DNA of 64,000 nucleotides from Octopus sinensis (Eukaryota), in NCBI RefSeq assembly GCF_006345805.1, contig NC_043024.1, positions 17,856,001 to 17,920,000 of the forward strand, written 5' to 3'. The notes beneath the pieces were generated by a model. It saw only the letters and a program-made list of their open reading frames with translations, did no database searches and was not told where the DNA came from. A program made the position numbers and the translations under genes. Below, piece after piece: positions 1 through 64,000 of this stretch (its first letter is position 1; each line of letters begins with the position of its first letter).

Positions 1-870
1 TTGGTATGGTCATGTACTATGGATGGATGAGGAGAGATGTGTGAAGAAGTGCCACTCCCAAACTGCAGAAGGAGTCCGGGTTAGAGGTAGACTCAGGAAG
101 ACATGGGACAAGGTGGTCAAGCATGACCTTCATACATTGAGCCTCACAGAGGCTATGACGAAAGACCGAGACCTCTGGAGATATGCTGTGACTTCGAAGA
201 CCTGACAAATGAAGTGAGCTCATGGCTTGCAGGACGGCCAGCTGTGCTTGAGGAGACCTATTGTGTCAAGTTCATCAACATCAAAATAAAAATCATATGG
301 ATATTGTAGTTGTGATACCTGTGCTGGTGGCACGTAGGGCCTCACAGAGGAAATGATTAAGACTGAGACCCTTGAGATATGCTGTGACTGTGAAGACCCG
401 ACAAAGGAAGTGAGTTCATAGCTTGCAGGACAGTCTGCTGTGCTAACCTTGGATCGTAGAGTGAGCCTCTGTTCTTGAGGAGACCTATTGAGTCAAGTAT
501 GTCAACACCAACATCAAAATATAAATCAAATGGAAATTGTAGTTAAGACACCCATACCGGTGACACGTAAAAAGCACCGTCTGAACATGGCAGATGCCAG
601 CGCTGCTTGACTGGTATCCATGTTGGTGACAGGTAAAAGCACCAACCGATCGTAGCCATTGCCAGCCTCCTCTGGCCCCTGTGCCAGTGGCATGTAAAAA
701 GCACCCACTATACTCACAGAGTGGTTGGTATTAGGAAGGGTATCCAGCTGTAGAAACACTGCCAGATCAGACTGGAGCCTGGTGCAGCCTTCTGGCTTTC
801 CAGACCCTGGTCAAACCGTCCAACCCATGCTTGCATGGAAAGCGGACGTTAAACGATGATGATGATGATG
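1..870 (+). mobile_element. RTE-clade LINE 3' end with long 3' UTR and (GAT)n tail
   Basis: 23..205 translates to an RTE-type C-terminus (RGRLRKTWDKVVKHDL...DRDLWR). It is followed by a UTR with GCACGTAAAAAGCACC modules, ending CAACCCATGC...GGACGTTAAACGATGATGAT. Internal duplication ~140-300 vs ~337-540. Confidence 0.8.
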
Positions 871-1349
871 TATTGTCCTAAGGCTGATTGCCATGATTCT
901 GTATTGCATATAACTGAGAAGAAATATCTGGATGGTAAAGCACCAAATCATTGGCTCATGCAAGAATTCATTTCCACTTTGTAGGTCATTAAGAAGCAAT
1001 AAAATGTATTCATTAATGAACTGACATACATTATACACACACATATACAACATTGTACATCCATACATAGATATGTAAACATACACACACATATATATAT
1101 TTATATCTGTGCTTGTGCATATATGTTTGTGCATGTGTGTGTATGTATGCAAGCCATTTAATGGTGTATCTTGTAATGAAATCCAGCTATAAATAATAGC
1201 TTGTAATAAGCTGAGTTAGAAAACCCTTGGATGGAAAATATACGTATGCATTTATAGACTTATGTATGTTTGCATATAAATATATGAATATATATATGTG
1301 TGTGTAATACACACACACACATATATATACACATACACACATATATATA

Positions 1350-1583
1350 TGTGCTGGTGGCACGTAAAAAGCACCAATCTGATCATGGCCGTTGCCAGCC
1401 TCGCCTGGCACATAAAAAGCACCCACTACACACACGGAGTGGTTGGCATTAGGAAGGGCATCCAGCTGTAGAAACACTGCCAGATCAGACTGGGCCTGGT
1501 GCAGCCTTCTGGCTTTCCAGATCCCGGTCGAACTGTCCAACCCATGCTAGCATGGAGAACGGATGTTAGACAATGATGATGAT
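1350..1583 (+). mobile_element. 5'-truncated copy of the RTE-type 3' UTR
   Basis: High similarity to 620..870, including the (GAT)n tail. Confidence 0.8.
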
Positions 1584-2788
1584 ATATACACATATATACA
1601 TATATATATATATACATATATACATATACATATACATATATATATATAGATACATATATACATATACACACTCACACACACACGCGTGTGTGTGTGTATT
1701 GGATACCCTAACCATTTTCTATAATTTTTGATGTTCCCTGTGCAATTAATCATTACAGTCTCATCTTTAATTAGTTGTTTTACCAATTTACTTCATTTAT
1801 GTCTCGGTTAAAACGAACATTTCCTTCATAGAACTTTTCTTTAGAATCAAAGGAAAACATTGGAATGGCAGGCAGTTGGTGGGTGGGGAATGATTAATGT
1901 AACGAGGTTGACCGAATAAATTAGTGTGGTAGGAGGAGGAGGAGGAGGATGACAGCGACAATGATGGTGATGACCAGGACGTTCATAATGAAGACAGTGA
2001 CGATGGCAATGACATCCGTTGTGACAATGCAGAAGCAAGACGTGATTGATGATGATACGAACCTCAGTATTTCACTGGTGTTTTATTTTATCGACCCCCC
2101 CTCCCCGACCCCAAAGAAAGAAAGGAACATAACGTTAACCTCAACAGGATTTGAACTTAGAATGTAAAGATTCAGATCAAACACCACCAATTATTATTTC
2201 CTGGTTCTCTAACAATTCTTACTTAGCTTGACATGTCTTCTCAAGTGGAGCAAATCACCAGAAGTCTCAGTCACTTGTGCTTGCCTCCATGAGACTCCAT
2301 AACACTCAACAACTGAAGATCATGTTTCAGTACCCCATCGCATGTCTTCCTGTGTCTACTTCTTTCACAGGTTCCCTCCACAATTAGAGATCACCACTAC
2401 TTTATGCAGTTCACCTCATCCCTACACATCAGATGACCAGGCTTCTTTCGGTTTCTATATACCTCCCAGCCCCTAAAGGATGGAAGGCAAGGTTGACTTC
2501 AGTAGGGTTTGAACTCAAAACATAAAGATGAAATTCCACAGGACATTTCGTTCAATGCTCCAAAGCTTCAACCATTTCACTTCCAAGAAAACAGATTTAT
2601 TATCAGTCTTTAATTATAATTCATATTGTATCATTTTTATATATTTATATACATTTCATGATATATATCAATATGAATTTTATGATATATATTTATATAT
2701 TTTAGAATGAAATTCTAAACATTTCATTCTGAAATAAGAAGTGAAAAATACAATATCACATCTGAAAGTATTTAAAAAAAAAATAATA

Positions 2789-3197
2789 GCCATAGGAGTA
2801 GCTGTGTGGTAAGTAGCTTGCTTACCAACCACATGGTTCCGGGTTCAGGCCCACTGCGTGGCACCTTGGGCAAGTGTCTTCTACTATAGCTTCAGGCTGA
2901 CCTTGTGAGTGGATTTGGTAGATGGAAACTGAAAGAAGTCCATCATATATATGTATATACATATGTATGTGTGTGTACATATTTTTATGTCTGTGTTTGT
3001 CCCCCAACATCGCTTGACAATCAATGCTGGTGTGTTTATGTCCCTGTTACTTAGCGGTTCAGCAAAAGAGACTGATAGAATAAGTACTATGCTTACAAAG
3101 AATAAGTCCTTGGGTTGATTTGCTCGACTAAAGGCAGTACTCCAGCATGGCCGCAGTCAAATGACTAAAACAAGTAAAAGAGTAAGAATAAAGAGTA
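2789..3197 (+). mobile_element. tRNA-derived SINE family A (internal TA/TG microsatellite), full length
   Basis: A-box-like TAGCTGTGTGG and B-box-like GGTTCAGGCCC; CCTTGGGCAAGTGTC core; internal microsatellite; GTAAAAGA-type tail; about 20 copies in the window. Confidence 0.85.
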
Positions 3198-3209
3198 TTA
3201 ACTAGGTTA

Positions 3210-3720
3210 TGCTTGAGCGATAACATTTTACCCAAAGTAGCTGTGCTCAGCTTCTGCCAGAATCTCAAGATGGTTCCAGAACCTGGCACATGCATTCCTC
3301 ACTGTGTCCATGAGAACTTCAAACAGCTCCTTGATCTTGACCACTAGTTTGGGCTTGGTGTTGCTGGCAGGGAGGTTGATGTCTTTCTCACCCATGGCCA
3401 ACACATAGTAATCCGTGGGATTAAAATCAGGGAATTTAGGAAGGTAGAAATTGGGGCTGGTGAAGTTGTAGAAATTTTCTGATGACCACTTCTGATTCTA
3501 TCCAAAAGTCAGGCAAGGAGTTGATTCCTTCTGCCACACATACAGTCTTCCAGCTGCAATCCTCTCCAGCCAGGATTTGACCAGTCTCCAACAGTTTCAC
3601 GTCACTGTTTGAATTGAGCCTAAGGCCTTTTTCAAAGATATGGGCTGGCATGGAGACACACCCTTGCTGGAAGCACACCCAGAGACCATCTCAGTTTGGG
3701 TGAACTTGGTTTTCATGATA
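3210..3720 (-). mobile_element. Decayed Tc1/mariner-superfamily transposase (DD37D/maT-like) fragment
   Basis: Minus-strand frameshifted remnants MPAHIFEKGLRLNS, AAGRLYVWQKES (QQD-like) and FYLPKFPDFNPTDYYV (WPPxSPDLNPxDY-like). Confidence 0.7.
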
Positions 3721-4014
3721 TCCATGTCACATGTCATAACTCCTACAGTAGTCACAGGGAATTGAGCAGCAGTTATGATGTCAACACTTTGATACCTGGC
3801 ATGAGTCATCCTGACACAGGTAACTCTTTCCCATTATTCAGATCGCTCCAGTCCTCCATGTCAGCTAACTACAATTTTAATCTCAACTACAACTTTTAAT
3901 CTTCATGCTCTCCAATGCTGTTGACTGTTCAACCAGATATCAAACTGTTCCTGAAAAATGGGGACACAGAATATCATAAAATTTAACCCAACACTCTTTA
4001 TATTGTTTAATAAT

Positions 4015-4436
4015 CGAAATCGTAGTCGTGTCCAGTTCCCCCTGACTGGCTCCATGTACCAGTGACATGTAAAAAGCACCATCCAAATACTGTCAATGCA
4101 AGTGCCACTTGACTGGCTCCCATGCCAGTACCTCCAGACTGGCTCCTGTGCCAGTGACATGTAAAAAGCACCCCATGCCAGTGCCGCCTGACTGGTTCCT
4201 GTGCCAGTGCCACCTGATAGGCTCCCATGCCAGTGCTGTCAGACTGGCTCCTGTGCTAGTGGCATGTAAAAAGCACCATACGAATGTGGTTGATGCCAGT
4301 GCCTCCAGCTGTAGCAACCTTGCCAGATTAGATTGGAGCCTGGTGCAGCCCACTGGCTTGCCAGTCCTTAGTCAAGCTGTCCAACCCATGCCAGCATGGA
4401 AAGCAGACATTGAATGATGATTATGATGCTGATGAT
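4015..4436 (+). mobile_element. RTE-type 3' UTR copy with expanded internal tandem modules
   Basis: Repeated GACTGGCTCC...CCAGTG...CATGTAAAAAGCACC units followed by the shared tail. Confidence 0.75.
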
Positions 4437-4589
4437 ATTAGATATTATATGTAATAGACATCTCAATTTCTTATTAACCTCTGTACTCTTTTGGCGCTTC
4501 ATTCTGAAGCATATGTACATTGAGTTCTACACCAAGTTATCAGTATTGCAAGGCCTAAGTGAAATAAATATACATATATATAAGCACAG

Positions 4590-5029
4590 ACTCAGCTGCA
4601 TGGCAAGAAGCTTGCTCCCCAACCACATGGTTCCATGTTCAGTTTCACTGTGTGGCACCTTGGGTAAGTGTCCTCTACTACAGCCCCGGGTCGACCAAAG
4701 CCTTGTGAGTGGATATGGTAGATGGAAACTGAAAGAAGCCTATCGTATATAAATATATATATATATGTGTATGTATGTATGTATGTATATGTATATATTT
4801 GTGTCTGTGTTTGTCCTCTACCATCGCTTGACAACTGATGTTGGTGTGTTTACATCCCCGTAACCTAGCTTTTCAGCAAAATTGACCCATAGAATAAGTA
4901 CTAGGCTTACATAGAATAAGTACTAGGCTTACATAGAATAAGTCCAGGGGTTGATTTCTTCGACTAAAAAGTGGTGCTCCAGCGTGGCCACAGTCAAAAT
5001 GACTGAAACAAATGTAAGAATAAAAGAAT
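4590..5029 (+). mobile_element. SINE family A
   Basis: Homologous to 2789..3197; has an internal tandem duplication of CATAGAATAAGTACTAGGCTTA. Confidence 0.85.
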
Positions 5030-5078
5030 ATGCATACATACATACATATATATATATATATACAGACACACATCCACC

Positions 5079-5474
5079 AGGTGTGGCTGTGTGGTAAGAA
5101 GCTTGCTTCCCAACCACTTTGTTCCAGATTCAGTCCCACTGCATGGCACCTTGGGCAAGTGTTTTCTGCTGTAGCCTTGGACCAACCAAAGCCTTGTGAG
5201 TGGATTTGGTAAACGGAAACTGAAAAAAGCCTATTGTATATAAATATATTTATGGGTGTGTGTCTTTGTGTCTGTGTTTACCCCACCATCGCTTGGCAAC
5301 TGTGTATGTGTGTATGGTATGTCATCATAACTTAGCAGTTTGGCAAAAGAGACCGTTAGAAAAAGTTTTAGGCTTGCAAAAAATAAGTCCTGGGGTCGAT
5401 TTCTCCAACTAAAACCCTTTAAGGTGGTCCTCCAGCATGGCCGCATACAAAATGACTAAAACATGTAAAAGAAT
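5079..5474 (+). mobile_element. SINE family A
   Basis: Homologous to 2789..3197. Confidence 0.85.
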
Positions 5475-5858
5475 CTTTTCTATTCTAGGCACAAGGCCTG
5501 AAATTTTGGGGTAGTGGGCCAGTCGATTGGATCAACCCTAGTATGCAACTGGTACTTAATTTATCAACCCCAAAAGTATGAAAGGCAAAGTCAACCTCGG
5601 TGGAATTTTAACTCAGAAAGTAAAGATAGATGAAATATCATTAAGCATTTTTCTTGGTGTACTAATGTTTCTGCCAGCTTGCCACCTTTAATATTTTTTT
5701 CTACTCTAGGCACAAGGTCCAAAATTTTAAGGAAGGGAACCAGTCGATTAGATCAATCCCAGTATGTAACTGGTACTTAATTTATCGTCCCCAAAAGGAT
5801 GTAAGTGCAAAGTTGACCTCAGTGGAATTTGAACTCAGATCATAAAGACAAACGAAAC
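5474..5858 (-). mobile_element. Two tandem copies of SINE family B
   Basis: Reverse complement of the GGCGAGCTGGCAGAA...GAGTTCAAATTCC...AAGTACCAG family also seen at 42469 and 56427. Confidence 0.8.
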
Positions 5859-6799
5859 ATGTAAAAGAATGAAAGAATATATATATATATATATGTATGT
5901 ATATAATGCTAACATATATTTTACCAACATTTCTTGAGGTTAAACAATATTTATCAGTCGATTTCCCACCTCCTCAATAAATACTCAATCATAAAAACAC
6001 ATGATAAGTTAATCACCAATATTTGATACTCAATATAGTTTATCTCAATCAGCTTGCCAGTTTTCCTCCATTCTTTTCTTCCTCTTTCACCGCAAGTTAT
6101 TTGGATAATGTGTCTAAATCGCTTTTCTTCTGGTTTTTCTGTTCTGTTAATAACCAATTAAACATTTCGAAGGCAAAAAAATGGAAACAGAAACAAACAT
6201 ATCTTTGAAGGCAGAAAAAAAAAAAAAACAGAAATTCCATTTTTTCTTTTTCTTTTGACTGCAAGAAATTTTGATAATAATAATTTTATTTTAGATTTTG
6301 TCTTTAACATTTTTTGTTTTGTTGTTGTTGTTGTTGATGTGGTTGTTTAGCCCTAGGTCATTCCTCATCAAGCAGATCCATGACCTATGATCAGGTACCT
6401 TCCAGTCACAACCATCCAATCTTGTTTTTCTATGTGTAGCAAACTTAGAGAGCACCGCATGATCCAGGAGGTCCCTTTTGTAAGATGTAATGGGGATAGA
6501 GGTGATTTAGGGATCAGTGGTTACTTGAAAATCAGGACTGATGGGACTAACTGTCTTATAGTGCAATGTTAAGGCACTGGAGCAAGGTTTGCCCTTCTCT
6601 AGGACTCTGTTCAACTGTCCAACCCATGCCAGCATAGAAAGTACTGTACATACACACACACAGATATATACATAATCATTGCAATTTCGTGTTTGAGTAT
6701 TGCCATTGTCTGATCAAAAGTCCTACACATGTGAAGGCTATGACCAGCCATTTTTATAAGTCTTGTTTTTTCTTCTTTTTTTTTCAAGCAATGGCTGTA

Positions 6800-7790
6800 C
6801 ACGATGATTTTTTATAATGGGAAAAGATTTGCACAAGTATAAGAACCCACAATATGGTAGAAGCCATAGCCACTCATCATAAAAAGAAATCTTGGTGGAA
6901 TGTGTCAGTGAAAACCTCAATAAAATGTAAACACAACAGGCTTGATACAATGATTTGGGATAGAGAAGAGAAACTGTGTACAGTTGTGGAAATTAGCTGT
7001 CCAGCAGATGTTTACATAAAGTGGAAGATTAGTGAAAAAGAGAACACCTACGATGAAATCTGCAGTTACTGTAGCCAGATAACAAGTTCAGGTTTATACC
7101 TGTAATTATTGGGGTCCTGGGATATGTAACACACTGCCTAAATACCAATCTTGAGAAATTAGGCTTCTCATAACCAGAAAGGGGAAAGCTGATTTGAAGA
7201 CTACAGATCCAATCCATCACTGGAACTGTAAAAATCTGTAAAACTTTCCAGAAGTTTATCATTGAAATATATATATGAGCATGTTTAGATATGCAACTAT
7301 ATGCATGAGAAGACATACATAAAACATACAAATCTGCACATACATACATACAAACAAAAATACCCTGTTGTTGATGTTAAAATTCCAATGAAGATGCCTT
7401 GGATCTAGGTTAGAAACTGGTTCTTTCCCTATTGGCAAGAAATCTTGAAATAAACTGAATAATGACATGCATACATTCGAAGACTACATATTGAAGCCAT
7501 CACTGGAACTGTAAAAATCTGTAAAACTTTCCAGAAGTTTATCATTTAAGTATATATGAGCATGTCTAGATATGCAATTATATGCATGAGAAGACATACA
7601 TAAAACAAAACATACATAAAACAAAACATACATAAAACAAAACATACAAATCTGTGCATATACATACATACAAACACACCCAGTTGATGTTATTGAAATT
7701 TCAATGAAAGACACTTGAATCTAAGTTAGAAACTGACCCTGTCTCTATTGGTAAGAAATCATGAAATAAAACTGATTAATGGCATGATGA
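6800..7790 (+). mobile_element. Restriction-like endonuclease LINE (R4/NeSL-like) 3' fragment with duplicated 3' end
   Basis: WWNVSVKTSIKCKHNRLDTMIWDREEKLCTVVEISCP..EKENTY matches the degenerate NRPD..E..K RLE motif; 7196-7470 is repeated at 7479-7790. Confidence 0.8.
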
Positions 7791-7849
7791 CCATCCACTC
7801 GTGACCAAGAAAAACCATTACTGACCTTTAGGAACATTGTGCGGTCAAG

Positions 7850-8160
7850 ACTATCTTATACTTCACACCTGCAGCTCGTTGGTGACTAACGAGCCCTGCT
7901 CCTGCTAAACATACATGGCTGCAAACATTGCAGACCAAGCTTCCTCCACTCATTACACTAGCAGTGCGTTTTTGAGTAGCATTTTTAAATTCTTCATGAA
8001 GAATACGTGCTTTTTGAAAGGTATCAACTCCCTCCTTTACCTGTTTCCTCCATCTGTGGCAATGACAAGCATTGCTCTCCCAGTCAGCTTCCCACATTTC
8101 ACAGGCCTTTAATGAGGACTTTAAACAGTCCCTAAATCACAGTCTTGGCTTCCGCCAGGG
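7850..8160 (-). mobile_element. RTE/BovB-like LINE C-terminal fragment
   Basis: WES...RWRKQVKEG followed by the C2H2-like CNVCSHVC...GLVSHQR. Confidence 0.7.
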
Positions 8161-8219
8161 TTGCTTTCTACTAACAAGTTCCCACATTCAGACATACATA
8201 CATACATACATAGAGTGAA

Positions 8220-8696
8220 ATCAAAATCAAATTCGATGACTGGCATCAGTGCTAGTGGAGTGCTAAGAGTACCATCCGAGCATGATCGTTGCCAGAGCAA
8301 CAAACTGGCTTCCATGCTGGTGGCACATAAAAAGCACCATTCGAGCGTGATTGTTACCTGCATCGCCTTACTGACACTTGTGCTGGTGGCACATGAAAAA
8401 ACATTCAAGTGTGGTCATTGCCAATACCGCTGGACTGGCTCCTGTGCAGCTGGCACATAAAAAGCACCATTTGAGCATGGCTGTTGCCAGTACCACCTGA
8501 CTGGCCCTCGTGCCAGTGGCATGTAAAAGCACTCACTACACTCTCAGAGTAGTTGGTGTTAGGAAGGGCATCCAGCTGTAGAAACTCTGCCAGATCAGAT
8601 TGGAGCCTGGTGCAGCCATCTGGTTTGTCAGACCTCAGTCAAATCGTCCAACCCATGCTAGCATGGAAAGCGGACGTTAAATGATGATGATGATGA
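8220..8696 (+). mobile_element. RTE-type 3' UTR copy
   Basis: GGCACATAAAAAGCACC modules, shared tail and (GAT)n. Confidence 0.8.
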
Positions 8697-8921
8697 CATA
8701 CACACACACTCACACACGCACGCACACTTTCAGCATACCAAAAAATGATCGTGCACAGATATTGTTTCTTGACTTGCAGAAGACAGTAACATAGACATGA
8801 ACTGCAGTTTCTTTTAGACTCATGAATGCTACATCACATCACACATCAGAGGCTATGCTTTTGCTATCAAAGAAATGGAGATTGTTACTAAATACCTAAT
8901 CTACAAAGGAGACGGTGAAGT

Positions 8922-9152
8922 AGTGCCAGTACTTTTTACGTGACACCAACACGAATACTTCTTATGTGATATCATCACCAGTGTCTCTTACGTGGCACCA
9001 ACACCAGTACTTTTTATGTGGCACCAGCACCAGTTTTTTTACGTGACACCGGTATGTTTTAAGTGGCACTGGCTCCAGTGCTTTCTATGTGGCACAAGCA
9101 CCATTACTTTTTATGTTACACCAGCCCCAGTGCATTTTATGTGATACCAGTA
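8922..9152 (-). repeat. Tandem ~25-bp repeat related to the RTE UTR module
   Basis: Repeated CCAGTRCTTTTTAYGTGRCACCA, the reverse complement of the UTR module. Confidence 0.6.
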
Positions 9153-9769
9153 CTGGGGAAAAGACTATAAATGGTACAGTAGAGAAGTTGTCAACACAAA
9201 ATCATGAGAGGGAGAGGGACAGAGAGACATGATGGTGGTGGGGTGAGAATTAAGTAAATAATCTATCAGAGAGATATGATTATCGGATAAATCAATCTAA
9301 CATAATTGATTATGCTTCAGAAGACAGCAAGTCCAGGAGCTTAACCTTCATTGGAATGTATCTTTAATGAGTGCATTTATGCATACACACACATATATTT
9401 AAGTATATACACACTCATTCATTGTATATATTTATAGGTATATCTGTATATCTACAAATGTATACATATATATATATATGCTTATATACATATACGCCAT
9501 GTATATATCATATTTAATGTATATATTTAGATGTGTACATATATATATATATATAATAGCCATCTGTGTATCATACTAAATGTGCATATATACATGTGTG
9601 TGTGTATGAAAATATATACTTATACACAAACACACACATGCGTGTGTTTATATTTAGTCTCTTATCAGATAAAGACTACCCTCAATGAATAACTGCCTTG
9701 ATTACATAAATGATATTCTTTGTGATGTTTGTGTGTTTTTCCTAATTACTGTGTGTGTATATATTATTC

Positions 9770-10110
9770 ATATATATATAATATATAATATATATATATA
9801 TAAATATATATAATATAATACATACACACATATATATACAATACGCACTTGATCATCATCTGCTACAATCTGTGTGTGTGGTTTTATGCACCAAGCATCA
9901 GTATGACAGCATCTTGTGTGTGTGTGTGTGTGTGTTTGTATTTGTGAGTGTATGTTATATATATGCATGTGTATATATTATATGTATGTATATATATATA
10001 TATATATGTGCATATATATATGTATATATATATATATGTGCATATATATATGTATATATATATATATGTGCATATATATGTGTATATATATATATGTGCA
10101 AATATATATG

Positions 10111-10154
<44 letters not shown>

Positions 10155-10190
10155 TTATTTATTATGTGTGTATGAAGAGAGAGAGAGAAA
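9770..10190. repeat. (TA)n/(TG)n microsatellite complex
   Basis: Direct inspection. Confidence 0.95.
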
Positions 10191-10531
10191 ATTTTTGTAT
10201 ATACTCAATTAAGTCTTAGACTAATCATAAATAATGGTAACGATGTTATTGTTGTCGTCCATCTAACTACAAATCAGCCTTAGTGAAGCTAACCTTTGAC
10301 CAAAGGTCTTCCAGCTCTGACCATCCAATTTTCTTTTTTCTAAACATAGCATATCTATGACTGTGTTAATCTACCTTTCTTTTTTAAGCTAGTGGTGAAT
10401 GGTTGGAAGGAGACTTGGCTGTTGTTTCTAGCAAGCCTAGTGACTGCATTGAGACTTTAAAATTAGTGGTCCTCAATCAGGGTCCATAAAATATTTTATT
10501 GTCAATAAGTTCGTTATGCCTTTACGATACA

Positions 10532-10682
10532 CCGGAGTGGTTGGCGTTAGGAAGGGCATCCAGCTGTAGAAACTGCCAGATCTGACTGGCCTGGTGCAGC
10601 CTTCGGGCTCCCCAGACCCCAGTTGAACCGTCCAACCCATGTTAGCATGGAAAGCGGACGTTAAATGATGATGATGATGATG
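10532..10682 (+). mobile_element. RTE-type tail fragment
   Basis: GGAGTGGTTGGCGTTAGGAAGGGCATCCAGC... ending in (GAT)n. Confidence 0.8.
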
Positions 10683-10775
10683 TGTACGCCTCTGATGAGA
10701 ACCCAATAAGACTGACTCTGATTTAAACATATTCAGCCTTTCCGTTTCCTCTCTAGGCACTTCTTTTCTTTAATA

Positions 10776-10960
10776 GCATAGGAGTGACTGTCTGGTAAGT
10801 AACTTGCTTACCAACCACATGGTTCCGGATTCAGTCCCACTGCGTGGCACCTTGGGCAAGTGTTTTATACTATAACCTCAGCCCGACTAAAGCCCTGTTG
10901 AGTGGATTTAGTAGACAAAAACTGAAAGAAACCCGTCTTATATATGTATATATGTGTGTG
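10776..10960 (+). mobile_element. SINE family A, 5' half
   Basis: Head and core match other copies. Confidence 0.8.
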
Positions 10961-12093
10961 TTTGTATATATATCTCTATATTATAATTCTGAAATGCAAA
11001 AAGTTTGTCTGGTTTTGGCATTGGAACTGGTTAAAGGCCACTAGATCTCATCGGATTGACTCCAAAATTTACAGAGACATGTAAAATGAGGTGAGGATGC
11101 GAGTGGGCTAGGTTAGAAATCCCTATCCTAAAAGGTGTTGTTTCTAGGGCGAAAAACGCACACTTTGACAAGCCTTCTCTCATTCTTTTATCTGCCTGTC
11201 TTTCTCCATCTCTATGATTAGTAGAATAAGGTTATTGCTGGACTGGAACCCTGGCCCCAAATGCTTACAACAGAGAGTAGACCATCTAAAGGTACTTGAG
11301 AGCCAGGAAGTTGTATTAAACAGAGTGAGGGGTTTGCCATCCAAGTTCACCATTTGACACAGATGTAGATAGAAAGAGTCTCCTGTTAATGTTGCAGTTG
11401 TTATTTTTACTGTTGATGTTGTTGCTGTTGTTTTAGTACTAGTTGTTGATGCCTGTGTTGTTGTTGTTATTTAAACACAGGTCAGTGCTGACTGACTATA
11501 GACTGACTTATAAATATCACCATTTTCCAAATATTTTGTTTCACAAATATTAACAGTTTTATTAACCTTGCTTGTTGATTTCAGATGTTAAACCCTTCCT
11601 GAGGGAATTTTTTGATCCTAACTGTATGGATAGACTCGTTTAATCAAAGTTCTTTAACTCAGTATATGACAAATGCAAGAAGACTCCTATCTACCATTGT
11701 CAGAGACATGGTATTTCTGAGGCCAGAATATCTAATGTATTTCTACCGTTATCGACAATAGGATGTGATTTAAGGGAGATTTGGATGCTATTTCTTGCAA
11801 GTTAGGTAACCATGTGGAAGCTTCCTCATTGGTTGAACCATTGTAGCTATTAACCAATCGTATTTTATTATTATATGGAGTAGGAAGGTGAGCCAAGAGT
11901 GGGGAGGTGACTAATGCAAGCTAGAATTTAGGTTTCAGCAGAGACAAATAAGGACAGAGAATTGGGACCCACCACCCAGTATATTACTGGTATCTTATTT
12001 GCTGGTCCTCAGAGAGCAAAATAAATTTGTAAAGGTATTTATTCAATGTTCTGCCACTTCTGTCACCTTATAAACTTTGTTTCTCTCTCTCTT

Positions 12094-12145
<52 letters not shown>

Positions 12146-12424
12146 GGTGTACATGCAATAGATGCAATGTTATGAAAATGCATTCAGAATGGTCAGTGCT
12201 GCGTGTCGCAATGCGGTTGAACACACCAATATTCTGCTGAAGCAGTTTAACAAGATCCTCAAGTGGCATGAAGGATCAGGTGACCTTTGAGAAGAGTTTC
12301 ACATATCACTTCAATGAAAAAAGCTCTCAATAACCATATAGACACACACACATGCACACTTGTGCACTCCCACCCACATATGTATGTGTGTATATTTGTA
12401 TATATATATCTATATGTATGTATG

Positions 12425-12460
<36 letters not shown>

Positions 12461-13356
12461 CATGGTTGCTTCATTGTTTATTCATTCACTCATTTTATTC
12501 TTGTATTTTCATGCTAGTATGGATAAGACAACCTTGCATTATTCATGCATTATTTTACAGTTGGATGCCTCTCCTATCACTAACCCCTACTCATTTCCCA
12601 ATCAAGAGATGTCGTATTTCATTCATTTTTTTATGGTTAACAGAGCAAATGATAACAACATCACCACCTCTGACTCAGCAATCATCAGAGAGTGTAAACG
12701 TGGGCCATCTTAGCAACATTATAGACCTCTTAGCAAATCAATACAGTGCGCCGTAGGGGATTTATTTGTTGACGGTAAACCACAGCATGGATTAGAATTG
12801 AGCCCCTACATCTGTGGAGCTTCTGGGCATCTGTGCTTTAAGAGAACACTGGTGTAAAAACATACACACACAAATACATACATACATATATATATAATAG
12901 TGTATATGAGTTTGTACATGGAGAGGAGACCACCAAGTGGTTTCCTTAGATTCTAGAAAGGGCAGTCAAAACCCAAACCACGAAAGAGATATTCATACAT
13001 TGCACATTGCTCGTAGGAGACTTGAATGAATAAAAATCTCAGTTTACCTTATACCCATGAGTTTCACCATTAAATATCAAATAAATCAATTAATTAGTCA
13101 ATCAATTGATTAATTAACCATCTGTGGCTTCTCAGTAAGGTCACTGGAAAATGCATAATTATGAAAGTATAAAACATACCGTAAATACATGCGCCCTTAA
13201 GTTCCATCTTAATGCATCAAGATTTCAAAACGAATTCCCCCAATTAGTGTGCAGAGTCAGAGTAGTACAGCAGTGAATAAATTCACCATATATTATCCAA
13301 CCGAAGAATTTAAATATTTAACTATATAAAAATTTTTTACCCTGTATTTATATAGT

Positions 13357-13387
<31 letters not shown>

Positions 13388-13559
13388 TACACTTGTTGTT
13401 TATACACTTGTATAGAGAGAGAGAGAGCAGATATAAGAGAGATCAAGTTGATCCCTCTTATAGCAACCCTGAGAAATCGATCCCCTGTAAAGACTTTAGA
13501 ATCTAAGCTTGAACCTTTTTGAGTACTACTAGGGGTCTTCTATACAGAGAATCTTTGTA

Positions 13560-13718
13560 GACCAAGCTGTATCGGCCTTTGCCTTTCTCTTGGATAATAT
13601 CAGTGGCATAGAGAAGGGGGGCTGTTATGCATGGATGACTGCTGGTCTTCCATAAACAACGTTGCCCGGACTTGTGCCTCAGAGGGTAACTTTCTAGATG
13701 CAATCTCATGGTCATTCA
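13560..13718 (+). mobile_element. SINE family C, 3' part
   Basis: Reverse complement of part of 37141..37477. Confidence 0.7.
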
Positions 13719-14199
13719 GAGTTTTAGCAAGTCATGTGACTGGAAAAGGATTTATCTCATTGGCTCAAGTATCAACTAATCATGTGACAGGAAAAATTCT
13801 ATGGTAGACTTTTGTTGTATCAAGCTGGTGCCATTTACATAAAAGTTTTTGTAAGTTGTGCTATATTAACAGATCATGTGACCGATGTAGTGCAGCTTTC
13901 CCATTGGCTGTTTGCTTCAATAAGTTCCTTCTCCCTAACTGTCCCCTCCCCACATATATACATCTCACTGATAACATGACAGCTAACAGATTTAACAGAA
14001 GAGAAAAGAAAAATATCAGAAGTGTCCTTCCTTGCCTGTTTAACTTCTTTTTGGAAAGAATTGGTTGTTGCCAGACCTAGGGTGGGATAGGTTCTGCCAG
14101 ATGTAAAACTGTCCAAGACACACTAGAAGTCTCTCTCGAACCACACCCATGATTCCATTAAGAAGTTGAGAACTCAATGCAAGGTGATATATCTCTCTC

Positions 14200-14612
14200 T
14201 TTACTCTTTACTCTTTTACTTGTTTCCGTCATTTGACTGTGGCCATGCTGGAGCATCGCCTTTAGTCGAGCAAATCAACCCCAGGACTTATTCTTTATAA
14301 GCCTAGTACTTATTCTATTGGTCCCTTCTGCTGAACCGCTAGGTTACTGGGACGTAAACACACCAGCATCAGTTGTCAAGTGATGTTGTGGGGACAAACA
14401 GAGACACAAACACAAACACACACACATATATATACATATACATATATACAACGAGCTTCTTTCAGTTTCTGTCTACCAAATCCACTCACAAGGCTTTAGT
14501 CGGCCTAAGGCTATAGTAGAAGACACTTGCCCAAAGTGCCATGCAGTGGGACTGAACCCAGAACCATGTGGTTGGTAAGCAAGCTACTTACCACACAGCC
14601 ACTCCTGTGCCT
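14200..14612 (-). mobile_element. SINE family A, full length
   Basis: Reverse complement of 2789..3197. Confidence 0.9.
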
Positions 14613-15519
14613 ATCTGTTTACAACTTTCCCTAACATCAGCACAGAAAGTAGATATTTACAAAGAAATTGGTGCCCTTCAAATGACAGCCACCAAATCCC
14701 TGTGACTTCCTTGTCATTGTTGCTATCAGAAATATATTGAATCTGAAATGAGCCACTTTGAAAAGCTCTGAATTACGACATCATCAATATGAAATAAAAC
14801 AGTTTTCTACAAGGAATAAACCCCCTCCCCACTCTTCAGATAACCTGTCATTGGCTACATTACTAGCTTTCTGTAAATGTACTAATTAAATGTTATTAAT
14901 TATAATATCATGACGAAGTGAGATGAAAGTAGAGAGTTACGTGGGTGGAGATCTGGCTGGTGTGATTATTGTTGCGGTTTGGGTTGGATCAGCATTGATA
15001 TTGCTGTCCTATGAACAAAGGCATTCCAAGTATGACCATCCAACCATTTTTACAGCTACAATACACCCAGGGATATTTTGTATCATGTGTCTTTCTCACC
15101 AAGATGCTTGTATTGAATTTGAGGGAGATTTGGCTGCTGTTTCTAGTACAATTCAGTGATCATATAAAAACTCACTCATTTGTTCCCACAGCGCGTGGGT
15201 AGTGGGAGGGATGGGTAAGTGGGTACATTAGTTGATAGACCCTCTGTGTGTGTGTGTATGGGTGTGTGTGTGTGTGTGCGTGTGCGTGTGTGTGTGAGTA
15301 AGACAGATATTCCAGTTGAAAGATAATCACTTGCATGGAAAAATATATACTTCTAATGGGTAGCTGGGTACATGGTGGATGGCTGGAATGTTTGACTGAT
15401 GGATTGATAGACAGGTAGATAGGTATGTACAGGGGTAGGTAGGTGCATAAATGGATTAAATCAATGACTAGCAGACATAGAAATGATATATATAAAAGAG
15501 ATTAATAAAGGATATATAC

Positions 15520-15579
15520 ATATCTCAACACACACACACACATATATATATATATACACATACACACATACATACCCAT

Positions 15580-15618
<39 letters not shown>

Positions 15619-15955
15619 CATAAATATACATACATATATGTGCACACATATAGAGAGAAAAAACAGGTGGATAGTTGTACTAAATGCCTGGCCAAGCACT
15701 TGTATGAGACCTGGGTACCTTGATAGGTAGGTAGATCAGCTGACAAATCAATAAATAGATTACTTTAGTTGATTGATTGGCAGATAATAGATCAGTCCTA
15801 ATGACTGATTGATTTCTGCACACACACATGCACACACTCACCCTACATATATTCATACATGCACATATCTGCAAAATATGTGAGCTTGTATACAACTATA
15901 CTGACAAACTGATGTGTGTACATGTATACAGAAGTGTGTTTGAGTGTATCTAAAG

Positions 15956-16018
<63 letters not shown>

Positions 16019-16452
16019 GTAGTGTGGTTTGTGTCTGATGAATATATGTTTGGGTATTTATCAACATATGAAACTATTAGTAACACATACAAACATGTAT
16101 TGTGTCTATTAAATAATATATATATATATATGTATATATATACTACTACCACCATATATATATTATATACAGATGAAACAAAACCTACACACAAATACAC
16201 ACACTCACACACATACATAATGCATTCATATATATACATATATGTGTGTGTGTGTATGTAAATATATATACACACACACATACATAAACGTTCATTTACA
16301 TAGATACAGATGTATAGATATACATACAGAGTGTGAGATGGGGGCAAGCAGATACGGCCTTAGACTGATAGTAATATAGATATATTTGTCTATACCTATC
16401 TATCTGTCTATCTATCTATCTATCCATATATATATGTGTGTATGTATATATA

Positions 16453-16513
<61 letters not shown>

Positions 16514-17460
16514 AGATAGATGAATAGGGAGACAGTCAGAGCGAAAGGAGATAGATTGACTGACAGTTGGATAGTTATATAGACTGACAGACAGACAGAA
16601 TGTGTTTGCAGTGTTGTTGCCTTCACAGAATAAATACTTCAAGCTGACATCCAGTCAGACAGCGCTTGTCGGTTCCACATCATGAATTAACCAATATTCT
16701 AATCCACCCCCACACACACACGCCTTCATCCACCCTTGATCAATACTATGAGAGAATTACAAACTTACCAATAAACAGTAGTCGACAAATATCAGTGGCG
16801 ATGGAGATAATTATGATGATGGTGGTGAATTTGGTTGTGTTGTTATTATTATTATTATTATTATTAGCATTAATACTATTCGTAGTAGTGGTGGTGGTGG
16901 TGGTGGTGGTGGTGGTGGTGGTTGTAGAAGTAGTAGTCGTTGGGGTGGTGGAAGGAATAGTAGTATTGGTAGTGGTACTAACTGTGGTTGCAGAGATGAC
17001 AGTAGTTGTGGTGGTGGGTGGGGGGGTTAATTATGTAAGACTAACAATGTTACAATGGTTGCTGGAGAGTGAAAGTGAAAGTGAGTGTGGGAGGAGGAGG
17101 AGGTAGATGATGGGTGGGGGGAAGTTATGCTCTGCTCTGAGCTTAGATAAGATGGCAGCATCACTGCTATCATCATCAGCGGCAGCAGCATGATCATCAA
17201 TCACAATCATCCTATTCATCATCATCATCATTATCATCATCGTCATTACCCCAATCACCATCATCACCACCATCATCATCATCACCATCATCATCATCAT
17301 TACCCCCACCACTACCATCATCATCATCCTTATTTTATTATCCTTAAGTCTGTTACTGTCACCCACTTTCTACTTATCAATTTCACTTTCTGTAATTGTG
17401 TGGGTGTGGGTGTCTGTGTGTATGCATGCACATATCTGCATGTGTGCATGCCTGTATACA

Positions 17461-17497
<37 letters not shown>

Positions 17498-17638
17498 GTC
17501 TATATGTATGTATGTATGTCTATATGTATGTATATGTATGTATGTATGTCTATATGTATGTATATATATATATGTATATATATATTGTGTGTGTATAAAT
17601 ACACATAAATATATATGTATATGTACATATATGCATGT

Positions 17639-17676
<38 letters not shown>

Positions 17677-17818
17677 ACATACGTATGTATACATATATCT
17701 TTATATATACATATTTGTGTGTGTAACATGTACATGTATCTGCTAATGAATGTATGTGTGTATTTATATATCTATCATACATATATACATGCACACACAC
17801 ACACAAATATATATTTAC

Positions 17819-17866
<48 letters not shown>

Positions 17867-17870
17867 CATA
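15520..17870. repeat. Dense microsatellite region: (TA)n, (TG)n, (GGT)n, (ATC)n, (TATG)n
   Basis: Direct inspection; short non-repetitive spacers are interspersed. Confidence 0.9.
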
Positions 17871-18522
17871 AACTTATCCAGTATATTTTTGCAGATCAAA
17901 ACAAAACTCAGTTACAGGAATGTGACCCAGGGGTGAAAACACAGAGTCAAATATACAAAGGAACTCTTAAGCCATTCAAAGTAATGATGGGGTTAAGGGT
18001 TTGAACTTGTCTTTTTACTGAGTTTTTTCCATCCCTAGGTTTCATTCTGGTTATATTTGCAAGATCTCTGGGATTTGTAAATCAGTTGTGTTTTTTTCAG
18101 ATCTCCAATAGAACAGAGCCCGAGCTATACTGCTTCATTCAGTCATATCTGAGAACTGTTAAATTGCCTTTTCACATTTGGAAAATTCTTTAACATGAAA
18201 CCATTCGGTAACATGAATTGGCTGTTATAAGACTAAAGTTATAATGCTATATAAACAACACGCTCACACGCAGATAAATATGATAAATGTGTGTGTGTGT
18301 GTGTGTGTGTGCATGTGTGTATATGTTGGGCTTCCATACATTTTCCATCAATTAAATCTTCTCACTAGACATTGTTATATTCTACATTACAACTCTCTGA
18401 AATTCAATATTCTATAATATATTTAGTCTCCTATGTCCTATTACATTTTCATTCTCACAAACCTATTTCACTGAAAGTTGAACACAAAATATATTCTCGC
18501 TACATTTAGAAAATATTTATCA

Positions 18523-18707
18523 ACATCATCATCATCATCTTCATACCTGCCTCTACTATTGCTACTACTGCTGGTATTATCATTATTATTGTTGTTAATA
18601 TTATTATTATTATTGTGATTATTATCATTATAACTACCACCACCACTATTACTACTACTGTTCTTATCAATATTATTATTATTATCAGTATTATTATTAT
18701 TATTATT
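18523..18707. repeat. (ATC)n/(ATT)n/(ACT)n trinucleotide repeats
   Basis: Direct inspection. Confidence 0.9.
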
Positions 18708-19190
18708 GTGGTGGAGTAGAGTATTGAAGCAACTGTGCTGTTCATTTGAAATGCGGAACAAAGGTGGAGAGAAAGATAGCAAGAGGAAAGGGGTAAAACA
18801 ACATTAGAGAGTCCATTAATTAATTATATTACATTCAAGCAGTGTATTTTTCTATTATAAGGGCCCCTCTCTGGGTTTTAATGCGAAAATTAGATAATGG
18901 AGCTATTTGATGTGAAGTTTTACTCTCAAACAGACATTATCTAAAATACGCGACATTTCTGCAGCTCATTATGATAGGTTTGGGTTCCTGTTTATGGAAT
19001 CTACAATGAATATCTGTGATGTGAGGATTTTCTTCATCTCTTCCCTTAAGGCCCTCACATGAAGGGCACAAATCTGTGTAAAGATTTGAATTTGTGTGTA
19101 AGGGCAGGAGCCATGGGACTATGTCTTGGAAAACATATATTACTTAATGTTTATAAATGTGTGTGTTTGAGTGCATATGTGTGTGTGTAT

Positions 19191-19221
<31 letters not shown>

Positions 19222-19223
19222 AT

Positions 19224-19279
<56 letters not shown>

Positions 19280-19850
19280 TATACATATATATATACATAT
19301 ATATACATATATATATACATATATTTATACATATATATATATGCATATGTATATGTATGTGTGTGTATATATGTATCTGTGTGTATATATGTGTGTGTAT
19401 ATATGTATTTATGTGTGCGCATGTATGTATGTGTATATATGTGTGTGTATATACACACACACACACACACAAACAGAAATGGATCAATGGATTGGACAGA
19501 GATGAGAATGGAGATCTAAATGTTCCATGTCCAATGAAGCAGTGAAATAATGATAATAATAATAATAATGATGATGATGATGATATTTGACAGCACTCAT
19601 TGCCACTGATAATGGCTGAATTGTTGAAATGAAATTTGGTTCGTTTTCATGGTCATGTGATCGCTGAGCAATTATTCCAGCTATTTATTAATCATTAGGC
19701 AAGTCTATCTTTCAGCACACAAGCAGGAACTTTGGTATGTGTTGGCACTTTAAGATAAAGGGTATAATTCCTTGTTTTGAGGCTAGAGTTGTAATGGTAT
19801 ACAATAGGATTAATTGCACAAAACGTTCTGGTTAAAATATCTAATGTTAC

Positions 19851-20064
19851 TTTCTTTTACTTGTTTCAATCATTTGACTGTGGCCATGCTGGAGCACTGC
19901 TTTTAGTCGAGCAAATCAACCCCAGGACTTATTCTTTGTAAGCCTCATACTTATTCTATCAGTCTATTTTGCTGAACCGCTAAGTTACGGGGACGTAAAC
20001 ACACCAGCATCGGTTGTCAAGCGATGTTGGGGGGACAAACATGCACACACAAACATATACACGC

Positions 20065-20105
<41 letters not shown>

Positions 20106-20271
20106 ATACATATATATACAAAAGGCTTCTTTCAGTTTCTGTCTACCAAATCCACTCACAAGGCTTTGGTCAGCCTGAGGCTATAGTAGAAAACACATGC
20201 CCAAGGTGGAACTGAACCCAGAACCATGTGGTTCATAAGCAAGCTACTTACCACACAGCCAATCCTATGCC
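19851..20271 (-). mobile_element. SINE family A, full length
   Basis: Reverse complement of 2789..3197. Confidence 0.9.
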
Positions 20272-21067
20272 TTTCATTTATTAAGGCCAAACTTGGGTTT
20301 CGTCTTGTTCCAGTCATTAGATCTGGCCATGCTAGGGCACTGTCTTGCAGAGCCAGTGCTAGGAAGTGCAGGGCTCAATTAGAGAATTAAAAGTGTGGCC
20401 CTTTACTCTACAAAAGCTGAAAATTGATGTTTTGTGCTTCATGGTGTATGCCATTCCTAGGCAAAAAGTGTTAAGCATTTGAGGATTTACCGTGTTAGTC
20501 ACAAGGATATACTAAAACTCGAATGCCCATATGAAAGTTTTAATGTTTTATTGCAAGTCAAGGTAATTACTGACATACTGTTCATGAATAGACCTTGTGC
20601 TTGCTGAGATAACTGAGCTGAGCTGAACCGATTATGGTGCCCAGCCATTGCCAGGCACTCATTTTACAGAAAACAAATATCACAGTTTAATAAGACATTC
20701 TTCTAAAAGTCATGAGATAAATTTGTACGTCGCATGAAAAGACAAAAAAGAATTGTGTGGGTATTTTTGCTTGATACAGTCAAAGGGTTTAATTCTTCAA
20801 AGCATACTCTGCTTGAGCATGTGCACAGGGCCCTCTTGGCATGGGGCTCTCTTTTGGTACAGGGTTTATTTTGAAAAAATATGTTTAATTGGCTTAAAAC
20901 CGACCCTGTTGTGTTGAAGCATATAGTTTTTACAAATTGACCCCTACATTTATTTTTTAAGTCTAATCTTTATTTTATTGAGCCCTTTTGATGAACTGCT
21001 GGGTTATCAGCAGATAAATAAGCCAACACCAGTTGACAAGCAGTGATAATGGCAACACATACCTGCA

Positions 21068-21073
21068 CATATA

Positions 21074-21131
<58 letters not shown>

Positions 21132-21336
21132 CACACATATATATATATATATGCATACATACATATATATATATGTATGCATGTATGTTTATATGTAGGT
21201 TAGCCCAGAGCTATAGTGGAAGACAACGGCCCAAAATGCCGCACAGTCGGACTAAACACCACATGATTGCAAAGCAAACTTCTTAGCCACACACCCATAC
21301 TCCACTATATGTGTATGTATCTGTGTATATTTCGCC

Positions 21337-21370
<34 letters not shown>

Positions 21371-21539
21371 ATGAATATATATGCATGTATATGTATATAT
21401 ACATGCATACATACTTATGCATATGTATATATATATATATATACATACATATATATGCATGTATGTATATATATATATATATATAGATATATATATATAT
21501 ATATATATACATCTACATATACATATATATATGTGTGTG

Positions 21540-21571
<32 letters not shown>

Positions 21572-21616
21572 ATATATATATATATACATCTACATATACA
21601 TATATATATGTGTGTG

Positions 21617-21666
<50 letters not shown>
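21068..21666. repeat. (TA)n-rich microsatellite containing a small SINE A fragment
   Basis: Direct inspection; SINE piece at ~21200-21300. Confidence 0.9.
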
Positions 21667-22987
21667 GTTAGAAGATTCTTCCACCTTAGCTAAAATGTCT
21701 TCTACTCTAGCAACAGTTAGCAACAGGAAAGGCATCCAGGTGTAGAAAATCTACCTCCACAAATTTCCACAAAAAGTGGATGTTAATATGGAGCTGACAA
21801 TAATGCATGTGTGTATTAATCTATTTGTACCTGTGAATGTATACACATATACCTTAATGTGCACGTGACAATATACATATATACATGTGTGTATGTGTGT
21901 GCTCTGCATGTTTGTTAGTATGCGTGTAAAGGTGTATTGCAAAAGTTTAGAGAAAGAGAGAGAGAGAGGAGGAGACAGAGAGGGAGATATATATAAATGT
22001 GTATGCATGTTTGTTGCAGAGAAGAATGATTGTTCTCTGCACCTTTTGTTCTTAAGTTGTGTGTATACCTGTGTGTCTGTCTGTGTGTCTAGTCTTACCA
22101 AAAAAAAAAAACAAATAAAAAACTTCCATACCAAGAAGATCTCCACTGTATTTCCTTTGGGAATTGGAATCAATGTGGCATTAAGCTAACCTCCTTTGAT
22201 TGCTTTACATCATTATCTTTGGTGCCGGTTTTGTTGATTGGTAAATCCATCATCATCATCATCGTCATCATCATAATATCCAGCATCATAACAACCATTG
22301 CCTCCATCATCATCATCATCATTACCATTATCTTGAGTATTGTAAAGAATTTATCTATTATCATCGTAATCATCATCACTGTCACTATCATCATCATAAT
22401 CATTGTCTTCATCATTGTCATCATCATTATCACCAACAATATACATATATATATGTAATTCCTATTATCCTTTTTTTCCCAGTCTCATCTACTTCAATGA
22501 TGTCAGTGTTCTTACCATCTTCTCTAATCATCATCATCATCCTTAGAAACATCACAGTTCTTTTCATCATTCTCTCACGTCATCACCATCTCCTCTTCTC
22601 CCTCCTTCATAATCCTTACTCTACAGTCCCCCCTCTTTCTTTGGCCCTCTTCTGTATATCAGTGCACCATAAACCAACACGTTTGTGCTGCATTGTTCTG
22701 TCAAAAACATTTCTGCAACCTAATGGAGGTTCTGACCATCAAACTTTCAGTCATGAAAACACTTTTAAGCATACGCATGCAAGGAGATTTACATGTGTTC
22801 TTGTAGTTACTTACTTTCACGACTACTGACCTTGTGTGTGTGTGTGTGTGTGTGTGCATTATTCAGCTCTATGTCAGTGTCCTGGTAGATCCCTCATCAA
22901 AGGTGTTCCAGTCATGACCATCCTGTCTTAAATCCAAATTAAATACATACTATAAATACAGTTTATACATATATGTATGTATGTATG

Positions 22988-23027
<40 letters not shown>

Positions 23028-23061
23028 GTGTATGTATATAATATATATAGTCTATATATAG

Positions 23062-23101
<40 letters not shown>

Positions 23102-23407
23102 ATACATATATATAGACATAATATCTAATGTTCTCTAATACAAAATCATGAAATTGAAGAAGGCATAATCAAAGTTACACAGTATAAAAATGGACATGTT
23201 CCCAAACACACACACACACACACAAACATGCACAAACACATTCACACACAAACACACAACACACACACAGTTCAGAAAGGGATTCTCTCCAAAATTGAAT
23301 GTTTTAAGGTAAAATGGAGAATTTGAATTCTTTATTCCAAATACTGCTCATCTCAACAAATGTTCAGATATATATAAAAGTGTAGTATTGGGATTTTCTA
23401 GCTTTAC

Positions 23408-23445
<38 letters not shown>

Positions 23446-23754
23446 TTTAATTTAATTTTATTTATTATTTGATTTTTCAAATTGTTAATCTGCAAATATT
23501 GTACTAATGTTTTTTCATGAAACTACATTTCATCAAAAAATTCCCTCCAAAAATGAATGTTTGGAAGGGGTGACTGTACAATTTGTTTTCTAAATATAAC
23601 TCAAAGAGGAGAAAAAGAAAAAAAGAAGGAAAGGGAAAGTGAGAGAGAAAAGCAAAATGACTTTCAGTGATGACCAAACGGCACCTGTTTTTTTTTTTAT
23701 TTAGGAGGTCACCATCCTTAAACCCATTCCAATACAATGGTAAAGGATTAAATA

Positions 23755-25035
23755 TTAGGTTGCCAAGAAAGTTCTTGTGGTTTTTAACCTTTAAATTCAG
23801 ATGCACATATCTTGGCTCAACCAAAACTTTATTCATCGAAATAAGCACCATCAGAATCTACACACTTTTGCCAATGCGAAACAAGTTTATTTATGCCAGT
23901 AGCGTCAAAATCCTGTGTTCTGGTGGCAATGAAGTCGTTGAAGGTGTGTTTGGCATCGTCTTGGTTTTTGAAGCATTTCTCACACAGGAAGTTGTCGAAA
24001 TGCTTGAAAAAGTGAGTTGTTGGTAGGCAAGAGGTCTGGTGTGTATGACAGATGAGGCAGAGTTTTGTAGCCCAATTCATTCAACTTCTGCAGGATCAGT
24101 TGTGTGATGTGCAGCCAAGTGTTGTCGTTGAGAAGAGTTGGTCCTTTTCTATTGACCAATGCTGGCTGTTGTTGTCGGAGTTTCTTATGCATTTCATCCA
24201 TTTGCTGACAGTACTCTGCTGTAATGATTTGCCTGGATCCAAAAAGCTGTGATGGATGAGACCAGCTGCAGACCACCAAACAGTCACCATGACCTTCTTT
24301 TGGTGCAACTTTGGCTTTGGGAAGTGCCGTGGAACTTCGTCGGCATCCAACCACTGAGCTGAGCATCACCATTTGTTGTAAAGAATCCACCTTTCATCAC
24401 AAGTTACAATCCAGTCAAGAAACGGGTTGTTCTTGTTGCATAAAAGAAGGTAAGGTGACACTTCAAAACGGTGTTTTTTTGGTTGTCATTCAATTCGTGC
24501 AGCACCCATTTCTCAAGTATTTTTGTTTTTTCCAATCTCTTTCAAGTGGTTGGAAATTGTCGTATATATTATGTCTAATTCAGAAGCAAGCTCTTGAACA
24601 GTTGTGCGTGGATTAGCTTTGACTTAGTTGATCGTTGATCGTTGTCAACATCTGATGGCTGACCACTACACTTATCATCTTCAAGACTCTTGTCACAGCT
24701 ATGAAAGTTCTTGAACCACCATTGTGCTGTACATTCATTAGTGGTTCCTGGGCCAAATGCATCATTGATATCGTGAGCTGTTTCAGCAGCTTTTCAGCCT
24801 AGCTTGAACTGGAATAAGAAAATTGTGCGAATTTGCTTTTTGTCCATGTTGTATTCAATGTTCTGGAAAAAATGGCCTGATTATTCAAAAAGAAAAAGAG
24901 TAACACTATTAAATAGAGCAAAAATGGGCTTTAAAATGATATATAAAGTCAAAGTAATTTAATGAAAATTAATTTGAAAGTACATCATTTAAAACCAAAA
25001 TTTAAAATTCCACAAGAACTTTCTTGACAGCCGAA
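23755..25035 (-). mobile_element. Full-length (1281 bp) decayed mariner transposon
   Basis: TIR TTAGGTTGCCAAGAAAGTTCTTGTGG with its imperfect inverse at the right end; TA flanks at 23753-54 and 25036-37; transposase remnants KPKLHQKKVMVTVWWS, LLNDNTWLH, HLSYTPDL, HWQKCVDSDGAYFDE with frameshifts. Confidence 0.92.
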
Positions 25036-25584
25036 TAAATAAATGAATGAATCAGAAGGGTGATACTCCTTCTCTCTCTCTCTCTCTCTCTCTACCTATC
25101 TGTCTATTTTTCTGACTATCTATCTATTCATCTATCTATCTATCTGTCATCAGCCTATCTACTTATCTATATTTCTATCTATCCATCTCCATTGTCACGG
25201 AACCCCACCCCAAAAAGCAAAAACAATGCTCTCTTCTAAACAAAAATAAAAAAAACAAGCTGTTTGTAAATTCCCAAAATTTTATTTGACAAGTTTAAGA
25301 AAGGAACGAAAGAGCTAATGATAATGAAGAAAAATAAAGAATCTTTTTCTCAAAATTCTGACAACTTTATTTCTCAGTATACACATACATACACACACAC
25401 AACACACACACACACACACATATAATATAATATAAATATATATATATGCATATATATATATATAATATATATATATATATATTCATACATATATTATATA
25501 TTCATACATATATATGCATATATATATGCATATATATATATATATATTATATATAATATATATATATATATGCATATATATGTA

Positions 25585-25626
<42 letters not shown>

Positions 25627-25666
25627 TATATATATATATATACATATATAAGTATATATAGATAGT

Positions 25667-25815
25667 TGGAATTTACAAAAGACGAAGACAGGTGTATAAA
25701 CAACAAACAGATGTATTACTTTAACACTCGGGAAGGTGAGTCTTTTATGTTTCAAACCTATGATCTTCTGCAGAAAGGAACACGAGAAAATAAACAGAGA
25801 GATGATAAAAAAAGC
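25667..25815 (-). mobile_element. Short non-autonomous repeat with HHR-like motif (PLE pLTR-like), copy 1
   Basis: Homologous to 29327, 34477, 34706 and 48853; flanked by microsatellites. Confidence 0.65.
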
Positions 25816-25847
25816 TTTATAGATAGATAGACAGACAGACAGACGGA

Positions 25848-25880
<33 letters not shown>

Positions 25881-26765
25881 GGATAGATAGATAGATAGAT
25901 AGACAGATAGGCAGACAGGCAGACAGACAGATATTCATATGCATATCTGTCTATATATACATACATGCATATATATATATATATATGTACACACACACAC
26001 AAACAAGCACATACCTATACAATGTACACAACACACATGCTTACATACACCAATACATACATGTGTACATATTCTCAGAGAAAACACAATAAAATATGCC
26101 AACCAAGTCTAGAAACATATCAAAGTTAGTCGAAACGTGAAGATAACAATAAGTTAAGATGTAATATTTTCCTGGTGAAAAGTTCCTCAACTGAGAAAGC
26201 GATTAAAATAGGCACCACAAAATAATGAAAACTCAAAGACATTAAAAAAAAAACCTTCCACTTGATAGAACTGGTGACATTTTCACTGAAATATAAGAAA
26301 ATTGCTCCGATTGAATAGGTTTCTTCATTCTTGTCTTGTTTCATATTAAATATTTTTGCCTCAGGGACCGGGAAAATATTAGGGTCATTTTATTTTTGTT
26401 TTATCTTTTTTATGTACTCCCCCCACTTTGTAATTTATTATTTTTCTAGAATTAATCATTGTCTTTTATAGCATTGATGGAGGAAATATAAAAGAATTTC
26501 TTTTTAAAAAAAATGAATTATGAAAATGTGACGAAAAAAATTGTACCAATCTCACTGGATGGGGGTGGGGAGAAATGTGGCCAAAAGCTGAAGAATGGAA
26601 GTAAAAATATCTCCAGACTGTCATTCACTGTTGGAAGATGTTTGTCTGTCTTGGATTAATTTTCGTCATGCACATATTCATATGCATATATTGAAATATA
26701 TATATATATATATAGATATAGATATATATGTGTATATGTATACCTGTGTGTTTGTGTGTGTATGT

Positions 26766-26980
26766 AGGCGCAGGAGTGGCTGTGTGGTAAGTAGCTTGCT
26801 TACCAGCCACATGGTTCCAGGTTCATTCTCACTGCGTGGCACCATGAGCAAGTGTCTTCTACTATAGCCTCAGGCTGACTAAAGCCTTGTGAGTGGATTT
26901 GGTAGACAGAAACTAAAAGAAGCCTGTTGTATATATGTATATATATGTGTGTGTATGTGTTTGTGTGTCTGTTTGTTCCC
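26766..26980 (+). mobile_element. SINE family A, 5' half
   Basis: GGCGCAGGAGTGGCTGTGTGG head. Confidence 0.85.
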
Positions 26981-28651
26981 ACATCTGCTTAATGTGAACA
27001 TACAGCCCTCCCCCTGTGGGCATGGTACATTTATATACAAGATTTGTACTCATACAGATGTTCATCAATGGGCATTTTGATTTTCCTCTGCATAAGAATA
27101 TTTATCATATTCATTTGTATATAAGGCAGTTCCGATTCCATTTTCCAATGTTGTTACTATGTTAGCTGTATCATAAGCATTTCTACTATTACAATTTGAC
27201 TGGAATTGGTATTTTTCAGTGTGGTTTACAACTCCTTTGTTAGTATTTAGATGCATATGTTTGCTAGATCCAGTAGGTAGGTTATTGAACCTTTGTCGCG
27301 TTTTACATATATATATATATATGAACTTAAACCATTCTATGACTTCAAAGCTATACTTCCACAAAGTCATGTCTGAAGATTGTCTCAGTTTGGGTTTGAT
27401 TTTATCCAAGATTTTGTTGGAGATTTAAAACTTAGCTGACAGGCTCAATTCAAAGTTTGGTTTATGGTCGTTGAAGTTAACATGAGGAGTTCTGTGTAGT
27501 CATTCACATGGAGTTTCTCATCATCATTGTTTCAATGTCCACTTTTCCATGCTCTCATAGGTCACAAAGAATATGTTGAGGTAGATTTTCTATAGCCAGA
27601 TACACTTCCTGTCAGCGACCCTTGGCTGTTGCCAAGTAAGGTAATATTTCACTATGACTAGACATGTTTTCACAGAAGATTGCAAACAAAAGACATCACC
27701 TGTTTGATGGTGACACTTGTTTACATCTATCATGGAATGTTATAATGAGGAGGTAGTAACACAAACACACACACACACATGCACATGCACACATATATAT
27801 CCACATATTTGCACACACACATATATACACACACATACGCACAAGCACACATATATATATACATATACACACACACATAACTGGCTTCCGTACAGTTTCC
27901 ATCTGCCAAATTCATCCAGGCATATAGTAGAAAGCAGTTGCCCATGATGCCATCTAGTGGGGCTGAACCTGGAATCTTGAGGTTGGAAAGCAAACTTCTT
28001 ATTACAATATTTTGTTTGTTTTTGTTTTTTTTTTGTTTTTCCTATTGAATGGATGTCATTCACCACTTTACATTCATTTCCTTGTATTTGCTGGTGACCA
28101 CATTAGAGACGAGACTTTGAAATGTATTTTGGTTAATTCAATAAAAGTATTTCCTTTTATCTGATTTGAGGAGGAATAATTTGTCCAGATTCGAAATTTC
28201 TTTAAGTTGTTATTCCTTGATGGTTGAAAGTCGTTGTGGATCTTGTGAACTTTATAGGATTTTTTTTTTCTTTTCTTTTCATTCAGATCTTCAAATAGTA
28301 TTAGATACAGTTTTCCAGTTTTCTCATAAAGCTCTTTGGTTTATCAAAATATATTTGCCATCATCTAATACACTTAATAGAATCAATCTCTCTTGCATCG
28401 CGTATTTAAAGTAGAACCTTTCAGAAGTCATTAGGATATTTTCTTATTGTTTTTTTTTTTTGTTGCTGTATCAGTGTTTTAATTTGGTCCTTATGTTACG
28501 GGATTAAACAGAGAGGAGTATAATTATAATAAGCCACCCAATTATATGACAAGGAAAACCACAAATTTAAAGCACTCAATACATACATTTTCGGTGATGT
28601 TCTTTAAACTGCAGTTCTCCCAGGCTTTAAATTGTCACTTCATATATATTT

Positions 28652-28952
28652 TTTGCTTGTTTCAGTCATTAGACTGCAGCCATGCTGGGGTTCCACCCAG
28701 AAGAATCTTTAGTTCAATGAATTGATCCCCATCAGTCTCTTTTGTTGAACCACTAAGTTATGGGGACGCTAACACACCAACACTGGCTGTGAAGTGGTGG
28801 TGGGGGACAAACAAACATGCATACACACACATACATACGATGGGCTTCTTCCAGTTTCCATCTACAAAATCCACTCAAAAGGCTTTGGTCAGCTTGTGGC
28901 TATAGTAGAAGACACTTGTCCAAGTGAGACTGAACCTAGAACCATGTGGTTG
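28652..28952 (-). mobile_element. SINE family A, deleted copy
   Basis: Homology to other copies. Confidence 0.75.
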
Positions 28953-29326
28953 GAATTCCCAAATGCAAACAGGCTGTGACAACAGTTCTGCAACATTAGG
29001 TTAAGAGACCCTTGATAATGATTCCTGCCATTTTATAATGCTAAAGAATAGCTTTTGGAATGTGAGAACATACATTTAGTAAACAAACTTGTAAGCCAGA
29101 ATTTGAGAGGAAGTGGGCTCGATTCTCTGTAGAACCTTGCTGGTCACTTGTTTTTGTTTTCTAAAGGTTATTTACCCAATTTTCTAAGCTGTTGTCACAG
29201 TCTATCTGCACTGGAGAATTCCTTGATTTTCTGCACAATATTGACACACTCAGCACGTCTAATTTTGTTTACAGTATGTGTGTGTGTATTATGTACGTAT
29301 GTATGTATGTGTGTATATATATATAG

Positions 29327-29472
29327 TACAAATTTACAAAAAAAACAAAAGACAAAGGCAGGTGTAGGAACAACAAGCAGGTGTATTAGTTTGATGCTCA
29401 GGAAGAATGGAAAACTCTTTTATGTTTTGAGCCTATGCTCTTCGACAGAAAGTATTAAGAATGAAAAACAGA
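29327..29472 (-). mobile_element. Short HHR-like repeat, copy 2
   Basis: AAAAGACAAAGGCAGGTG...GAGCCTATGCTCTTCGACAGAAAG. Confidence 0.65.
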
Positions 29473-29574
29473 GTCCCCAGTCAAACCGTCCAACCCATGC
29501 CAGTATGGAAAGCAGACGTTAAACAATGATGATGATGATGACATATATATACTTATGTATTTTTGTTGTTGTTG

Positions 29575-29812
29575 TTACCTTCTTGAACCATGCGTATAGG
29601 TTCCCTACCTGGATGGAACACCTGCCTGTCACAGGTGAGCTGCTAGATGCAGGAGGAAAGAGTGAGAGAAAGTTGTGGCAAAAGAATCAAGCAGAAGTTT
29701 GCCATTACCTTCTGCCAGAGACGCGTGGAGCTTAAGTGTTTCACTCATAAACACACACATCACCTGGTTTGAGATTCAAACCTGCATTCTCTCAACCACG
29801 AATCCTCTGCTC
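29575..29812 (-). mobile_element. SINE family D, diverged
   Basis: Reverse-complement similarity to 44810..45110 (GAGTGAGAGAAAGTTGTGGC). Confidence 0.6.
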
Positions 29813-30197
29813 TTTCCATACTTATGTATACACATGCAAATACATACAGGCTAATAAACACACACACACACACACACATATGCAAAGAGAAAGATAAACT
29901 TTTAGATGTTGGTGTTGTTGTTAAATCCCTAGTCAGTTTTTAGTGTACAGTTCCATGATGGAAAATGCTCCAGCCAGGCCCATCCTGTATCTTTAGCACA
30001 ATCTAGTTATACATTGTCAAAGATGTCCTTCTAATTTTCAAAACAATAGTGAGTGATCTGAACAAGCTTTGGCTGTTATTTCTGAAAAATTAAGCAATTC
30101 CATAGAGATTTTTACAGTGGCTTCCACCAGAATTGAAAAGAAAACCACATATATCTAGTTGGTCTAGTATATTTGAAATTATCAAGCACTAGCTTAA

Positions 30198-30418
30198 CCC
30201 TTTTATTACTGTATTTCTGTTGAGATGCTCTGTATTTCTTTCAATTTATCTTAAATATAACAAAGAATTTAGTAAAATAACTTAGTTATCATTCAGCTGG
30301 TGTTAGGAACATAAATTGTGACTAAGGTTTGGTGAAAGATTTTAATTCAGAACTTTTGAAAACAAGACGTTTGTACTCAGAACCAGAGTTGGTTTCAGCC
30401 AGGTTGGTAACAAAAGGG
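30198..30418. mobile_element. piggyBac-type MITE
   Basis: CCCTTTT..TTAC / GTAACAAAAGGG ends, TTAA and TCAA flanks; highly similar to 42695..42914. Confidence 0.8.
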
Positions 30419-31877
30419 TCAAAAGCTGCACTCTGAGCTGACTTCTATGCTAGCTCCTGTAGGGGGCTAATTGAGCCTGTGGCCCAAAACTAAACAGAGC
30501 TAAATAGCATGACTACAATACGTCTATAATGACTGTCCCAGTGCTGTTTGATCAGAGGTTAAGGACAGACAAGAATTAATTCTGTAATGCAAACATTTTA
30601 TTGTTCCAGTCCCAAGTTGAATTCCAACTGCTGGCCACTTCGTACCAAAGTTCTAATCTCAACGTAAAATTAGCAAAGTGAAAGTCTGTCATTTACCTCT
30701 CCCTTGATCTGTGACATCATCTGACAAATGCCAACCAAGATGATGTGAATCAGCCAAGCTTTATCTGCTAGAAATAGCAATCCAAATGCTTTTAGATCAG
30801 ATCCTAATGCTGGATGTTCAAGAGCTAAATGAAGGGCAGATTTTTAATCCTGAGGTCATCCTGATTCCAAAAAGGTATAACATGTCTATGTAGAGCAAAT
30901 GTAGACAGAGATACAAGAGTCCCAGACGGACAGACAAAATTTTGCTTTTATTAATATAGATAAATGATAATAACTACAACAACATTGGTAGCAGCAGCAG
31001 TGAATAGATTGAACCAAACATGGCCATTGCTAATTGAATCTGTAAACTAGCTTTAGGTATAATGAAATACAATATTGAGTTATAGAAAGAGTCAACATTA
31101 AACTGGTCAAGCAAGCATACACGTTGTCTTTTCAGATGTTTATTTTAGTGAAGATAACCTGTTGTAGAAATATTAGAAGCAGAGACGGAATATATGATCA
31201 GTGGATGTAGCGGTTCTCTTGCATGTAATGCTGCAGGCGAGGAGAAAAGGTTCTTTACCTGGAATTCCAGCTTCTCATGTCTGTATGGTTTTGAATAGAG
31301 ATGGAAGAGTCAGAGGAACCAATGTGGTACATCATCTTCTCTTGCTGCCCCAGGAAACTAATCAATCACAGCATTCATGATATGTGCCTCTGTATGTAGA
31401 TGCGTGTACATATGTATATACATGTATGTGTGTATGTATATATACATACACGCACACACACACGTATATATACACACACACATATATATACACACATATG
31501 TATGTATATGTGTACTTATATATATGCATACATATATGTGTGTGTGTGCATATCTACATACATACACATGCGTGCACACACACACATATATATACATACA
31601 TATAAATACACACACACACGCACACACATGCACACCCACATAGGTGTGGGTGTGTTTAATTTCATATGTGCTTGATGCTTGATGCTCTGCATGTACTTTT
31701 CTGCTTTTGATCCGGTCAGTGTCACACATTCATTTGCACATATAAACATTGCTAAAAACTAAGAGATTAAGGATATTTCTTTAACACACACACACACACA
31801 CATTATTCTCCTCTGCTTTACCCTATCATTTAACACCTCTCACACCTGCTATCACTCTTAATCAATGCACTGTCATA

Positions 31878-32137
31878 TCTTATTTCTTTACTACTCACAA
31901 GGAAACTTTGGAAACTTTGCAGAAGCCTCTGAGCAGGGAGGCTAAACATAGAGGGGACAAACAAGGACAGACAAACAGATTAAGTCGATTATATCAAACC
32001 CAGTGCGTAACTGGTACTTATTTAATCAACCCTAGAAGGATGAAAGACAAAGTCGACCTCAGCGGAATTTGAACTCAGAATGTAGCAGCAGACGAAATGC
32101 CACTAAGCATTTCCCCCAGTGTGCTAACATTTCTGCT
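31878..32137 (-). mobile_element. SINE family B with a 34-bp foreign insert
   Basis: Homologous to 35680..36124. Confidence 0.8.
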
Positions 32138-32590
32138 CTCTCATCTCTACCGTCACACTCCACACAACATAACCCCCTTGTGCCTCTCTTATACATAACC
32201 CTCTTCAGCCACTTTTATAGATTTTACCATCTCTTACTGTAGTCAACTTTACCCCATCCCCACCTCTAGCCATTTTTCCTGATACTCTTATGAAGCTTCC
32301 CACTCTATACCCTCCACCTCTGCAATCTGCTGGTGCCATATAAAAAGCACCCAAGCCACAAAAAACATTGAAGCTCAATGCAACCCTGCAGCTCACTGGA
32401 TCCTGACAAATTATCCAAACCATACCAGTACAGAACAATGTTGTTAAGTGGTGATGTTTTGTATATCTCCTTCAGAATATTACTGCTTAATGTTTGATTA
32501 AAGACACTTCTAGTCACAACTCCAGCATGGCCATAGTTCAATGACTGAAACAAATAAAAGAAGATATACATATATATACATATATATATT

Positions 32591-33000
32591 AATGGAAGTG
32601 GCCGTTGCAAGATCTGCATCATGGAGAGAACCCAAATTCTTAAGGACTGTAAGAAGCCTGGCACATTAAACAGACATAAAGAAATGTTTTCTAAATGTAT
32701 CCACTTTAGACACTACTTATTAGAAAACTGGATTTCCCCATTTGCTTGTTAGGCCTCTCTGAGTCTATAAAGGTTATAAAGGGTTTTTTTCCCCTTCTTA
32801 TAAAGGAGAAATAACTCATTCTCATTAACAGTTTCTCGTATTCCTTGAGTTCTGAGCATTTCCTCATGTCTGCAACGTAGATATTTTAAAATTTTGTATT
32901 CATATAGAGTCTGACAAGCTGTCCACAAAGCACTGGTTTTGTGGGTGTGAAACCTTGGGTAACTCTGTATAAAATTTTGTTGTATATATTGTATATGTAA
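32591..33000 (+). mobile_element. Penelope-like element 3' end: GIY-YIG C-terminus plus pseudo-LTR
   Basis: 32591..32752 translates NGSGRCKICIMERTQIL...LNRHKEMFSKCIHFRHYLL, matching the PLE RCxLCxxE...LNxRxE..SKCxH pattern; an HHR follows. Confidence 0.8.
32903..32969 (+). ncRNA. Type I hammerhead ribozyme (probably inactivated)
   Basis: Stem I TATAGAGT/ACTCTGTA, core CTGACAA (G8>A), stem II CCACAAAGC/GTTTTGTGG, GAAA, stem III CC/GG, GUA site. Confidence 0.75.
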
Positions 33001-33089
33001 ATCTATATCTCTATCTATTGATCTTTCTGTCTGTCTGTCCAGCTGTCTATCTATTTATTTATTTGTGTATCATTTATATGTAAGTGTTA

Positions 33090-33223
33090 AGTGGTTGGCA
33101 TTAGGAAGGGCATCCAGCTCTAGAAACCATGCCAAAGAAGACGTAGACCCTTGCAGAGCTGTGTGTCTCATTTATTCTTGTCAGACCATGCAACCCATGA
33201 CAGCGTGGAAAAAAAAACATTGA

Positions 33224-33240
<17 letters not shown>
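33090..33240 (+). mobile_element. RTE-type tail fragment, diverged
   Basis: GTGGTTGGCATTAGGAAGGGCATCCAGC ... (GAT)n. Confidence 0.7.
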
Positions 33241-33254
<14 letters not shown>

Positions 33255-33971
33255 CGTCGGCGGCGGCGTCGGCGGCGGTGTTGTCGTCGTCTCTCTTTCT
33301 CTTTTACTCCCTCTCTTTCTCTATGTGTGTGTGTAAGCGAACACAGGTGAAGTACACTGAGAGAATGACTAGCACGTTGGACAAAGTGCTCAGTGACATT
33401 TGTTCCAACTCTTTACAACAGTAATTTAAATCCTGCCTAGGTTAACTTTGCCTTTCATTCCTTTGGAGCCGATAAAATAATGTACCAATCCCATACTGGT
33501 GTACACATAATTGACTTGTTCTCTCCCTTCAAAACTGCAGTACCCATTCAGGAAGAATGTTGGGATCTCAGTCATGGATGCTGGGTAACTGGTTTTAAAT
33601 GTCCTAAGGCTCAAGAAAAAATACATATATGAATTAGGGAGCCAATTAAGATTAGGGCTTATTAAAGTGAAGCACAAAGTAAGGGCTAATGAAACTTTGT
33701 AAATACTTTTTGTGGTTTGCTTCTAAGAATTGTCTTAATATGATTTTAATTGGCGCCACATTAATTGGAGTTAATATACACTTACTCTTTGAGACAGGAA
33801 TTGCCACAATTCTTTACCCATCTAATCACTCCTTTTTCTTAATGACTACTTTCTGTGGCAACTTAAACGAACTACCTACACTTCCAATTGGCCTCTTACA
33901 CCCCAGCCTCCTTCCAATGTTGGGATATTGCTTTGCAGCCTCATCTTGATATTTGCTCTCATGCAACATAT

Positions 33972-34086
33972 GTAGCCTGATGATTTGAGAGATTCTTTAT
34001 TGTGTTATACAAGTTGCATTTCATACATACCTGCCTGTACGATGTTACAATGCAATAAACGATCTTAATGAAACGATTGTAGCAAT
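33972..34086 (+). ncRNA. Type I hammerhead ribozyme with long stem II
   Basis: CTGATGA at 33977-83, stem II ...TTTATTG/CAATAAA..., GAAA-CGATTG-TA at 34070-81, weak stem I GTAGC/GCAAT. Confidence 0.6.
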
Positions 34087-34445
34087 ATTGTATAATCCAT
34101 TCAATTGTTTTCACTGTTATATATATAATTGTTGAAGTTGACTTATACCCATTACTTGGATTTTCCCACTGGTATGGTTTTCATCAGATGGCATATCAAT
34201 GAAGAAATATTTGAATATATACATGGAATTTAATATTGGCAATCAGTCATGTGTGACAATGGCATGTGAATTTCTAGACATATTCTGTATTCTTTCGGCT
34301 ATTTGCTACTTGCAAATATGGTACTGTATGTGTGGTGCATGTATGCAATGTATAAATACATACACAATGTTTATACACCTGGTCATACAAATATGTATAT
34401 ATGTGGACACCAAGGTATATTAATACATGTGTGCATGTGTATGTA

Positions 34446-34476
<31 letters not shown>

Positions 34477-34910
34477 ATGGGAAGCTTTATGAAAATAGAC
34501 AAAAGACGAAGGCAGGTGGGAAACAAACAAACAATTGTATTAGTATGGTGCTCAGGAAATATAAATAAAACAAGTCTTTAACGTTTCGAGCCTACGCTCT
34601 TGAACAGAAAGATACACAGAGAGAAAAAAAACACAGAAAGAAGGAGAGAATGTATACATATAAATATATCTGCTCATTCATATATAATATATATATATAT
34701 ATATAATGGGAAGCTTTATGAAAATAGACAAAAGACGAAGGCAGGTGGGAAACAAACAAACAATTGTATTAGTATGGTGCTCAGGAAATATAAATAAAAC
34801 AAGTCTTTAACGTTTCGAGCCTACGCTCTTGAACAGAAAGATACACAGAGAGAAAAAAAACACAGAAAGAAGGAGAGAATGTATACATATAAATATATCT
34901 GCTCATTCAT
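34477..34910 (-). repeat. Tandem duplication (period 229 bp) of the short HHR-like repeat (copies 3 and 4)
   Basis: 34477..34681 matches 34706..34910 with no differences seen; separated by (TA)n. Confidence 0.9.
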
Positions 34911-35047
34911 ATATATATATATATATGCTTATATAATACATATACCTACATATATACATAAATATACACACCACACACACACATCTATATACATAAGCAA
35001 GCTACTTACCACACAGCCACTCCTACACCTATATATATATATGTATA

Positions 35048-36410
35048 CAGGGTTTGATCAATTAGTATCCGGACTGTTGCCATACTAACAATTCTAAAGC
35101 ACAGAGAGGGAAGCTACTTGACACAGATTGAGCTTGACCTCTGCTGTGCATGTACACTAAGTTTTCATGTTCTAACTCACTTCCGCTGTTCACAGTGGTG
35201 CTTTGAAGTAATGTGTGATCATTGCATTGACCATGACAGAGAAAGTTGTCAAGATGATACCTGCTCAGAGACCTACACAAAGTTGCAGAAAGTGTGCAGA
35301 GACGAGTGCATGAGCTGCGCACAATGTATAAGTGGGTCAAATGTTTCCATCATCACCGAAAAAATGTTGATATTGATGAATGTTCTGGGAGAACTGCAAA
35401 CAACAGAACTGAGAAAAACAGATGTGAATGCAGCTGTGAAGCAAAATCATTGAATCACCATCCATGAGTTATCAGAGGATGTTCAGATTAGTTACGGTTC
35501 AGTTCAGTCCATCATCACTGAAGATTTCGGTATGAGACGCATGTCTGCCAAGTTTGTGTCAAAAGTGCTTTCAGCTGACCAAAAAGACACTCGGTTTCAG
35601 TTGCACAAATTCTCCTTGATTGAGTTGAGAACGATGAAAACTTTTTGAAAACTTTGTTTAGGCCTCTGAGCAGGTATCTAATTCTTTATTGCCCACAGGG
35701 AGGCTAAACATAGAGGGGACAAACAAGGACAGACAAAGGGACTAAGTAAATTACATCGACCCCAATACAAAACTGGTACTTATTTAATCAACCCCAAAAG
35801 GATGAAAGGTAAAGTCACCTTGGGCGGAATTTGAACTCAGAACGTAGCAGCAGACGAAATACTGTTAAGCATTTCGCCTGGTGTGCTAACAATTCTTATT
35901 TCTTTACTGCCCACAAGGGGCTACACACAGAGGGGACATCAAGGACAGACATACGGATTAAATCGCTTATATCGACCCCAGTGTGAAACTGGTACTTATT
36001 TAATCAACCCCGAAAGGATGAAAGGCAAAGTCACCTTGGGCGGAATTTGAACTCAGAAAGTAGCTGCAGACGAAATACCATTAAGCACCTGGCATGCTAA
36101 CGATTCTGCCAGCTCACCGCCTTAAGCAGATATCATCAAACTTTTGGCTCTGAGCAGGTATCACCAAGCTTTTGGCGAAATTTGATGCAGATTCTCTAGT
36201 CAACTTTCTCTGTTATAGTCAATGCAATGAGCACACCCTACGCATGTTACTTCCAAGCACGGCTGTAAAAAGCAGAAATGAGCTATAATGTTAAAACTTT
36301 GTGCTCATGCACAGCTGAGTTGAAGGTCAATCTGTGCCAAATGGCTTCACTCTGCATGCCTTAGCTTCATTACTATGGCAACAGTCCTGATACCTATTGA
36401 TCAGACCATG
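35048..36410 (+). mobile_element. Internally deleted mariner element interrupted by two SINE B copies
   Basis: TIR CAGGGTTTGATCAATTAGTATCCGGACTGTTGCCAT with its inverse at the right end, TA flanks; N-terminal transposase remnants (ETYTKLQ..CMS; TEDFGMRRMSAKFVSKVL). Confidence 0.85.
35680..36124 (-). mobile_element. Tandem SINE family B pair
   Basis: Two head-to-tail copies; candidate TSD AGCAGGTATC / AGCAGATATC. Confidence 0.85.
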
Positions 36411-37140
36411 TATGTGTATATATATACATCAGGGACGTGCCACCTGGGTAGGCAGTGCCTACCCTGAATATAATAGATCGATGGTAACAACCATATACAT
36501 ACACACACAGAAATATATATATACACATATGCATTCATACATAAACATACACACACAAATATTGTCATTCACACAGACAGAAACACACATACATACACAC
36601 TCACATATATATGTGTGTGTGTGTGTGTGTGTGCGCCGTGTTGCTGAAAATGGATGAGATTGTATGGAGCAACGTCTGTGAATTAATTCCTTTATCTTTC
36701 TTCTGTCTTTAATGATTACTTGTGAACAACACTTGAAAGAATATTTCAATGAACTAACAACAATCACACCAATAAACTCGCAGACAGAAAGAAAAATATT
36801 TTTTCTCTTTGTATTATTGTTGTTGTTTTTGTTGATGTTCAAGAAATGTAACAGAAACATTTCACCTGACAAATACACAAAACTGTGCAGACGTCAGCAT
36901 TTATGTAGATTTTATTATAATTTGGTGCTGGATTTTTTTTTGTGTGAATATCTTTGGTGATTTTTGACACATATACATACAGACTTATAGGTGTCTGTGT
37001 GTGTGTGTGTGTGTGTCCTTGTCTTGATGACACATAACTGTTGTAAATGAGGCTCATACATTTCCAATATTCTGTGTAAAATATGTCTGGTCATAGGGAA
37101 ATATTACCTTGCTTGGAAACAGGTGAGAGTTGGTGACAGG

Positions 37141-37477
37141 AGACCCCCTTCAGTCATGAATGACCATGAGATTGCACCTAGAAAGTTACCCTCCCAGGCA
37201 CAAGGTAGGGCAAGGTTGTTTGTGGAAGGCCAGCAGTCGCCCATGCATACCAGCCTCCACTCTCCACACCACTGATGTTATCTAAGGGAAAGGCAAAGGG
37301 GCCGATACAGCTTTGCACCAGTGATGCCCCAACTCATTTCTACAGCTGAGTTAACTGGAGCAACGTGAAATAAAGTGTCTTGCTCAAGAACACAACATGC
37401 AGCCCGGTCCAGGAATTGAACTCACAACCTCACGATCATAAGATCAACACTCTAACCACTGAGCCATGCACCTTCAC
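37141..37477 (-). mobile_element. tRNA-derived SINE family C, full length
   Basis: Minus-strand A box TGGCTCAGTGG, B box GTTCAATTCC, TCTTGAGCAAGACACTT core. Confidence 0.85.
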
Positions 37478-37836
37478 GATGTTTATATACACATATATAT
37501 ATATTCACTTCTTTCACTGATTTCCACGTCTCTCTGTCGCCATCCAATTCCATTATTGCAAATTTGAATTGGGTGTTTCAATCACAGAGAATCTTTCTTT
37601 AGCTGATTACACAAACATGGGCACCATCCCTATGGATGCTTTGTAGTTCCTCTCTTGAAAGAGCTTGGTGATTCTGATCATTGATCTTCTAGGAATCCTC
37701 CACTCAGCATCAATATAAGAAGAAACATTGGGTCATTTGAGCTCGTCCATTTCCTCTTTACAATCAGCCACGCTACTGTCCCTTGATTTTGCTGAGTCCT
37801 TGGCAGAGTGGCTGAGTGGCTGCTATGCCTTTGCCA

Positions 37837-38160
37837 ATCATCATCATCATTGTTCGACCGTGGTCAAGACAATGGAATTTACTATGTTACGCCAGACTTC
37901 ACGGTCCATCATATCTGGATACCTGTATCCCTGGAGATTACATCAGGGTAGGAGAGTGTGCGCCCTCTGGTATTGCGAGTAGATGGCTTCCAGAGGAGAA
38001 GAGTAGAAATTACTTCTTTTTCAGCTCTACAACAATGTCCAGCAAACTGGACTCTCCTACCTTTCACAAGAGATGACACAGGTGGTAGTTTCCCATATAT
38101 TTGCATTTTGGTTGGATGGCGCTTCCACGAGCAGTTCGTAACTATGCAAGCACGGTCATC
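37837..38160 (-). mobile_element. RTE/RTE-X LINE 3' end
   Basis: IYGKLPPVSSLVKGRRVQFAGHCCR..LLLWKP..RGR; (GAT)n tail on the minus strand. Confidence 0.8.
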
Positions 38161-38212
38161 ACTTAAATATTCGCATACCCAAATACATACACACACACAC
38201 ACACACACACAT

Positions 38213-38423
38213 GCTCTTTTACTTGTTTCAGTCATTTGACTGTGACCATGCTGGAGCACCGCCTTTAGTCGAGCAAATCGACCCCATGACTTATTTTTTT
38301 GTAAGCCTAGTACTTATTTTATCGGTCTCTTTTGCTGAACCGCTAAGTTACGAGGACGTAAACACACCAGCATTGGTTGTCAAGCAATGTTGGGGGGACA
38401 AACACAGACATACAAACATATAT

Positions 38424-38476
<53 letters not shown>

Positions 38477-38649
38477 CATATATACGACAGGCTTCTTTCA
38501 GTTTCCGTCTACCAAATCCACTCACAAGGCTTTGGTCAGCCCGAGGCTATAAGTAGAAGACACTTGCCCAAGGTGCCACACAGTGGAACTGAACCTGGAA
38601 CCATGTGGTTGATAAGCAAGCTACTTACCACACAGCCACTCCTATGCCT
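38213..38649 (-). mobile_element. SINE family A, full length, low divergence
   Basis: Reverse complement of family A; retains many CpGs. Confidence 0.9.
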
Positions 38650-40079
38650 ATATATAATATATGAGTGAAAGAAAATGAAATTCACAGGATTCTTTATTAA
38701 TCACTACAATCATTTCAACACATTATACATCAGTCCCTCATGGGTGAGATTCTGTACAAATAGTTGTGGTACATCATTCAATGCAAATATAACTCATCAG
38801 GTGACTTGTCAGGAGGTACCTCATGCACAGGGTCTTGTAGATAAATTGAGACAATTTTTATGATGCATAAAATTGGTTGTAAATATTAAAATGATGGCAG
38901 TAGACAGATATAATTTTAATCTAACATTTATTACAACAAAACCATTTATCACTCAATATGGCTGCCCATGGAGTCAGTGAGTATCCACAAATACACAATG
39001 TCAAACTACAGGATTTCTTTAGAAGAACATTTAAATTTAGGTTTTCCTTTCCAAATGGAGCTGTGGAGAAAGAGAATACTGAGTGTAAAACAAATATTAA
39101 GGATTTCCAAACAAAACAGACCAGCTCATTGAACAACACAAGCACAAACATATTATGCTTGAATATAATGCCACTAATACACCAGACACTACACCTGTTA
39201 GAATACACTGACTATTCATAAGTGTTTTATATGAATCTATCAGATCCTTACTAACTATAAAGTACATGGATACATTATCAATACCATCATTAAATACAGC
39301 ATTAAATGCATTATAAGCCATAAATTCACTGTAGAAATATATTGCAAAAATACAAGGTTATATAAAACCTTCCTAAAACAATAATGAGCCACAAGCATAG
39401 AAGCTAATGAGCAAACTATTAATGACTGGTGGGACTTATAAAATTGTTTATAAATGTGATAGCTGTAGATTTTATGACTCCAACAGTTATATTGGTCATA
39501 TAAGAATAACACTGTCTTGTCAATGCACCATGCATTTACAACAGTGAGTGATTGCACTGCATCGTACTACACAACATAAAATTAGAAAAACATTAGTAGA
39601 CAGTATATTGATACTTTACTAAAGTAGAGGATTAATAATGGGAACAGTATTCATAAAACCAGCACAATATTCAAATAAATATGCAGACAACAAAGATAAA
39701 TCACAACCACACCTTGGATGGGGACTCATAAACATAACACAGTCAAAACATTCAAATTTTGGTAGTGACATCTATATAAACCACATCAGCTCTAGCATAC
39801 TTTAAGGTGACAACAAAAGATCTAAACAATATCACTTCATCCTGAAAGTAAGACAAGGCAAGGTTTAGAAACATTGAGGATAAGTCTTGGAATTTTACTG
39901 CAAGAAATTTATAGGAAAATATTGATTTAAAGAAGATAAAAACTAGAATATGTCTGTATTTGCAATATGAAATGTTTAAAGAAAAGCTGTTTCACTTGTG
40001 TGTGTGTGTGTCTCTCTCTCTCTATATATATATATCTATATATATGTCTCTATCTGTCTATCCATATACATATATATTT

Positions 40080-40250
40080 GTAAAAAGCACCCACTACACT
40101 CACAGAGTGGTTGGCGTTAGGAAGGGCATCCAGCTGTAGAAACACTGCCAAATCAGACTAAAGCCTGGCACAGCCTCCTGGCTTCCCAGACACCGGTCAA
40201 ACTGTCCAACCCATGCTAGCATGGAAAACGGTCGTTAAATGACGATGATG

Positions 40251-40252
<2 letters not shown>
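40080..40252 (+). mobile_element. RTE-type tail fragment
   Basis: Shared tail. Confidence 0.8.
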
Positions 40253-40302
<50 letters not shown>

Positions 40303-40364
40303 AAATACAAAATGGGACAGAAACACAAAACATCCAGACAGACAATACAAAGAAAACAAGGACG

Positions 40365-40465
40365 GGTCATTCGAAGTTTTCTTTCCTCAGTCAAGTACCA
40401 GATTATCTTCGCAATTTTGGCTGATTATACTTGAGATTGCTCTAATCTGGCCAGCCCCAAGGAAA
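40365..40465 (-). ncRNA. Pseudoknotted hammerhead-like RNA motif, truncated copy
   Basis: Four perfect helices: GGCUG/CAGCC, CCAGAUUA/UAAUCUGG, GCAAU/AUUGC, UCAAGUA/UACUUGA; followed by CUGAGGA. Confidence 0.6.
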
Positions 40466-40486
40466 TATATATATACATTTAGCTCA

Positions 40487-40831
40487 ATAACCCAACTCTA
40501 TCGGTCATGAATGACCATGGGTGCACCTAAGAGGGTTCCCCTCCAGGGTACAACTTGGGGCGGAAAGTTGCCTCACTGGCAAATGCACAACCTAGGGTTG
40601 TTTTTATGGGAGACCAGCAGTCGCCCATGCATACCAGTCTCCCCTCTCCATGCCACTGATGTTATCCAAGGGAAAGGCAAAAGGGGCCGATACAGCTTGA
40701 CACCAATCACATCACAATGTGAAATAAAGTGTCTTGCTCAAGAACACAACATGCAGCCTGGTCTGAGAATTGAACTAGCAACCTCACGATCATAAGCTTG
40801 ACACTCAAACCATTGAGCCATGCACCTTCAC
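40487..40831 (-). mobile_element. SINE family C
   Basis: Homologous to 37141..37477. Confidence 0.8.
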
Positions 40832-40837
40832 ACATAA

Positions 40838-40913
<76 letters not shown>

Positions 40914-40940
40914 CAGATATACAGAGAGAGAGAGAGAGAG

Positions 40941-41310
40941 AGGTGCATGTGTAGCTGTGTGATACGAGGTTTGCTCCCCAACCACATGCTTCTGCCATCT
41001 TCAGCAAGTGTTTTCTACTATAGTCTTAGGTTGGCCAAAGCCTTGTGAGTGGATTTAGCAGACAGAAACTGAAAGAAGCCCATTGCATATACATGTGCAT
41101 GTGTGTTTGTTCCCCTACCACCATTTGACAATCACTGTTTGTGTGTATATATACCCATAACTTAACGGTTCAGCAAATTGAACTGATATACTAAGCACCA
41201 AACTTTAAAACAAAAAGACGTCTTGGGGTCGATTCATTTGATTAAAAATTCTTCAAGGTGATGCCCCAGCATGGCCGCAGTCTAATGACTGAAACAAGTA
41301 AAAAAGATAA
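40941..41310 (+). mobile_element. SINE family A, diverged
   Basis: Homology to other copies. Confidence 0.8.
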
Positions 41311-42077
41311 AGTGACTGACACCATTAAAGATTGGCGTCAGCTTGACCAATCAGTTGGTATAATCTCTCATATAAAATATTCCTTTATCCAAGATGGTAT
41401 TATGACCTCAGCATTTCATTGGCTGACAGAAATCATGTGAGTAACTCAGTGGGGTGGGGGCGGATTCTTAACTTTGAAAAGACATTCTTTTTAAAGGGAG
41501 TCAACTTTTGGGCTTATTGTTGAAACTCTGGTAAAAAAAAAAAGTTTTGATACCTTTGATAGCAAAAATAAGTCAAAGAGAATGGAATACTTTGAGTTTC
41601 TTTTTCAATTGATTCCAATAAAGAATACCTGTTCTCATACTATTATTCTATATATTAGCAACAAAGGCAGCATTAAAACCAAGAGTGAATATTTATCCTC
41701 ATTTAAACATGGATGCTGTGTTAGAACAAACTATACTGGAGCAGATGCCATGAGAGAAACCCTTATGTTGGCCTTTTGGTGCAAAGTGTACTCTTGTTTA
41801 TATCACTAGTAGGGAGATAAATCCCTGCTACTTCTAGGGCCAAGACCACCAGATCATGTGGTTTCAACTTTGTTTAGTTTTGTCAATGATGGACGCTTGA
41901 CCGCTAGACGTAGCAGCAATTCATCTCCTACCAGCGATATATGGACTGCCAGTGCCAGAACAGGTGCTGGTGTCACAATTAGCCAATTAGCTTGCTATTA
42001 TTTAATTTTTGATAATGGAAGGCAAGGTTTATGATATCGGAAGAATATCGTCTTCTTCCATCATTTTTTGTTCTTCG

Positions 42078-42457
42078 TGTAGTTCAGACTTTCGGCAGGC
42101 GAAGAGAGAAGACTTCAAGTACAAACATTATTTACAACTGGTTTATTTACAGGAAAGGTGAAGTGTGCTACTCTCAGCTACCATCTTAAGCTGTGTGCGT
42201 TGTGTATGTAGTTCCATTAGTGTGGGCGCATTTTGCCTCCAGCCAGTGATGTTGTTCAGCCAGCGCTACTGTGAAGGTGGCGCCAAAAATGAGAGATTTG
42301 AAGAGGGTTTTCCCTTTATATAGTTTTCTATCATGAGCTTTGTTGTGATCTCATGCATGGCAAATGGATGCAGGTGAGGTCTTGCTCCAGTCTCGGAGAT
42401 GGCAATGGCTGCCGCGAGATCTCATCCAATATGGCACTGACTGCTTGTGCCACTACA
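42078..42457 (-). mobile_element. Possible solo LTR
   Basis: TGTAGT...ACTACA termini, with minus-strand TATATAAA upstream of AATAAA; no target-site duplication found. Confidence 0.4.
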
Positions 42458-42468
42458 AATTCCATCAA

Positions 42469-43135
42469 AGGCAGCAAGCTGGCAGAATCCTTTGCTCACT
42501 TCGACAAAATGCTAAGTAGCATTTCATCTGTCTTTACGTTCTGAGTTCAAATTATGCTGGGGTCGACTTAGGCCCTACATCCTTTCGGGGTTGATAAATT
42601 AGGTACTAGTTGATTACTGGAGTTGATGTAATTGACTTAACCCCTGCCCACAAAACTTTCAAGCCTCGTGCCTGTAGTAGAAAAGATTATTTAACCCTTT
42701 TGTTACTGTATCTATTTTGAGATGCTCTGTGTTTCTTTCAATTATTTTAAATATAACAAAGAATTTAGTAAAATAACTTAGTTATCATTAAGCTAGTGTT
42801 AGCAACATAAATTGTGACTAAGTTTTGGTGGAAGATTTTGATTCAAAACTTATGAAAACAAGACATTTGTACTCAGAGCCAGAACTGGTTTCAGCCGGGT
42901 TGGTAACAAAAGGGTTAATTCCATCAAGCTGGCAGAATCGTTAGCATGCCAGGCAAAATGCTTAGTGGTATTTCGTCAATCATTATGTTCTGAATTCAAA
43001 TTCCGCCAAGGTTGACTTTGCCATTCATCTGTTCGGTGTCAATAAAATAAGTACCAGTTACACTCTGGGGTCAATGTAATCAACTAGCCCTCTCTCCCAA
43101 AATTTCAAGTCTTGTGCCTAGAGTAGAAAGGATTA
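42469..43135 (+). mobile_element. Two SINE family B copies separated by a MITE
   Basis: GCTGGCAGAATC...TTCAAATT heads at ~42478 and ~42928, both close behind AATTCCATCAA. Confidence 0.8.
42695..42914. mobile_element. piggyBac-type MITE (220 bp)
   Basis: TIR CCCTTTTGTTAC/GTAACAAAAGGG with TTAA on both sides. Confidence 0.9.
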
Positions 43136-43747
43136 CTTTATCCCATAAATGTCCTCTGACATGCCTCAGTTCTCATAATTACTTTTGTTTCATATGGTAA
43201 CACCACTGTAGCCCACAACAATAAGGTAAACAATATCATGCTATAGTATACAATAGAAGAATGAGGACACAAGGATCTGTGGATTTGGATACTTCAAGGA
43301 TCCAAGAGTTGAACCTACAGAGATTATTGCTGACAATTACAGTGATGTCATTGATATTATCCAATATACGAGAAGTTCTCGTGAGGGAAAACAATATGGT
43401 CATCAAAGCATGTCATCTATTCCAAAGTTAATCAGCTCAAATACTCCTATCATTTACCGGTTTAATATTTCATTTTCCCGTTATATGCAGCAAGTCATGT
43501 CCCTTTCTTCTGAAGCTTAATGTCTGTGAAAATGTTTAGGTTGCTGCATGTTTGTTAAGTGACGTATGTAAACTGTGAATGCAGAACTTTGGGAAATACT
43601 GTCGAGGAATATTGCTGGGCCTCAGTGGATTCCATTGACCACAACATAATAGATTATGATGTTCACCAGCAAACACTTAATCCAGTTTATAGCAGAGTTT
43701 TTCTATGGATATTTATGCATGTGTGTAAGTATGTATGTATGTATGTA

Positions 43748-43784
<37 letters not shown>

Positions 43785-44237
43785 ATATATAAAATTAATC
43801 AAAGGACATACTGAGTATGTCTACCTGCTGGAAATAACAGTCAAAACTTATTTAAATCACCAAAATACACTAATAATAACTACAGAAATCAACCATCTGA
43901 ATGGGCTAAGACAATTTCCCAAAATACATTCAATTATTTCGACTCACATGAAACAGTTTCTGGACTGGCATAATAGCCTCACCTTCCTCAGCATGTGTTA
44001 CCATGATAGAGCCTGAACCTATTGTGTCAAAGTCTGCACTGCAATTAATTTGTTTTGCACCGAAATCATGGCAGCCACCAGTGTGAAAATAATTTCAATA
44101 CGGAACAAATAATTCACAAGAAAATGATTCACGAAAAAATAATTTGATTGACTCTATCATTGTTACACTAGATAATGATAGAGTCAATGATATCTTCACA
44201 AATATTTTTATATATATTTGCGTATATATAAATATAT

Positions 44238-44445
44238 GGAGTGTGGTAAGTAGCTTGGTTCCGGGTTCAGTCCCACTGCATGGCAGCTTGGGCAAGTGTC
44301 TTCTACTATAACCTCAGGCCGACCAAAGCCTTGTGAGTGGATTTGGTAGACAGAAACTGAAAGAAGCCCGTCGTATATATATGTGTATATATGTGTGTGT
44401 GTATGTTTGTGTGTCTGTGTTTGCCCCCAAACATCGCTTGACAAC
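44238..44445 (+). mobile_element. SINE family A, 5' half
   Basis: Homology to other copies. Confidence 0.8.
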
Positions 44446-44809
44446 GTTTTGGACTTACGACACTTTTGCTTATAAGCAATGATATATATCGGGCTCCCTA
44501 TCTATTTTGGCATGGTTTCTATGGCTGGATGCTCTTAATGCCAACCACTTTACACAGCACAGGCACAGGTGCATTTTACATGGCACCAGCAGCTGTGAGC
44601 CCATGAGATGAGGGATACTCAACTGAAGAGGGTTGCAGGGATGAGCCTGTATGCAAAGGTAAAAGGGAACCATGCTTTTACTTAGCTTGGTGTGTCTTTT
44701 CAAGCACAGGAAATCACCAGGAGTTTCAGACCCCTGTCATCCCTTCTGTGAAAGAGAAACAGAAAGAGAAATGCAATGTATATACACTCACACACAAACG
44801 TTTAACCAG

Positions 44810-45110
44810 TGGAGGCACATTGGCCCAGTGGTTAGGGCAGCGGACTCATTGTCGGAGGATCGCGATTTCAATTCCTAGACCAGGTGTTGTGTGTGTTTAT
44901 TGAGCGAAAACATCTAAAAGCTCCACAAGGCTCAGGCAGGGGGTGGTGGTGGCCCCTGTTGTACTTTTTCGCCACAACTTTCTCTCACTCTCTCTTCCTG
45001 TTTCTTGAGTAACGCTGCGATGGACTGGCATCCCGTTCAGCTGGGGAGAACACATACGCCACAGAAATCGGGAAACCAGGCCCATGAGCCTGGCTAGGCT
45101 TGAAAAGGAC
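44810..45110 (+). mobile_element. tRNA-derived SINE family D
   Basis: A box TGGCCCAGTGG, B-box-like TTTCAATTCC; second copy at 29575. Confidence 0.7.
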
Positions 45111-46026
45111 GACGTTTTTAAGATGCTACATAAAGCAGACTGTGAAACCTAGTGCAACCTCTGGTCTTATCAGCTCCTATCAAACCAGCCAATCCATGCC
45201 AGCATGGACAACAGACATTAAATTTGTTGATGATGATGATAATCATGATGATGATGATATCTGTATGTATATATATTTATATACATACATATTCACACAC
45301 ATGTATACATAGAAACGCAGACATATTTTGTATGTATGCAAACATGCACACTAACGCACACTCATACGCAACTGCCAGCACCACCAACACCACTGCTGTC
45401 TAAATTGATCCATAGTAAAGAATGAGTGATTACATAACGCCCCCAGACATCCACCACTCTTACTGCTACTGCCCATACTAGAATCTTAACTAATCCTTAA
45501 TTAAGAGCTAAGTGAGGAACTATGTAACACACATCAGTGGATGAATGCAGTCAAGTGTGAATCATCTTACGGTCTAGTGGACTGTCTTGGAGGAGATGGT
45601 GTGGAGGAGGATGTCTGGATGGTGTACATGGTTTGTCTGATTGGATGGTGGTGGCGGGTTATAGAACAGATAATTATGGTTATGGTAAAGATATATATAT
45701 ATACTCATATATATATATACTCATATATATATATACTCATATATATACACACATATATATACATACACACATATATATATACACACACAGAGAGAAAGAG
45801 AGGTGCAGTAGGTGCAAGCATGGCTGTGTGGTTATGAAGCACATCTGGCAACCATGTGGTTTGGGGTTCAGTCCCACTGCACAACACCTTAGACAAGTGT
45901 CTTCTGTTATATTTCCAAGGCGACCATTGCCTCCTGAGTGAATTTGATAAACAGAAACTATATGGAAGGTTAGTGCATATGTACACACACACACACACGT
46001 GTATATATATATATATATATATATAT

Positions 46027-46745
46027 AGGTAAACAGTAAAATTAATTACAGACATGGACAAGAACATGAAACACCACAGAGACCGACACAAGACCACCCA
46101 CGGACATTCGAAGCCCTCAGTCATCAGTCAAGAACCAGATCCTTAGCAATTTCGGCTGATTAATTCTGGAGATTGCTCCGATATGGCAGCCCTCCGCAGG
46201 GAAATCTAAGCCAAGCGCATAGATCCCTGGAAGAAAGCTTCGATGTATACAACGAAAGGACGGAAAACAATCGAAGTACACAAACAAAAATACAGAATAC
46301 GTGACCAATAAGAATACAAAAACGTAAAAACAATAACGGTAAAAATAAAAATAAACAACAAAACAAAACCAGGACGTAGGACAGGGTCTTTCGACAGGAC
46401 GATTTGAGTTGGGGCTGGCTTGTGAAGTTGTGCCTAAAGGCACGGGGAGAACGAACAAATACGTTTGTCTTCTGCGGCTGCTGAAAACGAAAAGAGCGCT
46501 CAACGGCGGCTAGCTGTCACGTGAGAACAGAAGACAGGGGAAAGGGACAGAATGAAAGAGAGCAGAAGGTGGACGAGGGAGGAGAAGAAGAGACAGATCG
46601 AGAGGGGGTGGAGGTGAGAGAGATAGAACAACGTAGAAGGGGGGGGAAACGGATGGAGAGGAAAGAAAGGAAGTTGGAATAAGGGAGGAGAGAGAGAGAG
46701 AGAAAAAGAGACAGATTAAGAGTTGTATCAAAGCTAGAGAAAAAA
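46027..46745 (-). mobile_element. CpG-rich ~720-bp non-coding element inserted in (TA)n, carrying the pseudoknotted HHR-like motif
   Basis: (TA)n on both flanks, CpG-rich relative to surroundings; part is homologous to 40300..40465. Confidence 0.6.
46103..46246 (-). ncRNA. Pseudoknotted hammerhead-like RNA motif, longer copy
   Basis: Minus-strand order GGCUG..GCAA-UC-UCCAGAA..CAGCC-GAAA-UUGC..UUCUUGA-CUGAUGA. Confidence 0.6.
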
Positions 46746-46757
46746 ATATACATATAT

Positions 46758-46790
<33 letters not shown>

Positions 46791-46794
46791 ATAA

Positions 46795-47260
46795 TCAAAA
46801 TCACTGACGTGACCGATGACAGTACCGCCTGATTGGCACTTGTGCCGGTGGTATGTTAAAAGCAGATCTGAACGTAATCGTTACTGGTGGCACGAAGGCG
46901 ATCAATGCCAGTGTCGCCTTACCGGCACATGTGCTGGTGGCACGTGAAAAACAACATTCAAGTGTTGTCGTTGCTAGTGCCACTGAACTGGTTCCCATGC
47001 AAGTAGCATGTAAAAAACACCTTTTGGGCGTGGTCAGTGCCAGAACTGCCTTACTGGCCCTCATGCCAGTGGCACGTAAAAGCACCCACTACACTCTCAG
47101 AGTGGTTGACGTTAGGAAGAGCATCCAGCTGTAGAAACTTTGCCAGATCAGATTGAGCTTTGTGCAGCTTTTTGGCTCACCAGTCCTCAGTCAAACCATC
47201 CAACCCATGCCAGGTTGGAAAGTGGACGTTAAACGATGACAATGATGATGATGACGATGA
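46795..47260 (+). mobile_element. RTE-type 3' UTR copy
   Basis: UTR modules plus shared tail. Confidence 0.8.
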
Positions 47261-47490
47261 TATATCAGTGTCATCATCATCATCACCATTTAATGTCCAT
47301 TTTCCATATTCGTTTGGTTAGATGTCTTGTTTGGTATGGTTTCTACAGCTGGATCCCCTTCGTAACATCAACTACAACACACACACACACACACACACAC
47401 CACACACACACACACACACATATGTGCATAACTGATGAACAACAAGGATGAGTCCTCAACAGCATATTGGTGGATGGAATTTCTTTATTT

Positions 47491-47612
47491 GAGAGGGGAG
47501 GCTGGTATGCATGGGCGACTGCTGGTCTTCCATAAACAACCTTGCCCAGACTTGTGCCTGGCAGGGTAACTTTCTTGGTGCAAGCCCTTGGTTAGTCATG
47601 ACTGAAGGGGGT
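47491..47612 (+). mobile_element. SINE family C, 3' part
   Basis: Homologous to 13560..13718. Confidence 0.7.
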
Positions 47613-48852
47613 CTCAGATACATAACATATGGTATAATTATAAACGGGGCAAATTTCAGCTGTTTCTCTGCAGACTGAAAAAATGATGAATGACTTTAAT
47701 TGATTTTCAAACCTTATTCGGTTCTCATCAGAGGCATCCACATCATTCTGACAGCCTCCAGAGAAAGAAGTAGCCAAACTGTTTATATACTCAACAAATA
47801 TCAGTGGCCTGTCAATGGGGATCTTAGTTCACATAGTATCAAGGTACGATATACGTAATATATGGTATAATATACAGACACACACACACTAATATATATA
47901 CACACACACACACACACATAGGCACACATGCACATGCATGCAATATAGTAAACTATGATTAAGTAAAGCCTAAATGGAATGATTCATGAAACTAAAAGAC
48001 TTATCTTCCATTGTCTTTCCAAAACCCATGTAACATGTTTCTTGTAGTTGTAAAAACCATTAACTCCCGACCCATGCCAGTCACTATCTTCAGCAGGTGA
48101 TAGAAATACTTAGACGGAGGAAGTTAGAAATTTTATACAAACTGCTGTGCCACAAAATGTTACCAGAATTTATAACAATCAGAGGAGGTGAGAGAACATT
48201 AATTTCCAAACCAACCTCGGAATGTATAAAATTTTATAGTAAAACATTATGAAGTATAGGAAATTTGGCAATAAAATTGGGTAAGTGGCATTTATTGCAA
48301 TGCCAAGATAAATACTTTCAGCTTCTTGGTGTTTTTTCCTTTTCATTTTGGAATTAACAGCATTTGACTGTCTGGTTAAATCGCCTGGTTCCTTTTTGTG
48401 GACTTGTTATGTTTGCTGGGTCAGTAATTATCTCTAAGAAGCCATTCTATCACCTGTTGAGGACAACTACACAAGGGACCATGGGTTTATGCTTTTACAG
48501 GCACTAAGGATATAGTTTCTGCCTAGGGATGATATATACATATATATATTTATATATATATATGTATGTATGTATGTATGAATGCATGTATGTATGTATG
48601 TGTGTGTGTATGTATGCAAATATTGAACAATGAGACTGAGTGCTCAACACCACATTGGTGGATAAATATTCTTTATTTGTATATTAAGGCTAACATTGGT
48701 TTCATGCTAATGGATACAATTTTCTACCCTATTACATTGAACATTGCCAATCAGCTCCATTTTGGATTTAAATCCAAAATAGAGATAAACTCCAATATTC
48801 CAACAAACAGTCACCTCAATATACAAATAAAGATGTATGTATGTATGTATAG

Positions 48853-49020
48853 ATGAAATTTTCAGGGAAACAAAAGATGAAGACAGGTGTATAAACAACA
48901 AGCAGGTATATTAGTTTGACGTTCGGGAAGGTGAAAAAGTCTTTTACTTTTCAAGCCTATGCTCTTCAGCAGAAAGGAACACGAGAAAATAAGCAGAGAG
49001 AGAATGAAAAAAACTTGTGG
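48853..49020 (-). mobile_element. Short HHR-like repeat, copy 5
   Basis: Homologous to 25667..25815. Confidence 0.65.
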
Positions 49021-49345
49021 ATTTAGCAGTCAATTATGCACATGTACTATATTACTTTGTACTTATTTCAGATATTGGAGTGAAGCCATGCTGGAGCACT
49101 GCCTTTAGTCAAACAAATCGGCCCCAAGACTTAGTCTTTGTAAGCCTAGTATTCATTCTGTCAGTCTCTGTTGCCAAACTCCTAAGGATATAAACACAGG
49201 ATATAAACACAGCAACATCAGTTGTCAAGTGATGGTGGTGGTGGGGAAACACAGACACACAGGCATATACATATATCATCATCATCATTTAGCGTCCGCT
49301 TTACATGCTAGCATGATATGTATATATATATATATAATATATATA

Positions 49346-49377
<32 letters not shown>

Positions 49378-50632
49378 GTGGACCTCACCAAGGCAATGAC
49401 TAGCGACCGAGACCTTTGGAGATATGCTGTGCTTGGGAAGACCCAACAAGCCAAGTGAGACCATAACCTGTGGCCTATGCCAGTGAGTGTAACCAGCCCA
49501 CTTATGAGTACCCTTCATTCATTGGACAATAAGCTTTGCTTGCAAAGACCTATTGAGGCAAGTGAAATCAAAATCGCTGACGTGGCCAATGACGGTACCA
49601 CCTGATTCGCACTCATGCCAGTGGAACGTTAAAAGCCCCATCTGAACATGATTGTTGCTAGGGCCATGCTGGGCACTGCCATTAGTTTAATGTTGCTGCC
49701 TTAATTTGTATTCTGGAACACTTAAGAGGAGGAGATCCCGTTTTATTTTGCAGACACTTACATCAACCCCAGAGTTTTGGAGATGATATTGAAGAGCTGT
49801 GAATCATGGAAACCCAACCCGTTGCACACTCGCACACACATGTACATACACACGCACTCTTACACACACACACAAGCACATACACGCATACACACATTTA
49901 TTCACACATTCACGCTCAACACACGCACACACACACACATTCACACATTCACATTCACACACAGACTCACACACACAACAGGCTTCTATACAGTTTCCAT
50001 CTTCCAAATTCACTCACAAGGTATTGGTCAGCCCAGGGCTATAATAGAAGACACTTGCACTAGGTGCTACACAGTGGGACTGAACCCAAAATCGCATGGT
50101 TACAAAAGCTTTTTAACCATACAGCCAGGCTTAACCCCCTCCCCTCCCCAAAATATAGAAAGCAAATAAAAAACAAAAAAATTTCTCATTCAATTATTTC
50201 TACAAAGAATTTATCAATACATCACTTTAGATACTGCTTTTTTTGGATATTTATTACCAAATTTCCAAAACTTCAACTATTTTATGATGAAGTTTTACAT
50301 GAAGAATGGTTGTTATTTAAATTAATATTATTTTAGTTACCGATTCTATACCCTCGTTCCAGTTTGTTGCATAGCAGCAGGAATAAATAAAATCATTTTA
50401 CTCTGGCCAATGTTTCTATCAACCACTGAAAACGGTGATATATGGTGCTGTAGTTTTATGCTTTCACAGACACCAGATTCATGATTCATGTCTGGAGAAA
50501 ATAATAGAATATTTATAAATATATTTTAATTTTATTTTCTAACTCTTTGTGGCATGTTCATGTGTCGTTTCATTTAAACCATATTTAAGTTTTATTAAAT
50601 ATAAATCTGTAAACACATACAGACACACACAC

Positions 50633-51245
50633 AAGAGTGGGTGTGTGGTAAGTAGCTTGCTTATCAACCACATGGTTCCATGTTCAATTCAACTGCATAG
50701 CACCTTGGGCAAGTGTCTTCTACTATAGCCTCAGGCTGACCAAAGCCTTGTGAGTGGATTTGGTTGATGGAAACTGAAAGAAGCTCATCGTATATTGGGT
50801 TGGTGCATAATTATTGCAGCTTTTTTCAACAAATTTTATTCAACAAAAACACTAACAATATTTAACAAAACCATCTTTAAATGACGGTGCCTAGCAAATG
50901 GAAAGCAGTAATTGAAGTAGATGGTGAATATGCTCTGGAACAATCATTTAAAGATGTTTTCTGTTACATGTTGTTATTGTTTTTGTTGAAAAAATGCCGC
51001 AATAATTATACCAACCCAATATATTTGTGTGTGTGTCTGTGTGTCTATTTTTGTTCCCCCACCATCGCTTGACAACCGATGCTAGTGTGTTTATGTACCT
51101 GTAACTTAGCAGTTCAGCAAAAGAGATCGATAGAATAAGTAATAGGCTTACAAAAGAATAAGTCCTGCGGTCGATTTGTTCAACTAAAGCTGGTGCTCTA
51201 GCATGGACGCTGTCAATGACTGAAACAAATAAAAGTAAAAGAAAA
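50633..51245 (+). mobile_element. SINE family A interrupted by a mariner MITE
   Basis: Head to 50794, resumes at 51020. Confidence 0.85.
50795..51019 (+). mobile_element. Mariner MITE (225 bp)
   Basis: TIR TTGGGTTGGTGCATAATTATTGC with its inverse, TA flanks; remnant PSKWKAVIEVDGEY of the transposase C-terminus. Confidence 0.88.
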
Positions 51246-51264
51246 TATATATATATACACATAT

Positions 51265-51295
<31 letters not shown>

Positions 51296-51403
51296 TATGT
51301 ATGTATGTGTATATATATATATATATATGTATCTATGTGTATATATATATATATTTGTATGTATGTATGTGTATATATATATATATTTGTATGTATGTAT
51401 GTG

Positions 51404-51440
<37 letters not shown>

Positions 51441-51789
51441 AATAAGGATGGCGAGCTGGCAGAATTGTTAGCATACCAGACAGAGTTCAAATTCCACTGA
51501 AGTCAAGTTTGCTTTCGCTCTTTTGGGGTCAGTAAAATAAGTACCAGCTGAGTACTGGGGATGATGTAATTGCCTTACCCACTCCACCAAAATTGCTGGC
51601 CTTGTGCACCCCCTATAGTGTTTAAAAACTTAATATCCAATATTATTTCTTTTCTAGGCACGCAACCTTGAAAATTTTGTGGGGGAAGGGGGCTAGTCAA
51701 TTACATCAACCCCAGTGCATAACTGGTACTTATTTCATTGTCCCTGAAAGGTTGAAAGGCAAAGTTGACCTCTGCAGAATTTGACACTT

Positions 51790-52330
51790 AATATCAAATA
51801 TCAGCAATAGAATATGTAACTTTTTTCTAAAGATAATTTTGATAAGGTAGCCCCCTATAACAACAGTGCCCAAGCAAACAGTGGCTTTAAAGATAAATTA
51901 TTGTACAACCCCTATCTATTAATAATACCAATAATAAAAATAGACCTAAAAGTTGACTTAGGAGAATAATTTAGTTTCTCCCACTCCTCACTAAATGTTA
52001 ATACCAACATTGCTAAAAAATATTTGTTCCTCTTAGATAAACATTTTCCATAAGCCACAAATACAGAAAAATATTTAATAGATGCTCAATTAAATTATCA
52101 TATACATGCTACCCCAATACATAGAGCATCATTACGTGCACATGCTACCAAGATCCTATTCCCAGTTGTAACTGTTGAAACTCTGGAACTTGTCCACCAT
52201 GACAAGGAATGCATGATTAAATCCATCATATATGAGTCAGAAGTTACAGCAACACTAGATAATAACATAACCAAAAAGAAGAGGTACATCAGTTTATATG
52301 AAGGTGTTATGACGTGGGTCTACATGTCTG
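51790..52330 (+). mobile_element. Penelope-like element ORF fragment (post-RT linker and GIY-YIG N-terminus), decayed
   Basis: Frameshifted TNIAKKYLFLLDKHFP, HKYRKIFNRCSIKLSYTCYPN, SCNC*NSGTCP, KECMIKSIIYESEVT...KRYISLYEG. Confidence 0.85.
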
Positions 52331-52340
52331 GTGTAAAATG

Positions 52341-52389
<49 letters not shown>

Positions 52390-52390
<1 letters not shown>

Positions 52391-52554
52391 CGATGGGTTT
52401 CTTCCAGTTTCTGTCTACCAAATCCACTCACAAGGCTTTGGTTGGCCCAAGACTATAGTTAAAGACACTTGCCCAAGGTGCCACACAGTGGGACTGAACC
52501 CATGACCATGTGGTTGGTATGCAAGCTACTTACCACACAGCCACTCCTGCACCT
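52390..52554 (-). mobile_element. SINE family A, 5' half
   Basis: Homology to other copies. Confidence 0.8.
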
Positions 52555-53107
52555 AATATATATATATATATATATATATATGTGCATACCCAATGGGTTT
52601 CTTTCAGTTTCCCCTCTACCAATCCCACTCACAAGGCCTTAGCCCAGGCTGTAGGTAAAAGTACTTGCCCAGAGTCCTACAACCAGGACTGAACCAAAAC
52701 TACATGCTCGTTTATACTTATACGCACAAACCTAGGTGAGTCATTATTTATCTGCAACACACTTCAGATTGTGGTTTATTTTTATCATTTTTGCTGAGTA
52801 AATTAGTCGTACAAACATCACAAGATGTGATTTCTCCTAATAGTCACTTTGGTGTACATTTAGAAAAGACACACATATATGTACATGTACGATACGCATG
52901 TAGGTGCGTGTGGGTTATGTGCAACTACTGCAACTTGTACTGCTGCTGCTGCTGCCGTTAATACTACTACTACTACTCTACTACTACTACTACTACTACT
53001 ACTGTAATGTGAAATGCTAACACAGAGAAAGTGTGATGGACCTGTTGATATTTACATGATGAAATCAGATGAAGAAAAATCGCACATACACACACACACA
53101 CACTCAT

Positions 53108-53139
<32 letters not shown>

Positions 53140-53237
53140 TTATGTACATGCACACACATCCGTGTTTGCAAGCATACAGTACAAACACGGATGAATATAT
53201 ACACATATACACACACTGGATAAAGAAAGAAAAGTAT

Positions 53238-53525
53238 ATGTGTGTGTCCCTGTTTGTACACATGAGTATGTGTGTGTGTGTGTGTATGTCTCTGTATGTG
53301 AGTACTGTATACAATAATTTCATTATTATATAAGTGTGTGAGTGTCCTTGTTTGTACACATGAGTGTGTGTGTGTGTGTCTCTGTATGTACATATAAGTG
53401 TGTGTGTGTCCCTGTTTGTACATATGAGTGTGTGTGTGTGTGTGTCTCTGTATGTGCATATAAGTGTGTGTGTGTGTGTCCCTGTTTGTACATATAAGTG
53501 TGTGTGTGTGTGTCTGTACATATCA
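53238..53525. repeat. Compound minisatellite alternating (TG)n-TCCCTGTTTGTACA and (TG)n-TCTCTGTATGTACA
   Basis: Direct inspection; ~60-bp higher-order unit. Confidence 0.85.
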
Positions 53526-54210
53526 GTGTGTATGTATGTTTGTATGCTTGTATGTATGCATGTAAGTTTGTATGTATGTGTACGTATAACTTTCTATCTT
53601 TACTGTTACTAACATATGTGTGCATGAGTGTGTGTGTGTGTCTGTATGTTTTATATCTCTACCACTGGTGGAATCACTACTAATCTTATACGATATTAAT
53701 TTAATAAGCTGTTTTATCTCCACAGTAAATATTCTCCACTTAGATTTTTACTTAGGAATAATAATCTATAATAACTTCGTTACAATATTAATTACTAACA
53801 CTACAGTTTTTTTGGTCTGGAATTTGTTTACACTTTTGAAATATTTCCTTGTTAGTGATTTTAAATTTTACCAACAGTGCCATCATGATTCTGGTTTAAA
53901 TGGCCTAAACCCAAAAAAATCTTTTTATCTTATGAACCCTTCAATATTTTTTGGTATACTTTCCTTTGTTATACAACCATTATTTCACATAGAGACCTGA
54001 TAAGAGGCTCTAACTATGCTGTTACGACAAATGAGCTAACCCACTCTGTCCTTGGGTCCACTTGCTCAATCCACCCTTTTATCACTTCCCCACTTATCCT
54101 TCACTCTAATCCCAGATGTTACTCAGTTCCTTCCCTTTCCACCCCCCCTATTTCCTCATCTGCTCCCACTCCAACACTCTCCCCTCTCCCGTTCCATACT
54201 CTCACATCAA

Positions 54211-54848
54211 CCCATTAACATTCAAATTACTTTCAAATGTAAGGTTTATTTATTCACATTACTCTTACTCTTTTACTTGTTTCAGTCATTTGACTATGGC
54301 CATGCTGGAGCACTGCCTTTAGCTGAACGAATCTACCCCAGGACTTATTTTTTGTAAGCCTAGTACTTATTCTATCGGTCTCTTTTGCCGAACTGCTAAG
54401 TAACTGGGACGTAAACACACCACCATCAGTTGTCAAGCGATGTTGGGGGAACAAACACAGGCATACAAACATATACATACACACATACACACACACACAC
54501 ACACATATACAATGGGCTTCTTTCAGTTTCCGTCTACCAGATACACTCACAAGGCTTTGGTCAACCCGAGGCTATAGTAGAAGACACTTGCCCAAGGTAC
54601 CATGCAGTGGGACTGAACCCAGAACTATGTGGTTCGTAAGCAAGCTACTTACCACACAGCCACTCCTATGCTTACATTGTTTTGAATTAATCATAAATTA
54701 TCTCATAACTTTGAGATTTTGAAGATGTGATCATTTATTTTTAGAATGACATTGTAGGGTAGGCATAAGAGGTCAAATCTAGCCAGTTTTAGAACATAAA
54801 ACAGGTAAAATTTTTGGGATGGTCATGGCTAGATTAAACGCTAAAAGG
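54211..54848. mobile_element. piggyBac-type MITE interrupted by SINE A
   Basis: CCCATTAACATT / AACGCTAAAAGG degenerate ends, TCAA and TTAA flanks; ACATT on both sides of the SINE. Confidence 0.55.
54261..54671 (-). mobile_element. SINE family A, full length
   Basis: Reverse complement of family A. Confidence 0.9.
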
Positions 54849-55007
54849 TTAAATTTGTTCCAGCCATCATAGGAGCTAGGGCTCTCTTTTGTATCACAAA
54901 CTGCAAGGTGACCCCAACAGTGCAGGTGCTACTAAGGCATGTTTTATCTTACTGATGGCAAGGTAACCTCTATAATGCTGGTGTCACAGAAAGAAAATAC
55001 TTGGTGC

Positions 55008-55175
55008 AGGCGCAGGAGTGGCTGTATCTTAAGTAGCTTGCTTACCAACCACATGGTCCCAGGTTCAGTCTCACTGCGTGGCATCTTGGGTAAGTGTCTT
55101 TTACTATAGCCTCAAGCCGACCAAAGCCTTGTGATTGGATTTGGTTGAAGGAAACTGGAAGAAGCCCATCATATA

Positions 55176-55214
<39 letters not shown>

Positions 55215-55432
55215 TTGCGTGTCTGTTTGTCCCCCCAGCATCGCTTGACAACAGATGCTAGTGTGTTTATGTCCCCGTAACTTAGCGGTTTGGCAAAAGA
55301 GACCAATAGAATATGTACTAGGCTTACAAAGAATAAGCTCTGGGGTCAATTTGCTCGACTATAAAGGCGGTGCCTCAGCATGGCCACAGTCAAATGACTG
55401 AAACAAGTAAAAGAGTAAAGAGAGAGAGAGAG
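55008..55432 (+). mobile_element. SINE family A, full length
   Basis: GGCGCAGGAGTGG head through GTAAAAGAGTAAAG tail. Confidence 0.9.
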
Positions 55433-56426
55433 TACAGTCTATAAATAGTTAGTAAAAAGAATCAAACAACAACATGAGGCGTTTGAGAGATGCTTTATTT
55501 TACTGATAGCAAGGTAACCTCTACAGTGCTGGTGCCACAAAAAATCTACTCATTACACTCTATAAGTAGTTAGTAAAAAGAATCAAGCAACAGCAGAAGG
55601 TATTTGAGAGACGTTTAATCTAACTGATGACAAAGTGACCTCTACAGTACTGGTGCCTCAAAAAAAAAAAATGCAGCCTGTACATTCTGTAAAAAGGCAT
55701 TTAACTCTAGAATGCGAAAACTGCTGCATTGGTCTTTGACTCAATGGGTCTTGTGAAACTGACCAGCCCATAATAATGGACATAAATTGATAATGATGAT
55801 GATGACAATGATAGTGGTGGTGGTGGTGGTGGTCATTGTCGTCATCATTTTCATTGTGCTGGTCGTTGCCATGGTAAGGAGGAGGTCTACATTTTCATGC
55901 AATTTTCAGAATTCAACTTTATCAAAACTTTGAAATAGTACTCGTTTATCATATTCATTATCATCATCATCATCATCATCATCATCATTATCTTCGTTGT
56001 TTTTTTGTTGTCATTTTTATGCCTGTCTTCACCCACCTTACTAGCTCCAGTTTGGACAAGATTTATTGAGACAGTATTCTTCCTATCAATATTTTCCATA
56101 TGCCAACCCTTCCTGTCAGGTACTTTATTCCATACCTTTGCATCGTTGAACTACTGGGCTTCCATATATTTTTCTTTGTGAGCAACATAAGCACATTGCT
56201 TGGTTGTTTGTTTGTTGGCTGGTCTGGTGGTGGTGATTACGATGACGACTGGTTGAGTTGATGAATGAGAATATGTTTCTTGGACATCATGGGGGAGTAA
56301 CAGAACTACACCCATGAGCATTTAACAAATTTCATTATCACATATAAGGTCAAACTGCATCTGGTCTTTTACAAATAGCAACAGAAATAATTACATACTG
56401 GGAAAGATAAACTGCTTGGATTTTAA

Positions 56427-56645
56427 AGGCAGTGAGCTGGCAGAATCATTAGCACACCAGGCAAAATGCTTAGCGACATTTCATCTGTCTTTACATTCAG
56501 AGTTCAAATTCCGCCGAGGTCAACTTTACCGTTTATCCTTTCGGGGTTGATAAATCAAGTACCAGTTGTGTACTGGGGTCAATGGGATCGACTTACCTCC
56601 TCCCCCAAAATTTCAGGCTTTGTGCTTATAGTAGAAAGGATTATC
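56427..56645 (+). mobile_element. SINE family B, full length
   Basis: GGCAGTGAGCTGGCAGAATC head, GAGTTCAAATTCC B box. Confidence 0.85.
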
Positions 56646-56862
56646 GTGTTTAAGGTGTTAAATTGCATTGGTCTTTTACAAATAGCAACAAAAATATTTA
56701 CATACTGAGAGAGATAAACTGCTTGGATTTTACAGCAAGCTACTGACACAGCAATATGTGGCTTGTCTGACTTAAAACAATTGTGCTATATTTGTGATAA
56801 CAGAGGTTCTTGGTCAACTGTCTGGTGTGGCAAGAATGGAGAGTCATGTCATCCAGCTGCCT

Positions 56863-57520
56863 CATCATCATCATCATCGTTTAGTTTTCCATGCTAGCAT
56901 GGGTTGGATGGTTCGACCAGGGTCTGGGAAGCCAGGAGGCTGCGCCAGGCTCCAGTCTGATCTGGCAGTGTTTCTACAGCTGGATGCCCTTCCTAATGCC
57001 AACCACTCCATGAGTGTAGTGGGAGCTTTTTATGTGCCACCAGCACAGGGGCCAGAAGAGGCTGGCAAAGGGCCACAATCGGTTGGTACTCTTTACATTC
57101 CACTGGCACGGGTGCCAGTAAAGGTGGCGCAGGCATCGGCCATGTTTGGATGGTGCTTTTTTCGTGCCACCAGCATGAGTATCACAACTACAATTTCTAT
57201 TTGATTTTTATTTTGATGTTGATGTACTTGACTCAATAGGTCTCTTCAAGCACAGCAGATCACCCTGCAATCCAAGGTTAGTACAGCAGGCTATCCTGTG
57301 AGCAATGAACTCACTTCATTTGTAGGGTCTTCACAGTCACAACATAGCTCAGAGGTCTCGGTCTTTCGTTATTGCCTCTGTGAGGCCCAACGTTCGAAGG
57401 TCATGCTTGACCCCCTCATCCCGTGTCTTCCTGGGTCTACCTTTATCCCAGATTCCTTCAGCTGTTTAGGAGTGGCAATTCTTCACACATCTCTCTTCAT
57501 CCATCCGTAGAACATGACCT
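56863..57520 (-). mobile_element. RTE-clade LINE 3' end, inverse of 1..870
   Basis: Reverse-complement similarity across the coding end, UTR and tail. Confidence 0.85.
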
Positions 57521-58454
57521 CAGTATTTTGAAATTAATTACCACCAAAAACAACCTTTTAATGGGTGCAAGATGATTCTAGAAGTTTGAATCATACAATG
57601 ACTTGAAGATTGGTTGCTTAACAGAAAGATCACATGAAATGGTCCTGATGTTTGACCAGTTGTTCAATGACTCGGTTTTGAATCCCCACTAACACCATAT
57701 TACCATCAACTAAAGACATTGGGTGACAAATACACATCATCATCATCATCGTTTAACGTCCGCTTTCTATGCTGGCATGGATTGGACAGCTTGACAGGAA
57801 TCTGCACAAGACTTTTGTGTTTGTTTTGGCAGGGTTTTTACAACTGGATACCCCTCCTAACACCAACCACCCCACAGAGTGGACTGAGTGCTTTTTATGT
57901 GGCACCAGCACAGGCAAGGTCAGTCTGTGTAAAGTTCTGATAAAATATCTGTTATCATTACCAAAACAATGTGTTTTTGTTGTGACAAATTTCACCAAGT
58001 GAAGCAGCTGAGAAGTTAACATGAGATGTCTGTGTTTACAGTGACAGAAAACTGTAGTAGTTGTATTGTGTAACCAAAGTTGAGTGAGCTATGATCTCAC
58101 AGCTGTTCATCTTGGCTAGTCTGCAACCACAGGTCACTTACTTTAATGGTCTGACAAAGAAAAGGCCCCAGAAACAAAATTGTTAATGATATTCCCGTAC
58201 ATTGTTTACAACATTGGGATTCTAACAAGCTAAGCATCTGTTAGTTAGCCCAGCTATTTTGAAAATAAGTTCTTAATGTTTTCACCAGAGATTTCAGTGG
58301 TCACTTGTTTACTGATGTCATCAACGTTCGGCAGAATCCTGTCTGTGTTGTGTAGTTAGCTTTATCCTTGAACACAGTGATTCAGTTTTGATTCCTAGGC
58401 AGTGAGTGTATCTGTATCTGTGTATGCATGTGTGCATGTGTTTGTGTAACTATA

Positions 58455-58780
58455 CAGGGGATTCCCACTAAATTTGGGAGTTTGCATAAAAAGACTTTTT
58501 AAACATCAAAACTTATCTTATAGATTATGTCTACAAGATAACCAGTTTACTGAAAGCAGTTATCCCTGGTTTCCACCTAGGCCCCAAGATGGCTCCAGAG
58601 GCTTGTGCATGCATTCCTTGCTGTGTCCCTGGGAAGATCCTCAAACACCTCTTTGATCTTGGCCACCAGCTTGGGTTTGGGTTTGCAGACAGGGCACTTA
58701 ATATCTTTCACAACTGTACCTCACACATTGTAATCCATGAGATTTCAATTGAGGGAATTATCGCAGAGCCACACCTGCAC
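58455..58780 (-). mobile_element. maT/DD37D-like fragment with one end
   Basis: 58580-58680 resembles 3260-3360; begins TA|CAGGGG. Confidence 0.55.
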
Positions 58781-58781
58781 A

Positions 58782-59526
58782 CCATCATCATCATCATCAC
58801 CATCGTCGTTATCATCATCATCATCACCTTCAGCATCATCATTGTCATTATAATCATCACCGTCATCATCATTGTTGTTTTTATTATCATCATCATCATC
58901 ATCATCATTATCTTCAGCATCATCATCACTCCCTGTCATCATCCTCATCATTGTCATTATAATCATCACTGTTAACATCATCATTGCCATGGTCATTGCC
59001 ATCATCAGCAGCAGCATCATCTTCAGCATCACCATCACTCTCTGTCATCATCAGCATCATTATCATCATTGTCATTATATTCATCACCGTCATCATCATC
59101 ATCATCATTGCTGTTGTCATTATCAGCATCATCATCATCATTGTCATTATAATCATCACTGTCATCATCATCATCATCATCGTCATCGTCACATCATATT
59201 TATCTTGAGTGTTACGCAACAGTTAATCCTGCACAAAGAACCTATTTACATGTCAAACTGTGATGTTTTAGTTTCTTTTCTTTTTCCTTTTTCAATCTCT
59301 GTGTGTGTATGCAGATGTATGTGTGTGTGTGTGTTTCATCTGATTCATATATATAAATATCAACAGGTCCATCTCACCTTCCATGTATTAATATTTTACA
59401 TTCTAGTGGTGGTAGTGGTAGCAGTGGTGGTGGTGGCAGCAGTGGTAGTAGTAGTAGTAGTCGTCGTCGTAGTAGTAGTAGTAGTATAATGGTGGTGGTG
59501 GTGGTGGTGGAAGCAGTAGTGGTAGC

Positions 59527-59557
<31 letters not shown>

Positions 59558-59605
59558 TCGTGGTGGCGGTGGGAATTGTAATAGTAGTAGTAGTGGTAGC
59601 AGTAG
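58782..59605. repeat. (ATC)n then (GTA/GGT)n trinucleotide arrays
   Basis: Direct inspection. Confidence 0.9.
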
Positions 59606-59896
59606 TTCTAAGTGTGACAGATTGCCTAAATGTCATGCAGTCTTATTTTTAGACAAAAACTCCTCCCAAACTCGATACCAATATATCATACCAAACAAGT
59701 ATAGGGGGTGGTTGCAATGATAATGAGATACCAGTAATTCATTGGGGTTGGTATAATCAAATGTTTCCTTCCTTCCCCTCTAGTGTATTATAAAATGCCT
59801 GTATTTTAAAATATTACTTTCAAGATTTGGCACAATGCCAGACAGTTCAGAAGAGGGGGTAAGTCAATTACATTGAGCCCCGCCCAGTACTCAACT

Positions 59897-60343
59897 ATTC
59901 TTTTACTTGTTTTAGTCATTTGACTGTGGCCATGCTGGAGCATCGCCTTTAGTCAAACAAATCAACCCCAGGACTTATTTTTTTGTAAGCCTAGTACTTA
60001 TTCTAATGGTCTCTTTTGCTGAACCTCTAAGTTAGGGGGACATAAGCACACCAACATCGGTTGTCAAGCGATGGCAAGGGGGGACAAATACAGACACACA
60101 AACACACACACACACACACAAACACACACAAACACACACACACACACACATACATACATACATACATATATATATATATACAACAGGCTTTTTTTAGTTT
60201 CCATCTACCAAATCCACTCACAAGGCTTTTGTCAGCTCGAGGCTATAGTAGAAGACACATGCTTAAGGTGCCACACAGTAGGACTGAACCCAGAACCATG
60301 TAGTTGGTAGGCAAGCTACTTACTACACAGCCACTCCTGCGCC
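59897..60343 (-). mobile_element. SINE family A inserted in a SINE B copy (59820..60500)
   Basis: Family B sequence on both flanks. Confidence 0.85.
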
Positions 60344-60722
60344 TAGTTTTTTTTTTCTTTTATTGACCCCCCCCCCCCCCATCCCGATGTATGTTAAGAA
60401 AAAGTCAACCTTGGCGGAATTTAAACCCAGAACATGCAGACAGATGAAGTGCCGCTACGCACTTTGCCTAGCGTGCTAAAGATTCTGCCAGCTTGCCGCT
60501 TTCTGCTATTATAAAGTATTAAAATAATTGTCAGACTGTCTACATTATACATGTTTGTGGCCTTCTGGATTAGTTGGGTTCAATAAAAAATATATGTTTA
60601 ATTAACCATGTGACCAAATAATGTTTTATATGCAAATGAAGATGACGTTGAATTTATATCATAAGCTACCATTTTGTGTGTGTGTCTATGTGTGAATCTG
60701 TATGTGCGTGTGTAAGTGTGTG

Positions 60723-60768
<46 letters not shown>

Positions 60769-60775
60769 CACACCA

Positions 60776-61300
60776 GATGTGGCTGGGTAAGAAGTTTGCT
60801 TCCCAGCCATATAGATCCTGGTTCAGTCCCACTGCATGGCACCTTGGGCAAGTGTCTTCTGCTATAGCTTCGGACCAACCAAAGCTTTGTGAACACATTT
60901 GGTAGACAGAAACTGAAAGAAGCCCATCATAGGAGTGGCTGTGTGGTAAGTAGCTTGCTTACCAACCACATGGTTCTGGGTTCATTCCCACTTCGTAGCA
61001 CCTTGGGCAAGTGTCTTCTACTATACCCTCAGGTCGACCAAATCCTTGAGAGTGGATTTGGTAGACGGAAACTGAAAGAGACCTCAATATTATGTAAATA
61101 GAGGAAATTTATCTATAAAATAATATGTTACATTACTTGATAGTCAAGATAAAACTCTGAGTTTCAGATGCCGAAGTGGGAATCCACAACGCCATCTCTT
61201 CGGTTATCTAGCCAGATAACCGAAGAGATGGCATTGTGGATTCCCACTTCGGCATCTGAAACTCAGAGTTTTATCTTGACTATCAAGTAATGTAACATAT

Positions 61301-61348
<48 letters not shown>

Positions 61349-61385
61349 ATATGTTTGTGTGTCTGTGTTTGTCCCCCCAACATCA
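60776..61385 (+). mobile_element. Two tandem SINE A heads, the second interrupted by a palindrome
   Basis: Heads at ~60776 and ~60928; SINE body resumes at ~61350. Confidence 0.8.
61114..61309. repeat. 196-bp palindrome (96-bp arms) with an HHR-like motif on each arm
   Basis: One mismatch between arms, 4-nt centre; plus-strand motif at 61214..61276. Confidence 0.9.
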
Positions 61386-61760
61386 CATAGATAGGTAGAT
61401 AGATAGATAGATAGATAGATACACCTATTATTTTAAAGAAATTAATTTCCCCAAAATTTTAGCTATTGAACAAGTATTTCCTTTGATGAAACCATCTCTT
61501 CATGAATTTAACACATCTAATTGTGTGTGTATATATATATATATATATATAAATCCTTAAAATCCTTAAAAATGTTTTAGCCCGAAGGCCGCGGCCATGC
61601 TGGGGCATACATACATTATTTTATTTTTATTTATATCTACCTACTTAGAGGGAAACCACCTCTATCTGCTCTCCATGGGCAGTCTCAACACCGCGTCTTT
61701 CAGTTGCAGTTCAAGCTGGAGTTTTAGTGGTAAACCCAACTAAGCACTCATACATAGTAT

Positions 61761-61872
61761 GATGGGGATACTGAAAAGTTCATGGCTTTAAGGGTATCGA
61801 CAGGATAGAAGTGTTATCTTTACAGGAGGGGTAGGACAACTATGTCAGGAACTTTCTAGCATCACCTCATGC
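61761..61872. mobile_element. Small mariner-type MITE
   Basis: Degenerate inverted ends ATGGGGATACTGAAAAGTTCATGGC / GTCAGGAACTTTCTAGCATCACCTCAT. Confidence 0.5.
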
Positions 61873-62012
61873 ATAACTATGACAGTTGACAAAAACTCCT
61901 TGTATATTCTAGACACACACATACACATGTATTATGTATACATGTATGTGTGTGTGTGTGTGTATATTCACATACCTGTATATATATGTATATGCATACA
62001 TATATATGTAAA

Positions 62013-62069
<57 letters not shown>

Positions 62070-62141
62070 ATTATAAAAGAAATTTTTGCGTAATGAGATA
62101 AAAAACCAAGGCTGTGAGATATTATAACATTTATAGATAGG

Positions 62142-62191
62142 TCTTACAGCTGTTTCCAGGATATTTATTAATAATATCCCTTCATTGGAGA
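62142..62191 (-). ncRNA. Degenerate minimal type I hammerhead
   Basis: TCT-CCAATGA-A-GGGATATT/AATATCCT-G-GAAA-CAGCTG-TA-AGA, with palindromic stem III. Confidence 0.55.
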
Positions 62192-62384
62192 TGCTGTGAG
62201 AGGATGGTTAAGTAATAGCTAATTTAGATGTGATACAAAATAGAGAGTGAAGTGGAGGAAATAAAATAAATGTGAGATATGTAGGGATTTGAATTTGTAG
62301 ATCCATTTTTTAGGCAGAATGGTACATATGTAAGATTCCAATACCTTAGGAGAAAAATCCAACAGTGTATAATATATATGTGTG

Positions 62385-62451
<67 letters not shown>

Positions 62452-62560
62452 TTGTATACATATGTATGTATGTATGCATATATATATATGTATATATATT
62501 AATATATATAATATATATATATATATATACGCGAGAAAGAAGCAACAAGAATGGATAGGT

Positions 62561-62651
62561 TTTTAGTACGATCGTTTCATACAAGGACAGGTTTTATTAA
62601 AAGTTGCAAAGATTACAGCATATAAACGAGTCCCGTACTCATCAGCTAAAA
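62561..62651 (-). ncRNA. Mirror copy of the same hammerhead
   Basis: Left arm of the palindrome. Confidence 0.8.
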
Positions 62652-62743
62652 TACATGTGAGTTCTCTAGACATCCTAGTGTTTGAGGCTATACTCATGAA
62701 GTAATAGCCTCAAACACTAGGATGTCTAGAGAACTCACATGTA

Positions 62744-62834
62744 TTTTAGCTGATGAGTACGGGACTCGTTTATATGCTGTAATCTTTGCAACTTTTAATA
62801 AAACCTGTCCTTGTATGAAACGATCGTACTAAAA
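62744..62834 (+). ncRNA. Type I hammerhead ribozyme with intact core
   Basis: Stem I TTTTAG/CTAAAA, CTGATGA, stem II GTACGGGAC/GTCCTTGTAT, GAAA, palindromic CGATCG, GUA site. Confidence 0.8.
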
Positions 62835-62978
62835 ACCTATCCATTCTTGTTGCTTCTTTCTCGCTTATAATCACCCCACATTACTGTATTGTTAAATCAG
62901 TATAGTTTTTTTTGGTGCATCTAAGTTAGGTACCATATTCAAGTAAATTCATTTAAATTAACTTGAATCTTTATTGCT

Positions 62979-63026
<48 letters not shown>

Positions 63027-63257
63027 CACGTGATCACGTGACCGACCAGACCATCAGATGTTGCTACACATCGCTGGTCACAATGCGTTCGCATTGTTTT
63101 AGCCTTCGAATGACGCCACCCCGCTGGCTAAGCGAGCAGGCCATATATGTATATATATATATATATATGTGTGTCTGTACACACAAGTATGCATGTAAGA
63201 GAAAACGAAGTGGAAAAAAATAGTACTCGAATACAAAAGGTAGAGTAATATGGTTTC

Positions 63258-63390
63258 ATTAAAGCTGCAAAATCTTCACCAAACTGTTGCTCACAGTTTC
63301 ACATTCCCATTTATGGACAGTCGTAACTGTCCAACGAATGGGAATGTGAAACTCTGAGTAACAGTTTTGTGAAAATTTTGCAGCTTTAAT
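63258..63390. repeat. Older imperfect palindrome with a degenerate minimal HHR
   Basis: ~64-bp arms around CGTA; ACTGT-CCAACGA-ATGGGAATGT-GAAA-CTCTGAG-TA-ACAGT at 63326..63365. Confidence 0.8.
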
Positions 63391-63404
63391 AAAGGTATAT
63401 ATGT

Positions 63405-63573
63405 CAAGCACCCATTACACTCTCGGAATGGTTGGCATTAGGAAGGGCATCCAGCCATAGAAAGCCATGCAAAATCAGACTGGAGTCTGGTGCAGCCTTC
63501 CAGCTCACCATCCCTGGTCAAACTATCCAACCGATGCCAGCATGGGCAACAGACATTATATGCTGATGATGAT
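63405..63573 (+). mobile_element. RTE-type tail fragment
   Basis: Shared tail and (GAT)n. Confidence 0.75.
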
Positions 63574-64000
63574 TTAAATTTCTCTGGATAACCAAGGAAT
63601 CGTGATTGGTCTTCACATAAATACTGAATCAGGTCTGTAAGAATATACATATGTTGGGTCTTTATTTTCATGCCACCATTTCTAGTAAGGCCACAAAGGG
63701 ACTTGCAAGACAAGAGAGAACGGGGAATGAAAAATGTCCCCTCAACTAAGAGAGGTGGTGCAGGGTAGGGTCAAATGGTTGTAAGTGTAATTATGTTTAT
63801 CATGTTCCCCAGCAGTAAACAATTATATTGAATTATTAATCTCTCTCGTAAAGTCACTCATTAAACAGAGAGCTACAGAAATGATAATGATTATTAAATG
63901 TGTGTGTGTGTGTATTGCATTTACAGGTTTGAAATTTCATCACTTTCTGAAGAACCATTTATTTTGGTGCCAGTTTAGTCACTTCGCTAAAACTAATAAA

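Follow-up and report, generated by a model that had tools for sequence, protein, structure and literature searches.

The window analyzed here is a 64,000-nucleotide stretch of the Octopus sinensis genome (assembly GCF_006345805.1, contig NC_043024.1, positions 17,856,001 to 17,920,000). At positions 46028 to 46745, its minus strand carries one 5'-truncated copy of a 778-nt noncoding tandem retroelement, here called family A. The 3' end of the unit is fixed at 46028 and runs into a (TA)13 target (46002 to 46027), and an (AT)n tract (46746 to 46793) lies at the truncated 5' end. A second family A copy on the minus strand, older and shorter, is located at 40301 to 40465; it has covarying helices (stem I and P4; see below) and a G12-to-A change. 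The longest ATG-initiated open reading frame of the circularized family A unit spans 125 codons.

Read 5' to 3' on the minus strand, the element presents the strands of a hammerhead core in a non-circularly permuted order. The series begins with the 5' strand of a closing helix, P0 (46245 to 46233), and a hairpin, P5 (46230 to 46197), the latter being the fourth arm of a junction that would replace the A9-G10.1 link. The 5' strand of stem II (46191 to 46187, the G10.1 side) and that of helix P4 (46186 to 46180), the counterpart of the stem I-II interaction helix, follow. Block S (46165 to 46176) consists of a stem III strand with U16.1-C17 (46176 to 46171) and a stem I strand (46170 to 46165), and block G (46146 to 46159) consists of the stem II 3' strand (46159 to 46154), GAAA (46153 to 46150), and the other stem III strand (46149 to 46146). 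A kink-turn bulge and the P4 3' strand (46141 to 46135) occupy 46135 to 46145, so that a kink-turn pattern, absent from the first-pass annotation, lies between stem III and P4. Half of block C (46121 to 46133) then supplies the second stem I strand (46133 to 46128) and CUGAUGA (46127 to 46121), and the P0 3' strand (46118 to 46105) closes the motif. The linker between stems I and II is 3 to 5 nt long. P0 starts 2 nt after A9 in the subfamily of the window copy and immediately after A9 in older family A subfamilies and in the LINEs described below; in the youngest subfamily, P0 has two mismatches adjoining A9, and P4 has one.

All of the segments named in a first-pass annotation of this DNA are present in the order that it gave, and its predicted cut, 3' of the C opposite 46171, falls on the bond between 46171 and 46170, after C17. 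Stems I to III cross one another as pseudoknots, and the block order, S-G-C, is that of the published type SGC. The annotation had entered as a caveat that the 5' strand of stem II is not contiguous with CUGANGA; this detachment turned out to be conserved and to be a new feature of the motif, which we refer to as the split form. Single-strand folding of the motif by a method without pseudoknots was unremarkable (z, -0.69), and an Rfam search at gathering and E-value thresholds returned no relevant match.

A few other segments of the window deserve mention. At 47731 (minus strand) and 10692 (plus strand), CUGAUGA is followed by a hairpin, and at 47731 there is also a GAAA in the ordinary order; both segments look like minimal Penelope-type hammerheads. 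Positions 62645 (minus) and 62750 (plus) mark an inverted pair of one CUGAUGA-bearing segment, reminiscent of the inverted 5' ends of Penelope-like insertions. A 229-bp head-to-tail repeat (34454 to 34926; 99% identical) lies in (TA)n and lacks CUGANGA.

Family A is abundant in the genome. A repeat search with 46028 to 46745 yielded 89 scored matches from 1,682 candidates, and a genome-wide pattern count gave at least 1,478 units that are intact at the cut site. At 30 loci, insertions have a 3' end fixed on (TA)n and a variable 5' truncation, and arrays comprise as many as four units in head-to-tail order, joined by a junction that hardly varies. Among 44 units from 24 loci (six overlapping loci were dropped), divergence was 0.6% inside one array and 1.4% between arrays, and private variants were common to the units of one array. 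The invariant junction and the variants shared within arrays fit either a circle or a tandem transcript. Contigs of four sequencing runs cover the family A unit, although they show neither its ends, its strand, nor its level. The family is young, as the first-pass annotation had proposed, in that most of the 44 units differ by only 0 to 2% from their majority sequence; the window copy itself, however, lies 8.9% away from it, an outlier that has several 1-nt indels and has lost 2 nt in the kink-turn, differences that may reflect either decay or an error of assembly. Likewise, the single mismatch noted in stem I exists but is restricted to the window copy, whereas the family A majority has a perfect 6-bp stem I. 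With its mismatched stem I and damaged kink-turn, the window copy may be a dead element.

The comparison of genomic copies that had been proposed as a check bears out the helices. In a sequence-only MAFFT alignment of 28 of the 41 distinct family A candidates (near-identical copies and copies without the upstream part were excluded), pairing across the six helices is 87% and 16 of 44 pairs have changed on both sides, versus 24 to 43% pairing in slid controls of the same alignment. Because the 28 copies are related, these counts reflect a handful of events. P0 (helix 1; 14 pairs) is 84% paired with 5 pairs changed on both sides; two-sided changes occur in 4 of the 6 pairs of stem II and in 2 pairs of P4 (90% paired), and helix 6, in the half of block C, is 95% paired. 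The inner part of P5 is 89% paired, with no two-sided change inside family A but with covariation across LINE loci. A loose core pattern, GAAA before CUGAUGA, has 6,350 matches in the genome compared with 563 for a reversed control, which indicates that the motif occurs more often than by chance. Sixteen of 20 matches picked for diversity belong to family A subfamilies and three other families; the latter fold as family A does, with unrelated helix sequences.

The split form is not limited to noncoding elements. In the Octopus sinensis genome, it lies downstream of the end of the open reading frame of RLE-type LINEs of two families, B and C, which we take from their C-terminal motifs to be HERO-like. 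The LINE protein fragment of these families matched no Pfam family; PF00078 is found upstream in homologues. One protein homologous to a related LINE protein shares 86% identity with an Octopus bimaculoides record. The HERO-like LINEs ending in the split motif in this genome are young. Families B and C have one motif per 2- to 4-kb element, lack the kink-turn, and are inserted mostly outside (TA)n. Their short spacing was considered as a type II hammerhead, a reading rejected because there is no room for hairpin stems and the partner strands lie upstream. Some family C copies (L054, L059, L060, L073, and L237-L238) continue past the 3' end into family C sequence, and two copies follow each other head to tail at a distance of about 3.7 kb, a layout to be expected of a circular or tandem template. 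A decayed LINE family (L217, L219 to L222, L230, L233, L241, L243, and L244) has a kink-turn-type 3' motif that is very similar to the motifs of metagenome loci L145 and L175.

Among 80 metagenome RLE-LINE loci, 35 have the split motif within 500 nt after the protein match, and the controls gave no antisense match, none in coding regions, and 0 or 1 in each of 20 shuffles. The split parser, at its threshold, passes 41 of 350 core-kept shuffles. No motif was found in the remaining 45 loci; 19 of the 80 have less than 300 nt of downstream sequence. While CUGANGA and GAAA were imposed by the search, the U-H rule, G10.1, and N7 were not: U16.1 is present in all 35 motifs, position 17 is C, A, or U (13, 11, and 11 cases) and never G, and N7 is free, with all four bases occurring. 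G occupies position 10.1 in 34 of 34 distinct LINE loci, where the 10.1-11.1 pair is G-C in 30 and G-U in 4. P0 directly follows A9 in 34 of 35 loci, a four-way junction with no unpaired base is possible in 25 of 35 (versus 20 of 350 shuffles of upstream DNA), and a kink-turn pattern is seen in 21 of 35. Pair positions show three to six pair types, the parse itself being fitted to pair. In a protein tree of 67 rows that contains no named HERO reference, the motif is found on several deep branches, and one 18-row branch is wholly without it. In phage contigs (124 pattern matches in 15 of 64 parts of the collection), no convincing split form was found; nine matches pass the split parser with scores of 17 to 20, which is the chance rate, and seven of the nine lack U-H. 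Ordinary type II hammerheads are numerous in these contigs (L359, L362, L365, L370, L371, and others of L346 to L469).

Family A copies bear two kinds of footprint at the predicted cut. The first is a pile-up of copy ends. Genome-wide, 1,290 copies are truncated in the 16-nt window at the cut (scored as nonelement DNA just upstream of the stem II 3' strand, at a stringency different from that of the intact-count pattern), compared with the 1,478 intact ones. This corresponds to a loss of about 47% in that window; in the first 60 intact copies, the loss per 16-nt window upstream is 3.7% (21/564), the comparison covering the cut window and its upstream side only. The first 40 truncated copies listed are all short insertions of about 120 to 200 nt, and 39 of them start at or 3' of U1.1 (P = 1.6 × 10^-5 if ends are uniform); the remaining one reaches 4 nt further, and none reaches 1 to 3 nt further. 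Since over a thousand copies begin at the predicted cut, it is likely that the RNA cuts itself in the animal.

The second footprint consists of insertions at the bond itself. Nine family A copies have 1 to 8 extra bases exactly between C17 and U1.1; eight of these inserts start with A and six are longer than 1 nt, while two control bonds have two single-base extensions and none, respectively. The inserts occur mostly in 5'-most units, often truncated 22 to 54 nt further on. In arrays L210 and L209, only one of the two units has the insert, which is a poor fit to a single closed circle carrying it. A search for inserts at the bond in the older family A subfamily, among an uncounted set of intact copies, found none. 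Three of the nine inserts mix A with G (C2:15663857, C3:5861696, and C30:3604370). Mixed tails combine A with G. It was also observed that P5 is precisely deleted in 3 of 60 copies (L263, L271, and L272) and that both units of one array are affected; thus, the template copied may already have been devoid of P5, or the hairpin was bypassed by the polymerase. Taken as marks in genomic DNA, the pile-up and the inserts, in a noncoding family, are new footprints that suggest cutting in vivo: in the animal, RNA ends appear to arise at the bond predicted to be cut, with the upstream end in some cases gaining a tail before the polymerase crosses.

We consider it highly probable, judging from the sequence record, that the motif is a non-circularly permuted hammerhead core opened between A9 and G10.1, which would cut the retroelement RNA after C17 once per 778-nt unit. 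P0 and P5, together with stem II and the core, would make up a four-way junction, thereby keeping the usual active site in the absence of the A9-G10.1 bond, and P4 and the kink-turn may stand in for the stem I-II contact. A tandem transcript would be cut to unit-length RNA, and a borrowed reverse transcriptase would use nicked (TA)n for priming, at a fixed site located about 145 nt 3' of the cut. Where the RNA has been cut, the polymerase would run off at the new 5' end, which would give the many 120- to 200-nt copies; where the RNA has been rejoined (probably into a circle) or left uncut, it would read through and produce head-to-tail arrays, and an occasional crossing of the cut with an A-rich-tailed upstream end would leave an insert. 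The first-pass annotation had proposed a rearranged self-cleaving hammerhead in a nonautonomous retroelement; a rearranged hammerhead in such an element is well supported by the covariation, the unforced U-H rule, and the footprints at the predicted bond. In published work on non-circular hammerheads (PMC10085705), RNAs of types SGC and CSG, which have this I/II/III/P4 connectivity, cleave in vitro, and block C is assumed to be uninterruptible. A literature search for tested ribozymes without the A9-G10.1 bond found none.

There are three other explanations. (i) The fold might no longer cut but serve as a recognition or stalling structure for a reverse transcriptase, with truncations arising from stalling or from transcription start. 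In its favor, structured 3' untranslated regions (UTRs) of R2 are template-recognition modules (PMC13708176), roughly half of the units counted, and all of the arrays, continue across the site unmarked, and cutting within a LINE 3' UTR would detach the open reading frame from the end used for priming. However, the catalytic bases and the U-H rule have been retained amid free turnover of the helix bases. Furthermore, the limit of truncation is the scissile bond, where a polymerase moving 3' to 5' would already have unwound the helices, and a transcription start offers no upstream 3' end that could gain A-rich inserts. We regard a noncutting fold as improbable. (ii) It is just as hard to favor, and if anything slightly harder, an RNA whose cutting requires dimerization of tandem units or assistance from a protein, like the minimal PLE hammerheads, which cut poorly and as dimers (PMC4209133). 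The tandem layout of family A and the short stem I-II linker would suit such behavior, but all four stems are full length in family A, SGC ribozymes with a 3-nt linker are described as cutting in cis (PMC10085705), and LINE families B and C have a single motif per element. (iii) An ordinary type SGC hammerhead is very improbable; in this reading, the four bases immediately 3' of CUGAUGA would build stem II, a bulge of 2 nt would precede GAAA, and the upstream strand would be a decoy or switch. This 4-bp pairing is possible in the youngest family A subfamily (window copy included). It is, however, 54% paired in the 28 copies, at shuffle level and without covariation, is absent from the older window copy at 40390, and reaches at least 4 bp in only 5 of 34 LINE loci, and it was rejected.

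The helper supplying the reverse transcriptase would be either a Naiad-type PLE or a HERO-like LINE; target and helix lengths favor the former and activity favors the latter, in the form of family C. Dependence of family A on a PLE, as first proposed, is plausible. The (TA)n target, the tandem layout, and the motif geometry of the octopus Naiad fit; on the other hand, the motif also ends young HERO-like LINEs, cephalopod Naiads are reported as long inactive (Craig et al. 2021; PMC8557442), and no sequence-sharing coding element was found. Specifically, no coding or autonomous partner sharing sequence with the family A unit was identified among the fetched loci, and when the unit was compared by blastn with families B and C and with the decayed kink-turn LINE family, a single embedded family A copy was the sole instance of a shared 3' end.

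The published Naiad data (PMC8557442) offer a closer look at this link. Naiad PLEs, like family A, target (TA)n and occur as tandem and 5'-truncated copies, but they are coding, whereas family A is noncoding. They were reported to lack canonical hammerheads, eight being flagged "HHR_half_core". By eye, 5 of 13 published Naiad 3' ends carry the split form or type CSG (names were taken from the order of the metadata sheet, and roughly 600 nt of each end was covered). The coral element Naiad_Amil shows the complete split form: P0 follows A9 directly, and P5 is 6 bp long. Naiad_Ovul and Naiad_Obim, from octopus, have stems I, II, III, P4, a kink-turn, and a weak P0 but no P5; stems I and II of the octopus Naiad are 6 bp long and stem III is 5 bp long. 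Naiad_Esco is a degenerate form, and 7 of the 13 ends showed no motif in roughly 600 nt. Naiad_Hpol and Naiad_Smim are intact type CSG, with one extra U after A9 in Naiad_Smim. Family D (L048 and L049) is the published octopus Naiad. The ends of the oyster elements Naiad_CGi and Naiad_Sglo (supplement of PMC8557442) share a different conserved structured 3' motif that lacks the hammerhead core and may be another ribozyme. Types SGC and CSG and the split form correspond to a single circle opened at different places. PLE hammerheads commonly have one additional base between positions 9 and 10.1 (PMC4209133); this tolerance of a bulge suggests a route by which the split could have arisen.

If these observations are taken together, it is reasonably likely that the non-circular hammerhead circle has a fourth opening, in which the core is broken at A9-G10.1 and reclamped by a four-way junction, and that this form is an active ribozyme shared by Naiad PLEs and HERO-like LINEs, which are unrelated classes of retrotransposons, and by their noncoding parasites. 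Non-circular hammerheads would thus be ribozymes common among animal retroelements, the additional base that follows A9 in the Naiad CSG forms would mark the route of the split, and the cleavage state would decide between run-off copies and rolling-circle arrays. Because the CUGANGA block is interrupted, hammerheads would have more possible permutations than the six counted so far. Current search models would miss a large class, to judge from the 6,350 matches versus 563 for the control in this genome alone. The split form offers an answer to the apparent absence of hammerheads in Naiads, and type CSG gains these elements as hosts. Likewise, the copy-end pile-up and the inserts make the cut-and-circle route of Penelope-type retrotransposition testable from genome sequence, and a core with a free helical port at A9 would be a new handle for ribozyme engineering.

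We found no description of the split form in a search of the openly accessible literature. A 2026 paper mentions hammerhead variants with additional helices; a term search of one source that it cites found no such variants. In contrast to types I to III, which have the block order CGS, GSC, or SCG without pseudoknots, the family A motif has crossing stems. Its nearest relative is type SGC (HRIMA-1 and variants; Eckert et al. 2023, PMC10085705), with which family A shares the S, G, C order, the short I-II linker, the I-II helix, and all core bases. Block C, however, is intact in type SGC, with stem II directly after CUGANGA, and is split in family A, where the stem II and P4 strands lie 5' of block S and P0 and P5 replace the A9-G10.1 bond. 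Type SGC is also reported only from metatranscriptomes, whereas the split form is found in retroelements of an animal genome. Type CSG, described there from two metagenome sequences, has the same cyclic connectivity as the split form but is opened elsewhere, and its CUGANGA adjoins stem II without P0 or P5.

With regard to the element as a whole, the non-LTR retrozymes of animals (bioRxiv 10.64898/2026.07.22.740005; PMC4209133) are, like family A, noncoding tandem repeats with one ribozyme per unit; circular RNA and rolling-circle reverse transcription by a PLE have been proposed for the retrozymes. They are defined by type I hammerheads, which the family A motif is not, and retrozyme search models would not match its strand order. 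Unlike these retrozymes, family A would prime at one fixed site on (TA)n.
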